From: Octopus sinensis
Lineage: Eukaryota
Length of the DNA: 64,000 nt
Direction: 5' to 3'
Assembly (NCBI RefSeq): GCF_006345805.1
Contig: NC_042997.1
Coordinates: forward strand, 69,440,001 to 69,504,000
Each line of letters begins with the position of its first letter. Position 1 is the first letter of the stretch. Made by a program: the position numbers and the translations under genes. Shown here piece by piece: positions 1 through 64,000 of the stretch. The notes beneath the pieces are model-generated. The model had not been told where the DNA came from. It worked only from the letters and a program-made list of their open reading frames with translations, and ran no database searches.

Positions 1-78
1 GGAATTCTCTTCCTGACACAAACCAATTAGCAGTCTAATGGGTACGTTATACGTGGCATACATACGTATATGCACGTG

Positions 79-83
<5 letters not shown>

Positions 84-141
<58 letters not shown>

Positions 142-264
142 TTGTGTGTTGTGTATTTATATATATATACATATATATATATTATGTATATATGCATATA
201 TATATATATATACACATATATACATATATATATATATACATATGTGTATATATGTATATTATGT

Positions 265-310
<46 letters not shown>

Positions 311-337
311 GTGTGTGTTGTGTGTATATATATATAT

Positions 338-373
<36 letters not shown>

Positions 374-420
374 TGTATGTATGTATGTATGCATGTATGT
401 ATGTATGTATGTATACGGCC
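84..420. repeat. (TA)n/(TG)n/(TATG)n compound microsatellite
   Basis: Directly visible; explains the YI/IY-rich ORFs. Confidence 0.95.
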
Positions 421-746
421 TAATCAAGAGGTTGATTAAAATGTTATCTTGATTAACACCGTCAGTTGCTCCTTACGGGACAGGTATTCGGACTGTATAT
501 ACTTTTCTCCCACCGTCCCATTTGACTTGGAAGTCCGTAAGAGTTCATAGTCTTTCCATTTCTTCCTGACTAAAAAGATAAAATCAAATGTCGATATTCT
601 ACTTTCTAGAAATAACCAGAACTCCGGTAAAGAGTTGAACCCCAATAAAATTCTCTTTCACTTTTATTTTTCTTTCTTCTTTCCATCTTTCCCCATTCAT
701 TCACAATCATTCATTCCGTTCTCTGTTTGTCTGTTTCTCTCTCTCT

Positions 747-853
<107 letters not shown>

Positions 854-1123
854 TCTTCTCTCACTCTCATATCCTCGTAAATGTCTTTACGAACATTATT
901 ATACGCTTGTCAAAGAGCATTCTCAGATCAAATAATTATGTAAAGAAAGCCATAAACCTACCGCTGGGGTGACAGGGAATTTGACGATCGATCTGCCGGA
1001 TTCCATTTCCTTTGAGGACATTTTATATAGGTATCGACCTGAATGTTATTGTTATTTGTGTCTTTAAGTTTTCTTAATTGACTGGAACAGAGAGAAGAGA
1101 ATGAATCAGGGAATAGAAATCTT

Positions 1124-1165
1124 TTGATTTCACGAGCAAAAACAACAAAAATAACATCAGCAGTG

Positions 1166-1205
<40 letters not shown>

Positions 1206-1400
1206 TGGGTGTAGTAGCAACAATGACAACAACAAGAACGGTTACGACGTCGGTGATTACTTCAAGATTTTTAACAGCAAGAGCATATCCCAGCAGAAAC
1301 AATGAGGTCATACATACATACAACAACAACAGGAGTAACAGCAGCAACAACAACAATAACAGCAACAACAACAACAACAACATCAACATTACTGACCACA
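1124..1400. repeat. (CAG)n/(CAA)n trinucleotide low-complexity tract
   Basis: gcagcagca run at about 1168-1200 and caacaacaa run at about 1321-1385. Confidence 0.9.
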
Positions 1401-1404
1401 AGTA

Positions 1405-2110
1405 AGAGATGAGAGCAAGGACTCATTTGCTGAGGTGGCGGCAAAAGCGACTAAAATACCCCGAGTTGAATAGGAAAGGAAACCTCCTGGCCGAGTTGAA
1501 ACGGCATGGGAAGGTGAGTGCATCAGTTACTTACCACCGCCTGAGCGTCGTGCCTTGTCACGCTTGACGCCTGACCAGAATGGAGCATTTGCTCTCACAC
1601 ATTTTGTGGAAGGGACGTGACCCACTGGTCAGACGACCCGGTTAATGTCAGCTTCCGCGGTGTAGAAGACTGCGCATGCCGTGGTTAATAATGCGCACAT
1701 ATGCGCTGGACATCGATGAAAATCAACTGTCGGGTCTATTCCTAAGGTCTTTTAGGCCGGGTCCTATGGATAATTTCCAGAAATGTCGGACCTGGTTGTG
1801 CTACCGGTGGACATTGCCTAAGCGAAACCGTCTTGCTGTGCTCGGACATTGGTGAATTGTGGTGTTATATCGAACAGCTGCTAACACGCGTCGGACGGAT
1901 CTGGCTATGGCCTCAACTCCATTGTGAAGATCATCCCACCGTCTTCCTTTGGCCTTTAAAGGCAGGCAGCTTTCGTCTGTTTCATGGCTAAGGCGAAAGC
2001 ATCCGTGTGATATACGAGGCTGAAAGCACTAAAGACAACACTTCGGCCAAAGGTGGAAGCATCCTTTGGCCAGTGCTAACATCGAAAAACCCAACATAGT
2101 TGGAAATAAA
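1405..2110 (+). mobile_element. Degenerate Tx1/L1-clade LINE, ORF2 3' end (zf-RVT/CCHC region)
   Basis: GC-richer island. Frameshifted translations MDNFQKCRTWLCYRWTLP, CLSETVLLCSDIGELWCYIEQLLTRVGRI and SIVKIIPPSSF..AFVCFMAKAK..YTRLKALK resemble Tx1 ORF2 C-termini (recalled, not searched). Confidence 0.55.
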
Positions 2111-3580
2111 CAGAAACTGTCTTTTGCTCTCTTTAACCTCTTTCTTTTTCTTTCTTTCTTTATTTATTTATTTATTTTGAAACCATGACAATTCAGTTCG
2201 TACAAAATTATTTGCGTATAAAGTAATTGTTACCCACTCTGCTGTAAAGATTCAAAACTGGTGTCATCATCGATGTCTGATACAAATGGAAGGTTTCCAA
2301 AAACGTTGCTTTCGTAACATATTGAGGAACGGCCTGGGAGATCTACAGAAGCAGCATTAGCGTATCGAAGAGATAAAAAGCAATGACAACATTTCAGCTT
2401 TTATCACGATCGGTCATTTGATACATGGTTACAGCAGCATTCACATTATTAAACTGAACGTCATCTGCATATCCATGCCGTTGAAGGGACTAGAATGGCT
2501 ACAGGAAAAATATTTAACTCCGGCCGTGAACGTTCATGAATATATGCACAGAGTAGTAAGATGTGCACATCCCCACCGCTAGATTCCTTTTTTTTTTATT
2601 CTTTGCAACTTTTTCTATTCATCTTATAAAAACGCAGCTCAAACTTCTAATTAGAGGCAGGAGATGTATGCATCTCAAAACATAACTTCAATTTTTGCAA
2701 AACATTCATCTGAATTTGCAAGGAAATCAATGCACACTTTTGGAAAACATGAGGTACTGACAACTCCATAAGCGATCATCAGTCAAAAAACCAATGAGTC
2801 AATGTGGCTTTATGTTATAGGGATGCGTTACTATATCTATGAACATGTGGATCAAATTTTCGCTTACATTTCATCGAATTAAAAGAAAAAAGAAAATATC
2901 TAATGTACGTCTTTGCAATCATTAAGCAAACCGAAGCTCTATATGCGTAAAGAAACGGTTAAAAGCGTATTCTTTTCGGCGTCAGTCTACCTACAAGTTT
3001 TGGTCGGATAAATTAAATCGCTTTTCCCTAAAAAACGAATTGTTTAACTGATAATACGAATAAGTCCGTCTCAATTAAAGGATGCACACAAAAAAAACAT
3101 ATGGTCAAAGGGAAATAACTAATAAAAAAGTTTACTTAGTTGTCTCCCTTGCACCCTTCTGCTCCTTGCTGTTTAAATTATTTTTGATGGGTGCTCAAAA
3201 AGTATAAACACCAACGTATTTGTTATATTTTCATTATATTCTGACAGATTCGAACGTGAATGTCTGTTTACTGTTCATTTTCATCACCGTTTGACTTTTC
3301 TCTGATTACGAAAGACACCAGCAATCAGCTATCAACGTCCGAATCTGCCAGATCTTATTGAGAATAAGTAGGTACGTTTATATGTTATTTCCATTCACAA
3401 AATTGCAAGTATGATTTAATACACGCATGAGGTATATTCTGTCTGTCCAAAACATCACAGATAAATGCTATTTCACATTTCATTCAAGAGTATTGACGAG
3501 TACAATTTTTTTCACTGATCACTGGGGGATTGTTTACTTTTAAGCGACCGTACATTTAACTGACGCTCGTCTACGTCGTT

Positions 3581-3744
<164 letters not shown>

Positions 3745-4264
3745 TCAAATCCGCTGCCAATGTTTCGGTGAGTTAAAACTGTCTTTAGATATTAAAAATA
3801 CATCAAATTTTCATCCCAGATTATTGATAGTTTCTGGTTGCTCTTATCTTACTGAGATCAGATCCTTCATGGGTCTATAAAAATAAAGAATAAATACAGA
3901 ACTGGAGTGAATTTAATTGAATCTCTCCTGAAATATACGAATTAGTGCCCAGGTTATGAATGTTTACATGTAAAGTAACGAATGACTGACTTACCGGTAA
4001 TATGTGTAAAGGGAGGTAAATGAGACTGAAAATGCGAGCAAAAAGCTGATAGCAAAAATGAACCAAAGCAGGCGATGATCGAGGGTTGTTGGTGCAACTG
4101 AAATATTGACAATAACAGAGAATGATACAGATCAGTTTGTTGTGTGTTAGCAATCTTTCAGAACGATACTTATGCTGTAGTGTATATGTCTGTCAATGAG
4201 TTTGTGGGGGTGAGGGTGAGAGAGAGAGGTGTGTGTGTATGCACATACACGCATAGATTTTTTT

Positions 4265-4480
4265 TATCTTTTATTTGATCCAGTTATTTGACTGCAGCCA
4301 TGCTAGGGCACCATCTTGGAGAATTTAAAGCGGAATGTGTTGATCCCAGCACTTCTTTTTTAAAAGACTATTACTTATTCTAATCATCATGTTTGACGAA
4401 TCGCTATGTTACGGGAACGTAAACATACCAGCCACATGTTTTCAAGCGGTGTGGTGGTGGAGGGGGAACAGACCATAAAC
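4265..4480 (-). mobile_element. SINE family 1, 3' (tail) part
   Basis: tttgactgcagccatgctagggcacc...gttacgggaacgtaaaca matches the tails at 12100, 18848, 45620 and 46215. Confidence 0.7.
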
Positions 4481-4487
4481 ATGTATA

Positions 4488-4930
4488 TCTCTTATTATAA
4501 AAGGCAGATTTTATCTGCCTCCCTTTGGGAGTTATACAAATCTACAATATAGGATTTCTTCAATTACAATTTACCTAGCAGTTTTAAGAGTACAATGCAT
4601 CGCGTCATGCCAGGTCCAGTTTTTAAAATTTAAACTCCAATTAAGCAAAATTTACAGAAAACTCACATTCTGGTGTGTGTGTCAAATGCTTTTCTTAGTC
4701 TGGTTTACACCACACGAAAACGCACACACACAGTGGGCAACGAAAAAATGAAAGTAAATGTATATTTGTTTCTGTCTATCACGCTGATAGATACATGAGT
4801 AAAATGTATGGGAAGCTAACAGATAACAGTGAGTGAAAATGTTCTTGGAAGAGAGTAAATTAGCGACAGTGATTTGAGGAAGACTAAACTGAAACTATGA
4901 AACAGTGTTTATGTATAAACAGACGACACT
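4488..4930 (+). mobile_element. Possible Helitron-derived 5' segment
   Basis: Begins a|TCtcttattataaaaggcag (A|TC start typical of Helitrons); no 3' CTAG end found. Confidence 0.35.
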
Positions 4931-5262
4931 TATAAACCCTTTCGTTACCAAACCGCCCGAATTACCTATTCATATTTCAATGAGAATATCAGAGTAAATC
5001 TCTTTAGTACATTCGTGAAAACACGTATTATACTTCGTAAACACTTCAAATACAGTTTTGTACAAAAAGCGAAGTGTAATTTTAATTCCGTGAATTATGG
5101 GAGATTTTTTTCCGAAATTGTTCCTATTGTGTTTTCAAAATTTGTAATTCTGACAAAAAATGGATACGAATTTCATTATATCAAGCAGCAAGTCAGAATT
5201 CGAAGAATTTTCTACTGAAGACCTTCATAAATCTAACTCTATGACTGAAAAAAAAAAAAGCA

Positions 5263-5652
5263 TCTTTATATAAGAGTGAAGTTGTGTGTCTGTCCCCTTC
5301 GATTTACATTCGTAATTACTCCCACATTTTGCGGTGCAGTTTAACAAAAGCGGGTATCTTATAGTCGTGATTCATATCGAGCCCTTCTGGGTATTAGCGC
5401 GCGTCTACGATGAGTCACGATTTTTTTTAAAAAGTTTACCATCATATTTTTCCATTTAATGCATTTTTTTCGCTTTATATAAGGGAAGAAACTCTCTAAA
5501 AATATCTACGATGTGTCAACGATTTAAAAAAATTTACCTTAATTTTTTTTCAATTTTTAATGCATTTTTTGCTATTTTTTGGCTATAACTCTCTAAAAAT
5601 GCTTATATAGTTATTCCCTTACAAACCGAGCAACGCCGGGCGATACTGCTAG
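5263..5652 (+). mobile_element. Non-autonomous Helitron (about 390 bp), copy 1
   Basis: A|TC 5' end; 3' hairpin ccgagcaacgccggg followed by CTAG|T; near-identical inverted copy at 6315-6709. Confidence 0.8.
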
Positions 5653-5687
5653 TATATATATGTATATATATATATATTATATAATAT

Positions 5688-5770
<83 letters not shown>

Positions 5771-5772
<2 letters not shown>

Positions 5773-6051
5773 CACTCCGTCGGTTACGACGACGAGGTTT
5801 CCATTTGATCCGATCAACGGAACAGCCTGCTCATGCAATTAACGTGCATGTGGTTGAGCACTCCACAGACACGTGCACCCTTAACGTAATTCTTAGGGAG
5901 ATTCAGCGTCACAGAGAGTGTGACAAGGCTGGCCCTTTGACATACAGGTATGCCAGCTAAGTGGAATAAAGTGTCTCGCGTCGCCGGGAATTGAACTCAC
6001 GATCTTGCAATCTGAGGCGAATGCCCTAACCACAAAGCCACGCGCCCTCAC
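5771..6051 (-). mobile_element. tRNA-derived SINE family 3
   Basis: Minus strand begins gtgagggcgcgtggctttgtggttaggg (A box) and gtgagttcaattccc (B box), ends ccgacggagtgcc; homologs at 47520 and 50879. Confidence 0.8.
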
Positions 6052-6084
6052 ACACACAAATACACACATAGAGTTACGACAGAC

Positions 6085-6165
6085 CGCTATAAGTTTCCTT
6101 CTATCAAATCCACTCACAAGACTTTGATCAGACACTTGCCCAAGATGCCACGAAGTGGGAATGAA
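6085..6165 (-). mobile_element. SINE family 1 head fragment
   Basis: aaatccactcacaag...cacttgcccaagatgccac matches the heads at 12400, 19455 and 36330. Confidence 0.6.
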
Positions 6166-6174
6166 GCCGGCGCT

Positions 6175-6216
<42 letters not shown>

Positions 6217-6230
6217 GTGTGTGTGTTGTG

Positions 6231-6284
<54 letters not shown>

Positions 6285-6314
6285 ATGTATGTACGTATAT
6301 ATTATATATATATA

Positions 6315-6709
6315 CTAGCAGTATCGCCCGGCGTTGCTCGGGTTTGTAAGAGAAATAACTATAAAGCATTTTTAGAGAGTTATAGCCCAAAAATCGCAAA
6401 AAAATGCATTAAAAATGGAAAAAAATGATGGTATAATTTTTTAAAATCGTGACTCATCGTAGACATTTTAGAGAGTTACTTCCCTTATATAATAGCGAAA
6501 ACAAATTCATTAAAATGGAAAAAAATGATGGTAATTTTTTTTTGAATCGTAGACTCATCGTAGACGCGCGCTAATACCCCAGAAGGGCTCGATATGAATC
6601 ACGACTATAAGATACCCGGTTTTGGTTAAACTGCACCGCAAAATGTGGGAGTAGTTAGGAATCTAAATCGTAGGAGACAGACACACAACTTCACTTTTAT
6701 ATATAAAGA
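6315..6709 (-). mobile_element. Non-autonomous Helitron, copy 2 (inverted relative to copy 1)
   Basis: CTAG at 6315-6318 next to gcccggcgttgctcggg hairpin; GA (=TC on minus) at 6708-6709. Confidence 0.8.
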
Positions 6710-6732
6710 TATATATATATATATATATATAT

Positions 6733-6920
6733 ATAAAGGGAAAGTTTACGAAAATAAACAATAGACGAAGGCAGGTGGTGTACAAACAAACAGATGTATT
6801 AGTATAGCGCTCAGGAATAGAAAAAGTCTATTACGTTTCGACCTACGCTCTTCTACAGAAAGATACACAGAAAAAAGCAAGGAGAGAGAAAAATGTGTGT
6901 AGTAGCTAACGATCTATCAT
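6733..6920 (-). mobile_element. Penelope-like terminal (pLTR) fragment, family A, with degenerate hammerhead
   Basis: Minus strand ctgtagaagagcgtaggtcgaaacgta (core A6 mutated); homologous to 40292-40590. Confidence 0.65.
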
Positions 6921-6926
6921 ATATAT

Positions 6927-6996
<70 letters not shown>

Positions 6997-7001
6997 ATAT
7001 A

Positions 7002-7062
<61 letters not shown>

Positions 7063-7081
7063 ATATACATATATATACATA

Positions 7082-7400
7082 TTAAATAAAATCAAAATGA
7101 GAACACAAGGATATCGCAGTACACGTGTTTCAAGCTTATAAACGACCTGTTCTTACATCAGTGTATAATAGATATAAAAGATGGTTTAAAGCTCTCTTCA
7201 GCCGCATACATTGTTATTCCAAAGAGTTACATCACACCATAAAAATATGAAAAATATGAAAAGTACACGTAGTATTACCCATTATAATAAGTATATCATA
7301 TCTCCTTGAGAAAGTGTATTTGTAAAATTTCGTAACTGTATAACTGTGTAAAGGTTCATTGGATCTCGAAAATCTGTCCATACTGTATCACCAGTCAACA
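7082..7400 (-). mobile_element. Penelope-like 3' terminal fragment carrying a hammerhead
   Basis: Non-repetitive insert between microsatellites containing the hammerhead below; extent approximate. Confidence 0.55.
7116..7205 (-). ncRNA. Type I hammerhead ribozyme motif (palindromic stem III)
   Basis: GCGG-CUGAAGA-GAGCUUUAAAC...GUUUAUAAGCUU-GAAA-CACGUG-UA^CUGC; full core, stems I-III pair. Confidence 0.75.
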
Positions 7401-7627
7401 TAGAGTGAATGTTAAATAGATTTGAATGGGTTCATTCTTCTTGTAAATATAGGAAGGAAAATAGAAAGAATGGAAGAAAAATAAGGAAGAAAAGAAAATA
7501 GAGAGAACATGGAGAGAAAAAATAGAGGGAAAAAAGGGAGAAAAAAGGAAGAGGAGAAAATAGAGAGAGGAAAACGTTTTCATATTCTTAGAGTGTGCTT
7601 CTTCTGATTTGTTTTTCTAAAAACACG

Positions 7628-7711
<84 letters not shown>

Positions 7712-7720
7712 GTCTGTCTA

Positions 7721-7803
<83 letters not shown>

Positions 7804-8113
7804 CCACACACGCACACATACATATATACACTTGGTGTATGTGTGCCTGCGTGAATAATATACTAATATATATGTGCATTCTACGATACAAGTAAGAGGA
7901 TGATTTTTTTCTCTCCGAACGCAGCGTTGCTGTTAACACAGCAGAAATAGTGGGCAATATTACCTTTAAAAGGCGGAAAAACTTGTTAACAAATTTTTCT
8001 GCTTTGTAAAAGTAATTTACCCAATATTTCTGCTGTTCTAACGGCAAAACTGTGTTCGAAAAACTATCATCTTCTTATTTATATCACACACACACACAAC
8101 GACACACACGCAG

Positions 8114-8240
<127 letters not shown>

Positions 8241-8251
8241 CAACAGCTACA

Positions 8252-8650
8252 GAATGGTGTAGGAAAATTCCGGGTTACATATATTTCTTAGCGAGTGGAA
8301 CGTCGGATGTGGTAAAATCCAAGTGAGGTGTATACTGCCGGCTACTCTTCAGGCCAAGGATATCTTGATCAGCTTAAAGGCTACATTGTCATAAGGAAGT
8401 ACATGTTGATACAAAGAGGATTCAATCAGAATTAATCCTCTTTATATCAACATGTACCTCCTTGCGACAGCCCTCACATACTGTGCCCTCCATACATTCT
8501 GTTTGAATCCTTTTTGCATCAACATGTACCTCCTTTCGACAATCAAAATATACTTGGCCTGAAGAGTAGCCGGTGGTACTTGAACTTTACCACTTCTGAG
8601 GTTCCAGTCGAAATGAAACATAATTAGCCCGCATTTTTCCTACTCCATTC
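8252..8650. mobile_element. Fold-back element (MITE or inverted PLE-terminus pair)
   Basis: ccggctactcttcaggccaag (about 8337-8357) versus cttggcctgaagagtagccgg (about 8552-8572); further outer and inner inverted arms. Confidence 0.7.
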
Positions 8651-8879
8651 CGTAACTCTTGTATTCTTTTTCGCACATCGGTAACCCTGGTCACCTACGG
8701 TGGAATATAAATAAAAAGCATTTTTCTGCTCATCGTTTTTCGATAAAGAAAAATAATTTGCAACCTTCCATCTCAATAAAACACTATTATTCCTGAAAGC
8801 TATTTCTTTACATTTACTACGGATTGCTGGAAGCTAACTTTTCTCCTACACCTTGATCCCTGGATTTTACATTTGTGTT

Positions 8880-8937
<58 letters not shown>

Positions 8938-8957
8938 ATATATATTTATATACATAT

Positions 8958-8995
<38 letters not shown>

Positions 8996-9100
8996 GGAGA
9001 TGGATAAATAGATAGATATACATACATATATATATATGTGTGTGTATGTATATGTATATATACATACATATATATACACACACTCACACAAACACACACA

Positions 9101-10273
9101 CATGACAGAAGTAACTAGACATCCAATAAAACATCCTTTTATGTTTATTCTAATTTGTAAACGTATATATTTTTTTGTTGAAATTTTTATGTTTCAAGTT
9201 ATTTATGTGACTTTTTAATGAAGCTATGTACAAAAGAAACTTTGGAACTGTCTGTATTTCAAAGAGGCCGTATTGTTGGTCATTCAGAAGATGGACATAG
9301 TCAGCGTAAAATCGGAGGAAACCTTGGAATCTCGCTTTCTACAGTTAATAGAGCGATTGTGCAATTCACCAGAGAAGGAAAGGAGTCCCCATCATCTCGT
9401 CCAGATCAACCAGGGCCTTCTGACAGGACTCTTTTCTTTGCTAAGAGAAGTGTGGAAGATAAACTTCGTTGCAAAGCCTCTGACATAGCAGAACAAGTTG
9501 ATGTTAGTCCCAGAACAGCTGTCAGGTATCTCCACTAACTTGGATAAAAGATTGCGGATAAAAGATTGCGCCAGTGAGATGGTGGAGAGGCCACTAGCAT
9601 TTTGGGACACTGTCATATTTTCTGATGAGTCCACATTTGCTGACAGTGGTCGAGTATGAGCCTGGATGCTCTGTGATCAAGAATTTGATGAGGTAAGATT
9701 GCAGCCAGCAATGAAACATGGCATCTATTCGGTGATAGTTTGGGGAGCAATTTGAGGCAATAGTCGATCAGAGCTGGTGGAGTTTGAGGGAAACATAAAC
9801 TGAGATAAATATGTGTCCATATTGCAGAAAGGATTCCTAATCTTCTCTAATGGTGAAATGATTAAAAAAGATTCTTTATTTAAGGCTAAAATGACCCAAG
9901 ATTTGTTGGATGAGAATGGCATTAAAAAGCTTCCATGGCCAAGCCACTCACCAGTTACCCTATTGAACACCTGAACCCTATTGAACACCTTTCGGACATA
10001 ATGGACAGGATGCTTCGTAAAAAGAACAAGAAAGTGTCCTCAAAGCCATATCTTTTGAGATTACTGCATGAAACTTGGCAAGAAATTCCACAAGAGAATA
10101 TTCATCTGATCAGTAACATGCCTAATAGGGTCCTTGCACTGAAAAATGCAAAGGGCATGCCCACTAAATATTAAATATTCACATTATAACAATTAATAAA
10201 TAATTTGAATGTATAATTTCAGATTTAAAGAAATTTTTTATGATTTCATGGCTGTCTATTTACTTCTGTCATG
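9101..10273 (+). mobile_element. Tc1-family DNA transposon, defective
   Basis: TIRs catgacagaagtaactagac / gtctatttacttctgtcatg; HTH ORF 9218-9538; VIFSDESTF motif and LNPIEHL (9935-10174); the second catalytic D segment appears deleted. Confidence 0.9.
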
Positions 10274-10679
10274 TATGTGTGTGTGTGTGTGGTGTGTGTA
10301 CACATATATACATATATACATAAATATGTGTGTGGATGTGTGTGTATTGATGTATGTATATGTATGGACTCGGTGGATGATTGTCCAGCTGTTTGGTTAA
10401 TTGGTCAACCTGTCTATTAACATTTCTGTGAGATGCTGGTTAGAATTCCAAAGACACGCAGACGCCTGACGTAGAATCAACTTCCCATTATGTGACGAGG
10501 CTGACTCATTGAATTACAGTTATATAAATCATCTTCTAAGCACGATTCCGTGTCCTCAATTTTATTCCCAGTTTATAAATCCACGTTTATACTAATAATA
10601 AATGGCACTCTTGATTATATTAGTAATTGCGCAAGAGACAATATGGAGAAGCTAGAGTTTTCAGAACACGAAATCAACT

Positions 10680-10750
10680 AGCTCGCTAGTTTAGTGGTAA
10701 GTATCCCCACCTGTCACGTGGGAGATCGAGTTCGATTCTCCTCCGGATAG
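10680..10750 (+). pseudogene. tRNA-Asp(GTC)-like pseudogene or SINE head
   Basis: tagtttagtggtaagtat D arm; perfect anticodon stem CCCAC-ctGTCac-GTGGG; gagttcgattctc T arm; acceptor stem does not pair. Confidence 0.75.
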
Positions 10751-11254
10751 GCTTGTTATTTTAACGGTTGTGCCCCAGCGTGATCGCATCTTTAAAGTTG
10801 AAACAATTTAGAGAATTTAAAGAATTTTCCTAACATGCACGTTAGTAATAGAATTTGTAAGAGGAACAGTAAAAATATGCAAGACGTTTCTCAGAATGAA
10901 CGCGTGACATAGTTTTGTATCCTTCTCAGAATTTGGCTTTTTACATACAACAACAAATCAAATAATTAAAGTGGGAAGTGAAAATGTGTTTCTACATGCA
11001 TGCACGTAGATTTTCACAATAGAAACCCTCACCTGGTGTTACGTGGGTCGTGTCTTTGACTATCCTTACGTCAGTTAAGTTTTTCGTAATGCCATGGTTT
11101 TCGTTATTTTCTGGAAGTGTATTTGACAACTCATGGAAAGTTATGTAATCTACTTTTCCATTACCGTTATTTAAGCCGCTGTAGCCTTTGAATGAAATTG
11201 AAAATAGAAACGGGAAAAAGAAGCGATAACTAGAAAACGGCGCCTTTGAAAGTT

Positions 11255-11276
11255 GGTGTGTGTGTGTGTGTGTGTG

Positions 11277-11309
<33 letters not shown>

Positions 11310-11560
11310 CGCATGTCAGTGTGTGTGTGCGCATGTGTGTGCACGCGCGAGCGTGCGTGTGTGTGTGTGTATGCATGTATGCATGTATGCATGTATATAG
11401 GTATATGTGAGTGCATATGTATACATATATGTATATGCATATGTGTATGTATGTGTGCAAGTTCATGTGTGTGTATATTTATATCTATTTATCTATTTAT
11501 CTTTTTCTCTCCCCTTTCTCTCCCTAAATATATACATGTATGTATGTATGTATGCATGTA
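11255..11560. repeat. (TG)n/(CATG,TATG)n compound microsatellite
   Basis: Directly visible. Confidence 0.9.
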
Positions 11561-11672
11561 TGCATGTATGTGCTTCAATTCACCTTTCCGTTTAGCAATA
11601 GATTTTTGTTGGCTCAACAATATCACAAGAATATGACCAACACACAAAAATTTCATCAACATGGTTGCTTGA

Positions 11673-11727
<55 letters not shown>
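11673..11727. repeat. (TAG)n microsatellite
   Basis: Directly visible. Confidence 0.95.
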
Positions 11728-11728
<1 letters not shown>

Positions 11729-12099
11729 ACTTTCTTTATTTTTTTTGTTTGTTTTTCAAATTTTACGTTTCCGGGGTTTTTGTTCTTTTTCCAATTTTAT
11801 ATCAGTATTCTTCATAAATTCATTCTACCAAAATTTCCATCGCTACTTTTCATTTTCAATTTATGTTGTCCAATAAAGAGAACTTGTCCAGCTTTGTGAA
11901 ATAAAATAAAATTGAAGTGTTTAATCATTTAAGACAAATAGAATTTAATGAATTTTAAAATTAGTAATTATTAGAATGTCTTATTTCATTGTAATTATCA
12001 ACAATGTCATCTTATTTTTATGCAGTTATAATAATATCATCTCTTTTATACGAAGATATCAACAGAACGTCATCTCATCTATGTCTTTTATTATGTATT

Positions 12100-12342
12100 T
12101 CTTTCAATCATTTGACTGTGGCCATACTGGGGCACCTCCTTGAAAGGTTTTAGTTGACCATCATACTTGGTTCTTTTTTTAAAACTTGATATTTATTCTA
12201 TTGGTATTATTTGTCGAACCACAAGGTTACAAGGACGTAAGCAAAAACATCGGTTGTCAAGCAGTAGAGGTAGAAAAATCAGAGACCCAAAGACACATAC
12301 ACACACACACACACATACACAGAGACGTATATGCATACGTAC

Positions 12343-12403
<61 letters not shown>

Positions 12404-12510
12404 GTCCAGAGCTATAGAAAACCTCTTGCCCAAGGTGCCACGCCATGGGACAAAACCCGGAAGCATGTGGCTGAGAAGTAAACTTCTTGCCACAAGGCCT
12501 TGCCTGCGCG
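12100..12510 (-). mobile_element. SINE family 1, near full length with internal microsatellite
   Basis: Head at 12400-12510, (CA)/(TG) middle, tail at 12100-12270. Confidence 0.75.
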
Positions 12511-13319
12511 TGTACATGCTGATATTTTGATATCAACAGAACCTCTTCCCATCTAAATGTGTTACCAACTTTTCTTTTCGTTGTTATCAATAGAAAGTCA
12601 TTTTATCTCTACAGGCAATATTCGCGGTCAGTTTCGTACAATCCTTCACTGCCATCAGCACGTATTACTCTTGTTCTACATATGATCACTTAGATACAAG
12701 ACATTCTAAATGATTAATTTAGAGGATTTCTTCGGTTACAGTAGGATTTGCATTCATGTAGATCATCGATTGTGGCTTAAGATCTAGAAAATTATGCTGT
12801 CCAGACAAAGATAATTTGATTTCACACTATTGCTACTAAAGAGATTATGCATTTATGTGTGGCTTGGATGTGAATTCTTAATATGCTGAAAAAAGGTCCT
12901 TACTATAGCAGGCAACTCCACTCTGAGTAATAACAGGTGATACAAATATGTGTGTGTGTGCGTGTGCGTCAGTGCTTATATATACAAATGTACATATATA
13001 CATACACATAAGCATGTATATACGTATGTTCTATTCTATTTTACTTATTTAATGTAACGGAAGGAGCTGGTTTCTAACAAACATACAAAACTCCGTCGTT
13101 AGAATTAGAATATAGAGAACAGAAACAATGTTACACTTTGAACTTGAGAAAAGTCTTCCATATATTCACCGTTTCGCAAACAGATTGTACATGTTAGTTA
13201 GTTGGTTACTTTTCCTGAAAACCTTAAATTTTCCGGATTGCCACTCAGACATTCACTAATGTAAACAACTGTACTAATTATTAGTAGTATAAATGTAAAT
13301 TTATGATCTGGGTATAGAA

Positions 13320-14480
13320 GCTAGAAGTTTCGAAGAAGTTGTATGCAGTTATCCTCTTTCTCGTTGATTTTCGAAGTGTAATTCACATTAGTACAGCAGC
13401 TGATTTCTATGACAGTATATACATTTTCTTGTCTGTCGCAAAGGACAATATCCGGCACGTAATATTTGCATTTGGTAGAAGTTTCAATGGAATGCTCCGC
13501 CAATATCAAAGTTACATCTTAGAGATGTCTCTTTTGTTTATTGCGTACATTGAAGCAATTTCTTGCACTAGGATTGCACCCGCCTGATGTGATGTAGTGA
13601 TATGTTGCAAGTCTAAGAAAAGTTGCACTTCATGTTGATATTAATATCATTTTTAAAGTGACGAGCTGGCAGAACCGTTAGCACGCCGGAGAAAACGTTT
13701 AGCGGCATTTCACCCTTCTTTACGTTCTTTGTTCAAATTCCACCGAGGTCCACTTTGCCATTCATCCTTTCAAGGTCGATAAAATAAGTACTAGTTGAGT
13801 ACTGGAATCGATGTAATCGATTTGCTCTCCCACCCCGAACTTGCTGGCCTTGTACCAAAATTTGAAGCCGGTATTAGTGTCATCTCTAAGCCTTCAGAAA
13901 CAATTATACATATTTAAAAATTTTTTTTCTGAACACGGAACGCTTCACATCCGGGTACTTGGGTTGTGAGGCAGCTCATCGGGAAGAGAGTGCTTCCTGA
14001 GGAGCTCAATGCTAACTTGTCGCATGTTGCTCTCTTCGCTTTCCAGCACTGCTTCTTGTTTAACAAATGCTGTTTGAAAGATACTATGCGATATTCGAAG
14101 GCTGTCTGCACAAATCTCAAGCCTCTATGTCCTTTGTCTCTTTTTCGAAGTATAGGCTGTCAACAACACTACTTGTGTGGAAGTTTCCCGTTGATGACAG
14201 GATCTTGCAGTTTTTATATCTGTAGAGATTTCCTCTACAGACCAGTCAAGTTTTCCAAATGTTAATATCTGCACTGCTACTGCAGATGTATTTTGGGATA
14301 TTGTCTTGTTGGAAGCGAAGAGCTCGACTATCATATTGTCCTGTGTAATACTCTCGAGTCACTCTTTATTCTTTATTCATTTATATTTTTATTCACAACG
14401 CCTTCGTATGAAATACTTTGTGGAACAACAGTGATAGCGAGACTGTTGATGCATAGAGCTTGGAGTTTGTGGAAATGAAT
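13320..14480 (-). mobile_element. R4/Dong-clade LINE remnant (RT thumb plus REL endonuclease), interrupted by a SINE
   Basis: FGKLDWSVEEISTDIKT, GLRFVQTAFEYRIVSFKQHLL and YVPDIVLCDR..VIEISC..KINEKED (PD-(D/E)xK); multiple stops and frameshifts. Confidence 0.75.
13657..13870 (+). mobile_element. tRNA-derived SINE family 2
   Basis: gacgagctggcagaaccgttagc...gttcaaattccaccgaggtc...gtcgataaaataagtac; homologs at 38350, 43437 and 43795. Confidence 0.8.
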
Positions 14481-14642
14481 TTCCATGTTCAACAATCAAA
14501 CATGAACTATATCAGCTGAAATGTTATTACCTCCCGTTGTTTTTTGAAATTGTAAACCTTTTTTAGTATAGACCTTCAGGTCATCTACAAAGAGTGTATG
14601 TATGTATGTATGTATGTATGTATGTATGTATGTATGTATGCA

Positions 14643-14717
<75 letters not shown>

Positions 14718-14719
<2 letters not shown>

Positions 14720-14959
14720 GTGACCACTGTGACCGACCAGCCTATGAGATGTTGCTACACATCCCAGGTCACAATGAGCTTCGCACTGTTTTAGCCTTCA
14801 AAAGAGTACAGCAGGGATCGCCACCACCTCATGCCGGAGCCTTGTGGAGCTTTAGGTGTTTTCGCTCAATAAACACTCACAACGCCCGGTCTGGGAATCG
14901 AAACCACGATCCTACGACCGCGAGTTTGCTGCCCGAACCACTGGGCCATTGCGCCTCCA

Positions 14960-14961
<2 letters not shown>
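14718..14961 (-). mobile_element. tRNA-derived SINE family 4
   Basis: Minus strand begins gtggaggcgcaatggcccagtgg (A box) and ggtttcgattccc (B box). Confidence 0.7.
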
Positions 14962-15034
<73 letters not shown>

Positions 15035-15036
15035 TA

Positions 15037-15126
<90 letters not shown>

Positions 15127-15519
15127 TATATATATATATATGTACATATATAGATACATACATATATATATATATGTATATAGGGTGTGTATGTATTTTG
15201 CACGCACACACACACACATCCGCGTGTACCCAAATATTACATATTTGTACATTTGAATATAACATGTGCACTAGTAAATGTGACACTGTATGCAATGTTA
15301 TGAGCGTGTTTGTGAGTGCATGCTTATATGTGCGTGGTCCGTGCATTCCTCTGTGCTTAAATGAAGCGACTATTTCTGTGACGACAGACATGAATATCGT
15401 GCGAATCAACATTTTCTTGAGAAGTAAGTGCAGAGACAAAGGTCAACAGCAGTCTGTCCAGTTTCCTTCCGCGATATGTGAAGTGGTCACAACAACAATA
15501 ATCGGAGAATGAGGAGGTA

Positions 15520-15591
15520 GGAGTGAAAAACGAAGCAATGGTGGAGGGGAAAAGGAGAAAGAAAAGAGAATATGAAGAAAAAGAAGTAGAA

Positions 15592-15623
<32 letters not shown>

Positions 15624-15860
15624 AGATGAAGAAGAAGAAGAGGGAGGAGGAGAAGGAGGAGAAGGAGGAGGAGAAGAAGAAGGAGAAGAAGAAAAACAAC
15701 GACAACAACAGCAATATGGCAAACAGCTAAAATAACAACAATAACAATAACATTAAAGACAAGATAACTGTGGCAATCAAAGCAATAACAACAGTAACAC
15801 CAATTGCAACACCACCATCACCACCACTAACTACTACTACTACTACTACTACTATAAAAA
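15520..15860. repeat. (GAA)/(GGA)/(CAA)/(CAC)/(TAC) trinucleotide tract
   Basis: Directly visible; source of the poly-E and poly-S ORFs. Confidence 0.9.
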
Positions 15861-16269
15861 ACTACTTCTACTAGGAGAAGAAAGACAAATAAATAGGCAA
15901 AAACTCCAATGGAGGTAGATGAAGTTGAAAAGAGGACAGTCAAGTGGAAAGTGGTTGGTTATTCCCCATTGAAACGAAAAAAATAACGACCCCAATAAAT
16001 ATACAAGACTTTCTCGCTTACATCAGTTAATACCCACAACTACCATTATACACTGGTCTTTAGTTTTGTCACGGTTTTAGCACATAAGGAAACCTGTCTT
16101 TGTTGTTTTTGCTGTTGTTGTTGCTGCTATGGCTTAGCCCCGAGTAAGTGCTGATCGAGCTATTCTGTGGTCAAAGGTATTCCAGTTGTGATGATCCTGT
16201 CTTATTCCTCAGGCATAGTTTATCAAGGACTATATCATCCAATGTGCCCTATCTTTTTTACCTTGTTCC

Positions 16270-16530
16270 GCCCGAAGCCTTATGAGAGGATTTAATGAAC
16301 GAAAACCGGAAACCGTATACATGTGTACGTGTGTCTGTGTGTATCTTTCTCTCTGTTTGTCCAACACTACTGCTTGACAACCCGGTGTTGGTGTGTTTAC
16401 GTCCCGTAATTTAGAGGTTCGTAAAAGAAGCCGATAGAATAAGTATCAATCTTGAAAAAAGAGACAAGTACTGAGGTAGAATCACTCGAATGACCTCATT
16501 TTAATGACTGAAATAAGTGAAATATAAAAG
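16270..16530 (+). mobile_element. SINE family 1, headless copy
   Basis: gcttgacaacccggtgttggtgtgtttacgtcccgtaa...gatagaataagta. Confidence 0.65.
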
Positions 16531-16698
16531 ATGTAAATCTTACTGCAATTATTAACTCTGCTTCTCTCTCTTCCTCCCTTCCTTTTTCCCTTTTATATTC
16601 ACACAATCACACACATTATATATATATATTTTAGGATTTGGGTGAATCAGGCATTTAAATGGTGAGGCATTGGGTCGAGTCCATCGTTTGTTTTGAGT

Positions 16699-16765
<67 letters not shown>

Positions 16766-17403
16766 TGTCTCCTATATGTTGCAGTCTTCAAAGATTCTAG
16801 TCGAACGAATCAATTCCAGTACTTATTTTTAATGCCTGATATTAATCATGTTGGTCTCTGCCAACGGCCTTCTAGGTTACGAAGACGTGGACACTAACAT
16901 TTTTGTCAGGCGGTAGTGTAGGACAAGCACACTCACACACACATAAATATATATAGAGAGATGTGTGTGTCTTTGCGAGTTCGGGGACTGGCTGAGATTA
17001 CAGGCGTAAGACACTCTATTTTCATCAATTCGCTTGGTGTTAAAACACCTGGAATTCAAAAACAAGTGAGATAATTTGAGTCAGGTCACGTTATAGGAGC
17101 GATGGGCATTAATGCTTCGTCATTTTTGTGGTTGGTCAAAACCGCGTACCCGGTACGAGGCCAGACGCAAGATAAATCACTATCTATGACTATATGCAAA
17201 ATAGTGTGAGAACCATCTGCTGGTATATTCCAACGTTTCATACCACAGAATAAAATTCAAATATAAATGAGAAGCAAGCCGAGGGATAAAAGCTATATAG
17301 AACACACATGTACAAGTTATGTGTTTTGTCAGTACGTGGGCAAACTGCAAATATAGCTGTAAAAGAATATATACTCATCAATTCCCCTGGTGTTAAAACA
17401 TGC

Positions 17404-17446
<43 letters not shown>

Positions 17447-17461
17447 GTGTGCGCGCGCGCG

Positions 17462-17509
<48 letters not shown>

Positions 17510-17523
<14 letters not shown>

Positions 17524-18806
17524 TGAGAATGTGTGTCTGTCTGCCTGCCTGTCTCTCTGTCTGTGTGTTTCCCTAAAACTTGAGAACTACAAAACCAATT
17601 TCATTCAAATTTTACACATGCCTTACTTAGGTTCCATGTAATTTCATGGGCAAAAAAAATGTTCAACTTCTTGCCTATGGCGAGCCCATAGCAATATCAT
17701 ATCTTCTCCACTATTTCAGTATTACGTGTTAAAAGTGAAACAAAAACATTTCTCTATTTTATGTCAGATACTTTCACTTTAACAATGAAAATTAGAGATA
17801 ATAATAACAATTGAATTATATGTAGTAAGTATAATCAAAATCAAGCTAAAGTATAATATAATCGTAACATAACAAAAGTAAAAATAGCAATTGGTATAAA
17901 ATTGCATCAATCACTTGAACTTGAATAACTGGCTTCACATGAATGGGAATAAATAAAAAATAAAATTTAAGTGCAGAAATGGAATAGTCCAGATGGAGCT
18001 GTGCACATACCGTTTACCACGGTTTTTACATTAGATTATCTGCTAATTAGTTAGCATTAAATATCTATATGAAGTTTGGCTGCATGCAATGTCTGTTTTC
18101 TCGAACAGCCGCTTCTACTGAGTACTGCCGTTTGTTTATTTCTTATACATAAAGGACTATAGCTTCAACTGCGTACTGCTTTTTGATTCACCGTAAGGTT
18201 TGTTGTTATTATTATTACTGTTTAACTATTGTTATCACGTTTGTTGGTTCCTCGTAAGGGAAACGTTGTTGTGTTGCATTTGTTAAACAATTGTAAATTA
18301 TAACCCTCCCCCTTTAGGAGAAGGAGCTTTGGTTATTGTTTAAAAATTGAATTGTGTCCCTGTTTGGGGAAATTGACAATATTTTCACCGTTTATACGGA
18401 AGCATTTTTGTTAGAATGCCTTCGATAGAAGAAAGTCCAAAAATGAATTTCACTGCAGCCGTCGGCGGGCGCGAACTCATTAAAATTAAAATGGAAGAAA
18501 TACAAATCTCTTTCGGATTGATCACCGACAAAGACGGTGAATCTAGGATAACACTACCAAACGAAATTATACAAGAGGGAGGACAAGATACAATTGATCG
18601 AAATTGCAAAAGACGGGTCTACAATTCCAGTGTGTTATATATTTTGAGTATTGTTATCACTAGCAATATCAAGATATAACTTTGTATTTTGTATTTTATG
18701 TGTAGATGTATATATATATAGATGTACATGTAATATGTACACATATATATACACATATATACATGCACTAGCACTATGACTCGGCAACGACGGGTCATAA
18801 TGCTAG
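17510..18806 (+). mobile_element. Non-autonomous Helitron (about 1.3 kb)
   Basis: 5' aaaactgagaatgtgtgtctgtctg after (TA)n; 3' hairpin atgactcggcaacgacgggtcat then CTAG|T at 18803-18806. Confidence 0.7.
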
Positions 18807-18843
<37 letters not shown>

Positions 18844-18847
18844 ATAT

Positions 18848-19031
18848 TCTTTTATTCGTTTCAGTTATTTAACTGCGGCCCTACTGTAGCACCGCCTTTA
18901 GTCGAACATAAGCTTAGTACTTATTTTATCGGTCTCTTTTGCCGAACCGCTAAGTTACAGGGACATAAACAGACCAGCATCGGTTGTTAAGCGATGTTGG
19001 GGTACAAAACAGACACACCAATGCATACATA

Positions 19032-19076
<45 letters not shown>

Positions 19077-19404
19077 ATACAAAATGGGACAAGAACGCAA
19101 AACATCCGGACAACTAGGTGATACAAAAAGGGACAACAAAACATCCAGATAGACGATACAAAAAAACAAAGACAGGTCATTCGAAGCTTTCTATCCTCAG
19201 TCAAGAACCGTATCATCCTCGCAATTTCGGCTGATTAATCTTGAGATTGCTCCAATCTGGCAAGCCCCAAGGAAAATCTAAGCTAAGAGCATTAGATTTC
19301 TTGGCAGAAAGCATCGAATGTATATGAAAACAAGTTCTTGTTCCATTTTGTATTTTATATACATGTATATAGCGGTGTAAGTACACTTTGTTCCCTTATA
19401 TGTA

Positions 19405-19454
<50 letters not shown>

Positions 19455-19620
19455 CACGACGGGCTTCTTTAAGTTTCCGTCTACCAAATCCACTCACAAG
19501 GTTTTCGTCGGCTCGGGGTTTTAGTAGAAGATACGTGCCCAAGGTGCCATGCAGTGACTGAACCCGGAACCATGGGGTTGGGAATCTGGATTCTTACCAC
19601 ACAGCCACTTCTGCACCTAT
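18848..19620 (-). mobile_element. SINE family 1 split by a nested PLE terminus
   Basis: Tail at 18848-19015 and head at 19455-19620, with pLTR family B between them. Confidence 0.7.
19078..19340 (-). mobile_element. PLE-type terminal repeat, family B
   Basis: aaatgggacaagaacgcaaaacatcc...gcaatttcggctgattaatcttgag; homologs at 30798-31024 and 45860-45970. Confidence 0.6.
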
Positions 19621-20035
19621 ATGTGCGTGTACGTGTGTGTTTAGGTATGTGCAAGATGCATGTGTATATAACTGTCGAAGTGTACATGTGTGTGTGTGTG
19701 TGTGTGTGTGCAGCTGAATGTACTTGCTTAGGATTACGTCTGCTGAGGAATTGCTATGTACATATCTGCCTGTATCTTTACAATGTGTATATATATGTAT
19801 ATCTGTATGTATGTATGTTTATTATGTATGTATGTACGTATGTATGAATGTATGTATGTATGTATGTATGTATGTATGTATGTATGTATGTATGTATGTA
19901 TGTATATGTGTCTATATGTATATATATATATATATATATGTAATCGTATAAATATATGTTGTATTCGTACTGTGTGTATATGAATATGCTTTTTGTATGT
20001 ACTTATGTGTGTATATGTATTTATATATATGTGTA

Positions 20036-21227
20036 TAAGGTGGTCAGGTAAAAACTTCATAAGCTGATACTCTCGTGAGATGTAACCAGATAAGGTTTCA
20101 TTTTCAGCATATTACCCCTATCGGTGCTTGTATCGAATTAGTAAAGATGCTTTACTTCTGTTGGTCAATAAATAACTAATTGCAGATATGACGTCATCAT
20201 CACCGAGATATTGATTCCCAGCAGAATGTTTTTCAAGTAGGGGTACAGATGATAGTCAGATATTGCCAAATAAGGGGAATAGAGAGGGTAATCAACCAGT
20301 TCAGAGTCACATCCACGCACATGAGCCATTGGAAGCAAGGATTTATGTGCGGGAGCAAGATCCCTTTCATCAGTTTCCCTGTGTATTTAATCTTGATAGC
20401 CTTTCATAACTGCCTCAGCAAGTTGACATAACACTCTCCATTGACGGTGTGGCTCTTCCGATGATGGTCAATAATCACAATGCGTATTGCATCCCCAAAA
20501 GCTGAGGTCGTCATCTTCCCTGCAGATGAAACCAGCTTGGCCTTCTTTAGAGCAAGTGAGGAGGAATGTTTCCACTACATAATTGTCTCTTTGTCTCGTG
20601 CTCAAAGTGATGAAGCTTAGGAAACATGCAAGAAAACCAGCTGGATCTGCTTCTTTGATTTTCCCGTGATGTGATCAACTCGGTGCGCTTTTACTCAAAT
20701 GTCAGAAGACGTGACACACAACCAGCAGAATCTTTCGTCATGCCAAGTTCATTATGCAGAATATTCTCAATTCTCCCAGGCGATATGCTTATAGTATTGT
20801 CTATCTGATTCGTGGTCAATTGCCTGTCATCCATCACCATATAGTGAACTCGATCAATGTTGTCCTTAGTGGTGGCAGTTGCAGGACATTCAAACCTTGG
20901 GTTATTTTCAAGACGCTTCTTTCCCCTCCTAAATTCAGTTGCCCTCTTTTGCACTGTTGATAAAACTAGAGCACCATCTAATGTATCAATTATGCCAGCA
21001 AGAATGTCCTTGGAGGCTAAGCCCCTTTTCTCACGATGCCAAATTTTGTCCAATTTCAAGAGAACTCACTACTAATCAGATTTGAAGTCGTTGAGCTGTC
21101 AAATGTTAGTTTAGCCGGATAGAAATAATGTAATCAGTCATAATAGTTCAAATTAATTCATGTAAGATTTCACAGCTCTAGCATTACTCCTTCATAGTCA
21201 GGTTGTGAACCTTTCAGCTTACCCTCG
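20036..21227 (-). mobile_element. mariner transposon, degenerate, near full length
   Basis: Right TIR tgaacctttcagcttaccctcg and diverged left TIR; ORF 20691-21059 gives HTH plus CVSRLL (WVPRLL-like). Confidence 0.85.
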
Positions 21228-24227
21228 TGTTTACATATATGTTTGTGTATGTGGTAATGATTGTCATCGTATGGTCTATATGTATATTAATGCATATAAC
21301 AGTATAGGGTTGTGTGAGTGTAGCTGAGTAACTTTTATTATGTTGATGCTTATGTGCATATGTTTCTATGTAGGCTTGAGTATTGTTTTGATTTCTCTAC
21401 AGTTCATTGGGGGAAGAAAGTACTTTGAGGTGTGGTTAGAAATTGTGAATAAGATTAAGGTCCGTAAGCTTTTATATGTGGTTGTTTGACGTTTAACCCT
21501 ATTTGAAAATTACTGTTGTTCAATATTATCTCATGGCTTAAACTCTATATCTCCAACTGTCTGTTCCCTGTTGAATTCGTATATAGATGTACATTTTCAT
21601 ATGTACATTTATTTACGTTTTAAACTAATTTCTTTTTATATTTGCTATAACTACTTTACTCCCTGAACTTAACCCTTCCTGTTTTTGTTAACATTAAAGA
21701 TGCTCAATTCCCTGAACTTAGACGTAATTTTTAATTGATATGAGACAACACATAATTACTTTTGCTGACCATACCAAACTGAATGTATCTAGTGTTGTTC
21801 TTCCATTCATTGTATGTATAAAAAGAATATTTTGCATGTATACTTAGATTTGAAACTTTGGTGCAGCCATGAAGGGCTAGTTTTTCCTAATCGCACTGAT
21901 CTGTGATTATACAGTTGTATATTGCAAGCATATTAGTGCAGACGTGTAAACTTATTTCATTATACATTGAAATTATTATTACATGGAGAAGGATACATAC
22001 AGCCGTAACTCTGAGGATGACAAGTGGTTGAATAAATATACTCACCTGTCATACCTTCCGACATTTTATTATATCCTTCTTGTTATTTATTTCTCTAAAT
22101 TACATATCAGAATGTGAAGACGTATATTTGTATGTATGTATGTATTTACAATGTATTAATGTATATCTGTCTGCCTGTCTGTCTGTCTCTGTATGTCTGT
22201 TTGTTTCTCTGTTTGTTTGTTTTTCCCTCGTCTAGCGTGACAGATTCATTGTGTTTTATTATATATAAGCTATTTTGTCTTCGCTTTGGGATAGCAATAA
22301 TAATAACTAATTGATACAACTGATGGAGTGTAATAACAATTAATATGACTGCTACTCACTTGGGGGTACGTCTAGATTTCTATTATCTACTGTGTGTTAA
22401 TGAAGTGATAAATGTTACTAAAAGTGAAATGAACATGTTAACTGCATATGTAACAAGAGCATTTTATTTATGTAAGTGAGATGGACAATAAACACAGACT
22501 AACAAAATGGCCAGAAAGAACGGGTATGAGAGTTGTTCGGAGGATCAGCGGAGTATAGTACAAGTGATTGAAAACTCTAGAGCACAAATCAAAATCATTT
22601 GGCAAGCAGTCTAGATAGACTTCAAGAGTGAATGGTGTAAATTTTATCATTGGCATATGAATGATATTGATAAATGTCAAGTTCCATATTGCCTTTGTAA
22701 ACTGTTCAAATATTTTTGCCTTTTGAAAACTAGAAAAACTGATTAATAAACCATGTGAAAAGTGTTTGTCACCAGAAAGTAATGACGATGGTGTGAATAG
22801 GTTATCCAACGAATGCAATGCACAAAATGCCCACCTAAGATCCCACAGTAACAACTCAGTTGTTCGCTATTTAATAATACATAGTCCAACGTATTCACCG
22901 AAAACAAATTACTGTAACTGAAGCGAAGCTCCTAATATTTACGAGGGCAACTATTTTTAATTTCTGTATCCTGGTTGTCTACGAGAAATACTAAAAAGTT
23001 CATTAGATGCATATTTACAATGGAAATTATTTATTACTGAAAATTCTTCAGCTAGCGTTTGAGGTTGCTCTTGGAAATAGCAAATGATGGGAAAAAATGT
23101 TAAGGATATTCATCTACTGCTGATCAAACGTCAATTGTCTGAATTATTGAGCAAATGGCAAAATGCTTTAGATTTCTGTTTGAACGAAAAACCCAAGTCT
23201 TTCAGCAGATTTTATGTTACGCCTTCTACTGAAGAAAACGTTCTTTATCAATTAGTCCGAGACTGTACTCCAAGAGCTCGAGCTGAAATTTGACATGACT
23301 GTTGGCGCAGCAAATTTGAACCGTGTTTAAAGAGATTTCGCAACAAAATCAAGGTGTTTTCATTTTCTATTCAAGTTCATTGTTATGGATGCCTACTAAA
23401 TTTTATTTTCTAAGATATGATGATAGGTGCTAAACGACTCCATTATGTTTAGGAATTAATCGAGGCAAATCGACATTTTTTAAAGTATCAGTTATCACAG
23501 AGAAAGTACTGCGGACACATACATCTCAAAGTGTATCAACACAGTCTTGAAGATAAAAAAATGCATGAGGAGCAAACCACGAAATATATACAGATAGCAG
23601 TGTATTATGGAATAGCCTCAGCAAAAATCCCTAGGAAAACATTGTAGATGTTATTACAGTTAGAACAGCTGCAACAATGAAACTCCTAACTTCAGAAAAA
23701 CAGAAATCTTTGAAAGCATTTGGAAATATATAATAATGTTGATGCAACTCTAAATGAAATCTTCCAAGGCATACAATTCTCATTCAAGGAGGTAAGAATC
23801 CCACGAAGAAAAATGTGTTTCGTCGATTGAAAACCCTGGTTGGTAAATTAGCAACAGAAGTGTGACTGAATCAAACTTCCAAAAACTTCCATTATCTAAT
23901 CCTCTATTATTTCATCTTCGATGCAACTGGAATCATGGACTTGACTATATTATCCTCAATACTGATACGTCAGGTAATTCAGATAAGCGCTGTCAAAATG
24001 TTACATCACATTATGGTGTTGCACTGTGTTTCATAAAAACAGGAAGAACGATACGCTACATAACATTTGTTAGGTAGCATACACATGTATCAAGTTCACA
24101 GACAACTGCAACTGGTTTTACTAAAACTGCTTCAGAGAACGCTTTTCAACGTGTAATTTTAGGCGTAACAAAACCACTGTATATGTGTGTGTGTATATAT
24201 ATATGTAACTATTTAAATATGTATACA

Positions 24228-25551
24228 CGAGGTGGTATCAAAATGTTCCAGGACTAGTTAAGTTTGATAAAAAAAATATCTTATTTACCTAAGTCTTAAC
24301 ATAATCTCCTTCGAAATAGTCACCTTGCGCAATGATACACCGGTCCCAGCGTTTCTGCCACTTTTGGAACCCAGCCTGAAAGTTATTTTCCGTGAGTGAG
24401 TCGAGAACTTTCTGCAATTCGCTCTTGATTTCGACATCGGTGTTAAAACGGCGACCTTTGAGTTGCATTTTCATCTTAGTGAAAGCCCGGAAGCCTACAT
24501 GTGCTAAATCTGGCGAATAGAATGGTTGCAGAAGCGATACCATGTTGTTTTTGGCGAGAAACTCACGAGTGAGGTGAGCTCGGTGACAGGGTGTATTGTC
24601 GTCGTGAAGAATCCAATTCTTCACGCTACTCAGATCCAGCCACTTGCACCGAATGTCCTGCCTCAAACGCTTCAGAACGTCGCAGTAGGACTTTCGACTG
24701 ACAATCTGACCCAGGTGGAGTGGGGTAGAGGGCGAATTCCCGATGCACAATAGCGCGGATATTGGAAAAACGATGAGCATGCTCTTGATTGAACTCCAGC
24801 TCTGTCATGCTTCCTTCGGTCGTGGAGATTGAAGGGTGCTTCCGTTGTGATGACTGCTGCTTCGTTTCAGGGTCGTACCTGTAGACCAAACTCAAGTCAC
24901 CGGGAATGATCCTCAACACGACGAATGGGTCATCAGCGGCACGCCGTTGGAGATTTTGACAGACTTCGACTCGATGTTCATTCTGCTCAGTGGTTAGCAG
25001 GCGGAGTGGTGCAGTCTTCATAGAGACACGCCGCATGCTCAATTCAGGCTCCAAGATTGCCTGCACGGAGCCATACGACAGACCAACAACATCAGCAATG
25101 TCAATGATTTTCCTCCGACGACTAATGGATTTTCTCCTTATTGCCGAGGGTGACACTTATGGCAGGTCTTCCAGATCGCTCATCGTCTTCCAAGGACGTT
25201 CTTCCGCTTTTGAAGTACCCGAGCCACTCAAAACATTGCGTATGACCCATTGCCTCGTCGCCGTAAGCTTGCTGGAGCATGTTCAATTTTTCTGTAGCAG
25301 ACTTCCCAAATTTAACGCAAAATTTCACGTTGGCTCTTTGTTCCAACTTCCTGTCCATGACAAAATCGCTGACTACAGCATATACATGATCACAAAAACA
25401 CAAATTTTACAACTTGCGAAGTAAACACATTAATGCCATCGGCACACTGCCTAATGAAGGTCACTACTGGCTCTCACTGCGCACGCAACCATATGCTGCC
25501 ATCTGTTAGCGCGCTACAGAACTAATCCGGTAACTTTTTGATACCACCTTC
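24228..25551 (-). mobile_element. mariner transposon, full length, frameshifted
   Basis: TIRs cgaggtggtatcaaaa / ttttgataccacct; three overlapping ORFs with QRANVKFC, PGDLSLVYRYDPETKQQS, ILHDDNTPCH and YSPDLA. Confidence 0.92.
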
Positions 25552-25671
25552 TGCGTGTGTGTGTTTAAAACCATAAGGACACAGAATGCTTGTGCCACAT
25601 AGCCAACTGGAAACTGGGGCTAAATAGCAGTAGCATTCTTCCCTTTCCTGGGACTGCCACATTAAGTATAT

Positions 25672-25890
25672 ATATATTATATAAAATTCGTTCTGTCTAT
25701 CTGTGTGTGTGTGTCTTCTAGGATCTCGGGCATCCTATATCCGATTGCGCTCAAATTTGATATGTAGATACCGACCGTATCAGGGCGTGTATAAGTCTTG
25801 AAAATATTACAAAAATCGATTCTAGGTGAGAATGCGATCGATAAAGCTGTGGGAACGTGCATTCGTACGCGCAAGTACATCAGCTGTTGC
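25672..25890 (+). mobile_element. Possible Helitron 5' fragment
   Basis: tatataaaattcgttctgtctatctgtgtg...ccgattgcgctcaaattt, typical of Helitron-derived 5' ends; no 3' end seen. Confidence 0.4.
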
Positions 25891-26249
25891 GATGTACTTA
25901 CTGGTACTTTAAACTCTTCGGTTGCATTTGTGTGAATAAAATCACTTTTCTTTGGAATAGAAAAAAGTCTATCTTTATTTCTTCTTTTGCTGGTGTCTCA
26001 AATTTAGGTTAAATCAGTGTTTCTCAAAGGGGAGGCCTATGGGACGGTCGGACAATTGTTTTGAGAAAATTTGGTTTAAATGTTTGACAACTCAACACCG
26101 TCCATTGGACGGTGTGGGCGTTTTGCTCGTGTATATATATATATATATATAATGTCTATATATACACACACATACATACATACATACATATATGTATAAG
26201 TATGAATATATACACCTATGCATGTATATGCATGCATCTATGTGTGTCA

Positions 26250-26420
26250 TTGTGCTGGCCACCTAACCACTTGACAAACAGTGTTGGTTTGCTAATGTCT
26301 CCGTAACTTAACAGTTTTGAGAACTTGTCGATTGAATACGAACCACACTTAGAAAATAAGGACTGAGGCAATTAGCTGGACTAAATCTTGAAACCGGTGC
26401 CCTAGCACGGTTGCAGTAGG
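26250..26420 (+). mobile_element. SINE family 1 tail, degenerate
   Basis: cttgacaaacagtgttggttt...ccgtaacttaacag...ggtgccctagcacgg. Confidence 0.55.
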
Positions 26421-26639
26421 TGAGTGTGTGGTTCTTATAATGATGGGACCTATTTTCATTGAGAGTTACGGGATCGATTGTGGGTACTCACCTTGCTTGT
26501 TACAGTCCCAGTTGCGTTTAAAATGTATCCCATCGTTATGAGACACCCAGTATGTGTGTATGTTCTTTTCCCTTTTTTTAATTATTTGAAATCTTCTTGT
26601 AAGAAAGGAACTTGATTCTAACAAAGACACAAAGCTGAA

Positions 26640-26671
26640 ATATGTATGTATGCATGTATGTGTGTATATAT

Positions 26672-26770
<99 letters not shown>

Positions 26771-26807
26771 ATATATATATAATATAATATATATATATAT
26801 ATATATG

Positions 26808-26869
<62 letters not shown>

Positions 26870-26942
26870 GTATGTATATATATATATATATTATATATAT
26901 ATATATAAAATATATATATATGTATGTGTGTATATATATGTG

Positions 26943-26978
<36 letters not shown>

Positions 26979-27005
26979 TATACATAAATATATACATATA
27001 TATAA
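26640..27005. repeat. Long (TA)n/(TATG)n microsatellite
   Basis: Directly visible. Confidence 0.95.
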
Positions 27006-27469
27006 TATCAAAACATAATCACCCCAAAAATACCAGTCTGCATTAAAATATATAAAGATGGAATTGTAACAAAATATACAAAATATAAATACAATCTTTA
27101 CATATAATTTAAATTCTAAATGTTTACATGTAACAACAACAGATTATCTTCTATTTTTTTCAATACATGTCTGAAAGAACAAGTCGTTTCACATACGTTT
27201 GTGTAAGTGTATTTGTGTCCATTATTCCTTACTATATGAAAATGTTTTCCATAAAATTAACTTACAATTTTCATTGTGAAGCTATAAAACGGTACCTAGT
27301 TTCTTCCCCTTTATACATATAATTATACATCCATGCAGGTATTCAAAGAAAGGTATGCGTATATTTGTTTCTCTTTGAATGTTTTGGCGTCATTTTATTT
27401 TCCTCTTGCATTGTTGCTATGGTAATCTATCACAAATGTCGACGTCGTCGTCGTCAGTTTCCAATACGC

Positions 27470-27930
27470 TTCTTCATTGAGATGGTGGTGTCGATGGTGT
27501 CGATGGTGGTGCTGGCGGAGATGGCGGCAGCGGTGATCGTTTGTTTTGTCGGTTGTAGCGATGAAAACGGCGGCGGCGACTATTGTGGTGGTCAAGATGA
27601 GGGTAGTGGTGGTGGTGGTGGTGGTGATAGTAGTGGTGGTGGTGGTGATGATGGTGGTGGTGGTGGTGGTGATGGTGATGGTGGTTGTCGTGGTTGTATT
27701 CCGTTGATTGTGTTGTTCGTGGTAATGGTAGCGTTTCTGTTATTGAAGTTGGTGTGAGTGGGGGTAGAGGTTGTTGTACTTGTGGCTGTGGTGGCGGTAA
27801 TGCTGATGACGGTGGTGGTGATGCTTGTAACTGTTGTCTTGTTAGTCGCGGTGATGTCTGTGGAATCTGCGGTGATGGCGGTGGTGCTGGAGGTGGCTGT
27901 TTAGGCGACAACTTTGATGTCATTCCTTCA
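27470..27930. repeat. (GGT)/(GAT)/(GGC) degenerate trinucleotide tract
   Basis: Directly visible; source of the poly-G, poly-H and Pro-rich ORFs. Confidence 0.85.
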
Positions 27931-28482
27931 TAATATAGCAAAGATGTGAAGTGATGAGTTCTCTCTATTTACAGACTAATGAGCAGCTAATGGCCTTACA
28001 TAGTCTTTGGTGTCACAATTTAACATTCAGTTGCATTTACATTGCCAGAGATGGGAATGAAGATGCGGCTGCACAGACACATGAGGCATATGATATAATA
28101 TGCAAGCAGGCTATGAGAAATTCTAAACAACTCTGAAGTTACTGATCTCTACTCTACAATATATAAACAAGAACAACTTTGGTGCTGCTTAGATGACATC
28201 CTTAGCTTTCGGAGAGGATTTCTTCTGTTTCTTCTTCTCTTAAAGAGAAAACAACAAAAAAAAATTAAATAAACAATGATAAAGACAGTTATGTAATATT
28301 GGCTTTCAACGTTGGGAAAATTAATATACATGCACACACGCGTAGATGCAAACACACACACACACACAGACACACACACACACACACACACGCGCGCGCG
28401 CACACACATATACATTTACAAAATTCAGGCAAACAGATACAAGATGTACCCTGAATTTCAATGTGTATGTGTGTGTGTGTGT

Positions 28483-28518
<36 letters not shown>

Positions 28519-28704
28519 GAATAGAGTTTAATACCAAATCCATCTTCTTGTTAATTAATATCATATATACATACACACATATATACACGCACGTACTTAC
28601 ATATGTATGTGTGTGTGTGTGCATTTACCCCCACATAAATATCATTGTTGTTTTTGATGATGATGTTATTGTTGTTTAGACCCACATCAGTCCAGGTTAA
28701 ACAG

Positions 28705-28777
<73 letters not shown>

Positions 28778-28778
28778 C

Positions 28779-28812
<34 letters not shown>

Positions 28813-28850
28813 TAATAATAATAATGATAATAATAATAATAATAATAATA

Positions 28851-29522
28851 GCACCTGCAGAATATAAAGCAAGGCATGACAGAGTCGGCCAGTATTTACA
28901 TTGGACAATATGTCGGCATTATAAAACCAAAACCGCTGACAAATGGTATAAACATCATCCTGAAGCTGTGACTGAGGGAGAAAATGTATCGATTCTATGG
29001 GACTTCCCCGTGCAGACCGACAGGACTATAAAAGCTAATAAACCGGATATTATCATAAAAGATCAGACAAAAAAGATGTGTTTATTAATTGACATGAGTA
29101 TCCATTGCGATCACATTATAGCGGCGAAAGAATTTGACAAGATTGGTGAATATAAAGACCTGCTAATAGAAATTGAAAAAATGTGGCATCTCAAGGCGAC
29201 TACAGTACCAATGATTGTAGGATCTCTAGGAATGATAAAAAAAGGTACTGAAACCTATTTGAAAGTGATTCCAGGATTACCATCCCTACAGGAAGTGCAA
29301 AAAATCGTACTAACTGGAACGGCTCATGTACTGAGAAGAGCATTATCGCTGTGAAAACAACATCCATCCATGAATTTATTTATTTATTAATTTTTAAGTA
29401 CATATTTATCTGTGAATTTGCGTGTGTAATCTGGGAATGCATACAATGAGCTTCTCTGTCCTAGGTGTATGGAAAACACTCGGCGAGAAACGGAAGAAAA
29501 TTTGAAGAAAGAAGGAAAAACC
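28851..29522 (+). mobile_element. R4/Dong LINE, 5'-truncated (REL endonuclease plus 3'UTR), within (TAA)n
   Basis: Open frame RHDRVGQYLHW...ILWDFPVQTD..ANKPDIII...IDMS..KEFDKIGEYKDL; (TAA)n on both sides. Confidence 0.9.
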
Positions 29523-29594
<72 letters not shown>

Positions 29595-29598
29595 TAAT

Positions 29599-30668
<1,070 letters not shown>

Positions 30669-30674
30669 CTTCTT

Positions 30675-30770
<96 letters not shown>

Positions 30771-30797
30771 ATGATAATAATAAAAAAATATATATAT

Positions 30798-31024
30798 AAT
30801 GGGACAAGAACGCAAAACATCCAGATAGACGATACAAAAAAAAAAGGAAGGGGCATTCGAAGCCTTTAATCTTCAGTCAAGAACCGGATCATCCTCGCAA
30901 TTTCGGCTGATTAATCTTGAGATTGCTCCAATCTGGCCAGCACCAAGGAAAAATTAAGCTAAGAGCATTAGATTCATTAGAAAAAAGCTTCGAATGTATA
31001 TGAAACAAGGACGGGAAAACGGAC
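30798..31024 (-). mobile_element. PLE-type terminal repeat, family B
   Basis: Homologous to 19078-19340. Confidence 0.6.
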
Positions 31025-31026
31025 GA

Positions 31027-31524
31027 TGTAGGATTCTCAAAACCAGATAGGGGAAACCTAGTTCGAAGACTACAGATCCAATCTATCACTGAAAATGTAA
31101 AAATCTCGCTCAAATTTATACCGACTCTGCTTCCCACTCATTGATGCGAGAAGCCCTTCAAATTGCTAAAGTTCCAGTGAGAATAGCCAAAGCCATAGCA
31201 ACCTGACTTCGTCGTGGGCCACCAAACTGAAGTTAAATACAAGGAGTGATTGTATTATCACTGACGAATACAGTATCGCAGAGGCATATTCCAAGGAACA
31301 ACCTCTCTGTAATGTTTATGCTTCCTGCAAACCCCTTATTCGCGTTAAGAAAGCATGAAGGATATCACGCTGGTTCACAAGGAAGCAAACATACCAAAAT
31401 TACAGATTATTTCTTTGTGGATGACTTGGAACTACATGCAAAGTATATGCAGGAAATGAAAAAGAGTCTCACCCTGGTTACAACATTCTCAAAGAATATA
31501 GGGTTGAAGTTTGGTAATGATAAA

Positions 31525-31527
<3 letters not shown>
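31027..31527 (+). mobile_element. R4/Dong LINE fragments (C-terminal piece followed by RT core)
   Basis: LVRRLQIQSIT at 31027-31106, then YRRGIFQG-like segment and ITDYFFVDDLELHAK...TFSKNIGLKFGNDK (FVDD). Confidence 0.75.
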
Positions 31528-31591
<64 letters not shown>

Positions 31592-31754
31592 TAGATAAAA
31601 ACACCTTTTATCAATTCAAAATGAACAATTAAATTACACCATCTAGAAAATTACGTATAATAGAAATATTAAAATTAAAATAGCAATGAAATACCGACGA
31701 TTAAGTAAATTGCAAAAAAATTAATGAAAACGTATATAATTTGTATATATACAT

Positions 31755-31788
<34 letters not shown>

Positions 31789-32038
31789 ATATTATATATA
31801 TATATATAATATATATATATATATAATTATGTGAAATAGAAAGATGAATAATCTTGTTGTAGATTAATCAAAAGTTAACCGATACCTTAGTAGCAAAAAT
31901 CACAGCAGTAAACAGCACGGTTGGAGGTACAACCATCTGGCGTTGCAACCGTGCGTTGGTGCGGATAATTGAAATTAAAACATTATTGGTGAATTGAAGA
32001 AATGGAGCTGAACGCAGATTGAACAGAAATCGTTTTAT

Positions 32039-32124
32039 TTCATTCTACACGTGTTCGAAAGGCACAAATTACCAAAATCCGATTGAATAATGGGACCATA
32101 TTGTGTCTTTCTCTTCAGGAAGAA
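32039..32124 (-). ncRNA. Hammerhead-like motif, one A short in the GAAA core
   Basis: UUCUUC-CUGAAGA-GAAAGACACAA...UUGUGCCUUUC-GAA-CACGUG-UA^GAAUGAA; stem II pairs 10 of 11. Confidence 0.6.
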
Positions 32125-32716
32125 AAAAGGAAATCCGTTAGAGAAACAAAAACAGAACAGAGGCGGAGCAAAAACCAAATCGAACTATGCTCCTAAGAGC
32201 CCATGGCGAAACTGTTTATCAGTGTATGCTGAGAACCGGTGGCTGAAGAATTCTACAGGTCAGGCATCGGTCAATCATGTGGGTGAGGGTGTATAGATGT
32301 TCTTAGTGACCGAGAATAAAGTTCTGACTATTTAAGGAATATGGATGTTTTATAAGGGGCGAGAAAAAATCTACTTAGAGACGTGTGTGTGTGTATACTG
32401 TTCTATATATGTGTGTGTTGGCGTAGGGGTAGAAAACATTTTTTGTGTACGTGTGTGCGTTTGATCGTTCGGCTGTCAGTGGCTACTGCCGTGATAACCG
32501 TTGGGTGGCAGAAAGAAAAATATATATATATTATGTTTTATGTGTGTGTGTGTTCATCTGAGCCTGCCTTGTCAAGGAAACCCCCCGCTGTGAAAAAACC
32601 AAGCCCCGTTTGTCTTACAGGAGTAATTCCCCTTGCAGTGGATAATCGTAGATATCTTAAAGGCTATTTCAGAATTTGTTACTAAGGGCTATGGGTGCCG
32701 GTATTATTTATAAACG

Positions 32717-33955
32717 CTATTTAAAAGCCAGATAAGTGTAACGCCGCCAATGGGGGCATCGAAAAGCCGACTGTAAGAGCCCGTTTACCATCCGGCCTCT
32801 GGCAAACAAAATATGGAAGAGTTCGGAGACACAAAGGTTGCACTGTCTTCTGCCCCTATCAAATGGGAGGGCCACCGACAAAATTGACCATTCCAGCCTG
32901 TAGCTTAAGTTCGTATCCTTCAGTCGCCATATTAGCTTACTGAGTCCCGTGGTCTGGCGCTTGTTCACGTCCCGAAAAGTTGCGTAATGATTGGAGACAC
33001 GCAAAGACAATCTTGAGGATGATGCCCCTACATAAGTGAAGACATCTAAGTCCGTGTAAACCTTGCATTGGTAGACGGCGTTTTTGATCTTGGAGTTCGC
33101 CGACGTAAATCTTAATCTGCTAGGATTAGTTTCTGAAATTAGAACTGCGTTCCTGTCACTATATTCGTTCCGAGACCTGCAGCCGCTTACTACTCTATTT
33201 TCCACTACGTCACTATTAACTATAGGAATAACCCCTGATTCTCCACTATCTATCAGAGTACTGTCATTGCTAGTGCCCGTGGTGCTGCTATTGCGGGAAA
33301 TGATGCTGGGGTTGCTATTGGGGCTCTCTACCCTACTCCCATTGTTACCGTCAACCACAACACCCCTATTTATAACTATACCCCTAGTGGGTACTCCCTG
33401 GCTGGAGATGAGATTATGTGTCACTGTACTGGCTCTCATATCATTATTACTACTATAATTATTCCTACTGAGCATTAAACCGGGAGCGGAAGAGGCTGTG
33501 CCTCCGGAAAAAGGTGATAGGGTCTTAGTAAGTAGCCTATTATTATGGGAGGCGATTATCTGGGCGAGGTTTTTAGTGTTGGAGAAAGCTATCCTAACTT
33601 TATGTGAGTTAACCGTGGAGTAATATTTGGAATTTCTGGGGAAGTTATTGGCGATGGCTTGTCTAAACAAGAGGGGGAGGTTAGTTCTAATCTGCTTACC
33701 AAAGGGGATTACAAACCATATATGCTTATTCCTATCAGTGTGATGGGTCGGGACGCCAGCTCTCGCACTCTGGTGGGTGATTCTCGGATAAATAACGGGT
33801 CTTGGGTTAGTGTAAGACCTCCCGGACCGATAATTATCCTTGTTCGCTAAATTAAATGCGGGGGCGACTACCCCGGCATCCGCCGCGCTCCCGTCCTTAC
33901 TTAAAATGTTAATGTTATTATATACGGCCCTATCCTGATGACCGAATGATGGCAT
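32717..33955 (-). CDS. PLE-derived protein: RT thumb/linker, S/N/G-rich spacer, GIY-YIG endonuclease (412 aa)
   Basis: HIWFVIPFGKQIRTN (cf. PLE IIWFNPP motif); NAVY aa292-295, YVG 308-310, R319, H323, CNLC 372-375, E378, N391, RCPH 399-402; no YxDD motif; no internal stop. Confidence 0.8.
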   Translation of the reverse strand: MPSFGHQDRAVYNNINILSKDGSAADAGVVAPAFNLANKDNYRSGRSYTNPRPVIYPRITHQSARAGVPTHHTDRNKHIWFVIPFGKQIRTNLPLLFRQAIANNFPRNSKYYSTVNSHKVRIAFSNTKNLAQIIASHNNRLLTKTLSPFSGGTASSAPGLMLSRNNYSSNNDMRASTVTHNLISSQGVPTRGIVINRGVVVDGNNGSRVESPNSNPSIISRNSSTTGTSNDSTLIDSGESGVIPIVNSDVVENRVVSGCRSRNEYSDRNAVLISETNPSRLRFTSANSKIKNAVYQCKVYTDLDVFTYVGASSSRLSLRVSNHYATFRDVNKRQTTGLSKLIWRLKDTNLSYRLEWSILSVALPFDRGRRQCNLCVSELFHILFARGRMVNGLLQSAFRCPHWRRYTYLAFK

Positions 33956-34012
33956 CGGAAGGGCTGTTCAATCTGCGTTCAGCTCCATTTCTTCAATTCA
34001 CCAATAATGTTT

Positions 34013-34051
<39 letters not shown>

Positions 34052-34072
34052 TTGTGTGTGTGTGTATATATA

Positions 34073-34103
<31 letters not shown>

Positions 34104-34149
34104 CATTATATATATTTATTTATATATTTATATATATTTATTTATATAT

Positions 34150-34323
34150 ATGATTCTGTTTTTGTTTTCGTTTCTCATTGTGTTCGACGTTTTGGGGTGT
34201 CCTGTACCTATATATGCATGTATATATACATATAGATGTATGTACGTACATATATGTATGTATATATGCATATGTTTTATTTATTATTTTGTTATATATA
34301 TATATATATATATATACATGTGT

Positions 34324-34362
<39 letters not shown>

Positions 34363-35047
34363 TGTGTGTGTATTTAACAGCCCTCACCGTTTGTTTTTAC
34401 TGTTTTGTTCTTACTGCCCTGTTCTTGTTACCAATTTCACCCTCCGCAAAAAATTCCAAATTTTATTTAATTTGCTTTGCGGGAAGGACTGTTTCAACGA
34501 AGTCGCGTCTTGTCCTTGCTTTCGAACATGGATTAGATGAAACAGAGATAACTGAAGAAGGAGAATATTCTTTATGTTGTATGTCTCGTTTCTCTGTTTG
34601 TTTGTTTTTTTTTTTCGTTGTTCGAAAAAAGTTCGTTTCTATGTTTTTGTTTTTATGTTTTCATTTCTCATTGTGTTCAACGTTTTTCGATGTCCTGTAC
34701 CCATATATACATGCGTATATATACATATATATGTAGGTATGTACATATATGTATGTATATATGTATATATCTATATATTATTTATATTATTATTATATAT
34801 ACATATATATTTCGTTTTGGGATTTGGTTTGCAAGTTTCTTTATTTGAGTTCGTGTGTTGAAGCATAATCTGTTGTCTGGGGAGAGTCATTCTCTTTTGG
34901 TGCCTTATAATTTAACACATGCACCTGTAAAATTTCCACTTATTTCTTTAAAATTTTTCTAAAATTTTCGTTGTGTCTTGCAAACCTTTTCAATAGTTTT
35001 GACTCTGCCCGTTACTCACACTGCGTTCCTTTTTGTTTGTTTGTGCT
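34150..35047 (+). mobile_element. Cluster of PLE-type terminal repeats, family D (partly tandem)
   Basis: tttctcattgtgttc..gtcctgtacc..tatatatgcatgt occurs twice; homologs at about 44800-45200 (+) and 46660-46920 (-). Confidence 0.55.
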
Positions 35048-35537
35048 CAAGTGTGTGGACCAGTGTGTGTGTATGTATGTACCTATACATGTATGCATGT
35101 GTGTGTATGCATGCATGTGTGTGTGTGCATATGTATGTATCTAGCTATGTGTGTACATTTGCATGTATGTATTCTGCATATTCATGTGTTTGCATGACCC
35201 TGTTTGTGGGTTTTCATGTATGTGCGTGTGTGTGCGTGTTTGTATATGTGTGTGTGTACCTCTGTCTCCTAGTGCATGCATGTCTGAGTGTGTGTGTGTG
35301 TATGTTTTGCAACTATGTACCGTGTTTGTATGTATGAATGTGCATCTCCATGTGTGTGGACGTGTGTCTCCATATGTGTCTTTGTGTGGAGTAAAGTGAG
35401 GGTGTATATATGGTCATGTGTCTCAGTCTTCATTTGCGTATGTGTGCTTGTCTGTTCATATAATCTGTATGGTGATCTGTTTACTTTCATATCCATATGC
35501 TTACATACATGTGCGTATACAGGATCCACAAATATGC

Positions 35538-35704
35538 GCACAAACAAACAAAAAGGAACACAGTGTGAGTCACGAATAGAATCAAAGGTATTGAAAAGGT
35601 TGCAAAACGCAACGAAAATTTTAGAAAAATAAAAAATAAGTGGAAATTTTACCGGTGAGTGTGTTAATTATAAGCCACCAAAAGGGAATTACTCTCCCCA
35701 GACA
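35538..35704 (-). repeat. Inverted copy of 34875-35047
   Basis: About 170-bp arms, roughly 80% identical by eye. Confidence 0.75.
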
Positions 35705-35727
35705 CTACAATATATATATATATATAT

Positions 35728-35764
<37 letters not shown>

Positions 35765-35794
35765 CCCCACCCTATATATTGTGTGTATATATAT

Positions 35795-36014
35795 AAACAA
35801 TTGCAGCTTGGAAGGTCTTTATAAGCCATTTAAAAACACACAAAAACTGTTAAATTCACTTCGACGTTTAACTTTAATTTGCCAATATATTTTCGTCGCT
35901 TTGAGACCGCGCAAGCACGGAATTTTGTCAGGGAACAGGTCGCAATCTCAAAACGACGAAAGTATTTTGTTTGTTTTAAATGGCTTAAAAACAACTTCCA
36001 CGCTGTAATTGTTT
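35795..36014. mobile_element. Palindromic element (probably an inverted PLE-terminus pair)
   Basis: aaacaattgcagcttggaagg..taagccatttaaaa versus ttttaaatggctta..cttccacgctgtaattgttt. Confidence 0.65.
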
Positions 36015-36077
36015 TCGTTCCAGCACACGATATCAGATAAGGTCATTTGCTATGCAAGTACAACTCCGTATACATAC

Positions 36078-36148
<71 letters not shown>

Positions 36149-36177
36149 ATATATCTATATATATATATATATATATG

Positions 36178-36231
<54 letters not shown>

Positions 36232-36248
36232 GTATGTATATATTATAC

Positions 36249-36325
<77 letters not shown>

Positions 36326-36329
36326 GGTG

Positions 36330-36478
36330 CAATCCTGGCTGTGTGGTAAGAAGCTTTCTTCCCAACACATAATTCCAGGTTCAATTCTACTGCGTGGCAC
36401 CTCTGGCAAGTATCTGTGACTATAGCATTGGGCCAGCCGAATCCTTGTGAGTAGACGGAAACTGAAAGTAACTCGTCA
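36330..36478 (+). mobile_element. SINE family 1 head
   Basis: ggctgtgtggtaagaagc (A box), ggttcaattc (B box), gcgtggcacc..ggcaagt. Confidence 0.75.
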
Positions 36479-36893
36479 TATATATATATAATAACCTACA
36501 ACAAAAATTAAATCCATAGACAATATCAGTTACGAGTAGAATTAATCGTGACTCATTCATACTTATTTAAAACTTAACAATAGCATCGTAACATGCATCT
36601 ACAAACTAGTTTTCAACGAAATTTATTGCCCCACCCGTACATAACAAGCAAAGGTCAGCCAACCTTTATCTAAACCGCAAAAGAATTTAGCTACTCTACA
36701 GATGTCAGAAGACCTGCCTGAGAGGAAACTCGGTGCAGATTGCCTACCTCCTTTCATAATAAACATAACAATCCTGGCTCAATGTATTGAGTTCTATATC
36801 TAAAAACGTTTGCACAACGTAGGATGCAGTTTTGATATATTTTATATATCTTACATTGGCATATATATGAAGGTATATATATAGATTTATATA

Positions 36894-37803
36894 TTAGGTC
36901 ATCCCATAAGTAATGTGGTTTTTTTTAATTGCATGAACTAAAAGTTGGGTCGGGGACAGGATAAACTACTTGCATCAACTTACTATAAAAGCAGGTAGTA
37001 ATTTTACCTTGTATTTATTCTTAGTGCAAGTTTTGAAGAGTGCAGTTCGATTTAAATAGTTATTTTTTCAAAGCTATAATGAAGGCGAAAAGGAGCATAT
37101 TCGGCATATTTTGATTTATAAGTTCAATAAAGGCAACAACGCGACGAAAAGTGCAAGGAATATTAATGCAGTATATGGGGATCGAACAATAAGCGTAAGC
37201 TGTGTCAACGGTGGTTCCATATATTCCGAACCGGAAACTACAGCATCGAAGACGAACCTCGTCCCGGAAGATTAGTAGAACTCGGTGAGGACGTCCTGCA
37301 AAATCTAGTGGAATAAAGTCCCATCCTAACTGTTGATGAACCAGCAGAGAAGCTTGGATTTGGTCATTCAACCATTCATCAACACCTGCGCTAGAAGGAA
37401 AACTACCACCTTTGATTTCAAGACAACAGGTGTTCTTCCATCAGGATAATATTCGTCTACATATAGCGAGGATGATATTCCAAAGGCTGGAGCAATTTGA
37501 ATGGGAAACAATGCCCCACCCACCATATTCGCCGGACATCACACCACACATTATCATTTATTCCGCAGTCTTCAAAATAATTTGGACGGAAAAGATGAAT
37601 TCTGTAAACGAGGTCGGCGGAGTATTTTTCGTCACGGACATGTGAATTTTGGAAGAATGACCTTGCAAATCTATCTGATTCAGGGAAGAGCATTGTAGAA
37701 AATGAAGGAGAATATATTTTAGATTAATAAAAGAACTTTGTTTATCTTAATTTTGAAAAATAAAAGAAGTATAAAAAACCGCATTATATATGGGATGACC
37801 CAA
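36894..37803 (+). mobile_element. mariner, internally deleted
   Basis: TA-flanked TIRs ttaggtcatcccata / tatgggatgacccaa; EHIRHILIYKFNKG N-terminus joined to FFHQDN..HPPYSPDI. Confidence 0.9.
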
Positions 37804-37811
37804 TACATACA

Positions 37812-37914
<103 letters not shown>

Positions 37915-38349
37915 CACGTGTGTTTGTGTTGCGCGTGCAGTATGTGTATATATATATATAATATATATATATATGAATGTATGTATGTATATACATATAT
38001 ATGTATGTATAGCTGTGTATGTAATGTGGTTTGTTACATACAAGTCATGATGCATTAGAAATCGCAGTCACGCTTGTCATTTTGGTGATTATTTGTGTGA
38101 TTATGTATGGATGTATGTATGTATGAATTTACATACATATATACATATGCATACACACATATAATATATACATAGATACATATATACATATACATACATA
38201 CATACATACATACATACATACATACATACATACATACATACATACATACATGCACGCACTAACATATGCTTTCAGTTGTGTAATATATGTACCTATATGA
38301 ATAGAAAAATATAAGTACACTTTCACAGACGTTATAATTAAGTGGAGCC

Positions 38350-38550
38350 AAGGTGATGAGCTGGCAGAATCGTGAACACGCCTTTCGAAATGCATAGCAG
38401 CAATTCGTGCGATCAAATTCCACCGAGGTCGAATTTGCTTTTCATCCCTTCAAGGCCCATAAAATAAGTACCAGTTGAGTACTGGCGTAGATATAATCGT
38501 CTTACCCTCTCCCGTGAAAATGCTTGCTTTGTGCCAAAATTTGTAAACAT
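38350..38550 (+). mobile_element. SINE family 2
   Basis: ggtgatgagctggcagaatcg...caaattccaccgaggtcg. Confidence 0.75.
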
Positions 38551-38653
38551 TATTAAGTGGAGCCATTTGAATGAACATAACGTCGGTCATATGCATACAC
38601 GTACATGCATGCATGCATACATGCATACATACATACATACATACATACATACA

Positions 38654-38684
<31 letters not shown>

Positions 38685-38879
38685 GGTGGCTACCCCCTCG
38701 TTATCGAATATGGCCATTGCACGAAGCTTAATCAATGTTGCTATCGTACAATGCCTGTGCAAGAAGGTTTTTTTTAAGTGAGGAAAGGCTGTGCACTGAG
38801 TCAATCCTACTCACTAAGCAACAACAGCCATAATCCGAAAATAAGAACAAATCAACATCATCGGTAACCGTTGAGCCAC

Positions 38880-39236
38880 AGGTTTTATGTCGGAGTTATC
38901 CCAGTTACCTGAGTTACCTTCTCCTAGAAGGATGCCCTAACAAAGGCTAGGAGTCCTTCACTCCTAATGGTTTAACCGCGCGATCGGGTATTCAGTCCGA
39001 TTATTTCTATGTCCCCGCGCATGATACAGCCTTAAGACATTTATTGGATGGCCGTTGACTCTCAAGAGTTCCTCCACCCTTTGACGGGTTTTGATTTCCA
39101 TCCCGCAGGGTGTCCAATAAACACCCTCCTCACCAAGCAAGCTTGGTGGGGTTGCCGGTTTAGTTGCCGACGACCCGACCATGCAACAGGTTGTACTGGG
39201 TTACATGTTACCAGTAGTACTCGAAAGTGACCTGAC
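38880..39236 (-). mobile_element. RTE-clade LINE 5'UTR fragment
   Basis: GC-richer island containing gggcatccttctaggagaaggtaactc, a motif recalled from RTE 5' regions. Confidence 0.5.
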
Positions 39237-39469
39237 ATACATACATACATGAATGGTGGCTGTCAACTCATACACTATCATGGATAAATTATCTTATTCA
39301 AGAAGTTAAAGAAAATGGTTCACACCAAATGCTATTCTAAAATTGGAAGTTGATATCAGCTTTCGCAAGACTCACCTTCAAAACCAAGTTGTTCAGAAAC
39401 ATAGAACTGCAAGACCTCATATATGAATATGCAATATATATATATACATACATACACAAAAAAAGTAGT

Positions 39470-39700
39470 CGTTTTTCTTCTAGCGTTGATTTCAGCCGCT
39501 CAAGTTGCTTGCAGTAGATCTCCTTCGTTATCATTTGGCTTTAAACGTGCAAAGTGGACTAAACCTTTCATACCCTACCAAACAGAGAACAACACCTTAC
39601 GTGGGGGAAGACCTTATTTAGCCTGGGGTGCAGCTGTTTCTCCTTTCCCTACTCACTGTCTTCGGCGTTTGACATTTTTATAGAGAACTCATTTTTCTTC
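39470..39700 (-). mobile_element. mariner catalytic-domain fragment
   Basis: PRKVLFSVW..MKGLVHF and ITKEIYCKQLERLKSTLEEKR. Confidence 0.75.
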
Positions 39701-40078
39701 ACCAGGCACTATTCGCAAAGAAGAGCATACATTCACTGCATGCGATTAGACTCGAAAAGTTTGTGAAGAACCCATTGACTCAATTTGTTGACTTTTCCGA
39801 TGGTTGAATTACAAAATCCAAGCTTCTCTGCCAACAATTCACAACAGCCTCGCACCCACAAAAGTAAACAAAACAGACAGAGACAGGCGGAAACAAGAAA
39901 AATGTCCCTTATATTTGAATACTATGCAAATATTCTTTTAAAATACTTTTCATTTAATTTCTCCAAAATTTAATTGTTTTCCATACTTACAGTTCAAAAA
40001 GTCTCAATGTGACCGGTACTGAATGTTTTTATAAAATTATTTTAGCATTTTCTACGTTGACTTGTTTCCGTATGTATG

Positions 40079-40118
<40 letters not shown>

Positions 40119-40131
40119 AACACACACACAC

Positions 40132-40162
<31 letters not shown>

Positions 40163-40174
40163 CACATATACATA

Positions 40175-40252
<78 letters not shown>

Positions 40253-40291
40253 ATACAAACACACAAATATTATATATATATATATATATAT

Positions 40292-40590
40292 AGGGAGAAT
40301 TCACAAAAAACAAAAGATGAAGACAGGTGGTGTAGATAACAAACAGATGTATTAGTATAACGCTCAGGAAGTGAAACAGTTTTTAACTTTACGAACCTAC
40401 GCTCTTCCACAGAAAGGAGCACAGAAAGAAACAAGGAGATAAAAAAAAGAATGTGTTGTGGCAAGCGAACTATCATGGCGAATGCCGGACAAGAAGGGTC
40501 GCATAGGAGAGCTAGGGAGAAGAGGAGATAATAAAGTAGTGGTGATCCCAAAACGGAGGTGCGCGTGCGTATGTATAAGAGAATTTATAT
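40292..40590 (-). mobile_element. PLE terminal fragment, family A
   Basis: Homologous to 6733-6920; hammerhead core degenerate. Confidence 0.6.
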
Positions 40591-40862
40591 GTGCGTACGT
40601 GTGCGTGTATGTATGTGTAAGTGTGAAGATGTGGGTCTGGGAAGTGTTTAGTGCTGGTGTGTACGTGGTGGTGTGTTGTGATGTGATGTGTTATGTGGTA
40701 TGATGGTGTATGATGTAATGTTGGTGTATGATGTAGTATATATATATATATAAATACATTAAAAGGCTTCCAAATAAAGAAGCAAGTGCTAGATACACAA
40801 GGGGGGGGGTATAAATTCATGAAATGGAATGAAAATCAAAAACGTTTACCATCTCAGCTAAT

Positions 40863-40935
40863 CCTGTACTGCAGTTTCATCTTCTTTTTAGCAAATGAAT
40901 AGAATTCATCTCCCAAGGCTAGACTCGTCAGCAGG
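40863..40935 (-). ncRNA. Type I hammerhead ribozyme motif (downstream copy)
   Basis: CCUG-CUGACGA-GUCUAGC...GCUA....AGAU-GAAA-CUGCAG-UA^CAGG. Confidence 0.72.
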
Positions 40936-41299
40936 AAGCCTTTATAATCCAAGCTGTACATATCGCTAGAAGTACGTACAAATCTAACGATCTGTATGCT
41001 CTAACTTTTCAGACCAATGCGCAGACGCAAACCATACCCGGCGAACAGAGGGGATGCCGGTAAAAATTTACTAGCAAATTTATCGAGCAATATTTAAAAC
41101 ATAGTAAATAGGGTAATAAAAATAAATTCTTATTACCAGTGACCTAGAACAAAAGACGAATTAGTCATTAGACTATACGTTATTCATATATAAATACATT
41201 AAAAGGCTTCCAAATAAAGAAGCAAGTGCTAGATACACGAGGAGGGGATAAATTCATGAAATGGAATGAAAATTAAAAACGTTTACCATCTCAGCTAAT

Positions 41300-41372
41300 C
41301 CTGTACTACAGTTTCATCTTCTTTTTAGCAAATGAATAGAATTCATCTGCCAATGCTAGACTCGTCAGCAGG
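41300..41372 (-). ncRNA. Type I hammerhead ribozyme motif (upstream copy)
   Basis: Same core, stem III A-CUGUAG-U; exactly 437 nt from the other copy. Confidence 0.7.
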
Positions 41373-41889
41373 AAGCCTTTATAATCCAAGCTGTACATAT
41401 CGCTAGAAGTACGTACAAATCTAACGATCTGTATACTCTAACTTTTCAGACCAATGTGCAGACGCAAAACAGGTCAACCAAGCGGCGTCCCGTTTGTCCA
41501 ATGTACAGGGAATGGCAGAGAAAGCAGGAGATGCAATAGATGATATTTCTGGAGATGCAGGTGAAGGAGTCGATGATGCGATGGGTGCCGGTGAGGAGGG
41601 TGGTGTTGGAGAGGTAAGGGCAAGTGCGGCAGATATTCACACAGAGTTGAAACGCTGCTTGATTTATTTTTTCAGCATACACTTTTCAACATCCCACTAC
41701 GAAGTATGACATCACCCCTTCCTTTCTTATTCATAAACACAAGGGTACTATTATAGTAGATTATCTCGGTAACCATTGGAGCTATGAAAACATACAAAGC
41801 CCAGCATCACCACCAGATCATTCTACATATCTGTGTTATATTTCACGCAATTCCACCCGGCCGTTTGACCGTGAATTCCAAGACAAGAA

Positions 41890-42305
41890 ACAATCGCCCT
41901 TTTCCAGGATAACGCTCGTGACATGACTTCCAGATTGCTCACCGTCTTCCAGGGACTTGCTTCCACGTTTGAAACGCCCCTCACAATCAAAACATTGTGT
42001 ACGACCCATCGCCTCGTCGCCGTAAGCTTGCCGAAGAATGTTCAATATCTCTGAAGCAAACTTTCTAGGTTTAAAGCAAAATTTCACGTTGTCTCTTTGT
42101 TCCTGTCCATTACAAAATCGCTGACATACAACATGCACATGATCACAACAACACAAATTTCACGACTTGCGAAGTAAACATAGCCATGTCACTCGGCACT
42201 CTGCTTCATGAAGATCTCTGTAAGCTCTCACTGTTCACGCAACCATTTGCCACCGTCTGTTAGCGCGCTACAGAACTAGTCCGGGAATTTTTTGATACCA
42301 CCTCG
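41890..42305 (-). mobile_element. mariner 5' fragment (same family as 24228)
   Basis: TIR tttttgataccacctcg|ta; QRDNVKFC..FKRGSKSLED. Confidence 0.85.
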
Positions 42306-42339
42306 TATATACATATATACATATATATCAGGTGGTACC

Positions 42340-42552
42340 AAAAATTACTGAGAAGTTCCTGGCTTTAAGGATGTCATGAAAGGCCTGATTGTAGACCCGA
42401 CCTTCCAAGTTCTTTTGCAAGGCTCAGAAAAACTGAAGGGCTGCTGCAAGAAGTGTGTGAATCTGAGAGGGGATGTTCAATAAAAACCTAATTAACTGAC
42501 CCTGCTGTATATCTTTTACCCAAAGCCAGGAACTTTTCAGCACCCTTTCGTA
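42340..42552. mobile_element. mariner-derived MITE
   Basis: gagaagttcctggcttt versus aaagccaggaacttttc. Confidence 0.65.
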
Positions 42553-42574
42553 CATATATGTAAGCATATATATA

Positions 42575-43119
42575 TTGGGTTGTCCGAAAAGTTCGTGCCG
42601 ATTTATAGCAGCTTAACTTTCGACTTATTTTAGAACATGGTTGAGTCCATAAAATAGGATTTGACTACACCTCCATTCAGAGCACAGTTGAAGCTATCTT
42701 TTCGTGGAAGAAGATTTATGTTCCTATAACTTGTGTTAATTCTGTAACCCCTTTAAAATGAAAAATAAGAAAGTTTATGCTTTGGGAACCAGAAAAAAAT
42801 TGCTGCAGCTCGGCAGGGATATGTTACCTCACCCTCCATATTCACAAGATATTGTTCCTTCGGATTTCCACTTATTCAGGTCTCTGCAGAATAGTCTTAA
42901 TCGTAAAAATTTCAATTCCTTGAATGACGTAAAAAGATACCTTGGTTAATTCTTTGCCACCTCAATTCTGGGAAGAGGGTATTTTCCAGTCAAAGGAAAG
43001 CTGGAGACGCATTGTGCAACAAAATGGTTCATATTTGGTTGATTAAAAATGTAATAGCAAGTATTTATTGACCTTTTTCTTTCCTTCAAAAATCGGCACG
43101 AACTATCCGGACAACCCAA
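42575..43119 (+). mobile_element. mariner deletion derivative
   Basis: TA|ttgggttgtccg..gttcgtgccgattt / aaatcggcacgaac..ggacaacccaa|TA; LPHPPYSQDIVPSDFHLFRSL. Confidence 0.9.
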
Positions 43120-43436
43120 TACATATATGTGTGTGTGTGTGTTTAAGGTCATTAAATCGCGGTGGATCCCAACAGAGTGTATATTAGTGGTCAGTAGCTG
43201 TTTACCTTCTGTGATGAGATGTATATTGGTCGAATGTAAAGTGTTAAAATATTTTAAATAATTTATGCATTTATTCATATTTACATTCATGAAACAATAC
43301 AACTAGTATGTATTGTTAAAACGCACATAACTAAAGTATTAATATAATACGAAAAATTCCATTCTTGGACTTAATATATGTGTGTGAGTATGTGTATTGT
43401 GTACGTGTACGTGTATGTATGTGTGTGTGTTTATAT

Positions 43437-43630
43437 AGAGGTGGGCTGACAGAATAATAGCATTTGCAGGCCGGGCAAAATAGTAGCATTTCGTCTGTAT
43501 TTACGTTTTCAGTTCAAATTCTGCTATGGTCAACTTTACGTTTTACCCAACGGAGTCGATAAAATAAGTACCAGTTGAGTACTGTAGTCAATGTAATTGA
43601 CTTATCCCTTCCTCAAACATTACTGGCCTT
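43437..43630 (+). mobile_element. SINE family 2
   Basis: cagttcaaattc..gtcgataaaataagtaccagttgagtactg. Confidence 0.7.
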
Positions 43631-43639
43631 ACAGTTCTA

Positions 43640-43790
43640 TATTTAAGAAACGAGGAATTATGTACATTATTTACATTCGACGGATATTTGTACTCATCTT
43701 GTTTGTTGTTATCACAACGCTTCGGCTGATATACCCGCCAGCCTTCTTGAGGCGTCTTGGGAAAATTTCGAACCTGGGTTCTCATTCCTA
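43640..43790 (-). mobile_element. PLE terminal fragment with mutated hammerhead
   Basis: Minus strand ctcaaga-aggctgg..cagcc-gaag-cgtt (core changed at two places). Confidence 0.5.
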
Positions 43791-43794
43791 GAGA

Positions 43795-43945
43795 GCACAA
43801 GGCCAGCAATCTATTTTAATAACTCCGAGAAAATGGAGGCAAAAGTATACCTCGGTGGAATTTGAACTCAGAACGTGAAGACGGACGAAATGCCAGTAAG
43901 GTTTTTTTCCAGACGTGCTAACGATTATGCCAGCTCACCGACTTT
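43795..43945 (-). mobile_element. SINE family 2 (inverted relative to 43437)
   Basis: cctcggtggaatttgaactcagaacg...ctaacgattatgccagctcacc. Confidence 0.7.
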
Positions 43946-44120
43946 GGTTGGCTATTTATAATAAAAGAAGTAAATATAACTAGTAACTTTTATTTTATTT
44001 TATTATTTTTGATTTCAGACGCTCAATTTAAAAAAATGATGTAATATCTTCACGTCCCTCGTCCTTTCTCTCACTCTATGTAGAAGCCGACGTATATAGA
44101 TGCATACACACACACACACA

Positions 44121-44178
<58 letters not shown>

Positions 44179-44179
44179 T

Positions 44180-44210
<31 letters not shown>

Positions 44211-44517
44211 GATATATGATATATATATTATATATATATATATTATATATATATATATGCATGTATATATACATGTAGATGTAGGTACGTACATATATGT
44301 TTGTATGTATGCATATATTTTATTTATTACACTATTGTCTGACAGCGCCTTCGCGTCGGGTTCGTTTCAATTCGTCGCTTCGTTCCGTTTTCTATCCTCC
44401 CAGTACTGTTTTATATATAATTATGACGCGAAATTCTCTCCCTTTGCTTTACCTTCCCCACTCTCTCTCCCTCTCACTCTTCCTCATCTCTCTCTCAGCC
44501 GCGTGTCTTCCTCTATA

Positions 44518-44550
<33 letters not shown>

Positions 44551-44799
44551 TCCTCATCTTTGTCACTGCTAGCCTAAACCACTTCCTTTTGCACGCTGCT
44601 TTCAAACTGTAAAGTCATGTTTCCATGCGCTGCTAGGACATCCTCCGTTTAGCCAGAAAAAAGGCGTTTTCATTTGTTTTTCTCGTTTGTTTTCTTGTTT
44701 ATTTTGATTTCTTGTATTGTATTTTCTTTTTATTTCTCGTTTTGTATTTTCTTGTACATGTATTTTTATCTTGTATTTTATTGTGCAGTTTTATTGTTA

Positions 44800-45200
44800 C
44801 GTCCTCTTTATGTTACATTTTTTTCTTGCGAGGTAATTTTATTTTAATTCTCTCGCAGGAAGGCCTAGTTTTGACGAGTCGTGTCCTGTCTTGCTTTCGA
44901 AACACGCTTGAGTCTAACTAGCGACAGCTGATGATTGGGGATTTTTCCTTGTGTAGTATGTCCTGTACTTTGTTTTTCTGTTGTAAAAAAATGTTTTTCC
45001 TGTTTTCGTTTCTCGTCCAGTTCCACGTCTCTGTTTTTCTGTTGTAAAAAAATGGTTTTTCCGTTTTCGTTTCTCGTTGAGTTCTACGTCTAGTTGTGGT
45101 GTCCTGTACTCACGTATATATATTTATATATGCATGTATATATACATGTAGATGTAGATACGTACATATATGTTTGTATGTATGCATATATTTTATTTAT
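44800..45200 (+). mobile_element. PLE-type terminal repeat, family D, degenerate
   Basis: Similarity to 34440-34800 (gtcctgtac, gcatgtatatatacatgtagatgta). Confidence 0.5.
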
Positions 45201-45217
45201 TACACTATATATATATA

Positions 45218-45281
<64 letters not shown>

Positions 45282-45619
45282 GATGTATGTATGTATGTAT
45301 GTATGTATGTATGTATGTAGTATGTATGTATGTATATATAGGGAGAATTCACGAAAAAAACAAAAGACGAAGACAGGAGGTGTCTTCAATTTTTCAATTC
45401 CCGAGTGTTATACTAATGCATCTGTGTTTTTTTCGTGAATTCTCACACGCTCACGTAGTCGCACCAGTTGATCCTGTCTCCTCTCATCACCCACGAACTT
45501 CTCCACTGGACTTTCTACCTTTCTACCCTTTACGGATTCTCTTTTGGACGTTTTACACTCCGGCTGCACCTCGCCTACCTATGGATTAATCTGGACTCTC
45601 TATATATATTTACTTTTAT

Positions 45620-45830
45620 TCTTTTATTTGTTTCAGTCATATGACTGCGACTATGCTAGAGCACCACCTTTAGTCGAGCAAATCGTCCCCAGGACTTATT
45701 CTTTATAATCCTAGTACTTATACTATCGCTGTCTTTTATCGAACCGCTAAGTTACTGGGATAAACGCACCAACATCGGTTGTTGGGGGACAAACGGCAAT
45801 GGTGGGGGTGGGGGACAAACGCAGACACAA
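45620..45830 (-). mobile_element. SINE family 1 tail
   Basis: tttcagtcatatgactgcg..gagcaccacctttagtcgagcaaatcg. Confidence 0.7.
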
Positions 45831-46133
45831 ACATTTACATATATATATATGCATACATACAAAATGGGACAAGAACGCAAAACATCCGGACAGTTAGGTG
45901 ATACAAAAAAGGGACAAAGAAACATCCAGATAGACGATACAAAGAAAACAAGGACGGGTTATTCGGAGTTATAAACTGGCATATACATTATATTTTTATA
46001 CTTATACATATTTACATATATTTTATTTATATTTATATTGTTAATACAACAATTATTTTACACACGTATATATCTTTCTGAAGAATTTTCTAATATTGAT
46101 TTCATGATATTAATAATAATATATTATTATATA

Positions 46134-46203
<70 letters not shown>

Positions 46204-46214
46204 GTTTATTCTCA

Positions 46215-46400
46215 TACCTGTTTCAGTCATTTGACTGCAACTATGCTGGAGCAGCACCTTTAGTCGATTAAATCGTCCCCAGGACTTATTCTTTGTAAGC
46301 CTAGCACTTATTCTATCGGTTTCTTTTGCTGAGCCACTTGGTTACAGGGGCGTAAACACACAAGCATCGGTTGTCAGGTGATGGTGGGGCACAAACACAA
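46215..46400 (-). mobile_element. SINE family 1 tail
   Basis: tttcagtcatttgactgca..aggacttattctttgtaagcctag. Confidence 0.7.
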
Positions 46401-46428
46401 ACACACAAACATATACATATATATATAT

Positions 46429-46470
<42 letters not shown>

Positions 46471-46490
46471 ACATATATAAAAATATATAC

Positions 46491-46597
<107 letters not shown>

Positions 46598-46598
46598 G

Positions 46599-46632
<34 letters not shown>

Positions 46633-46659
46633 CATAACCTACTTGGAAAAGGATGCGTG

Positions 46660-46920
46660 GCGTTCGATCATATAATATAAATAATATATAAATATATGCA
46701 TATATACATACATATATGTATATACCTACATATATATGTATATATATACATGTATATATGGGTACAGGACATAAAAAACGTTAAACACAATGAGAAGCGA
46801 AAACAAAAACAGAAAACGAACTTTTTTTCGGACAACGAAAAAAACAAATAGAGAAACGAGACATGCAACAAAGAATATTCCTCTTCTTCAGTTGTCCCTG
46901 TTTCATCTACTTCCTCGCAT
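46660..46920 (-). mobile_element. PLE-type terminal repeat, family D
   Basis: Reverse complement of about 34540-34790. Confidence 0.6.
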
Positions 46921-47519
46921 TGTTATAGCTTTCGAATGGTTTAACTCCGATGGCTAGGTGAGTTGGTAGGCCCACATTCCCCCAGTCTGCCGCAGTGTTA
47001 CCGTTTTACATATGAGTGAACTGGTGCAATGTGAAATGAAATATTATCATCAAAACACATCGCATCAAGGAAACTGCAACACTTTAACCACTCGGCCACA
47101 CACCTTCACATACGCGCGCGTGCTCACATTCGTACACAGATACACACAAACACACACACACACACACATTTATGTATAAATGAAGTAAGCTAACATAAGA
47201 CAAAATAGAAATAACACTCACCTCTTCGAAGAGAATATCAGTTTGCTAAATACTATGCAACTGATTAACCTTTATGTGATTTCAGTCATTTTATTTGGTT
47301 AATATTCAGCTATACTACCGTAATTTATTTATTGACAGTTCACTTCTCTTTTCAGGTGTCACTTCATTGTTTGTGGCGACACTGTGTCTTCGATGTCAGG
47401 TTATGGATACGCAGTTTACTAGTTAGTTTTTACAGTATTCTTTTTTTTCCTTCCTCCTTTCTTTCTTTCTTTCCTCTTTTCTTTCTTTCCTTCTTTCATT
47501 TTCAATATTCTCTCCTTGG

Positions 47520-47848
47520 TGAAGGCGCGTGGGTTAGTGTTTAGCGTATTCGGCTCACGATTAGTTAGGTCACGATTTCGTCTACTTCCCCCCTCGGTGC
47601 GCTGAGTTCTTGAGCATGCCGCTTTATTTCACGTTGTTGCAGTCCACTCAGTTAGCCAAAATGAGTTGAACGAGTAATTCAATTGGCCAGTCATGTGACA
47701 TTCTGTGTCACGCTGAATATACTCAAGAACTACATTACGTGTACGTGGGTCTGTGGAGTGCTTAGCCACTTGTACGTTAATTTCATGAGCAGGCTGTTCC
47801 GTTGATCGCATCAACTAAAACAATCGCCGTCGAAACCGATGGAGATCC
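47520..47848 (+). mobile_element. SINE family 3
   Basis: gtgaaggcgcgtgg head; ctttatttcacgttg..gtccactcag core; gagcaggctgttccgttgatc tail. Confidence 0.8.
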
Positions 47849-48791
47849 AGGCCATTCTCTCCTTGGTGTAATATGTACATGCTTATAAATCTCAGGTTAT
47901 TGAGCATTAAAAGTATCTTTTTATGTGACAAAAATAGCTGCACTTTTATAGAAGTAATTAGCCAACTGAACTGAGTACTTAGTTTTTGAAATATCAATAA
48001 TCCACACAATTTCGATCATTAATAATGTGGTATTGGTTGCCTAAATAGTATAAAACATCTAGTCTGACGTCATATCATTTCTGCCAACTCTAGTTAATCA
48101 GATGAGTATTGAAGCGATGTGTCGTTATCTGTCAACTAAGCCTCGGTTGACCATTGACAACCAGTGGCTAACTACAGTTCTAGGGAGTAAAGTGGGTGGG
48201 AGATACATTTACCTCTTAAATCGCCGATCTTTCTCAGTTAACAGTTCATTGATTGTTTGCTACCTTTCCTAACATATAGATGACTAGAAATAAATTGTTA
48301 TGTTCTGGAGCCCGAGTAGCACACTCAGGGCCTGAAATCCTGTCTGAGAATAGCTTCCTTCATTCTTTTCACCAGTCGTAATGGCTCGGGAAAGGAGCAA
48401 GGGTGCTGCTGTTCTGCATAAGCCACTGAAAAAAAAATCCTAAATCAGTTGCGCGAAATTGATTTTAACTTGCAATTCTTGAAAATATTAGTATTTCTCA
48501 AATACATTACCTACTGTTATGAAGGAGAGAATGCGGTTCTAGCTGTTGCAACAGTGAGCTGCACAATATTATTATAGTTTGGCAGGCAATCATCAGAAGG
48601 AAATGGAAGAAATAATCTAAATAAATATAATTTAAAATGACACTACTCGAAATACTGTTCTCTAGTTCTAAAAAGGAAAATGAATACTGGATCCATAATT
48701 AATTCTAATAATGAGAAAAATAGTCATTAGTCACGTGACTGGTTTAAAGCATACTCTACATCCTCCTAATTAATCTTTGACGCTCTTATAC

Positions 48792-49221
48792 TGTGAGGTG
48801 GACTACATAACTTGGCGAGTGAACGCTTGGTGGTCAGTCGACCAGGAGGTATGAAGCAGGGCAACGAAGGACTACTACAAATTATCCAGTCGTGTACGAC
48901 TACTTTCTCTCTGGACAGGTCGTCTCGCTGGGCTAGTTTGTGGTCTCAGCTGCTGACTTGGCTGTTGTTGTTGTTGTTAAGCAACAAGACGGGTAAGGGT
49001 GATTAGGTGATGGTCTAGGGCTTAGGGGCGGGAGACCCAGACCTTGGGAAAAAAAAACTTTGGTCGTCTTGTTGTAGTTGAGGGCTCTTCGTTGACGCCC
49101 GACACCACTGGATGGTGGCCCTCGAAGTCGCTGAAAATGGAGATCTCTAGGTCCAAATTCTTGAACAGCTGACTTGGTTGTTGGAGCCGTGCTGGTGTTA
49201 GGGAAGCCGCGCTTTGTAACA
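48792..49221. mobile_element. Possible solo LTR (430 bp)
   Basis: GC-richer island bounded by TGT...ACA (tgtgagg / tttgtaaca); no matching TSD found. Confidence 0.4.
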
Positions 49222-50139
49222 TAAAATCATCTCGTTTCTACATTGTATATGATAAAGAGTCAACACAGAGTCAACATATTTATTATAAGTAGGAAATTTT
49301 GAAGTTTCTGTTTTTCTCAAAAGTGATATTAGCATAAATAAAATGAAATGTCTTCAATATTGAAATAGAATAGAAGTCGATTGATTTTCTAGAAATAACA
49401 GATCTCCCTCAACATGCTGCCGTCTTAAGAGGTCATATAGCGTAACCGAGTCCTAGCTATAAAACCGATTTTTAACGTAGGCAAAGACAAGTCTTGAAAT
49501 CCTGTGAAGGGGACAATCAATTATACCAAAATACATGACTGGCATACAGGAAGGATGAAAGACAAAGCTAACCTCAGTGGGGTTTGAATTCATAATGTAA
49601 AAAGTAGAAACAACTACAGCAAGTCATTTTATTCGACAACTCTAACGATTCTGCTAATGTTCTGATGTCATCAAAAAGCTTTCATAACACCAGAAATATC
49701 ACTCAAGCATCCCTGTTAGGCAGAAGTTTCAATATAATGATGAGCTATTTTTTGCCTTTAGCGTGTTAAAAGAGAGTAATTTCATTAAAAAATGACAGAA
49801 AAAAAAGATAAAACAAAAAGTAAAGAATTAAACCGGCTTGTCAACGAATAGACCCATTCTGCGTGTCGTTAAAGGTGATTAAAAGAGGTTGAGGTTGTGT
49901 TTGCACTCTGACCGCGAATAATCCTCAACGGTAACAACTATCCAAGCAGTTCCTAGATTTGTGGGGCCGTCGCCTGAGTTGTACAAATTTGTCTTGCGCC
50001 AGGAGAGAGAGATCACAAATAAACGGTTGATGCAGCAACGCGATGTTACAGCACCTTCCCCTATATACTACATACTACTACTACTACTACTACTACTACT
50101 GATGATGATGATGATGATGATGATGATGACGATGATGTG

Positions 50140-50530
50140 CAATACAATGCAATGGTTCTTATGGCTTCTGATCTTATCTGATTGGAAGTTTTATCAAATA
50201 CAATGTTTTGTCTTGGTATAAAAGATGTGCTACAGCAAGTATTCTGCTCAATACCACAGATTTGCTTGTCAGATGCTTGACCATAACCAGTTGAGCGTGT
50301 CCCATAGTGGCGGAACATATGCGCATCTCAGATCACGAGCAGCAGTTGTGAGGAAACCTTATGACCATGTGTTTAGAAGGATTCTTTAGGGTTTGAATAA
50401 TTCAGCCCTGGAAAAATGGCCGTTTTAAACAACACTTATTCAGGGACCTTTTGAGTGGGTTGAGTCACTCGACTTGAAGAAAATTCTAACTGGATCTCAC
50501 ATGCAAGTCAGGTGATGTTTATCTTGATAT
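50140..50530 (+). mobile_element. Second copy of the unclassified repeat at 29599
   Basis: Shared motifs with 29599-30146; preceded by (TAC)n(GAT)n. Confidence 0.65.
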
Positions 50531-50579
50531 GAGGATAAACTAATAGCATTGGCTATTTAGTTTATAGTCAGTTGCCGTT

Positions 50580-50825
50580 CATCCATCTCAACGTGCTAAA
50601 CGTGATCAATGTTTTCCTCTGTGCTGGCAGTTTCAGGACGTCCAGATGTTTGGTCTTCGTTAAGACACTCCCTTTTTAAAGTCAGCAGCCGACTTTTGCA
50701 CTGTTGATATAGCGAGAGCGTCATCCCCTAATGTACCAACCAAGTCAGCATGAATGTCCTTGGAGACTAAACCCGTTTTCTATAGGTACTTGCTAATACC
50801 ACGATGCCAAGTTTTTTTTCCATTT
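50580..50825 (-). mobile_element. mariner N-terminal fragment (family of 20036)
   Basis: WHRGISKYL..GLVSKDIHADLVGTLGDDALAISTVQK. Confidence 0.7.
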
Positions 50826-50878
50826 TCAAGTGAAGTTGTATCGAGTTACTTTTGAAAATTCTTTGAACAGTTAGGGCT

Positions 50879-51081
50879 CACTCAGCTGACAAAAATGAGT
50901 AGCACCTGCATTTAAAAGGGCAGCCCTGTTACATTTTGTATCACAGTGGTTCTTTCTGAGAACTATGTTAAGCGTACACATGTCTGAGGAGTGCTCAGCC
51001 ATTTGCACGTTAATTTCACGAGCAGGCTCTTCTTTTGATCGGATCAACTGGAACTCTCGTTGTCGCAACCGACGGATTCCC
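50879..51081 (+). mobile_element. SINE family 3, 3' part
   Basis: cactcagctgacaaaaatgagt...gcacgttaatttcacgagcaggct. Confidence 0.75.
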
Positions 51082-51163
51082 AGTGCCTAAAGAAACAATG
51101 TAGTTACCAAAAGAAAAAATTCTAATTAATGCTTGCAAAATTTCGCAGCTCTAGCCTCACTCC

Positions 51164-51194
<31 letters not shown>

Positions 51195-51300
51195 CATACA
51201 TACAAACATACAAACATACATACATACATACATACATACATACATACATACATACATACATACATACATACATACATACATACATACATACATACATACA

Positions 51301-51815
51301 AAAGCTGTTCTCCGAAAATGTCATCACGGTATTATCTACCGATACTGTAGCTAGGACACTCTATAATGAAATCCGTCGGAAAGATAAACCCGAGGACAAA
51401 GAAATAAGAACTCACAGTATGGTAGAAGCCATAGCTGCTCATAATAAAAAGGAATTCTGGTGGAATGTACATGTGAAGACCTCAATAAGATGTAAGCACA
51501 ACAGACCTGATATAATGATTTGTAACAGAGAAGAGAAACTGCGCTCAGTTGTGGAAATTAGCTAACCAGCGGATGTTAACATAAAGCTGAAGATCAGTGA
51601 AAAAGAGAACACCCATGCTGAAATATTGAGAAATTTGCAGTTACTCTATGCAGATTAAAAGTTCAGGTTTATATCTATAATTACTGCCGAAATACCAATC
51701 TTGAGAAATTAGGCTGCTCAAAATCAGAAAAGAGAAAGCTAATTCGAAGACTACAGATCTAATCCATCACTGGAACTGTAAAAATCTGTAAAACTTTCCA
51801 GAAGTTTATCATTTA
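51301..51815 (+). mobile_element. R4/Dong LINE 3' fragment (REL endonuclease), degenerate
   Basis: SCSPKMSSRYYLP, EFWWNVHVKT..CKHNRPDIMI..VVEIS*PAD..KISEKEN, LIRRLQI. Confidence 0.85.
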
Positions 51816-51942
51816 AGCATGTCTAGCTGCTTAAATGATATCTAGACATGAGCATGAACTCTAGACATGAGCATATCTAGATATGCAACTATATGCATGA
51901 GAATACAAACATAAAACAAAACATATAAATCTGCAAGTATAC

Positions 51943-52520
<578 letters not shown>

Positions 52521-52678
52521 AGACATACATCTACCTGTATGTGTGAATGCAGGTGTATCTGTATTTGCATATATTCTTGTTCACATAAGTGTATTATCAT
52601 ATACAAACACATCGTTATTTCAAGTGTCTGTCTTGAAAAGCAGACGCACACGTGTATGTGTGTATGTGTGTGTGTGTT

Positions 52679-52721
<43 letters not shown>

Positions 52722-53053
52722 AGAAAGGGAGAGAGAGAAATTGAGTTAAAGAAATGAAAACGGAGAACTTTGTGTTGTCTGTTTATATCGTTTTTTTTTT
52801 CTTTTATCTCCTTTACAGTTATTGTCAACCAATCTCTGTTGGCATGTGTGATATGAAGTAACACAGGTCATACCTTAAAATAACAAATAAATAGATGGGG
52901 AATTGTGAGGAAACTTCCAGAATTCACGCCGCTCAATTTCGGGTTGCTCTAGCTCTGTCACTGATGTCCATTCTTGGAATTCACATTCCAGATTAGCGTT
53001 CTTGTCTTCAAAAGCAACACCCTAAGAAAAGGAAGTGTGCATGTATATATATA

Positions 53054-53139
<86 letters not shown>

Positions 53140-54195
53140 TGTGTGTGTGTGTGTGTGTATGCATACATATACATATACATATACACATATATATATATTT
53201 ATGTATGTATTTCTATGTATGTATATGTGTACGTGTATATAGTGGTGGGGGTATAGGTATGTGTTTATTTTTCTGTTTGTTCGTTCATGCTCCCGGTTGT
53301 ACCTCTGTATACGTGTGTGTACTGCTATATGCGTGTGTTAGCTGCTGAACAAAGTCTTGGCGGAAGTCATGTGTTTGCAATTAAGATCGAATAACACAAT
53401 TACTTCTTCCTTCCTTCCACCGTTGAAATAAAGAAAATGACGATTCCACAGTGTGACGTTTATTTGAAGGATATATCACCATTGAGAGTGTCTTCTAGTT
53501 TTCATTTGTTGTTGTTTTTTTCTCTATTTATTTACTTACTTTAAATCATATTTGATCAATTTGTTTATTTACTTACTTCAAATCATATTTGATCAATTTT
53601 GAATAAAATCTACGCGGAAACTGAAAGAGATACGATATATCTGTTTATGCATTTAGCCTATTTTCATGCATGGGAAGTAGACAATTTACGTTTGAACTAT
53701 CAGCTAGTGTGTTTTAAGTCAGAATTGATATAGGAAAACACATTATTTTATTTCTGAAAGGTGCACTAAACACGGTATGCATTTGCTTCAATCAAGTCAC
53801 TTGTAATCAATTTTATGGGAAAATTAGCTGCAATAGATTGGTATATATTCTAAGAGTTATGAACCGACTGAAGGTAGCGTCAAATATTAGCCCTATAAAG
53901 GTTTTTGCTTTCCGTGATCTGTTAGGAGAATTCTAAATACATAATATTTTTTCACTCAAATATTATTTTCCTTACTACTCCATTTTGGATTTTGTAACAC
54001 TCAAGCCAAGAATATAAGCTACATGTTGTTGCTTCTAATAAAGCAGTTGTCACGAATTCGATAACTCGAAAATGAACGATTTGATATTTAGGTATTATTC
54101 AGCTTTAGTACAGTCAGTATTGATATGTTTTCTGGGTAAATTAAGTGAATTCGTATAGACCATAAATTTTGCGCTTATCTAATATAGAACAGCAA

Positions 54196-56144
54196 CAGTA
54201 GCACAGCTGACCAAAAAAGTTAGCTTCGCTAACCGCTTATCCGCTAATCCGCTAACTTAAAAAGTCAGCTTCGCAAACGCTAAACCGCTAAACAGGTAAA
54301 AATATTAGCGGATGCTAACTTTAAATGATAACTGCTAACTTTTATCATATGAATTTAGTTTCGGTTTAGTTTTTTGTCTCTAAAACCCATAAAAACAGAC
54401 CTAGAGAGTTGAAATTTTCATGTACCTTAGACAAAGAGATTTTCAAAGAGGTATAGCATGCCAAGATCAGATGATGATCAAGGTGTACACAAATAATTAA
54501 ATGAACAAATGAAATTAAACATTACTTTTCATTTAACATACACTTTATTTACTGTACTTTTTGATTAAATTAATCAAAATGGTATAGTATAGGTATCATG
54601 CCAAGATCAGATGATTATCAAGGTGTACTACTCTGGCTGGGCCTTCTCCATCACTTCGACGTGTTACTGGTTGCCCTACATAAACATCAGCCTCTCAAAG
54701 TTACTATCTGACGGAGTGGATCTCTTGGAATTCAATCTATATTTTCCTATAGAGGATAGGCGCTCAACTGCAGCACTGGATGGGATGGCGGTGTTATACT
54801 TGGGGAACAGGCCGATCAAGATCTGCTTGCCCAAAAAGGCGACTTCATTCAGGATCTCCTTCGAGACGGCCTCCAGCCAGGTCTTTCCTAAGTTCAGTGC
54901 CTTGAATTTTAGTGACCTGTGGCTCATGCTCTCCCGGAACCTAGTGATGTTACTGAAGAAATCATCTTCCCCCTCCTCATTACTGGTAGTGCTGCTGCCC
55001 TCTTTGGTCTCCATTAGGGCTGTCTCTATGACGGCCTCCGTGGCGTTCGTTATTCTGCTAACCTGGCTGTTATTATACTGTTCCAACCAAAAGAAGAGAA
55101 ACTTGGGGTGGAAGGCAGCGGCCTGCTGCCTTTCCAGATCTAGAAGGAGCTCAAAACTTTTCGTGATGCCTGCCAGTATCGCGTCTATTAGAAGACTGCA
55201 GGAAAGGAGATGTTTGATCTTGGCCTCCTTCAACTTCATGACGGTAGCCGCTACAGATGGCAGAAGGCTCTCGAGATAATCCTGGTCCTCCCCGTGGATA
55301 TTATTCAAAGCCTTGGCAACATTAGACATCACCTTGGCATACTCTGTCAGGAAGCCGATATCAGAATCAGTGAAGGTCTGCAGCTTCAGCTGTGTCATCA
55401 CCCTGTGTCATCACTCCAGCAGGTTGTTGATAACAACAACAGATTCATAGGTAGAGTTCAATCTGGTACTGCTGGGGAGAACCAACTTCCTCTTCAACGC
55501 GTTCAGAATGCTGTCTGCCGCCACCGTGCAACGGCTCTTCAGATTCTGGAGCTGCTGTGCCTTGAACATAGCCTTCCTCTAGGCCGACTTGAACAAAGCA
55601 TTGTCAAGAGCCTTGTCGGCATCCACGCTGGCTACCAAGTTGAAAGTATGGGCTGCGCACTTCATGTGCACGGGCAGGTTTAGGCCCAGGCCGCTGGACT
55701 CATCAAGGATGTACTCAACTTCGTCCACATCCTCAGCCTCGAGACCCACGTTCAGTTCCTCATCCACGTTCGGATCAGTAGCTACCTCAGGAGTGTCTAG
55801 CAACGTCAGTACCAAACTACATGAATGCCTTAACAAAGGTTTTACCGTTATTCGCCGTGGTTCTGGTCACTTAGCCTTGCAGATGAAACTTGTAATGGAT
55901 GTCCACTATAGCCTGGGTGTGATGTCTTCTGAGCTGAGAGCAAGCCAGGACGGCGTGTTGTCTCGTGTAGGGCTTTGAGTCCAGCCAGTGTGCCGTCATC
56001 CCCAGATAGGACCTGTGGTGGGCCGACCGATAGTCCGCGGTGGTCGCCACTCAGCAGACATCCTTGAGCAATCTGTAATTAAAAAATGTTAAATTAAAAA
56101 GAGACATAAGTTGTAACATTAAAATTATATATATATATATACCT

Positions 56145-56175
<31 letters not shown>

Positions 56176-58177
56176 AATATACATATATAAACAAAATGGC
56201 TAGCAGCAAATATAAACTAACAAGGAAATAATTCACCGTCACCAAGAGTGACAAGGGTGCATTGAGCACCAGCATTACAAGAAAATAGGAGTCGTAGACG
56301 CCTTAGCCACAAAAGCACATGGTCTCTTTGTATTGACAGGGGAGAAAACCCTCCCCACTCTGAGCGAGATGTATTAGGTTAGCATGCTAATTTCGTGTAG
56401 GAAATTAATACTCATCAGTAATGCTCACTCCGTCACAGCTGGTAGAGGCCAACTCACCGTCAGTATTATGGATAATACCATTGGAATCAGTGACTGAGTT
56501 AACAATATGGCAATGTGAAGATTATAAAATAATTAAGTTGGCTAGCAGCAATTAAAACCAACAAGGAAATAATTCACTATCACTGACACAGGAAATAATT
56601 CACTATAAACTGACACAGAGTATGATCAAAGCCTTCTAAAAAAAATGCCTCTCATCCACATCTCAACCCAAGCTGCAATGCTTTTATTTTGTGAGAACGT
56701 AGTTTGTATTATTTTCGCGGGTAGGAAGGAGGAAGGTAATTTGATCGCAGTATCTTATAACCATATTTTGCTTATAGAAATCAGGCAGATTGTAGTTTAA
56801 CATTTGTTACTAGGCTGTTCTAAATTCATGGAAATTTTGCCTATGACTTAAAGCTTTGTTATTAAACATTTGAAAATAGTGACACTACCTTAATAGGTGA
56901 CGCGTTGAGGGTGATGAATAACCGAGATGAGGGATGGAATGATGGTCGGAATTTGATAAGTTCAGAACTTAAGGTTTCTTTATTCGTTATTTGATTAAAG
57001 ATTGTTGTTTTGGTTGTGCAGGATTAATCATGAGTGAAATATATATATCGTATATTATATATTATGACATTTATTTCAATTAGCTATTATGCATTTTATT
57101 ACATTAATTAAGAAAATAACTATTTAATAAATAATTAAATAATTAAATTAAATGAAGAAAATATGAAGTCCGCCATAATAATAATTTAATAAACTTCTAT
57201 AATTTCAATTTATAAATACCTTGTTGTTTATGGCTGGCCAAGATCATCCTGCTCAGAGTGCGGCGGGACATCAACTACATGCAGCGGTAGCATGCTGTCG
57301 ACAAACAGGTTTACAAACCTTCTGTCCACCATAGACTGACGGACGTCAGTGCCAGCAGTTTGGGCATACGCCTCGCCAATGCTGGGCTGGCGTGCTTTCT
57401 TTGCACATAGCTGCGACAATTGGCTACTGGCACTACTACCAGAAGATTGTCTGTGTTTCCCACGGGAAGAGCTGGCCTTGGTCTTCTCCTCGACCTGGAT
57501 GGCATGCACTAGGTGTTTCCTCATGACATGCGTCTTCAAGATGTAGAGGCTCGCCGCTTGTCCTTTGATTGTGGTTCCTTGGGCTGGCACATGACGCACC
57601 GGATATACATGAATTTTGCGCTCCCCTTATCCCTTGATGTAAGGACAAATCCATGTGAGGCCACGGATTCTGAGACTCCTGGCTCTCAACCTGAGCGACC
57701 TCTGCCTCACCCACAGCCATTTCAAATTCATCAACAGGCCCTTCATCCTCAGGCCAAACGAAAACGTCTTCACTTTCCAAAACAATAAGCCATTACTTGA
57801 TAAGCCGATAACGTACACTACTGTCACTGACACTATAAGACTATCTGTAATGTGACAACGTCGTGAGTGAGCACAACTCAAAGCTGTAGAATTACACAAT
57901 GCTGCTCAGCTAGCTACTGCTGCGTTGACCAATCACGTCTTGTCACGTGTACACGTAGTCAGCCAATAGCGTGCCTGACAGTCTCTTCGAGACACGTCCA
58001 CAACAGACAGGAACAAACGTATGAATTTTCTTAGCGCACTTAACAGAAGCTAGATTTCAGGGAAGCTAATTGATTCGCTAACGATTTTCAAAATTAGCGA
58101 AAACACTAATCAGCTAAACGAAAAGTTAGCTTCGCTAAGTAGCTGTTAGTAGATTAGCGGAACTGTACATACCACTG
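54196..58177 (-). mobile_element. hAT DNA transposon, defective, about 4 kb
   Basis: Ends cagtag..cacag / ctgtacataccactg; subterminal (cc)gctaa repeats and aaaagttagcttcgctaa at both ends; transposase remnants inside. Confidence 0.88.
54676..57780 (-). pseudogene. hAT transposase pseudogene (two exons: 57780-57220 and 56072-54676)
   Basis: BED-finger-like region NPWPH..LKTHVMRKH; VATTADY..SYLGMTAHW; CAAH; RLNS; PSSAAVERLSS..KRSTPSDSNFERL (dimerization domain); several stops and frameshifts. Confidence 0.85.
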
Positions 58178-58897
58178 TAAAACAGCAAATGACTTAATTC
58201 CTCCTAAAAATATATTTATCTACTATAGTATTTTTCAAATTATGATATCTGAAGGCATCAAACACGATTTCCTATGGCGTATTACATAAGTAACCTCAAT
58301 GCATATTCTATCAGTTTCTAAACTTATATAAACATCGCTTTCTATTTGCCTAAATGTAGCTCCCTTATAATTTGCAGGAGAGACAACTTAGAAACCGACG
58401 TTCGTATTTTGCCCGAGGGTATTAAAGGAGTAAGAATTTTGATTTTCCAGGTCAAAACCCTGTAATTCATATCTATCAGGTCGGAATTTTTTGTAGCCTT
58501 GCTAAATGTGGAAGCGCAGTATCCCTTATCTTTTCTTCTGCTTCAGGGTGTGAAGAGGAGGGGAAACAACTTAGGAATTTCTTCATTTTGAGGAATCAAA
58601 CAATATCAAGTTTATCTACAGGCCTGAGAATGATCCGAATACTCTAACCACCAATGTCACTTCTGTGATGAATGTATTAATGTATCTTTGCGTGTAAGAA
58701 CTCTTACATATCCTTATACGAAGAATACTTTTCCAAAGCGCACCGTAGTGATGCTTAAAATCAAACGCCAAGTTTACATGTATATATTTACGTATATACG
58801 TCTGACTGTCTGTCGGTATGTATGTACGTATGTATGTATGTATGTATGTATGTATGTATGTATGTATGTATGTATGTATGTATGTATGTATGTACGT

Positions 58898-59267
58898 ATT
58901 GCTGTGTGGTTAAGAAGCTCACTTTGCAACCACGTGGTTTCATGTTCCGTCTTATCGCACGACACTTTGGGGAAGTGTATTCTGCTATAGTCCCGGTCCG
59001 ACCATTGTCTTGAGAGTGAATTTGGTGGTTGGAAACTGTAAGGAAGATCGTTGTATATAAATATGTATGAGTGTGTCCCTGTCTCATACGTTGAATTTGC
59101 ATCTCACCACCGCTTGAGAATTGTTGTTGACTTGTTTACGTCCCGTAATATAGCGGTTCAGTAAAAGAGACCAATAGAATAAGCATCATACTTAAAAATA
59201 AATAAGTACTGGGATCGATGTATTCGACTAAACCCCAGTATGGTCGCAATCCAATGACTGAGACCAG
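58898..59267 (+). mobile_element. SINE family 1, full length, degenerate
   Basis: gctgtgtggttaagaagc head through atgactgagacc tail. Confidence 0.75.
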
Positions 59268-59862
59268 CAAACGCAAAATATAAAAGACATATGTATACAC
59301 GTGTGTATGTATATACGCGCATATGTACACAGAGATCAGAGAAAAAAGGGAGGAATGAAAGAGAAAAATATGATAGCGACATATAAGAGAGATAGATGTA
59401 TAGTTAGAATGTTATATAGATAAGATGGAAACACTTTCTCACATAGACATGACTAATATTTGGACAATTCTGCAAACGGCAGGGTACATTTACGAGCTGA
59501 CATTGAAAAGAATCTTGGTAATAAGGTAAGAAGCAAAATAAATAAGGGGCTGAATTATTTCAGATAATGGAAATGAACAGAAGAAAAGAGCTCACTCCAT
59601 GTGAGTAAGCAAACGTTCCCAGCAGGACTTTCATATATCCTTATACGAAGAATGCTTTTCCAAAGAGCACTGCGCTGATGCTTCAAATCAAACGTCTTGG
59701 CTCACGACCAAGTTGTTTACAATTAACGCGACTGAATCTTAAGAAACTACCATACACAGAATCAAATACGATATAGACGTTGTTATTGTTTCACACACAC
59801 TCACACACACAAGCGCGCGCAACACTAGTATATATATACGCACATATATATCTATCTGTCTA

Positions 59863-59901
<39 letters not shown>

Positions 59902-59925
59902 ACACACACACATACTCACACACAC

Positions 59926-59960
<35 letters not shown>

Positions 59961-60595
59961 TGTATGTATGTATGTATGTATGTATGTATAACAATGATAT
60001 ACTTTGAACCACGTAGATTTTGATCCCACTGCATGGCATTTTGAGAAAGCAACAGACTGAAGCTATGATTGTCGATGATTTTCGTGTGTGTGTGTGTGTG
60101 TGTGTGTATGAGTGTGTGTGTGCGCGCGCGCGTGCGAGAGAGACAGACAAAGAAAAACAAAGAGACAGACAGAGAAAAAGAGAGTGAGAAATAGAGAGAG
60201 AGTGAGGGAGAGAGAGAGGGTAAGAGAGAGAGAGAGAGAGGGTGGGAGAGAGAGAGAGAGAGAGAGATTTCACCGATAAGCATTGAAAAATTCAGATGCT
60301 TATCGGTTACATATTGCCTGTAATTTTGAAAGATTTTATTTCCATACCATTATTGATATTCTCTCTTTTGTGAGATGAAATTCCATTTTCTTTTATAGTT
60401 AACTTCATTTGCTTATGTTCTGCCTAACAATTATTTCCTCTCAGAGAAGTGATAGCGGATTAGGTTGTTTTTCGACTCCTGCCATATTTATTTTTCATTC
60501 TTCCAAATCAGTGTCCTTTTGTCGAATCCCTAGTTTATGGTGACGTAAACAAACCAACATCAATGCGGGGTATGTGTGACAAACGCAGGCACAAG

Positions 60596-60639
<44 letters not shown>

Positions 60640-60891
60640 TACACACACACAAACAATAAATTTTTTAAATATTTTTAAAAGCTAAAACAATGCAAATAAT
60701 AAAAGCTAATGATATAGTTCGATCGGTAATATAGTTACTTGGTTATTCAAAATTTCAGGGTTAGCATCTCTTCAGGAAATTTACAGAGAAAATGTATTGA
60801 TAACCGAAGTCTCTGCTCTGTAGAGTGGGCAATTTTCCGGAACTTACTTTTAAAAAATATATAAATATTTAACACCCACCATATATATATA

Positions 60892-61352
60892 AGGCAAGGG
60901 AAACATCTCAAGTCATATACATTATTATTACTGGAAAAAAATTCAAAGTCTTACAGCTGTTTCTGGGCTATCCCAGAGTATGAGATACTCCGTCATCGGA
61001 GAAAAATAGCGAAAATGAGAAGCGCATAGATTAATAGAAGTAAGTCCGTAAGTCCCTAGGTGCAATCTTGTGTAAATCCATGATGTAAATCCAGGACCTA
61101 CGGACTTACTTCTACACGATCGGAAATTTGAACTGTGAACTTGTATGCTTCTTTTTTCTTCCCTTTCTTCATCTCGTTATTCCTTCTCTCCTGTCCTCTA
61201 TGTCATCAATTCATTAATCTATACCCTTCTCATTTTCGCTATCTGTCTCCAATGGCGGAATATACCACACTCTGGGATATCCCAGAAACAGCAGTAAGAT
61301 TTTGAACGTTTTTCAATAATATTGTATATGACTTGAGATGTTTGCCTTGCCT
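60892..61352. mobile_element. MITE with about 140-bp TIRs, TA-flanked
   Basis: TA|aggcaagggaaacatctcaagtcatatac ... gtatatgacttgagatgtttgccttgcct|TA. Confidence 0.8.
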
Positions 61353-61954
61353 TAATGTTTGCTGTTCTCTATATCTGCTATATCGGAAATCTACAATGGC
61401 TCCATAACTACCGTATCGGCTATAACTTTGGGGCCCTAGTAATCCGTTAAAGTACTTACCTAGCGTACCCAGACGTTTAGATCACCTGTGAACTAAACCC
61501 CCATATTTTGTGTATGTATGTATGTATGTATGTATGTATGTATGTATGTATGTATGATGTATGTATGTATGTATGTATGTACGTATGTATGCATCTTTAT
61601 ATGTGTGTGTATGTATGTACTATGTATATATATATATATATATAATTTTTATATACATATATAATTTTTATATACATATATATCAGATAATGCTTCGTGA
61701 AAACTATACTACTCATTTATAAATGTTCTGAAATCTTTCACGGTCTTGGATTTTTATCTCATTCTGCTATTTTATATATATATATATATACGCATGCTGA
61801 TATATGACCTACGTTGGACTCCTCACTCGTATAATCACTGAACCTGGAGCTTAACTATAGTCTGTCCATAGCACTTACTCAGCATTATTTGACACCTTTG
61901 GGTTCTTGACAGCATTACCTCTCATAACCTTAATATATATATAAAGTATGTATG

Positions 61955-62027
<73 letters not shown>

Positions 62028-62136
62028 AGAGAGACACGGAGACAGATAGACAAACAAACAGATAGATAGATAGATGCATGCATACATACATACATCCATA
62101 CATACATATAAATATATATGTATATATATATATATA

Positions 62137-62340
62137 TAAAGTTAATCCAAATATGAAAACACAACAACGCGAGGACGTGGAACAAATATAGTATTATTGG
62201 ACGCTCAGGAAGGAAGGGAAGAAGGAGGGTTTAACGTTTCGAGCGGAGCTCTTCGTCAGAAACATAGGAAAAGGAAAGATCCAGAGAAGGGAAGACGGAG
62301 GGAAAAAATCGCCAGCGGTACACACGCGGTCACATTTTGA

Positions 62341-62345
<5 letters not shown>
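62137..62345 (-). mobile_element. Solo PLE terminal repeat between microsatellites
   Basis: Contains the minimal hammerhead below. Confidence 0.65.
62229..62263 (-). ncRNA. Minimal type I hammerhead motif
   Basis: GUUU-CUGACGA-A-GAGC-UCC-GCUC-GAAA-CG-UU^AAAC. Confidence 0.7.
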
Positions 62346-62408
<63 letters not shown>

Positions 62409-62518
62409 ACATACATGCATACATACATACATACTTATATACATACATGCATACATACATGCATACATACATACCACATACATACATACATGCATACATA
62501 CATACATACATACATACA

Positions 62519-62550
<32 letters not shown>

Positions 62551-62804
62551 CACATACATACATACATATATGTGTGTGCGCGTGTGTGTGTGAACAACAA
62601 ATTCAAACTCCTGCGTGTACTGGTACTTTCCAGTTTCCTTTGCGCATGATAGACATGTATTATCATGTCAAAGAATCAAAGATTGAGAGCAACAGAAACT
62701 GGAAGCAGCCGCAATGTTAAGCGTTTCTTACATGGTCCACAACAATAATGAGCAGATTTGCAAAACCATTCAACTTCACAGTAGTCCACTGAAGTTCTCT
62801 GAGA

Positions 62805-63118
62805 CTCCCTTCGGTCATGACTGACCATGGGATTGCACCTAGGAAGTAACCCTCCGAAGCACAAGTCCGAGCAAGGTTGTTTATGGAAGACCAGCAGTCG
62901 CCCATGCATATCGACCTCCCCTCTCCATGCCACCAGTGTTATCCGATACAGCTTGGCACCTCTGACGTCGCAACTCATTTCTACAGCTGAGCGAACTGGA
63001 GCAACGTGAAATAAAGTGTCTTGCTCAAGAACGCAACACCCACCCCGTTCCGGGATTCGAACTCACAACCTCGCGATTGTAAGCTCGACGCTCTAACCAC
63101 TGAACCATGTGTCTTCAC
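62805..63118 (-). mobile_element. tRNA-derived SINE (family 3 head with a different, RTE-like tail)
   Basis: Minus head gtgaagacacatgg..gtgagttcgaatccc; core agcaagacactttatttcacgttgctccag; tail ggtcttccataaacaaccttgc..catgaccgaaggg. Confidence 0.75.
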
Positions 63119-63811
63119 TACTGAAGATCTCACAATGTGAACAAAAGAAAAATGAGATAGTTTAGTTAGATAACAAGATCCAATGGCCTTAGTAGAACCA
63201 TCTTCAGCGTACCATGGAGAAATAAAGGTAGATAAAGGCAGAGCTGGACAGAAACATGAAGGAGTGAAATGGCAAGTTGTCAAAGATGTCCGCAGCTGTG
63301 GATACACCAGTAAACAAATCGAAAAACAAAAACTTATATATAATTTGTCTCGATGGAGTCCTGCGACATCATCGGAAGAAGGGGAGCCAAAACGAGACAA
63401 GTTCTAGATATTCTAAATATTGAACAATGTAGTTCTATATGACCCAATGATGAAGAAGTTTACTTCATAACCACGTAGTACCAGGTTCGATTCCATTGCG
63501 TGTATCCTTGAAAAGATGCAATTTACAACAGTCTCAAATTGACCAACACTTAAGCGAAAGTTGTGTAGAAGCCTGTCAATTCACCAAAGTACAAAGGAGT
63601 ATGATGTAAATATTGGTGGTGTTCTTCCATGTTCTTCAATATCTCCAACATTCAATTCAAACATTATTCTCTACTGACTCTTATCAAGTTGCTGAAATAA
63701 CACTATCTCCTACTCTCTCTCTTTCTCTACTCTTTATCTCTGTCCCATCTCTTTCCCATTCTCGTTTCTTAGCACACACACGCGCACGTGCTTGCGCACG
63801 CACATGTTTAT

Positions 63812-63853
<42 letters not shown>

Positions 63854-64000
63854 TCCTTCGTTTTTAAACGATATCACGAATCACAACTGTCTTCAAACAA
63901 AACAACTTGGTTTATTTTTAAAACATGGTGGCCTCTATTTTCAAACATTTACAAGCATGTTCTTTTCATTTCTGCTTAGCATTTTGTTTTTCAGCTCAAA

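What the first reader, a model, noticed from the sequence alone, without database searches (positions are those of the whole stretch)
31976..34014. RT-less Penelope-like unit: intact 412-aa GIY-YIG ORF plus hammerhead inside a perfect 51-bp inverted repeat
Seen: 31976-32026 (taaaacattattggtgaattgaagaaatggagctgaacgcagattgaacag) is the exact reverse complement of 33964-34014. Between them on the minus strand lie an ATG-started, stop-free 412-codon ORF, a 3' region of about 690 nt and a hammerhead-like motif. It is the only long intact non-repetitive ORF in 64 kb; the other TE coding regions here are broken or short truncated pieces. Established: the protein starts in the PLE RT thumb/linker and ends in a GIY-YIG domain with the expected Tyr, YxG, Arg, His, Glu and Asn residues and a CxxC...RCxH tail. 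This resembles the C-terminal-EN PLE group with a CxCx5C linker (Hydra-type, assigned from recall). It has no RT catalytic motif. The CxCx5C motif is decayed to SGCRSRNEY inside an S/N/G-rich spacer of about 145 aa (aa ~145-290). Inference: the default explanation is a recent 5'-truncated PLE with an inverted 3' tail, which is known PLE behaviour. The more interesting alternative is a self-standing endonuclease-only family that supplies its own nuclease and borrows RT in trans.
Basis: partly seen in the sequence, partly recalled or inferred. Interest (0 to 1): 0.8.

Follow-up and report, generated by a model that had tools for sequence, protein, structure and literature searches.

The report
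Truncated Penelope-like retrotransposon copy in octopus-type DNA
This is an ordinary, recently inserted, 5'-truncated copy of a known kind of retrotransposon (a Hydra-clade Penelope-like element) sitting in a (TA)n microsatellite; its open reading frame is intact because the copy is young, not because it is a self-standing endonuclease gene.

Summary
The 51-nt perfect inverted repeat, the 412-codon ATG-started ORF on the minus strand, the 690-nt 3' region and a hammerhead-like motif are all present.

Three corrections:
- The insertion runs 147 nt past the inverted repeat, to 31829. It lies inside a (TA)n array.
- The hammerhead lacks one A of its GAAA box. Three Octopus sinensis relatives keep that box.
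- The missing CxCx5C motif and the N/S-rich spacer are shared by all Octopus relatives fetched that span this region. One of them still carries the reverse transcriptase (RT), so this is not decay of this copy.

Homology to RT-bearing relatives starts exactly at the inner edge of the inverted repeat. Related copies break off at different 5' points. Some have a short inverted piece, others none. An Argonauta locus has a 2.7-kb perfect inverted partner copy. This is documented PLE behaviour.

The endonuclease-only family is not supported, but copy number in the source genome could not be tested. Interest is low.

The parts
31733..31827 (.). (TA)n microsatellite flanking the 3' end of the insertion. 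This is half of the target.
   Evidence: Tandem Repeats Finder. Hydra-clade PLEs insert into (TA)n (PMC8557442).
31829..31975 (-). 147-nt 'tail' beyond the inverted repeat. It is part of the element. It is inferred to be the first part of the family's 5'UTR, copied from a read-through or tandem template.
   Evidence: 85-90% identical to L001 12311-12446 and present in L009 7554-7700. In Argonauta L010 the equivalent 156-nt tail is identical to the start of the 5'UTR within the pLTR. The last 14 nt of the tail lie directly upstream of the 5'UTR of L001 copy 1.
31976..32026 (-). Segment X, the 3'-side arm of the inverted repeat. It is the tail-less 3' terminus of the element.
   Evidence: Its outer edge matches the position where the L001 inverted repeat ends. 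The tail-less copy L002 ends about 16 nt short of that edge and Argonauta copy B ends at the equivalent 3' terminus; both run straight into (TA)n.
32040..32124 (-). Type I hammerhead-like motif with a defective core. CUGAAGA is at 32118-32112. Helix II is 32111-32101 paired with 32067-32057. GA plus ACACGUGU is at 32056-32047. The predicted cleavage site is 32046|32045, 19 nt upstream of X.
   Evidence: Alignments A4 and A5. The structure is 84.8% paired, against 31-54% when slid, with 4 compensatory pairs in 4 sequences. One A of GAAA is missing compared with L001, L009 and L002. No Rfam hit.
32125..32716 (-). Rest of the 3'UTR. It is not conserved with the O. sinensis copies.
   Evidence: BLASTN finds no match for this stretch.
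32720..33109 (-). GIY-YIG endonuclease domain, aa 283-412 of the ORF. The stop codon is at 32717-32719.
   Evidence: Family alignments A1, A3 and A6. AlphaFold2 pLDDT is 87.8. The top Foldseek PDB hits are all GIY-YIG nucleases: T4 EndoII, Hpy188I and I-TevI. dN/dS against L009 is 0.08.
33110..33499 (-). N/S/G-rich, predicted disordered spacer, aa 153-282. It stands where relatives have the CxCx5C motif.
   Evidence: pLDDT is below 50 for aa 152-275. The same kind of spacer occurs in P0001, P0002, P0003 and L009. Argonauta and the other full-length relatives aligned keep CNCRx5C.
33500..33730 (-). Conserved linker domain, aa 76-152: IWF.(I/P)PF...TN...F....FP...K.(A/S)(F/Y)S...N...II..HN..L.
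   Evidence: A1 and A6. pLDDT is 70-96. dN/dS is 0.17-0.19.
33731..33955 (-). N-terminal 75 aa of the ORF. It is poorly conserved and lies after the RT thumb. The ATG at 33953-33955 is an internal Met codon of the L001-type polyprotein.
   Evidence: M1 aligns with M102 of P0001, which is codon 418 of the 667-aa L001 ORF. The Met is not conserved in L009. dN/dS is 0.67-0.74.
33956..33963 (-). Last 8 nt of element body before the 5' truncation point. The junction reads ...GAACAG|CCCTTCCG-ATG.
   Evidence: Nucleotide and protein homology to L001 starts at 33963/33964, with 1 nt of overlap with the arm.
33964..34014 (-). 5'-side arm of the inverted repeat. It is an inverted copy of X: a minimal, extremely 5'-truncated partner copy in inverted orientation.
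   Evidence: The same feature (36-42 nt, perfect) occurs in L001 at a different 5' break point. In Argonauta L010 the inverted partner is 2,741 nt. PLE literature: PMC8557442.
34013..34151 (.). (TA)n microsatellite flanking the 5' end of the insertion. This is the other half of the target.

Best explanation
**What it is.** The region 31829-34014 (minus strand) is one dead-on-arrival insertion of a Hydra-clade Penelope-like retrotransposon. The host genome looks cephalopod (octopus-like).

**Shown**
- The insertion lies in a (TA)n array.
- Its body starts at codon 415 of the 667-codon ORF of its closest RT-bearing relative, a copy that is itself broken (a full ORF of this lineage would be about 830 codons). 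The whole reverse transcriptase is therefore missing.
- It keeps the linker domain, a disordered N/S-rich spacer, the GIY-YIG endonuclease, the 3'UTR and a hammerhead motif.
- At the 3' end it carries segment X followed by a 147-nt tail.
- At the 5' end it carries a 51-nt inverted copy of X.

**Inferred mechanism**
1. The element's endonuclease nicked (TA)n.
2. Reverse transcription was primed on a read-through or tandem transcript, at a UA-rich patch at the end of the 5'UTR-proximal segment. That segment became the tail.
3. Synthesis ran back through X, the hammerhead, the 3'UTR and the endonuclease coding region.
4. It stopped 8 nt upstream of an internal Met codon.
5. The other target end was sealed with a very short second cDNA in inverted orientation. 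This cDNA began at the UA-rich patch at the end of X and ran 51 nt, stopping 19 nt short of the hammerhead cleavage site. It may have copied a second or hammerhead-cleaved RNA.

This short inverted piece is the minimal form of the inverted 5'-truncated partner copy that typifies PLE insertions.

**Why the ORF is open.** The insertion is young: the arms are 51/51 identical and 412 codons carry no stop or frameshift. Its first in-frame ATG happens to lie 3 codons from the break.
For: **Family**
- phmmer finds 2,659 relatives. Many are 650-780 aa with the match at their C-terminus.
- The consensus of about 60 full-length relatives shows RWK, ADKT, YRDD, CNCRx5C, YIG..R..H, CxLC..E and N...CRH. 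These are the diagnostic Hydra-clade traits in PMC8557442, along with (TA)n targeting and hammerheads.

**Truncation**
- Homology to the RT-bearing O. sinensis copy (L001 9053-11056, with the endonuclease at 11074-11559) starts exactly at the inner arm edge.
- 5' ends differ among relatives: L009 at codon 292 with no inverted repeat, L002 at about codon 458 with neither inverted repeat nor tail, and L001 copies 1 and 2 within the 5'UTR.

**Inverted piece and tail are PLE habits**
- L001 has a 42-nt perfect inverted repeat at the homologous X position.
- Argonauta L010 has a 2,741-nt perfect inverted pair plus a 411-nt pLTR, with a 156-nt tail (the start of the 5'UTR) at one end only.
- The literature describes inverted 5'-truncated copies and a one-sided tail.

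**Endonuclease fold and selection**
- Fold.
- Purifying selection acts on the linker and endonuclease between lineages.
Against: - No copy of the same subfamily from the source genome could be retrieved. Copy number and 5'-end distribution for this exact subfamily are therefore unknown. All comparisons use copies only 66-75% identical at nucleotide level.
- The ATG lying 8 nt from the break point is a coincidence under this explanation.
- The tail here (147 nt) is longer than the 30-40 bp described for PLE tails.
- That the tail equals the 5'UTR start is shown directly only for the Argonauta family. In Octopus it rests on a 14-nt match plus analogy.
- The priming steps are inference.
Confidence: 0.9

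Rival explanations
1. A self-standing, RT-less family encodes only the linker and the GIY-YIG endonuclease. It is bounded by the inverted repeat and is mobilised with RT supplied in trans by full-length PLEs.
For: - The ORF is intact, starts with ATG and keeps all catalytic residues.
- The linker and endonuclease are under purifying selection between lineages.
- Stand-alone GIY-YIG endonucleases are known near Terminons, which are PLE relatives (PMC8557442).
Against: - The 5' boundary is not a family feature. Relatives break at other codons, and the inverted piece sits at whatever break point each copy has.
- The 3' arm is internal, 147 nt from the true 3' end.
- The Met is an internal residue of the polyprotein and is not conserved in L009.
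- The hammerhead core is damaged in this copy.
- No second copy is in the window or in the protein collections.
- The dN/dS signal is what is expected from selection on full-length masters.
Confidence: 0.04
2. The element is a DNA transposon with 51-bp terminal inverted repeats that encodes a GIY-YIG nuclease.
For: A perfect inverted repeat flanks a nuclease ORF.
Against: - Homologous sequence continues 147 nt beyond the 3'-side arm.
- Closest relatives encode an RT with YRDD and ADKT motifs upstream in the same frame.
- L009 and L002 have no inverted repeat.
- A hammerhead and (TA)n targeting fit PLEs.
Confidence: 0.01
3. The inverted repeat is an assembly artefact, such as a fold-back or chimeric join at a PLE end, and not a real feature of the locus.
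For: PLE inverted and tandem structures are known to cause assembly problems (PMC8557442).
Against: - The arm is only 51 nt, which single reads span easily.
- An equivalent short perfect inverted repeat occurs at the homologous position in an independent assembly of another species (L001).
Confidence: 0.03
4. The ORF is a domesticated host gene, as the O. sinensis annotation of its homologue ('myb-like protein I') would imply.
For: P0001 is an annotated gene model.
Against: - P0001 is a piece of a longer 667-aa PLE ORF with an RT, lying inside an element bounded by an inverted repeat.
- Its name reflects the N-rich spacer.
- The window ORF is embedded in a complete PLE 3' structure within a microsatellite.
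Confidence: 0.01

Closest known systems
Hydra-clade Penelope-like elements (Craig, Yushenova, Rodriguez & Arkhipova 2021, PMC8557442)
   Same: - C-terminal GIY-YIG endonuclease without the CCHH motif.
- CxxC and CxH flanking the catalytic E and N.
- A linker domain.
- Insertion into (TA)n.
- A hammerhead in the 3' region.
- Frequent 5' truncation, an inverted partner copy and a one-sided tail.
- Relatives carry the RWK, DKT and YRDD motifs in their RT.
   Different: - This copy has no RT.
- The Octopus sublineage lacks the CxCx5C motif. In its place is a 110-145-aa N/S-rich disordered spacer.
- The elements are about 3.6 kb rather than under 3 kb.
- The hammerhead has a 55-65-nt helix II. It would fall outside the 7-17-nt spacer used to call canonical hammerheads in that paper.
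Canonical C-terminal-endonuclease PLEs (Penelope/Poseidon, Neptune, Nematis)
   Same: - Same overall architecture and insertion habits: pLTRs, inverted 5'-truncated copies and tails.
- Type I hammerhead with a short palindromic helix III, thought to act as a dimer (PMC4209133).
   Different: - Those families have a CCHH motif inside the endonuclease and a CX2-5CxxC linker (the latter absent in Penelope/Poseidon).
- Their RT motifs differ: DKG, and GxKF/Y.
L1 'twin priming' 5' inversions (named from general knowledge, not tested here)
   Same: Both give a 5'-truncated retrotransposon copy whose 5' end carries an inverted piece. The piece is best explained by the second target end priming on RNA.
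   Different: - In L1 the inverted piece is a region upstream of the direct part and is copied once.
- Here it duplicates a 3'-terminal segment that is also present in direct orientation, so a second template or a template switch is needed.
Stand-alone GIY-YIG endonucleases associated with Terminons (cited in PMC8557442)
   Same: They are a precedent for a PLE-type endonuclease encoded apart from RT.
   Different: - Those endonucleases carry CX2-5CxxC and CCHH motifs and large insertions.
- They belong to giant Athena-type elements.
- Nothing here shows a separate family.

Membership tests
Hydra-clade PLE | C-terminal GIY-YIG endonuclease lacking CCHH, with CxxC and CxH around the conserved E and N | tested here: met
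   The window ORF has C372xxC375, E378, N391 and C400xH402 in nearly invariant family columns, and no CCHH.
Hydra-clade PLE | CxCx5C linker motif upstream of the endonuclease | tested here: not met
   The motif is absent in the window ORF and in all Octopus copies that span this region (L001, P0002, P0003), including RT-bearing L001 copy 1. It is present in Argonauta L010 and in the other full-length relatives aligned. This is a lineage-level loss within the clade, not grounds for exclusion.
Hydra-clade PLE | RT with RWK, DKT and a divergent RT4(B) motif, plus YRDD | tested here: not met
   No RT sequence is present in this copy. The alignment starts after the thumb. The closest relative, L001, has SDKT, FIQFDI..FYPS and YRDD upstream of the same linker, spacer and endonuclease. 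The family consensus has all of these motifs.
Hydra-clade PLE | Insertion into (TA)n | tested here: met
   (TA)n lies on both sides of 31829-34014. The same holds for L001 (both sides), L009 (both sides), L002 (3' side only) and L010.
Hydra-clade PLE | Hammerhead ribozyme in the 3' region or pLTR | tested here: inconclusive
   The motif is present at 32124->32040, and its helices are supported by 4-sequence covariation. The GAAA box is one A short in this copy; L001, L009 and L002 keep the GAAA box, although L001 has a G10.1/G11.1 mismatch at the base of helix II. No Rfam hit. Cleavage was not assayed.
Hydra-clade PLE | PLE insertion habits: 5' truncation, an inverted partner copy, a tail at one end | tested here: met
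.
GIY-YIG nuclease superfamily | GIY-YIG fold (beta-beta-alpha...beta-alpha core) with Tyr, Tyr-x-Gly, Arg, His/Tyr, Glu and Asn | tested here: met
   - All residues are present.
- AlphaFold2 pLDDT is 87.8, with topology E-E-H-H-E-H.
- The top 3 PDB Foldseek hits (domain model) and top 7 (whole model) are all GIY-YIG enzymes. Each hit is weak on its own (E 0.06-0.5, TM 0.3-0.5).
- Pfam and PDB sequence searches find nothing.
Hammerhead ribozyme, type I | Conserved core CUGANGA...GAAA with A15.1-U16.1 and an N17 cleavage site | tested here: not met
   CUGAAGA is present. The run reads C-GA-ACACGUGU-A rather than C-GAA-ACAUAUGU-A. Either A14 or the A15.1-U16.1 pair is therefore lost. Core positions G12, A13 and A14 are essential (established knowledge of the ribozyme).
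   The source genome is not searchable. There is no second copy in the window, the exact protein is not on record, and no near relative was found. Related copies have different boundaries.

The most novel reading that the evidence does not exclude
The truncated copy, or sister copies with the same break, could be expressed as a stand-alone linker-plus-GIY-YIG nickase. Such a protein might act in trans on (TA)n sites, either helping RT-only or damaged PLE copies or having been taken over by the host.

A milder, better-founded novelty concerns the Octopus sublineage of Hydra PLEs. It has lost the CxCx5C zinc-finger-like linker, replacing it with a disordered N/S-rich spacer, yet it still inserts into (TA)n. 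This argues that the motif is not what aims these elements at (TA)n.
Probability: 0.04. Interest if true: 0.55.

Novelty: new member of a known kind. Interest (0 to 1): 0.15.

Why it matters
For the genome scan, this finding can be filed as a routine transposable-element fragment.

For PLE specialists there are three small points:
- **Targeting.** Octopus Hydra-clade elements keep (TA)n targeting without the CxCx5C linker. This bears on the suggestion in Craig et al. 2021 that the linker is tied to targeted insertion.
- **Tail and inverted piece.** The one-sided tail can be read as the first part of the 5'UTR, copied from a read-through or tandem template. The inverted partner copy can be as short as about 30-50 nt, and it ends at a UA-rich patch. 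Both hint that (TA)n target ends prime on UA-rich patches of the RNA.
- **Detection and naming.** Cephalopod Hydra hammerheads carry a 55-65-nt helix II and escape both Rfam and the usual descriptors. Two public gene names ('myb-like protein I', 'GATA zinc finger domain-containing protein 14-like') are PLE fragments.

Tried and rejected
- **Pfam** on the ORF and on eight full-length relatives: no RT or GIY-YIG hit. These sequences are too divergent for the models held here. Two precomputed Pfam accessions (PF26215, PF28514) are listed for relatives, but they gave no hit in this Pfam copy and I could not find out what they are.
- **Rfam**, at gathering and at E<=10 on the window and E<=1 on L002: no hammerhead. 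The sub-threshold mir-297/mir-466 hits are microsatellite artefacts.
- **Family profile against PDB sequences:** nothing at E<=10.
- **Regular-expression scan** for CUGANGA...GAAA: nothing in the unit. This led to the finding that the GAAA box is damaged.
- **Exact-protein look-up** of the ORF: not on record.
- **Word-indexed protein searches:** the whole ORF gave one hit. The endonuclease domain alone gave none.
- **Tail as an inverted copy of the 5' leader:** I first considered this because both share TAACCGATACC. Local alignment shows only that 11-12-nt motif (4-8 of 300 shuffles score as high). I dropped the idea in favour of the 5'UTR read-through reading, which the Argonauta locus supports.
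- **tRNA-like origin of the tail:** ARAGORN finds nothing there.
- **Minimum-free-energy folding of single hammerhead sequences:** helix II is recovered but not the three-way junction. This is expected for type I motifs with a dimeric helix III.
Full report
**1. Observation**

The two arms 31976-32026 and 33964-34014 are 51 nt long and 100% complementary. The sequence is complex, so chance is excluded.

Between the arms, on the minus strand, lies an ORF at 33955->32717. It has 412 codons, an ATG start and a TAG stop. An in-frame TGA sits five codons upstream, inside the arm. It is the only ORF over 250 aa in the 64 kb. The other four of at least 200 aa are microsatellite translations or an overlapping pair of 222 and 241 aa at 54.6-55.4 kb.

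From the stop codon to the inner arm is 690 nt. BLAST of the unit and of its protein against the window finds no second copy.

**2. What the protein is**

Pfam gives nothing. The word-indexed protein search gives one hit: P0001 from Octopus sinensis, annotated 'myb-like protein I', 53% identical over the first 223 aa.

The exhaustive phmmer search gives 2,659 relatives. Many are 650-780 aa long and match the query through their C-terminal third, in two stretches (query about 56-145 and about 286-410).

Alignment with full-length relatives gives this consensus order:
- ...RWKA...ADKT.N.Y...LKDHK...CRLINP.KS...
- F.QFDI..FYPSI...FDVTMGS.DGAE.CELVGL...GLYRDDGL...
- VNFLDVTL...SNHP...AL..SGY (the thumb)
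- IWFNPPF...TNIG..F..LI.KHFP...K.SYS..N...II..HN.K.L (the linker domain)
- CNCR.K..CPL.G.CL
- VVY.A.V...YIG.T...FK.R..NH..SF...T.LSK..W.LK...I.W.I...C.LCL.EK..I...LNKR.EL.SKCRH

These are the traits by which Craig et al. 2021 defined the Hydra clade of Penelope-like elements.

The window ORF aligns only from just after the thumb onward. It keeps Y295, Y308/G310, R319, H323, C372/C375, E378, N391 and C400/H402.

AlphaFold2 results:
- Residues 275-412 alone fold with mean pLDDT 87.8 and pTM 0.80, in the strand-strand-helix-helix-strand-helix order of GIY-YIG domains.
- In the whole ORF, residues about 75-150 and about 285-410 are folded. Residues 152-275 are below pLDDT 50.

Foldseek against the PDB puts only GIY-YIG nucleases at the top: T4 EndoII, Hpy188I and I-TevI. 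These are ranks 1-3 for the domain model and ranks 1-7 for the whole model. Each hit is weak on its own (E 0.06-0.5).

**3. Relatives with their DNA**

- **L001 (O. sinensis, CM016882.1), copy 1.** This locus holds P0001. The copy has a perfect 42-nt inverted repeat (8757-8798 / 12269-12310). It has a 667-codon ORF with SDKT, FIQFDI..FYPS and YRDD, followed by the same thumb, linker and N-rich spacer. A frameshift follows, then the endonuclease. An RT-bearing element therefore carries the same spacer and also lacks CxCx5C.
- **Other Octopus sequences.** P0002 and P0003 show the same spacer and the same loss, and the L009 copy carries a homologous spacer.
- **Argonauta hians (L010).** The element keeps CNCRVPENCP. 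The loss is thus a trait of the Octopus sublineage, not decay of this copy.
- **Where the window body starts.** The window ORF aligns to L001 from codon 415 of the 667-codon ORF. At nucleotide level the homology starts at 33963/33964, exactly at the inner edge of the arm, with one shared G.
- **The Met.** It corresponds to an internal Met of L001 and is not conserved in L009.

**4. Boundaries and 5' ends**

The element does not stop at 31976. The next 147 nt on the sense strand (31975->31829) are 85-90% identical to L001 12311-12446. This 'tail' is also present in L009. It ends at (TA)n. The insertion 31829-34014 lies between (TA)n tracts at 31733-31827 and 34013-34151.

| Copy | 5' start | 5' inverted piece | 3' tail |
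|---|---|---|---|
| Window | codon 415 | 51 nt, copy of X | yes, 147 nt |
| L009 | codon 292, next to a short (TA)n | none | yes |
| L002 | about codon 458 | none | none; ends near the end of X, directly at (TA)n |
| L001 copy 1 | 14 nt before the end of an upstream tail, followed by the rest of the 5'UTR | 36-42 nt, copy of X | yes |
| L001 copy 2 | in the 5'UTR, at TAACCGATACC | about 33 nt resembling the inverted end of the tail | copy interrupted |

The Argonauta locus L010 is the textbook PLE complex:
- a 2,741-nt perfect inverted pair;
- a 411-nt pLTR carrying the hammerhead upstream of the full-length copy;
- a 156-nt tail on the inverted copy only, identical to the first 156 nt of the 5'UTR in the pLTR;
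- a direct copy that ends without a tail, at (TA)n.

This matches the published description: frequent 5' truncation, an inverted 5'-truncated copy at the 5' end that forms flanking inverted repeats, and an extension (tail) often at one end only (PMC8557442).

By analogy, the window's 51-nt arm is an extremely truncated inverted partner copy that ends at the tail-less 3' terminus. The window's tail is 5'UTR-proximal sequence copied from a read-through or tandem template. In Octopus this reading rests on the 14-nt tail end found upstream of the 5'UTR of L001 copy 1, plus the analogy.

**5. Hammerhead**

Rfam finds nothing, even at permissive thresholds.

Alignment of the window with L001, L009 and L002 shows a type I motif. 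It has CUGA(A/U)GA, a long helix II (55-65 nt between the two core boxes), GAAA, and a self-complementary 8-mer helix III. That 8-mer is ACAUAUGU in L001 and L009, ACAUGUGU in L002 and ACACGUGU in the window. The cleavage triplet is GUA or GUC.

On the four sequences the proposed structure is 84.8% paired, against 31-54% when the partners are slid. Four pairs show compensatory changes. A short palindromic helix III is the hallmark of metazoan PLE hammerheads, which are thought to work as dimers (PMC4209133).

The window copy reads C-GA-ACACGUGU-A where the others read (C/U/G)-GAA-ACAUAUGU-A. One A of the GAAA box is missing. By established knowledge of the core, this should abolish cleavage. 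'Hammerhead-like' is therefore the right word. The predicted cleavage site (32046|32045) lies 19 nt upstream of X.

**6. Selection**

| Region of window ORF | dN/dS against O. sinensis copies |
|---|---|
| Linker domain | 0.17-0.19 |
| Endonuclease | 0.08 (dS saturated) |
| Spacer | 0.34-0.38 |
| First 55 codons | 0.67-0.74 |

This pattern is expected for divergence between active full-length lineages. It does not separate the hypotheses.

**7. Verdict**

- The 5' boundary is copy-specific.
- The 3' arm is internal.
- The spacer and the missing CxCx5C are shared with an RT-bearing relative.
- The ribozyme core is damaged.
- No sister copy is visible.

**What I could not do.** I could not census the source genome. 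The exact protein is not on record, and no near relative was found. A residual 4% is left for the alternative.

**Minor points of interest**
- (TA)n targeting persists without CxCx5C.
- The tail and the short inverted piece can be read as products of priming at two UA-rich patches. This is inference.
- The long-helix-II hammerhead escapes standard detection.

Noticed in passing
L010:1646-8012 (Argonauta hians, BAAFZT010000013.1): A textbook PLE complex. It has a 2,741-nt 100% identical inverted pair (1802-4542 / 5272-8012) and a 411-nt pLTR (4541-4951). A 156-nt tail sits on the inverted copy only and equals the start of the 5'UTR. (TA)n lies at both ends. The perfect identity suggests a very recent insertion.
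   Followed up: partly
P0001 (O. sinensis) and P0154 (Argonauta hians): The public gene names 'myb-like protein I' and 'GATA zinc finger domain-containing protein 14-like' belong to fragments of Hydra-clade PLE ORFs. The names evidently come from the asparagine-rich spacer.
   Followed up: partly
window 31829-31975 vs L001:12311-12446: The non-coding tail is more conserved between the window and the O. sinensis copies (85-90%) than the coding region (68-72%). It contains an 8-bp hairpin, CACGGTTG...CAACCGTG. The motif TAACCGATACC of the 5'UTR occurs in it in reverse complement (window 31879-31889). The reason for this conservation is unexplained.
   Followed up: partly
window ~62259 (minus strand): CUGACGA-A-GAGC-UCC-GCUC-GAAAC looks like a minimal PLE-type hammerhead, with an extra base between positions 9 and 10.1. 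It may mark a fragment of another PLE.
   Followed up: no
window 28701-29351 (+) and 30464-30865 (-): Two ORF fragments in opposite orientation share a conserved C-terminal sequence (...KDLLIEIEKMWHLKA.T.P.IVG.LGMIKKGTE...LTGT.HVLRRALS). A similar sequence lies just 5' of the PLE copy in O. sinensis L002. It is probably the tail of a retrotransposon polyprotein. No informative Pfam hit.
   Followed up: partly
window 9182-9535 (+), 24292-25156 (-): Tc1/mariner-type remnants: an HTH_23 domain (E 8.5e-11) and a weak DDE_3 match (E 5e-4, below the cut-off).
   Followed up: partly
window 10678-10752 (+): ARAGORN predicts a tRNA-Asp (GTC). Whether it is a real gene or the head of a tRNA-derived SINE was not checked.
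   Followed up: no
window 31237-31629 (+): An ORF fragment with an RT-like ...YFFVDDLEL... motif runs into an (AT)30 tract, about 200 nt from the PLE's 3' flank. No Pfam hit. It is probably a piece of another retroelement.
   Followed up: partly
window 34034-34116: The sub-threshold Rfam matches to mir-297 and mir-466 are produced by the (TA)n(TG)n microsatellite and are not microRNA genes.
   Followed up: yes
L002:2965-3729 (minus strand): A second, much more distant Hydra-type PLE fragment (24-25% aa identity to the L001 proteins) lies 2-3 kb from the L002 copy. O. sinensis therefore holds several divergent Hydra lineages.
   Followed up: no
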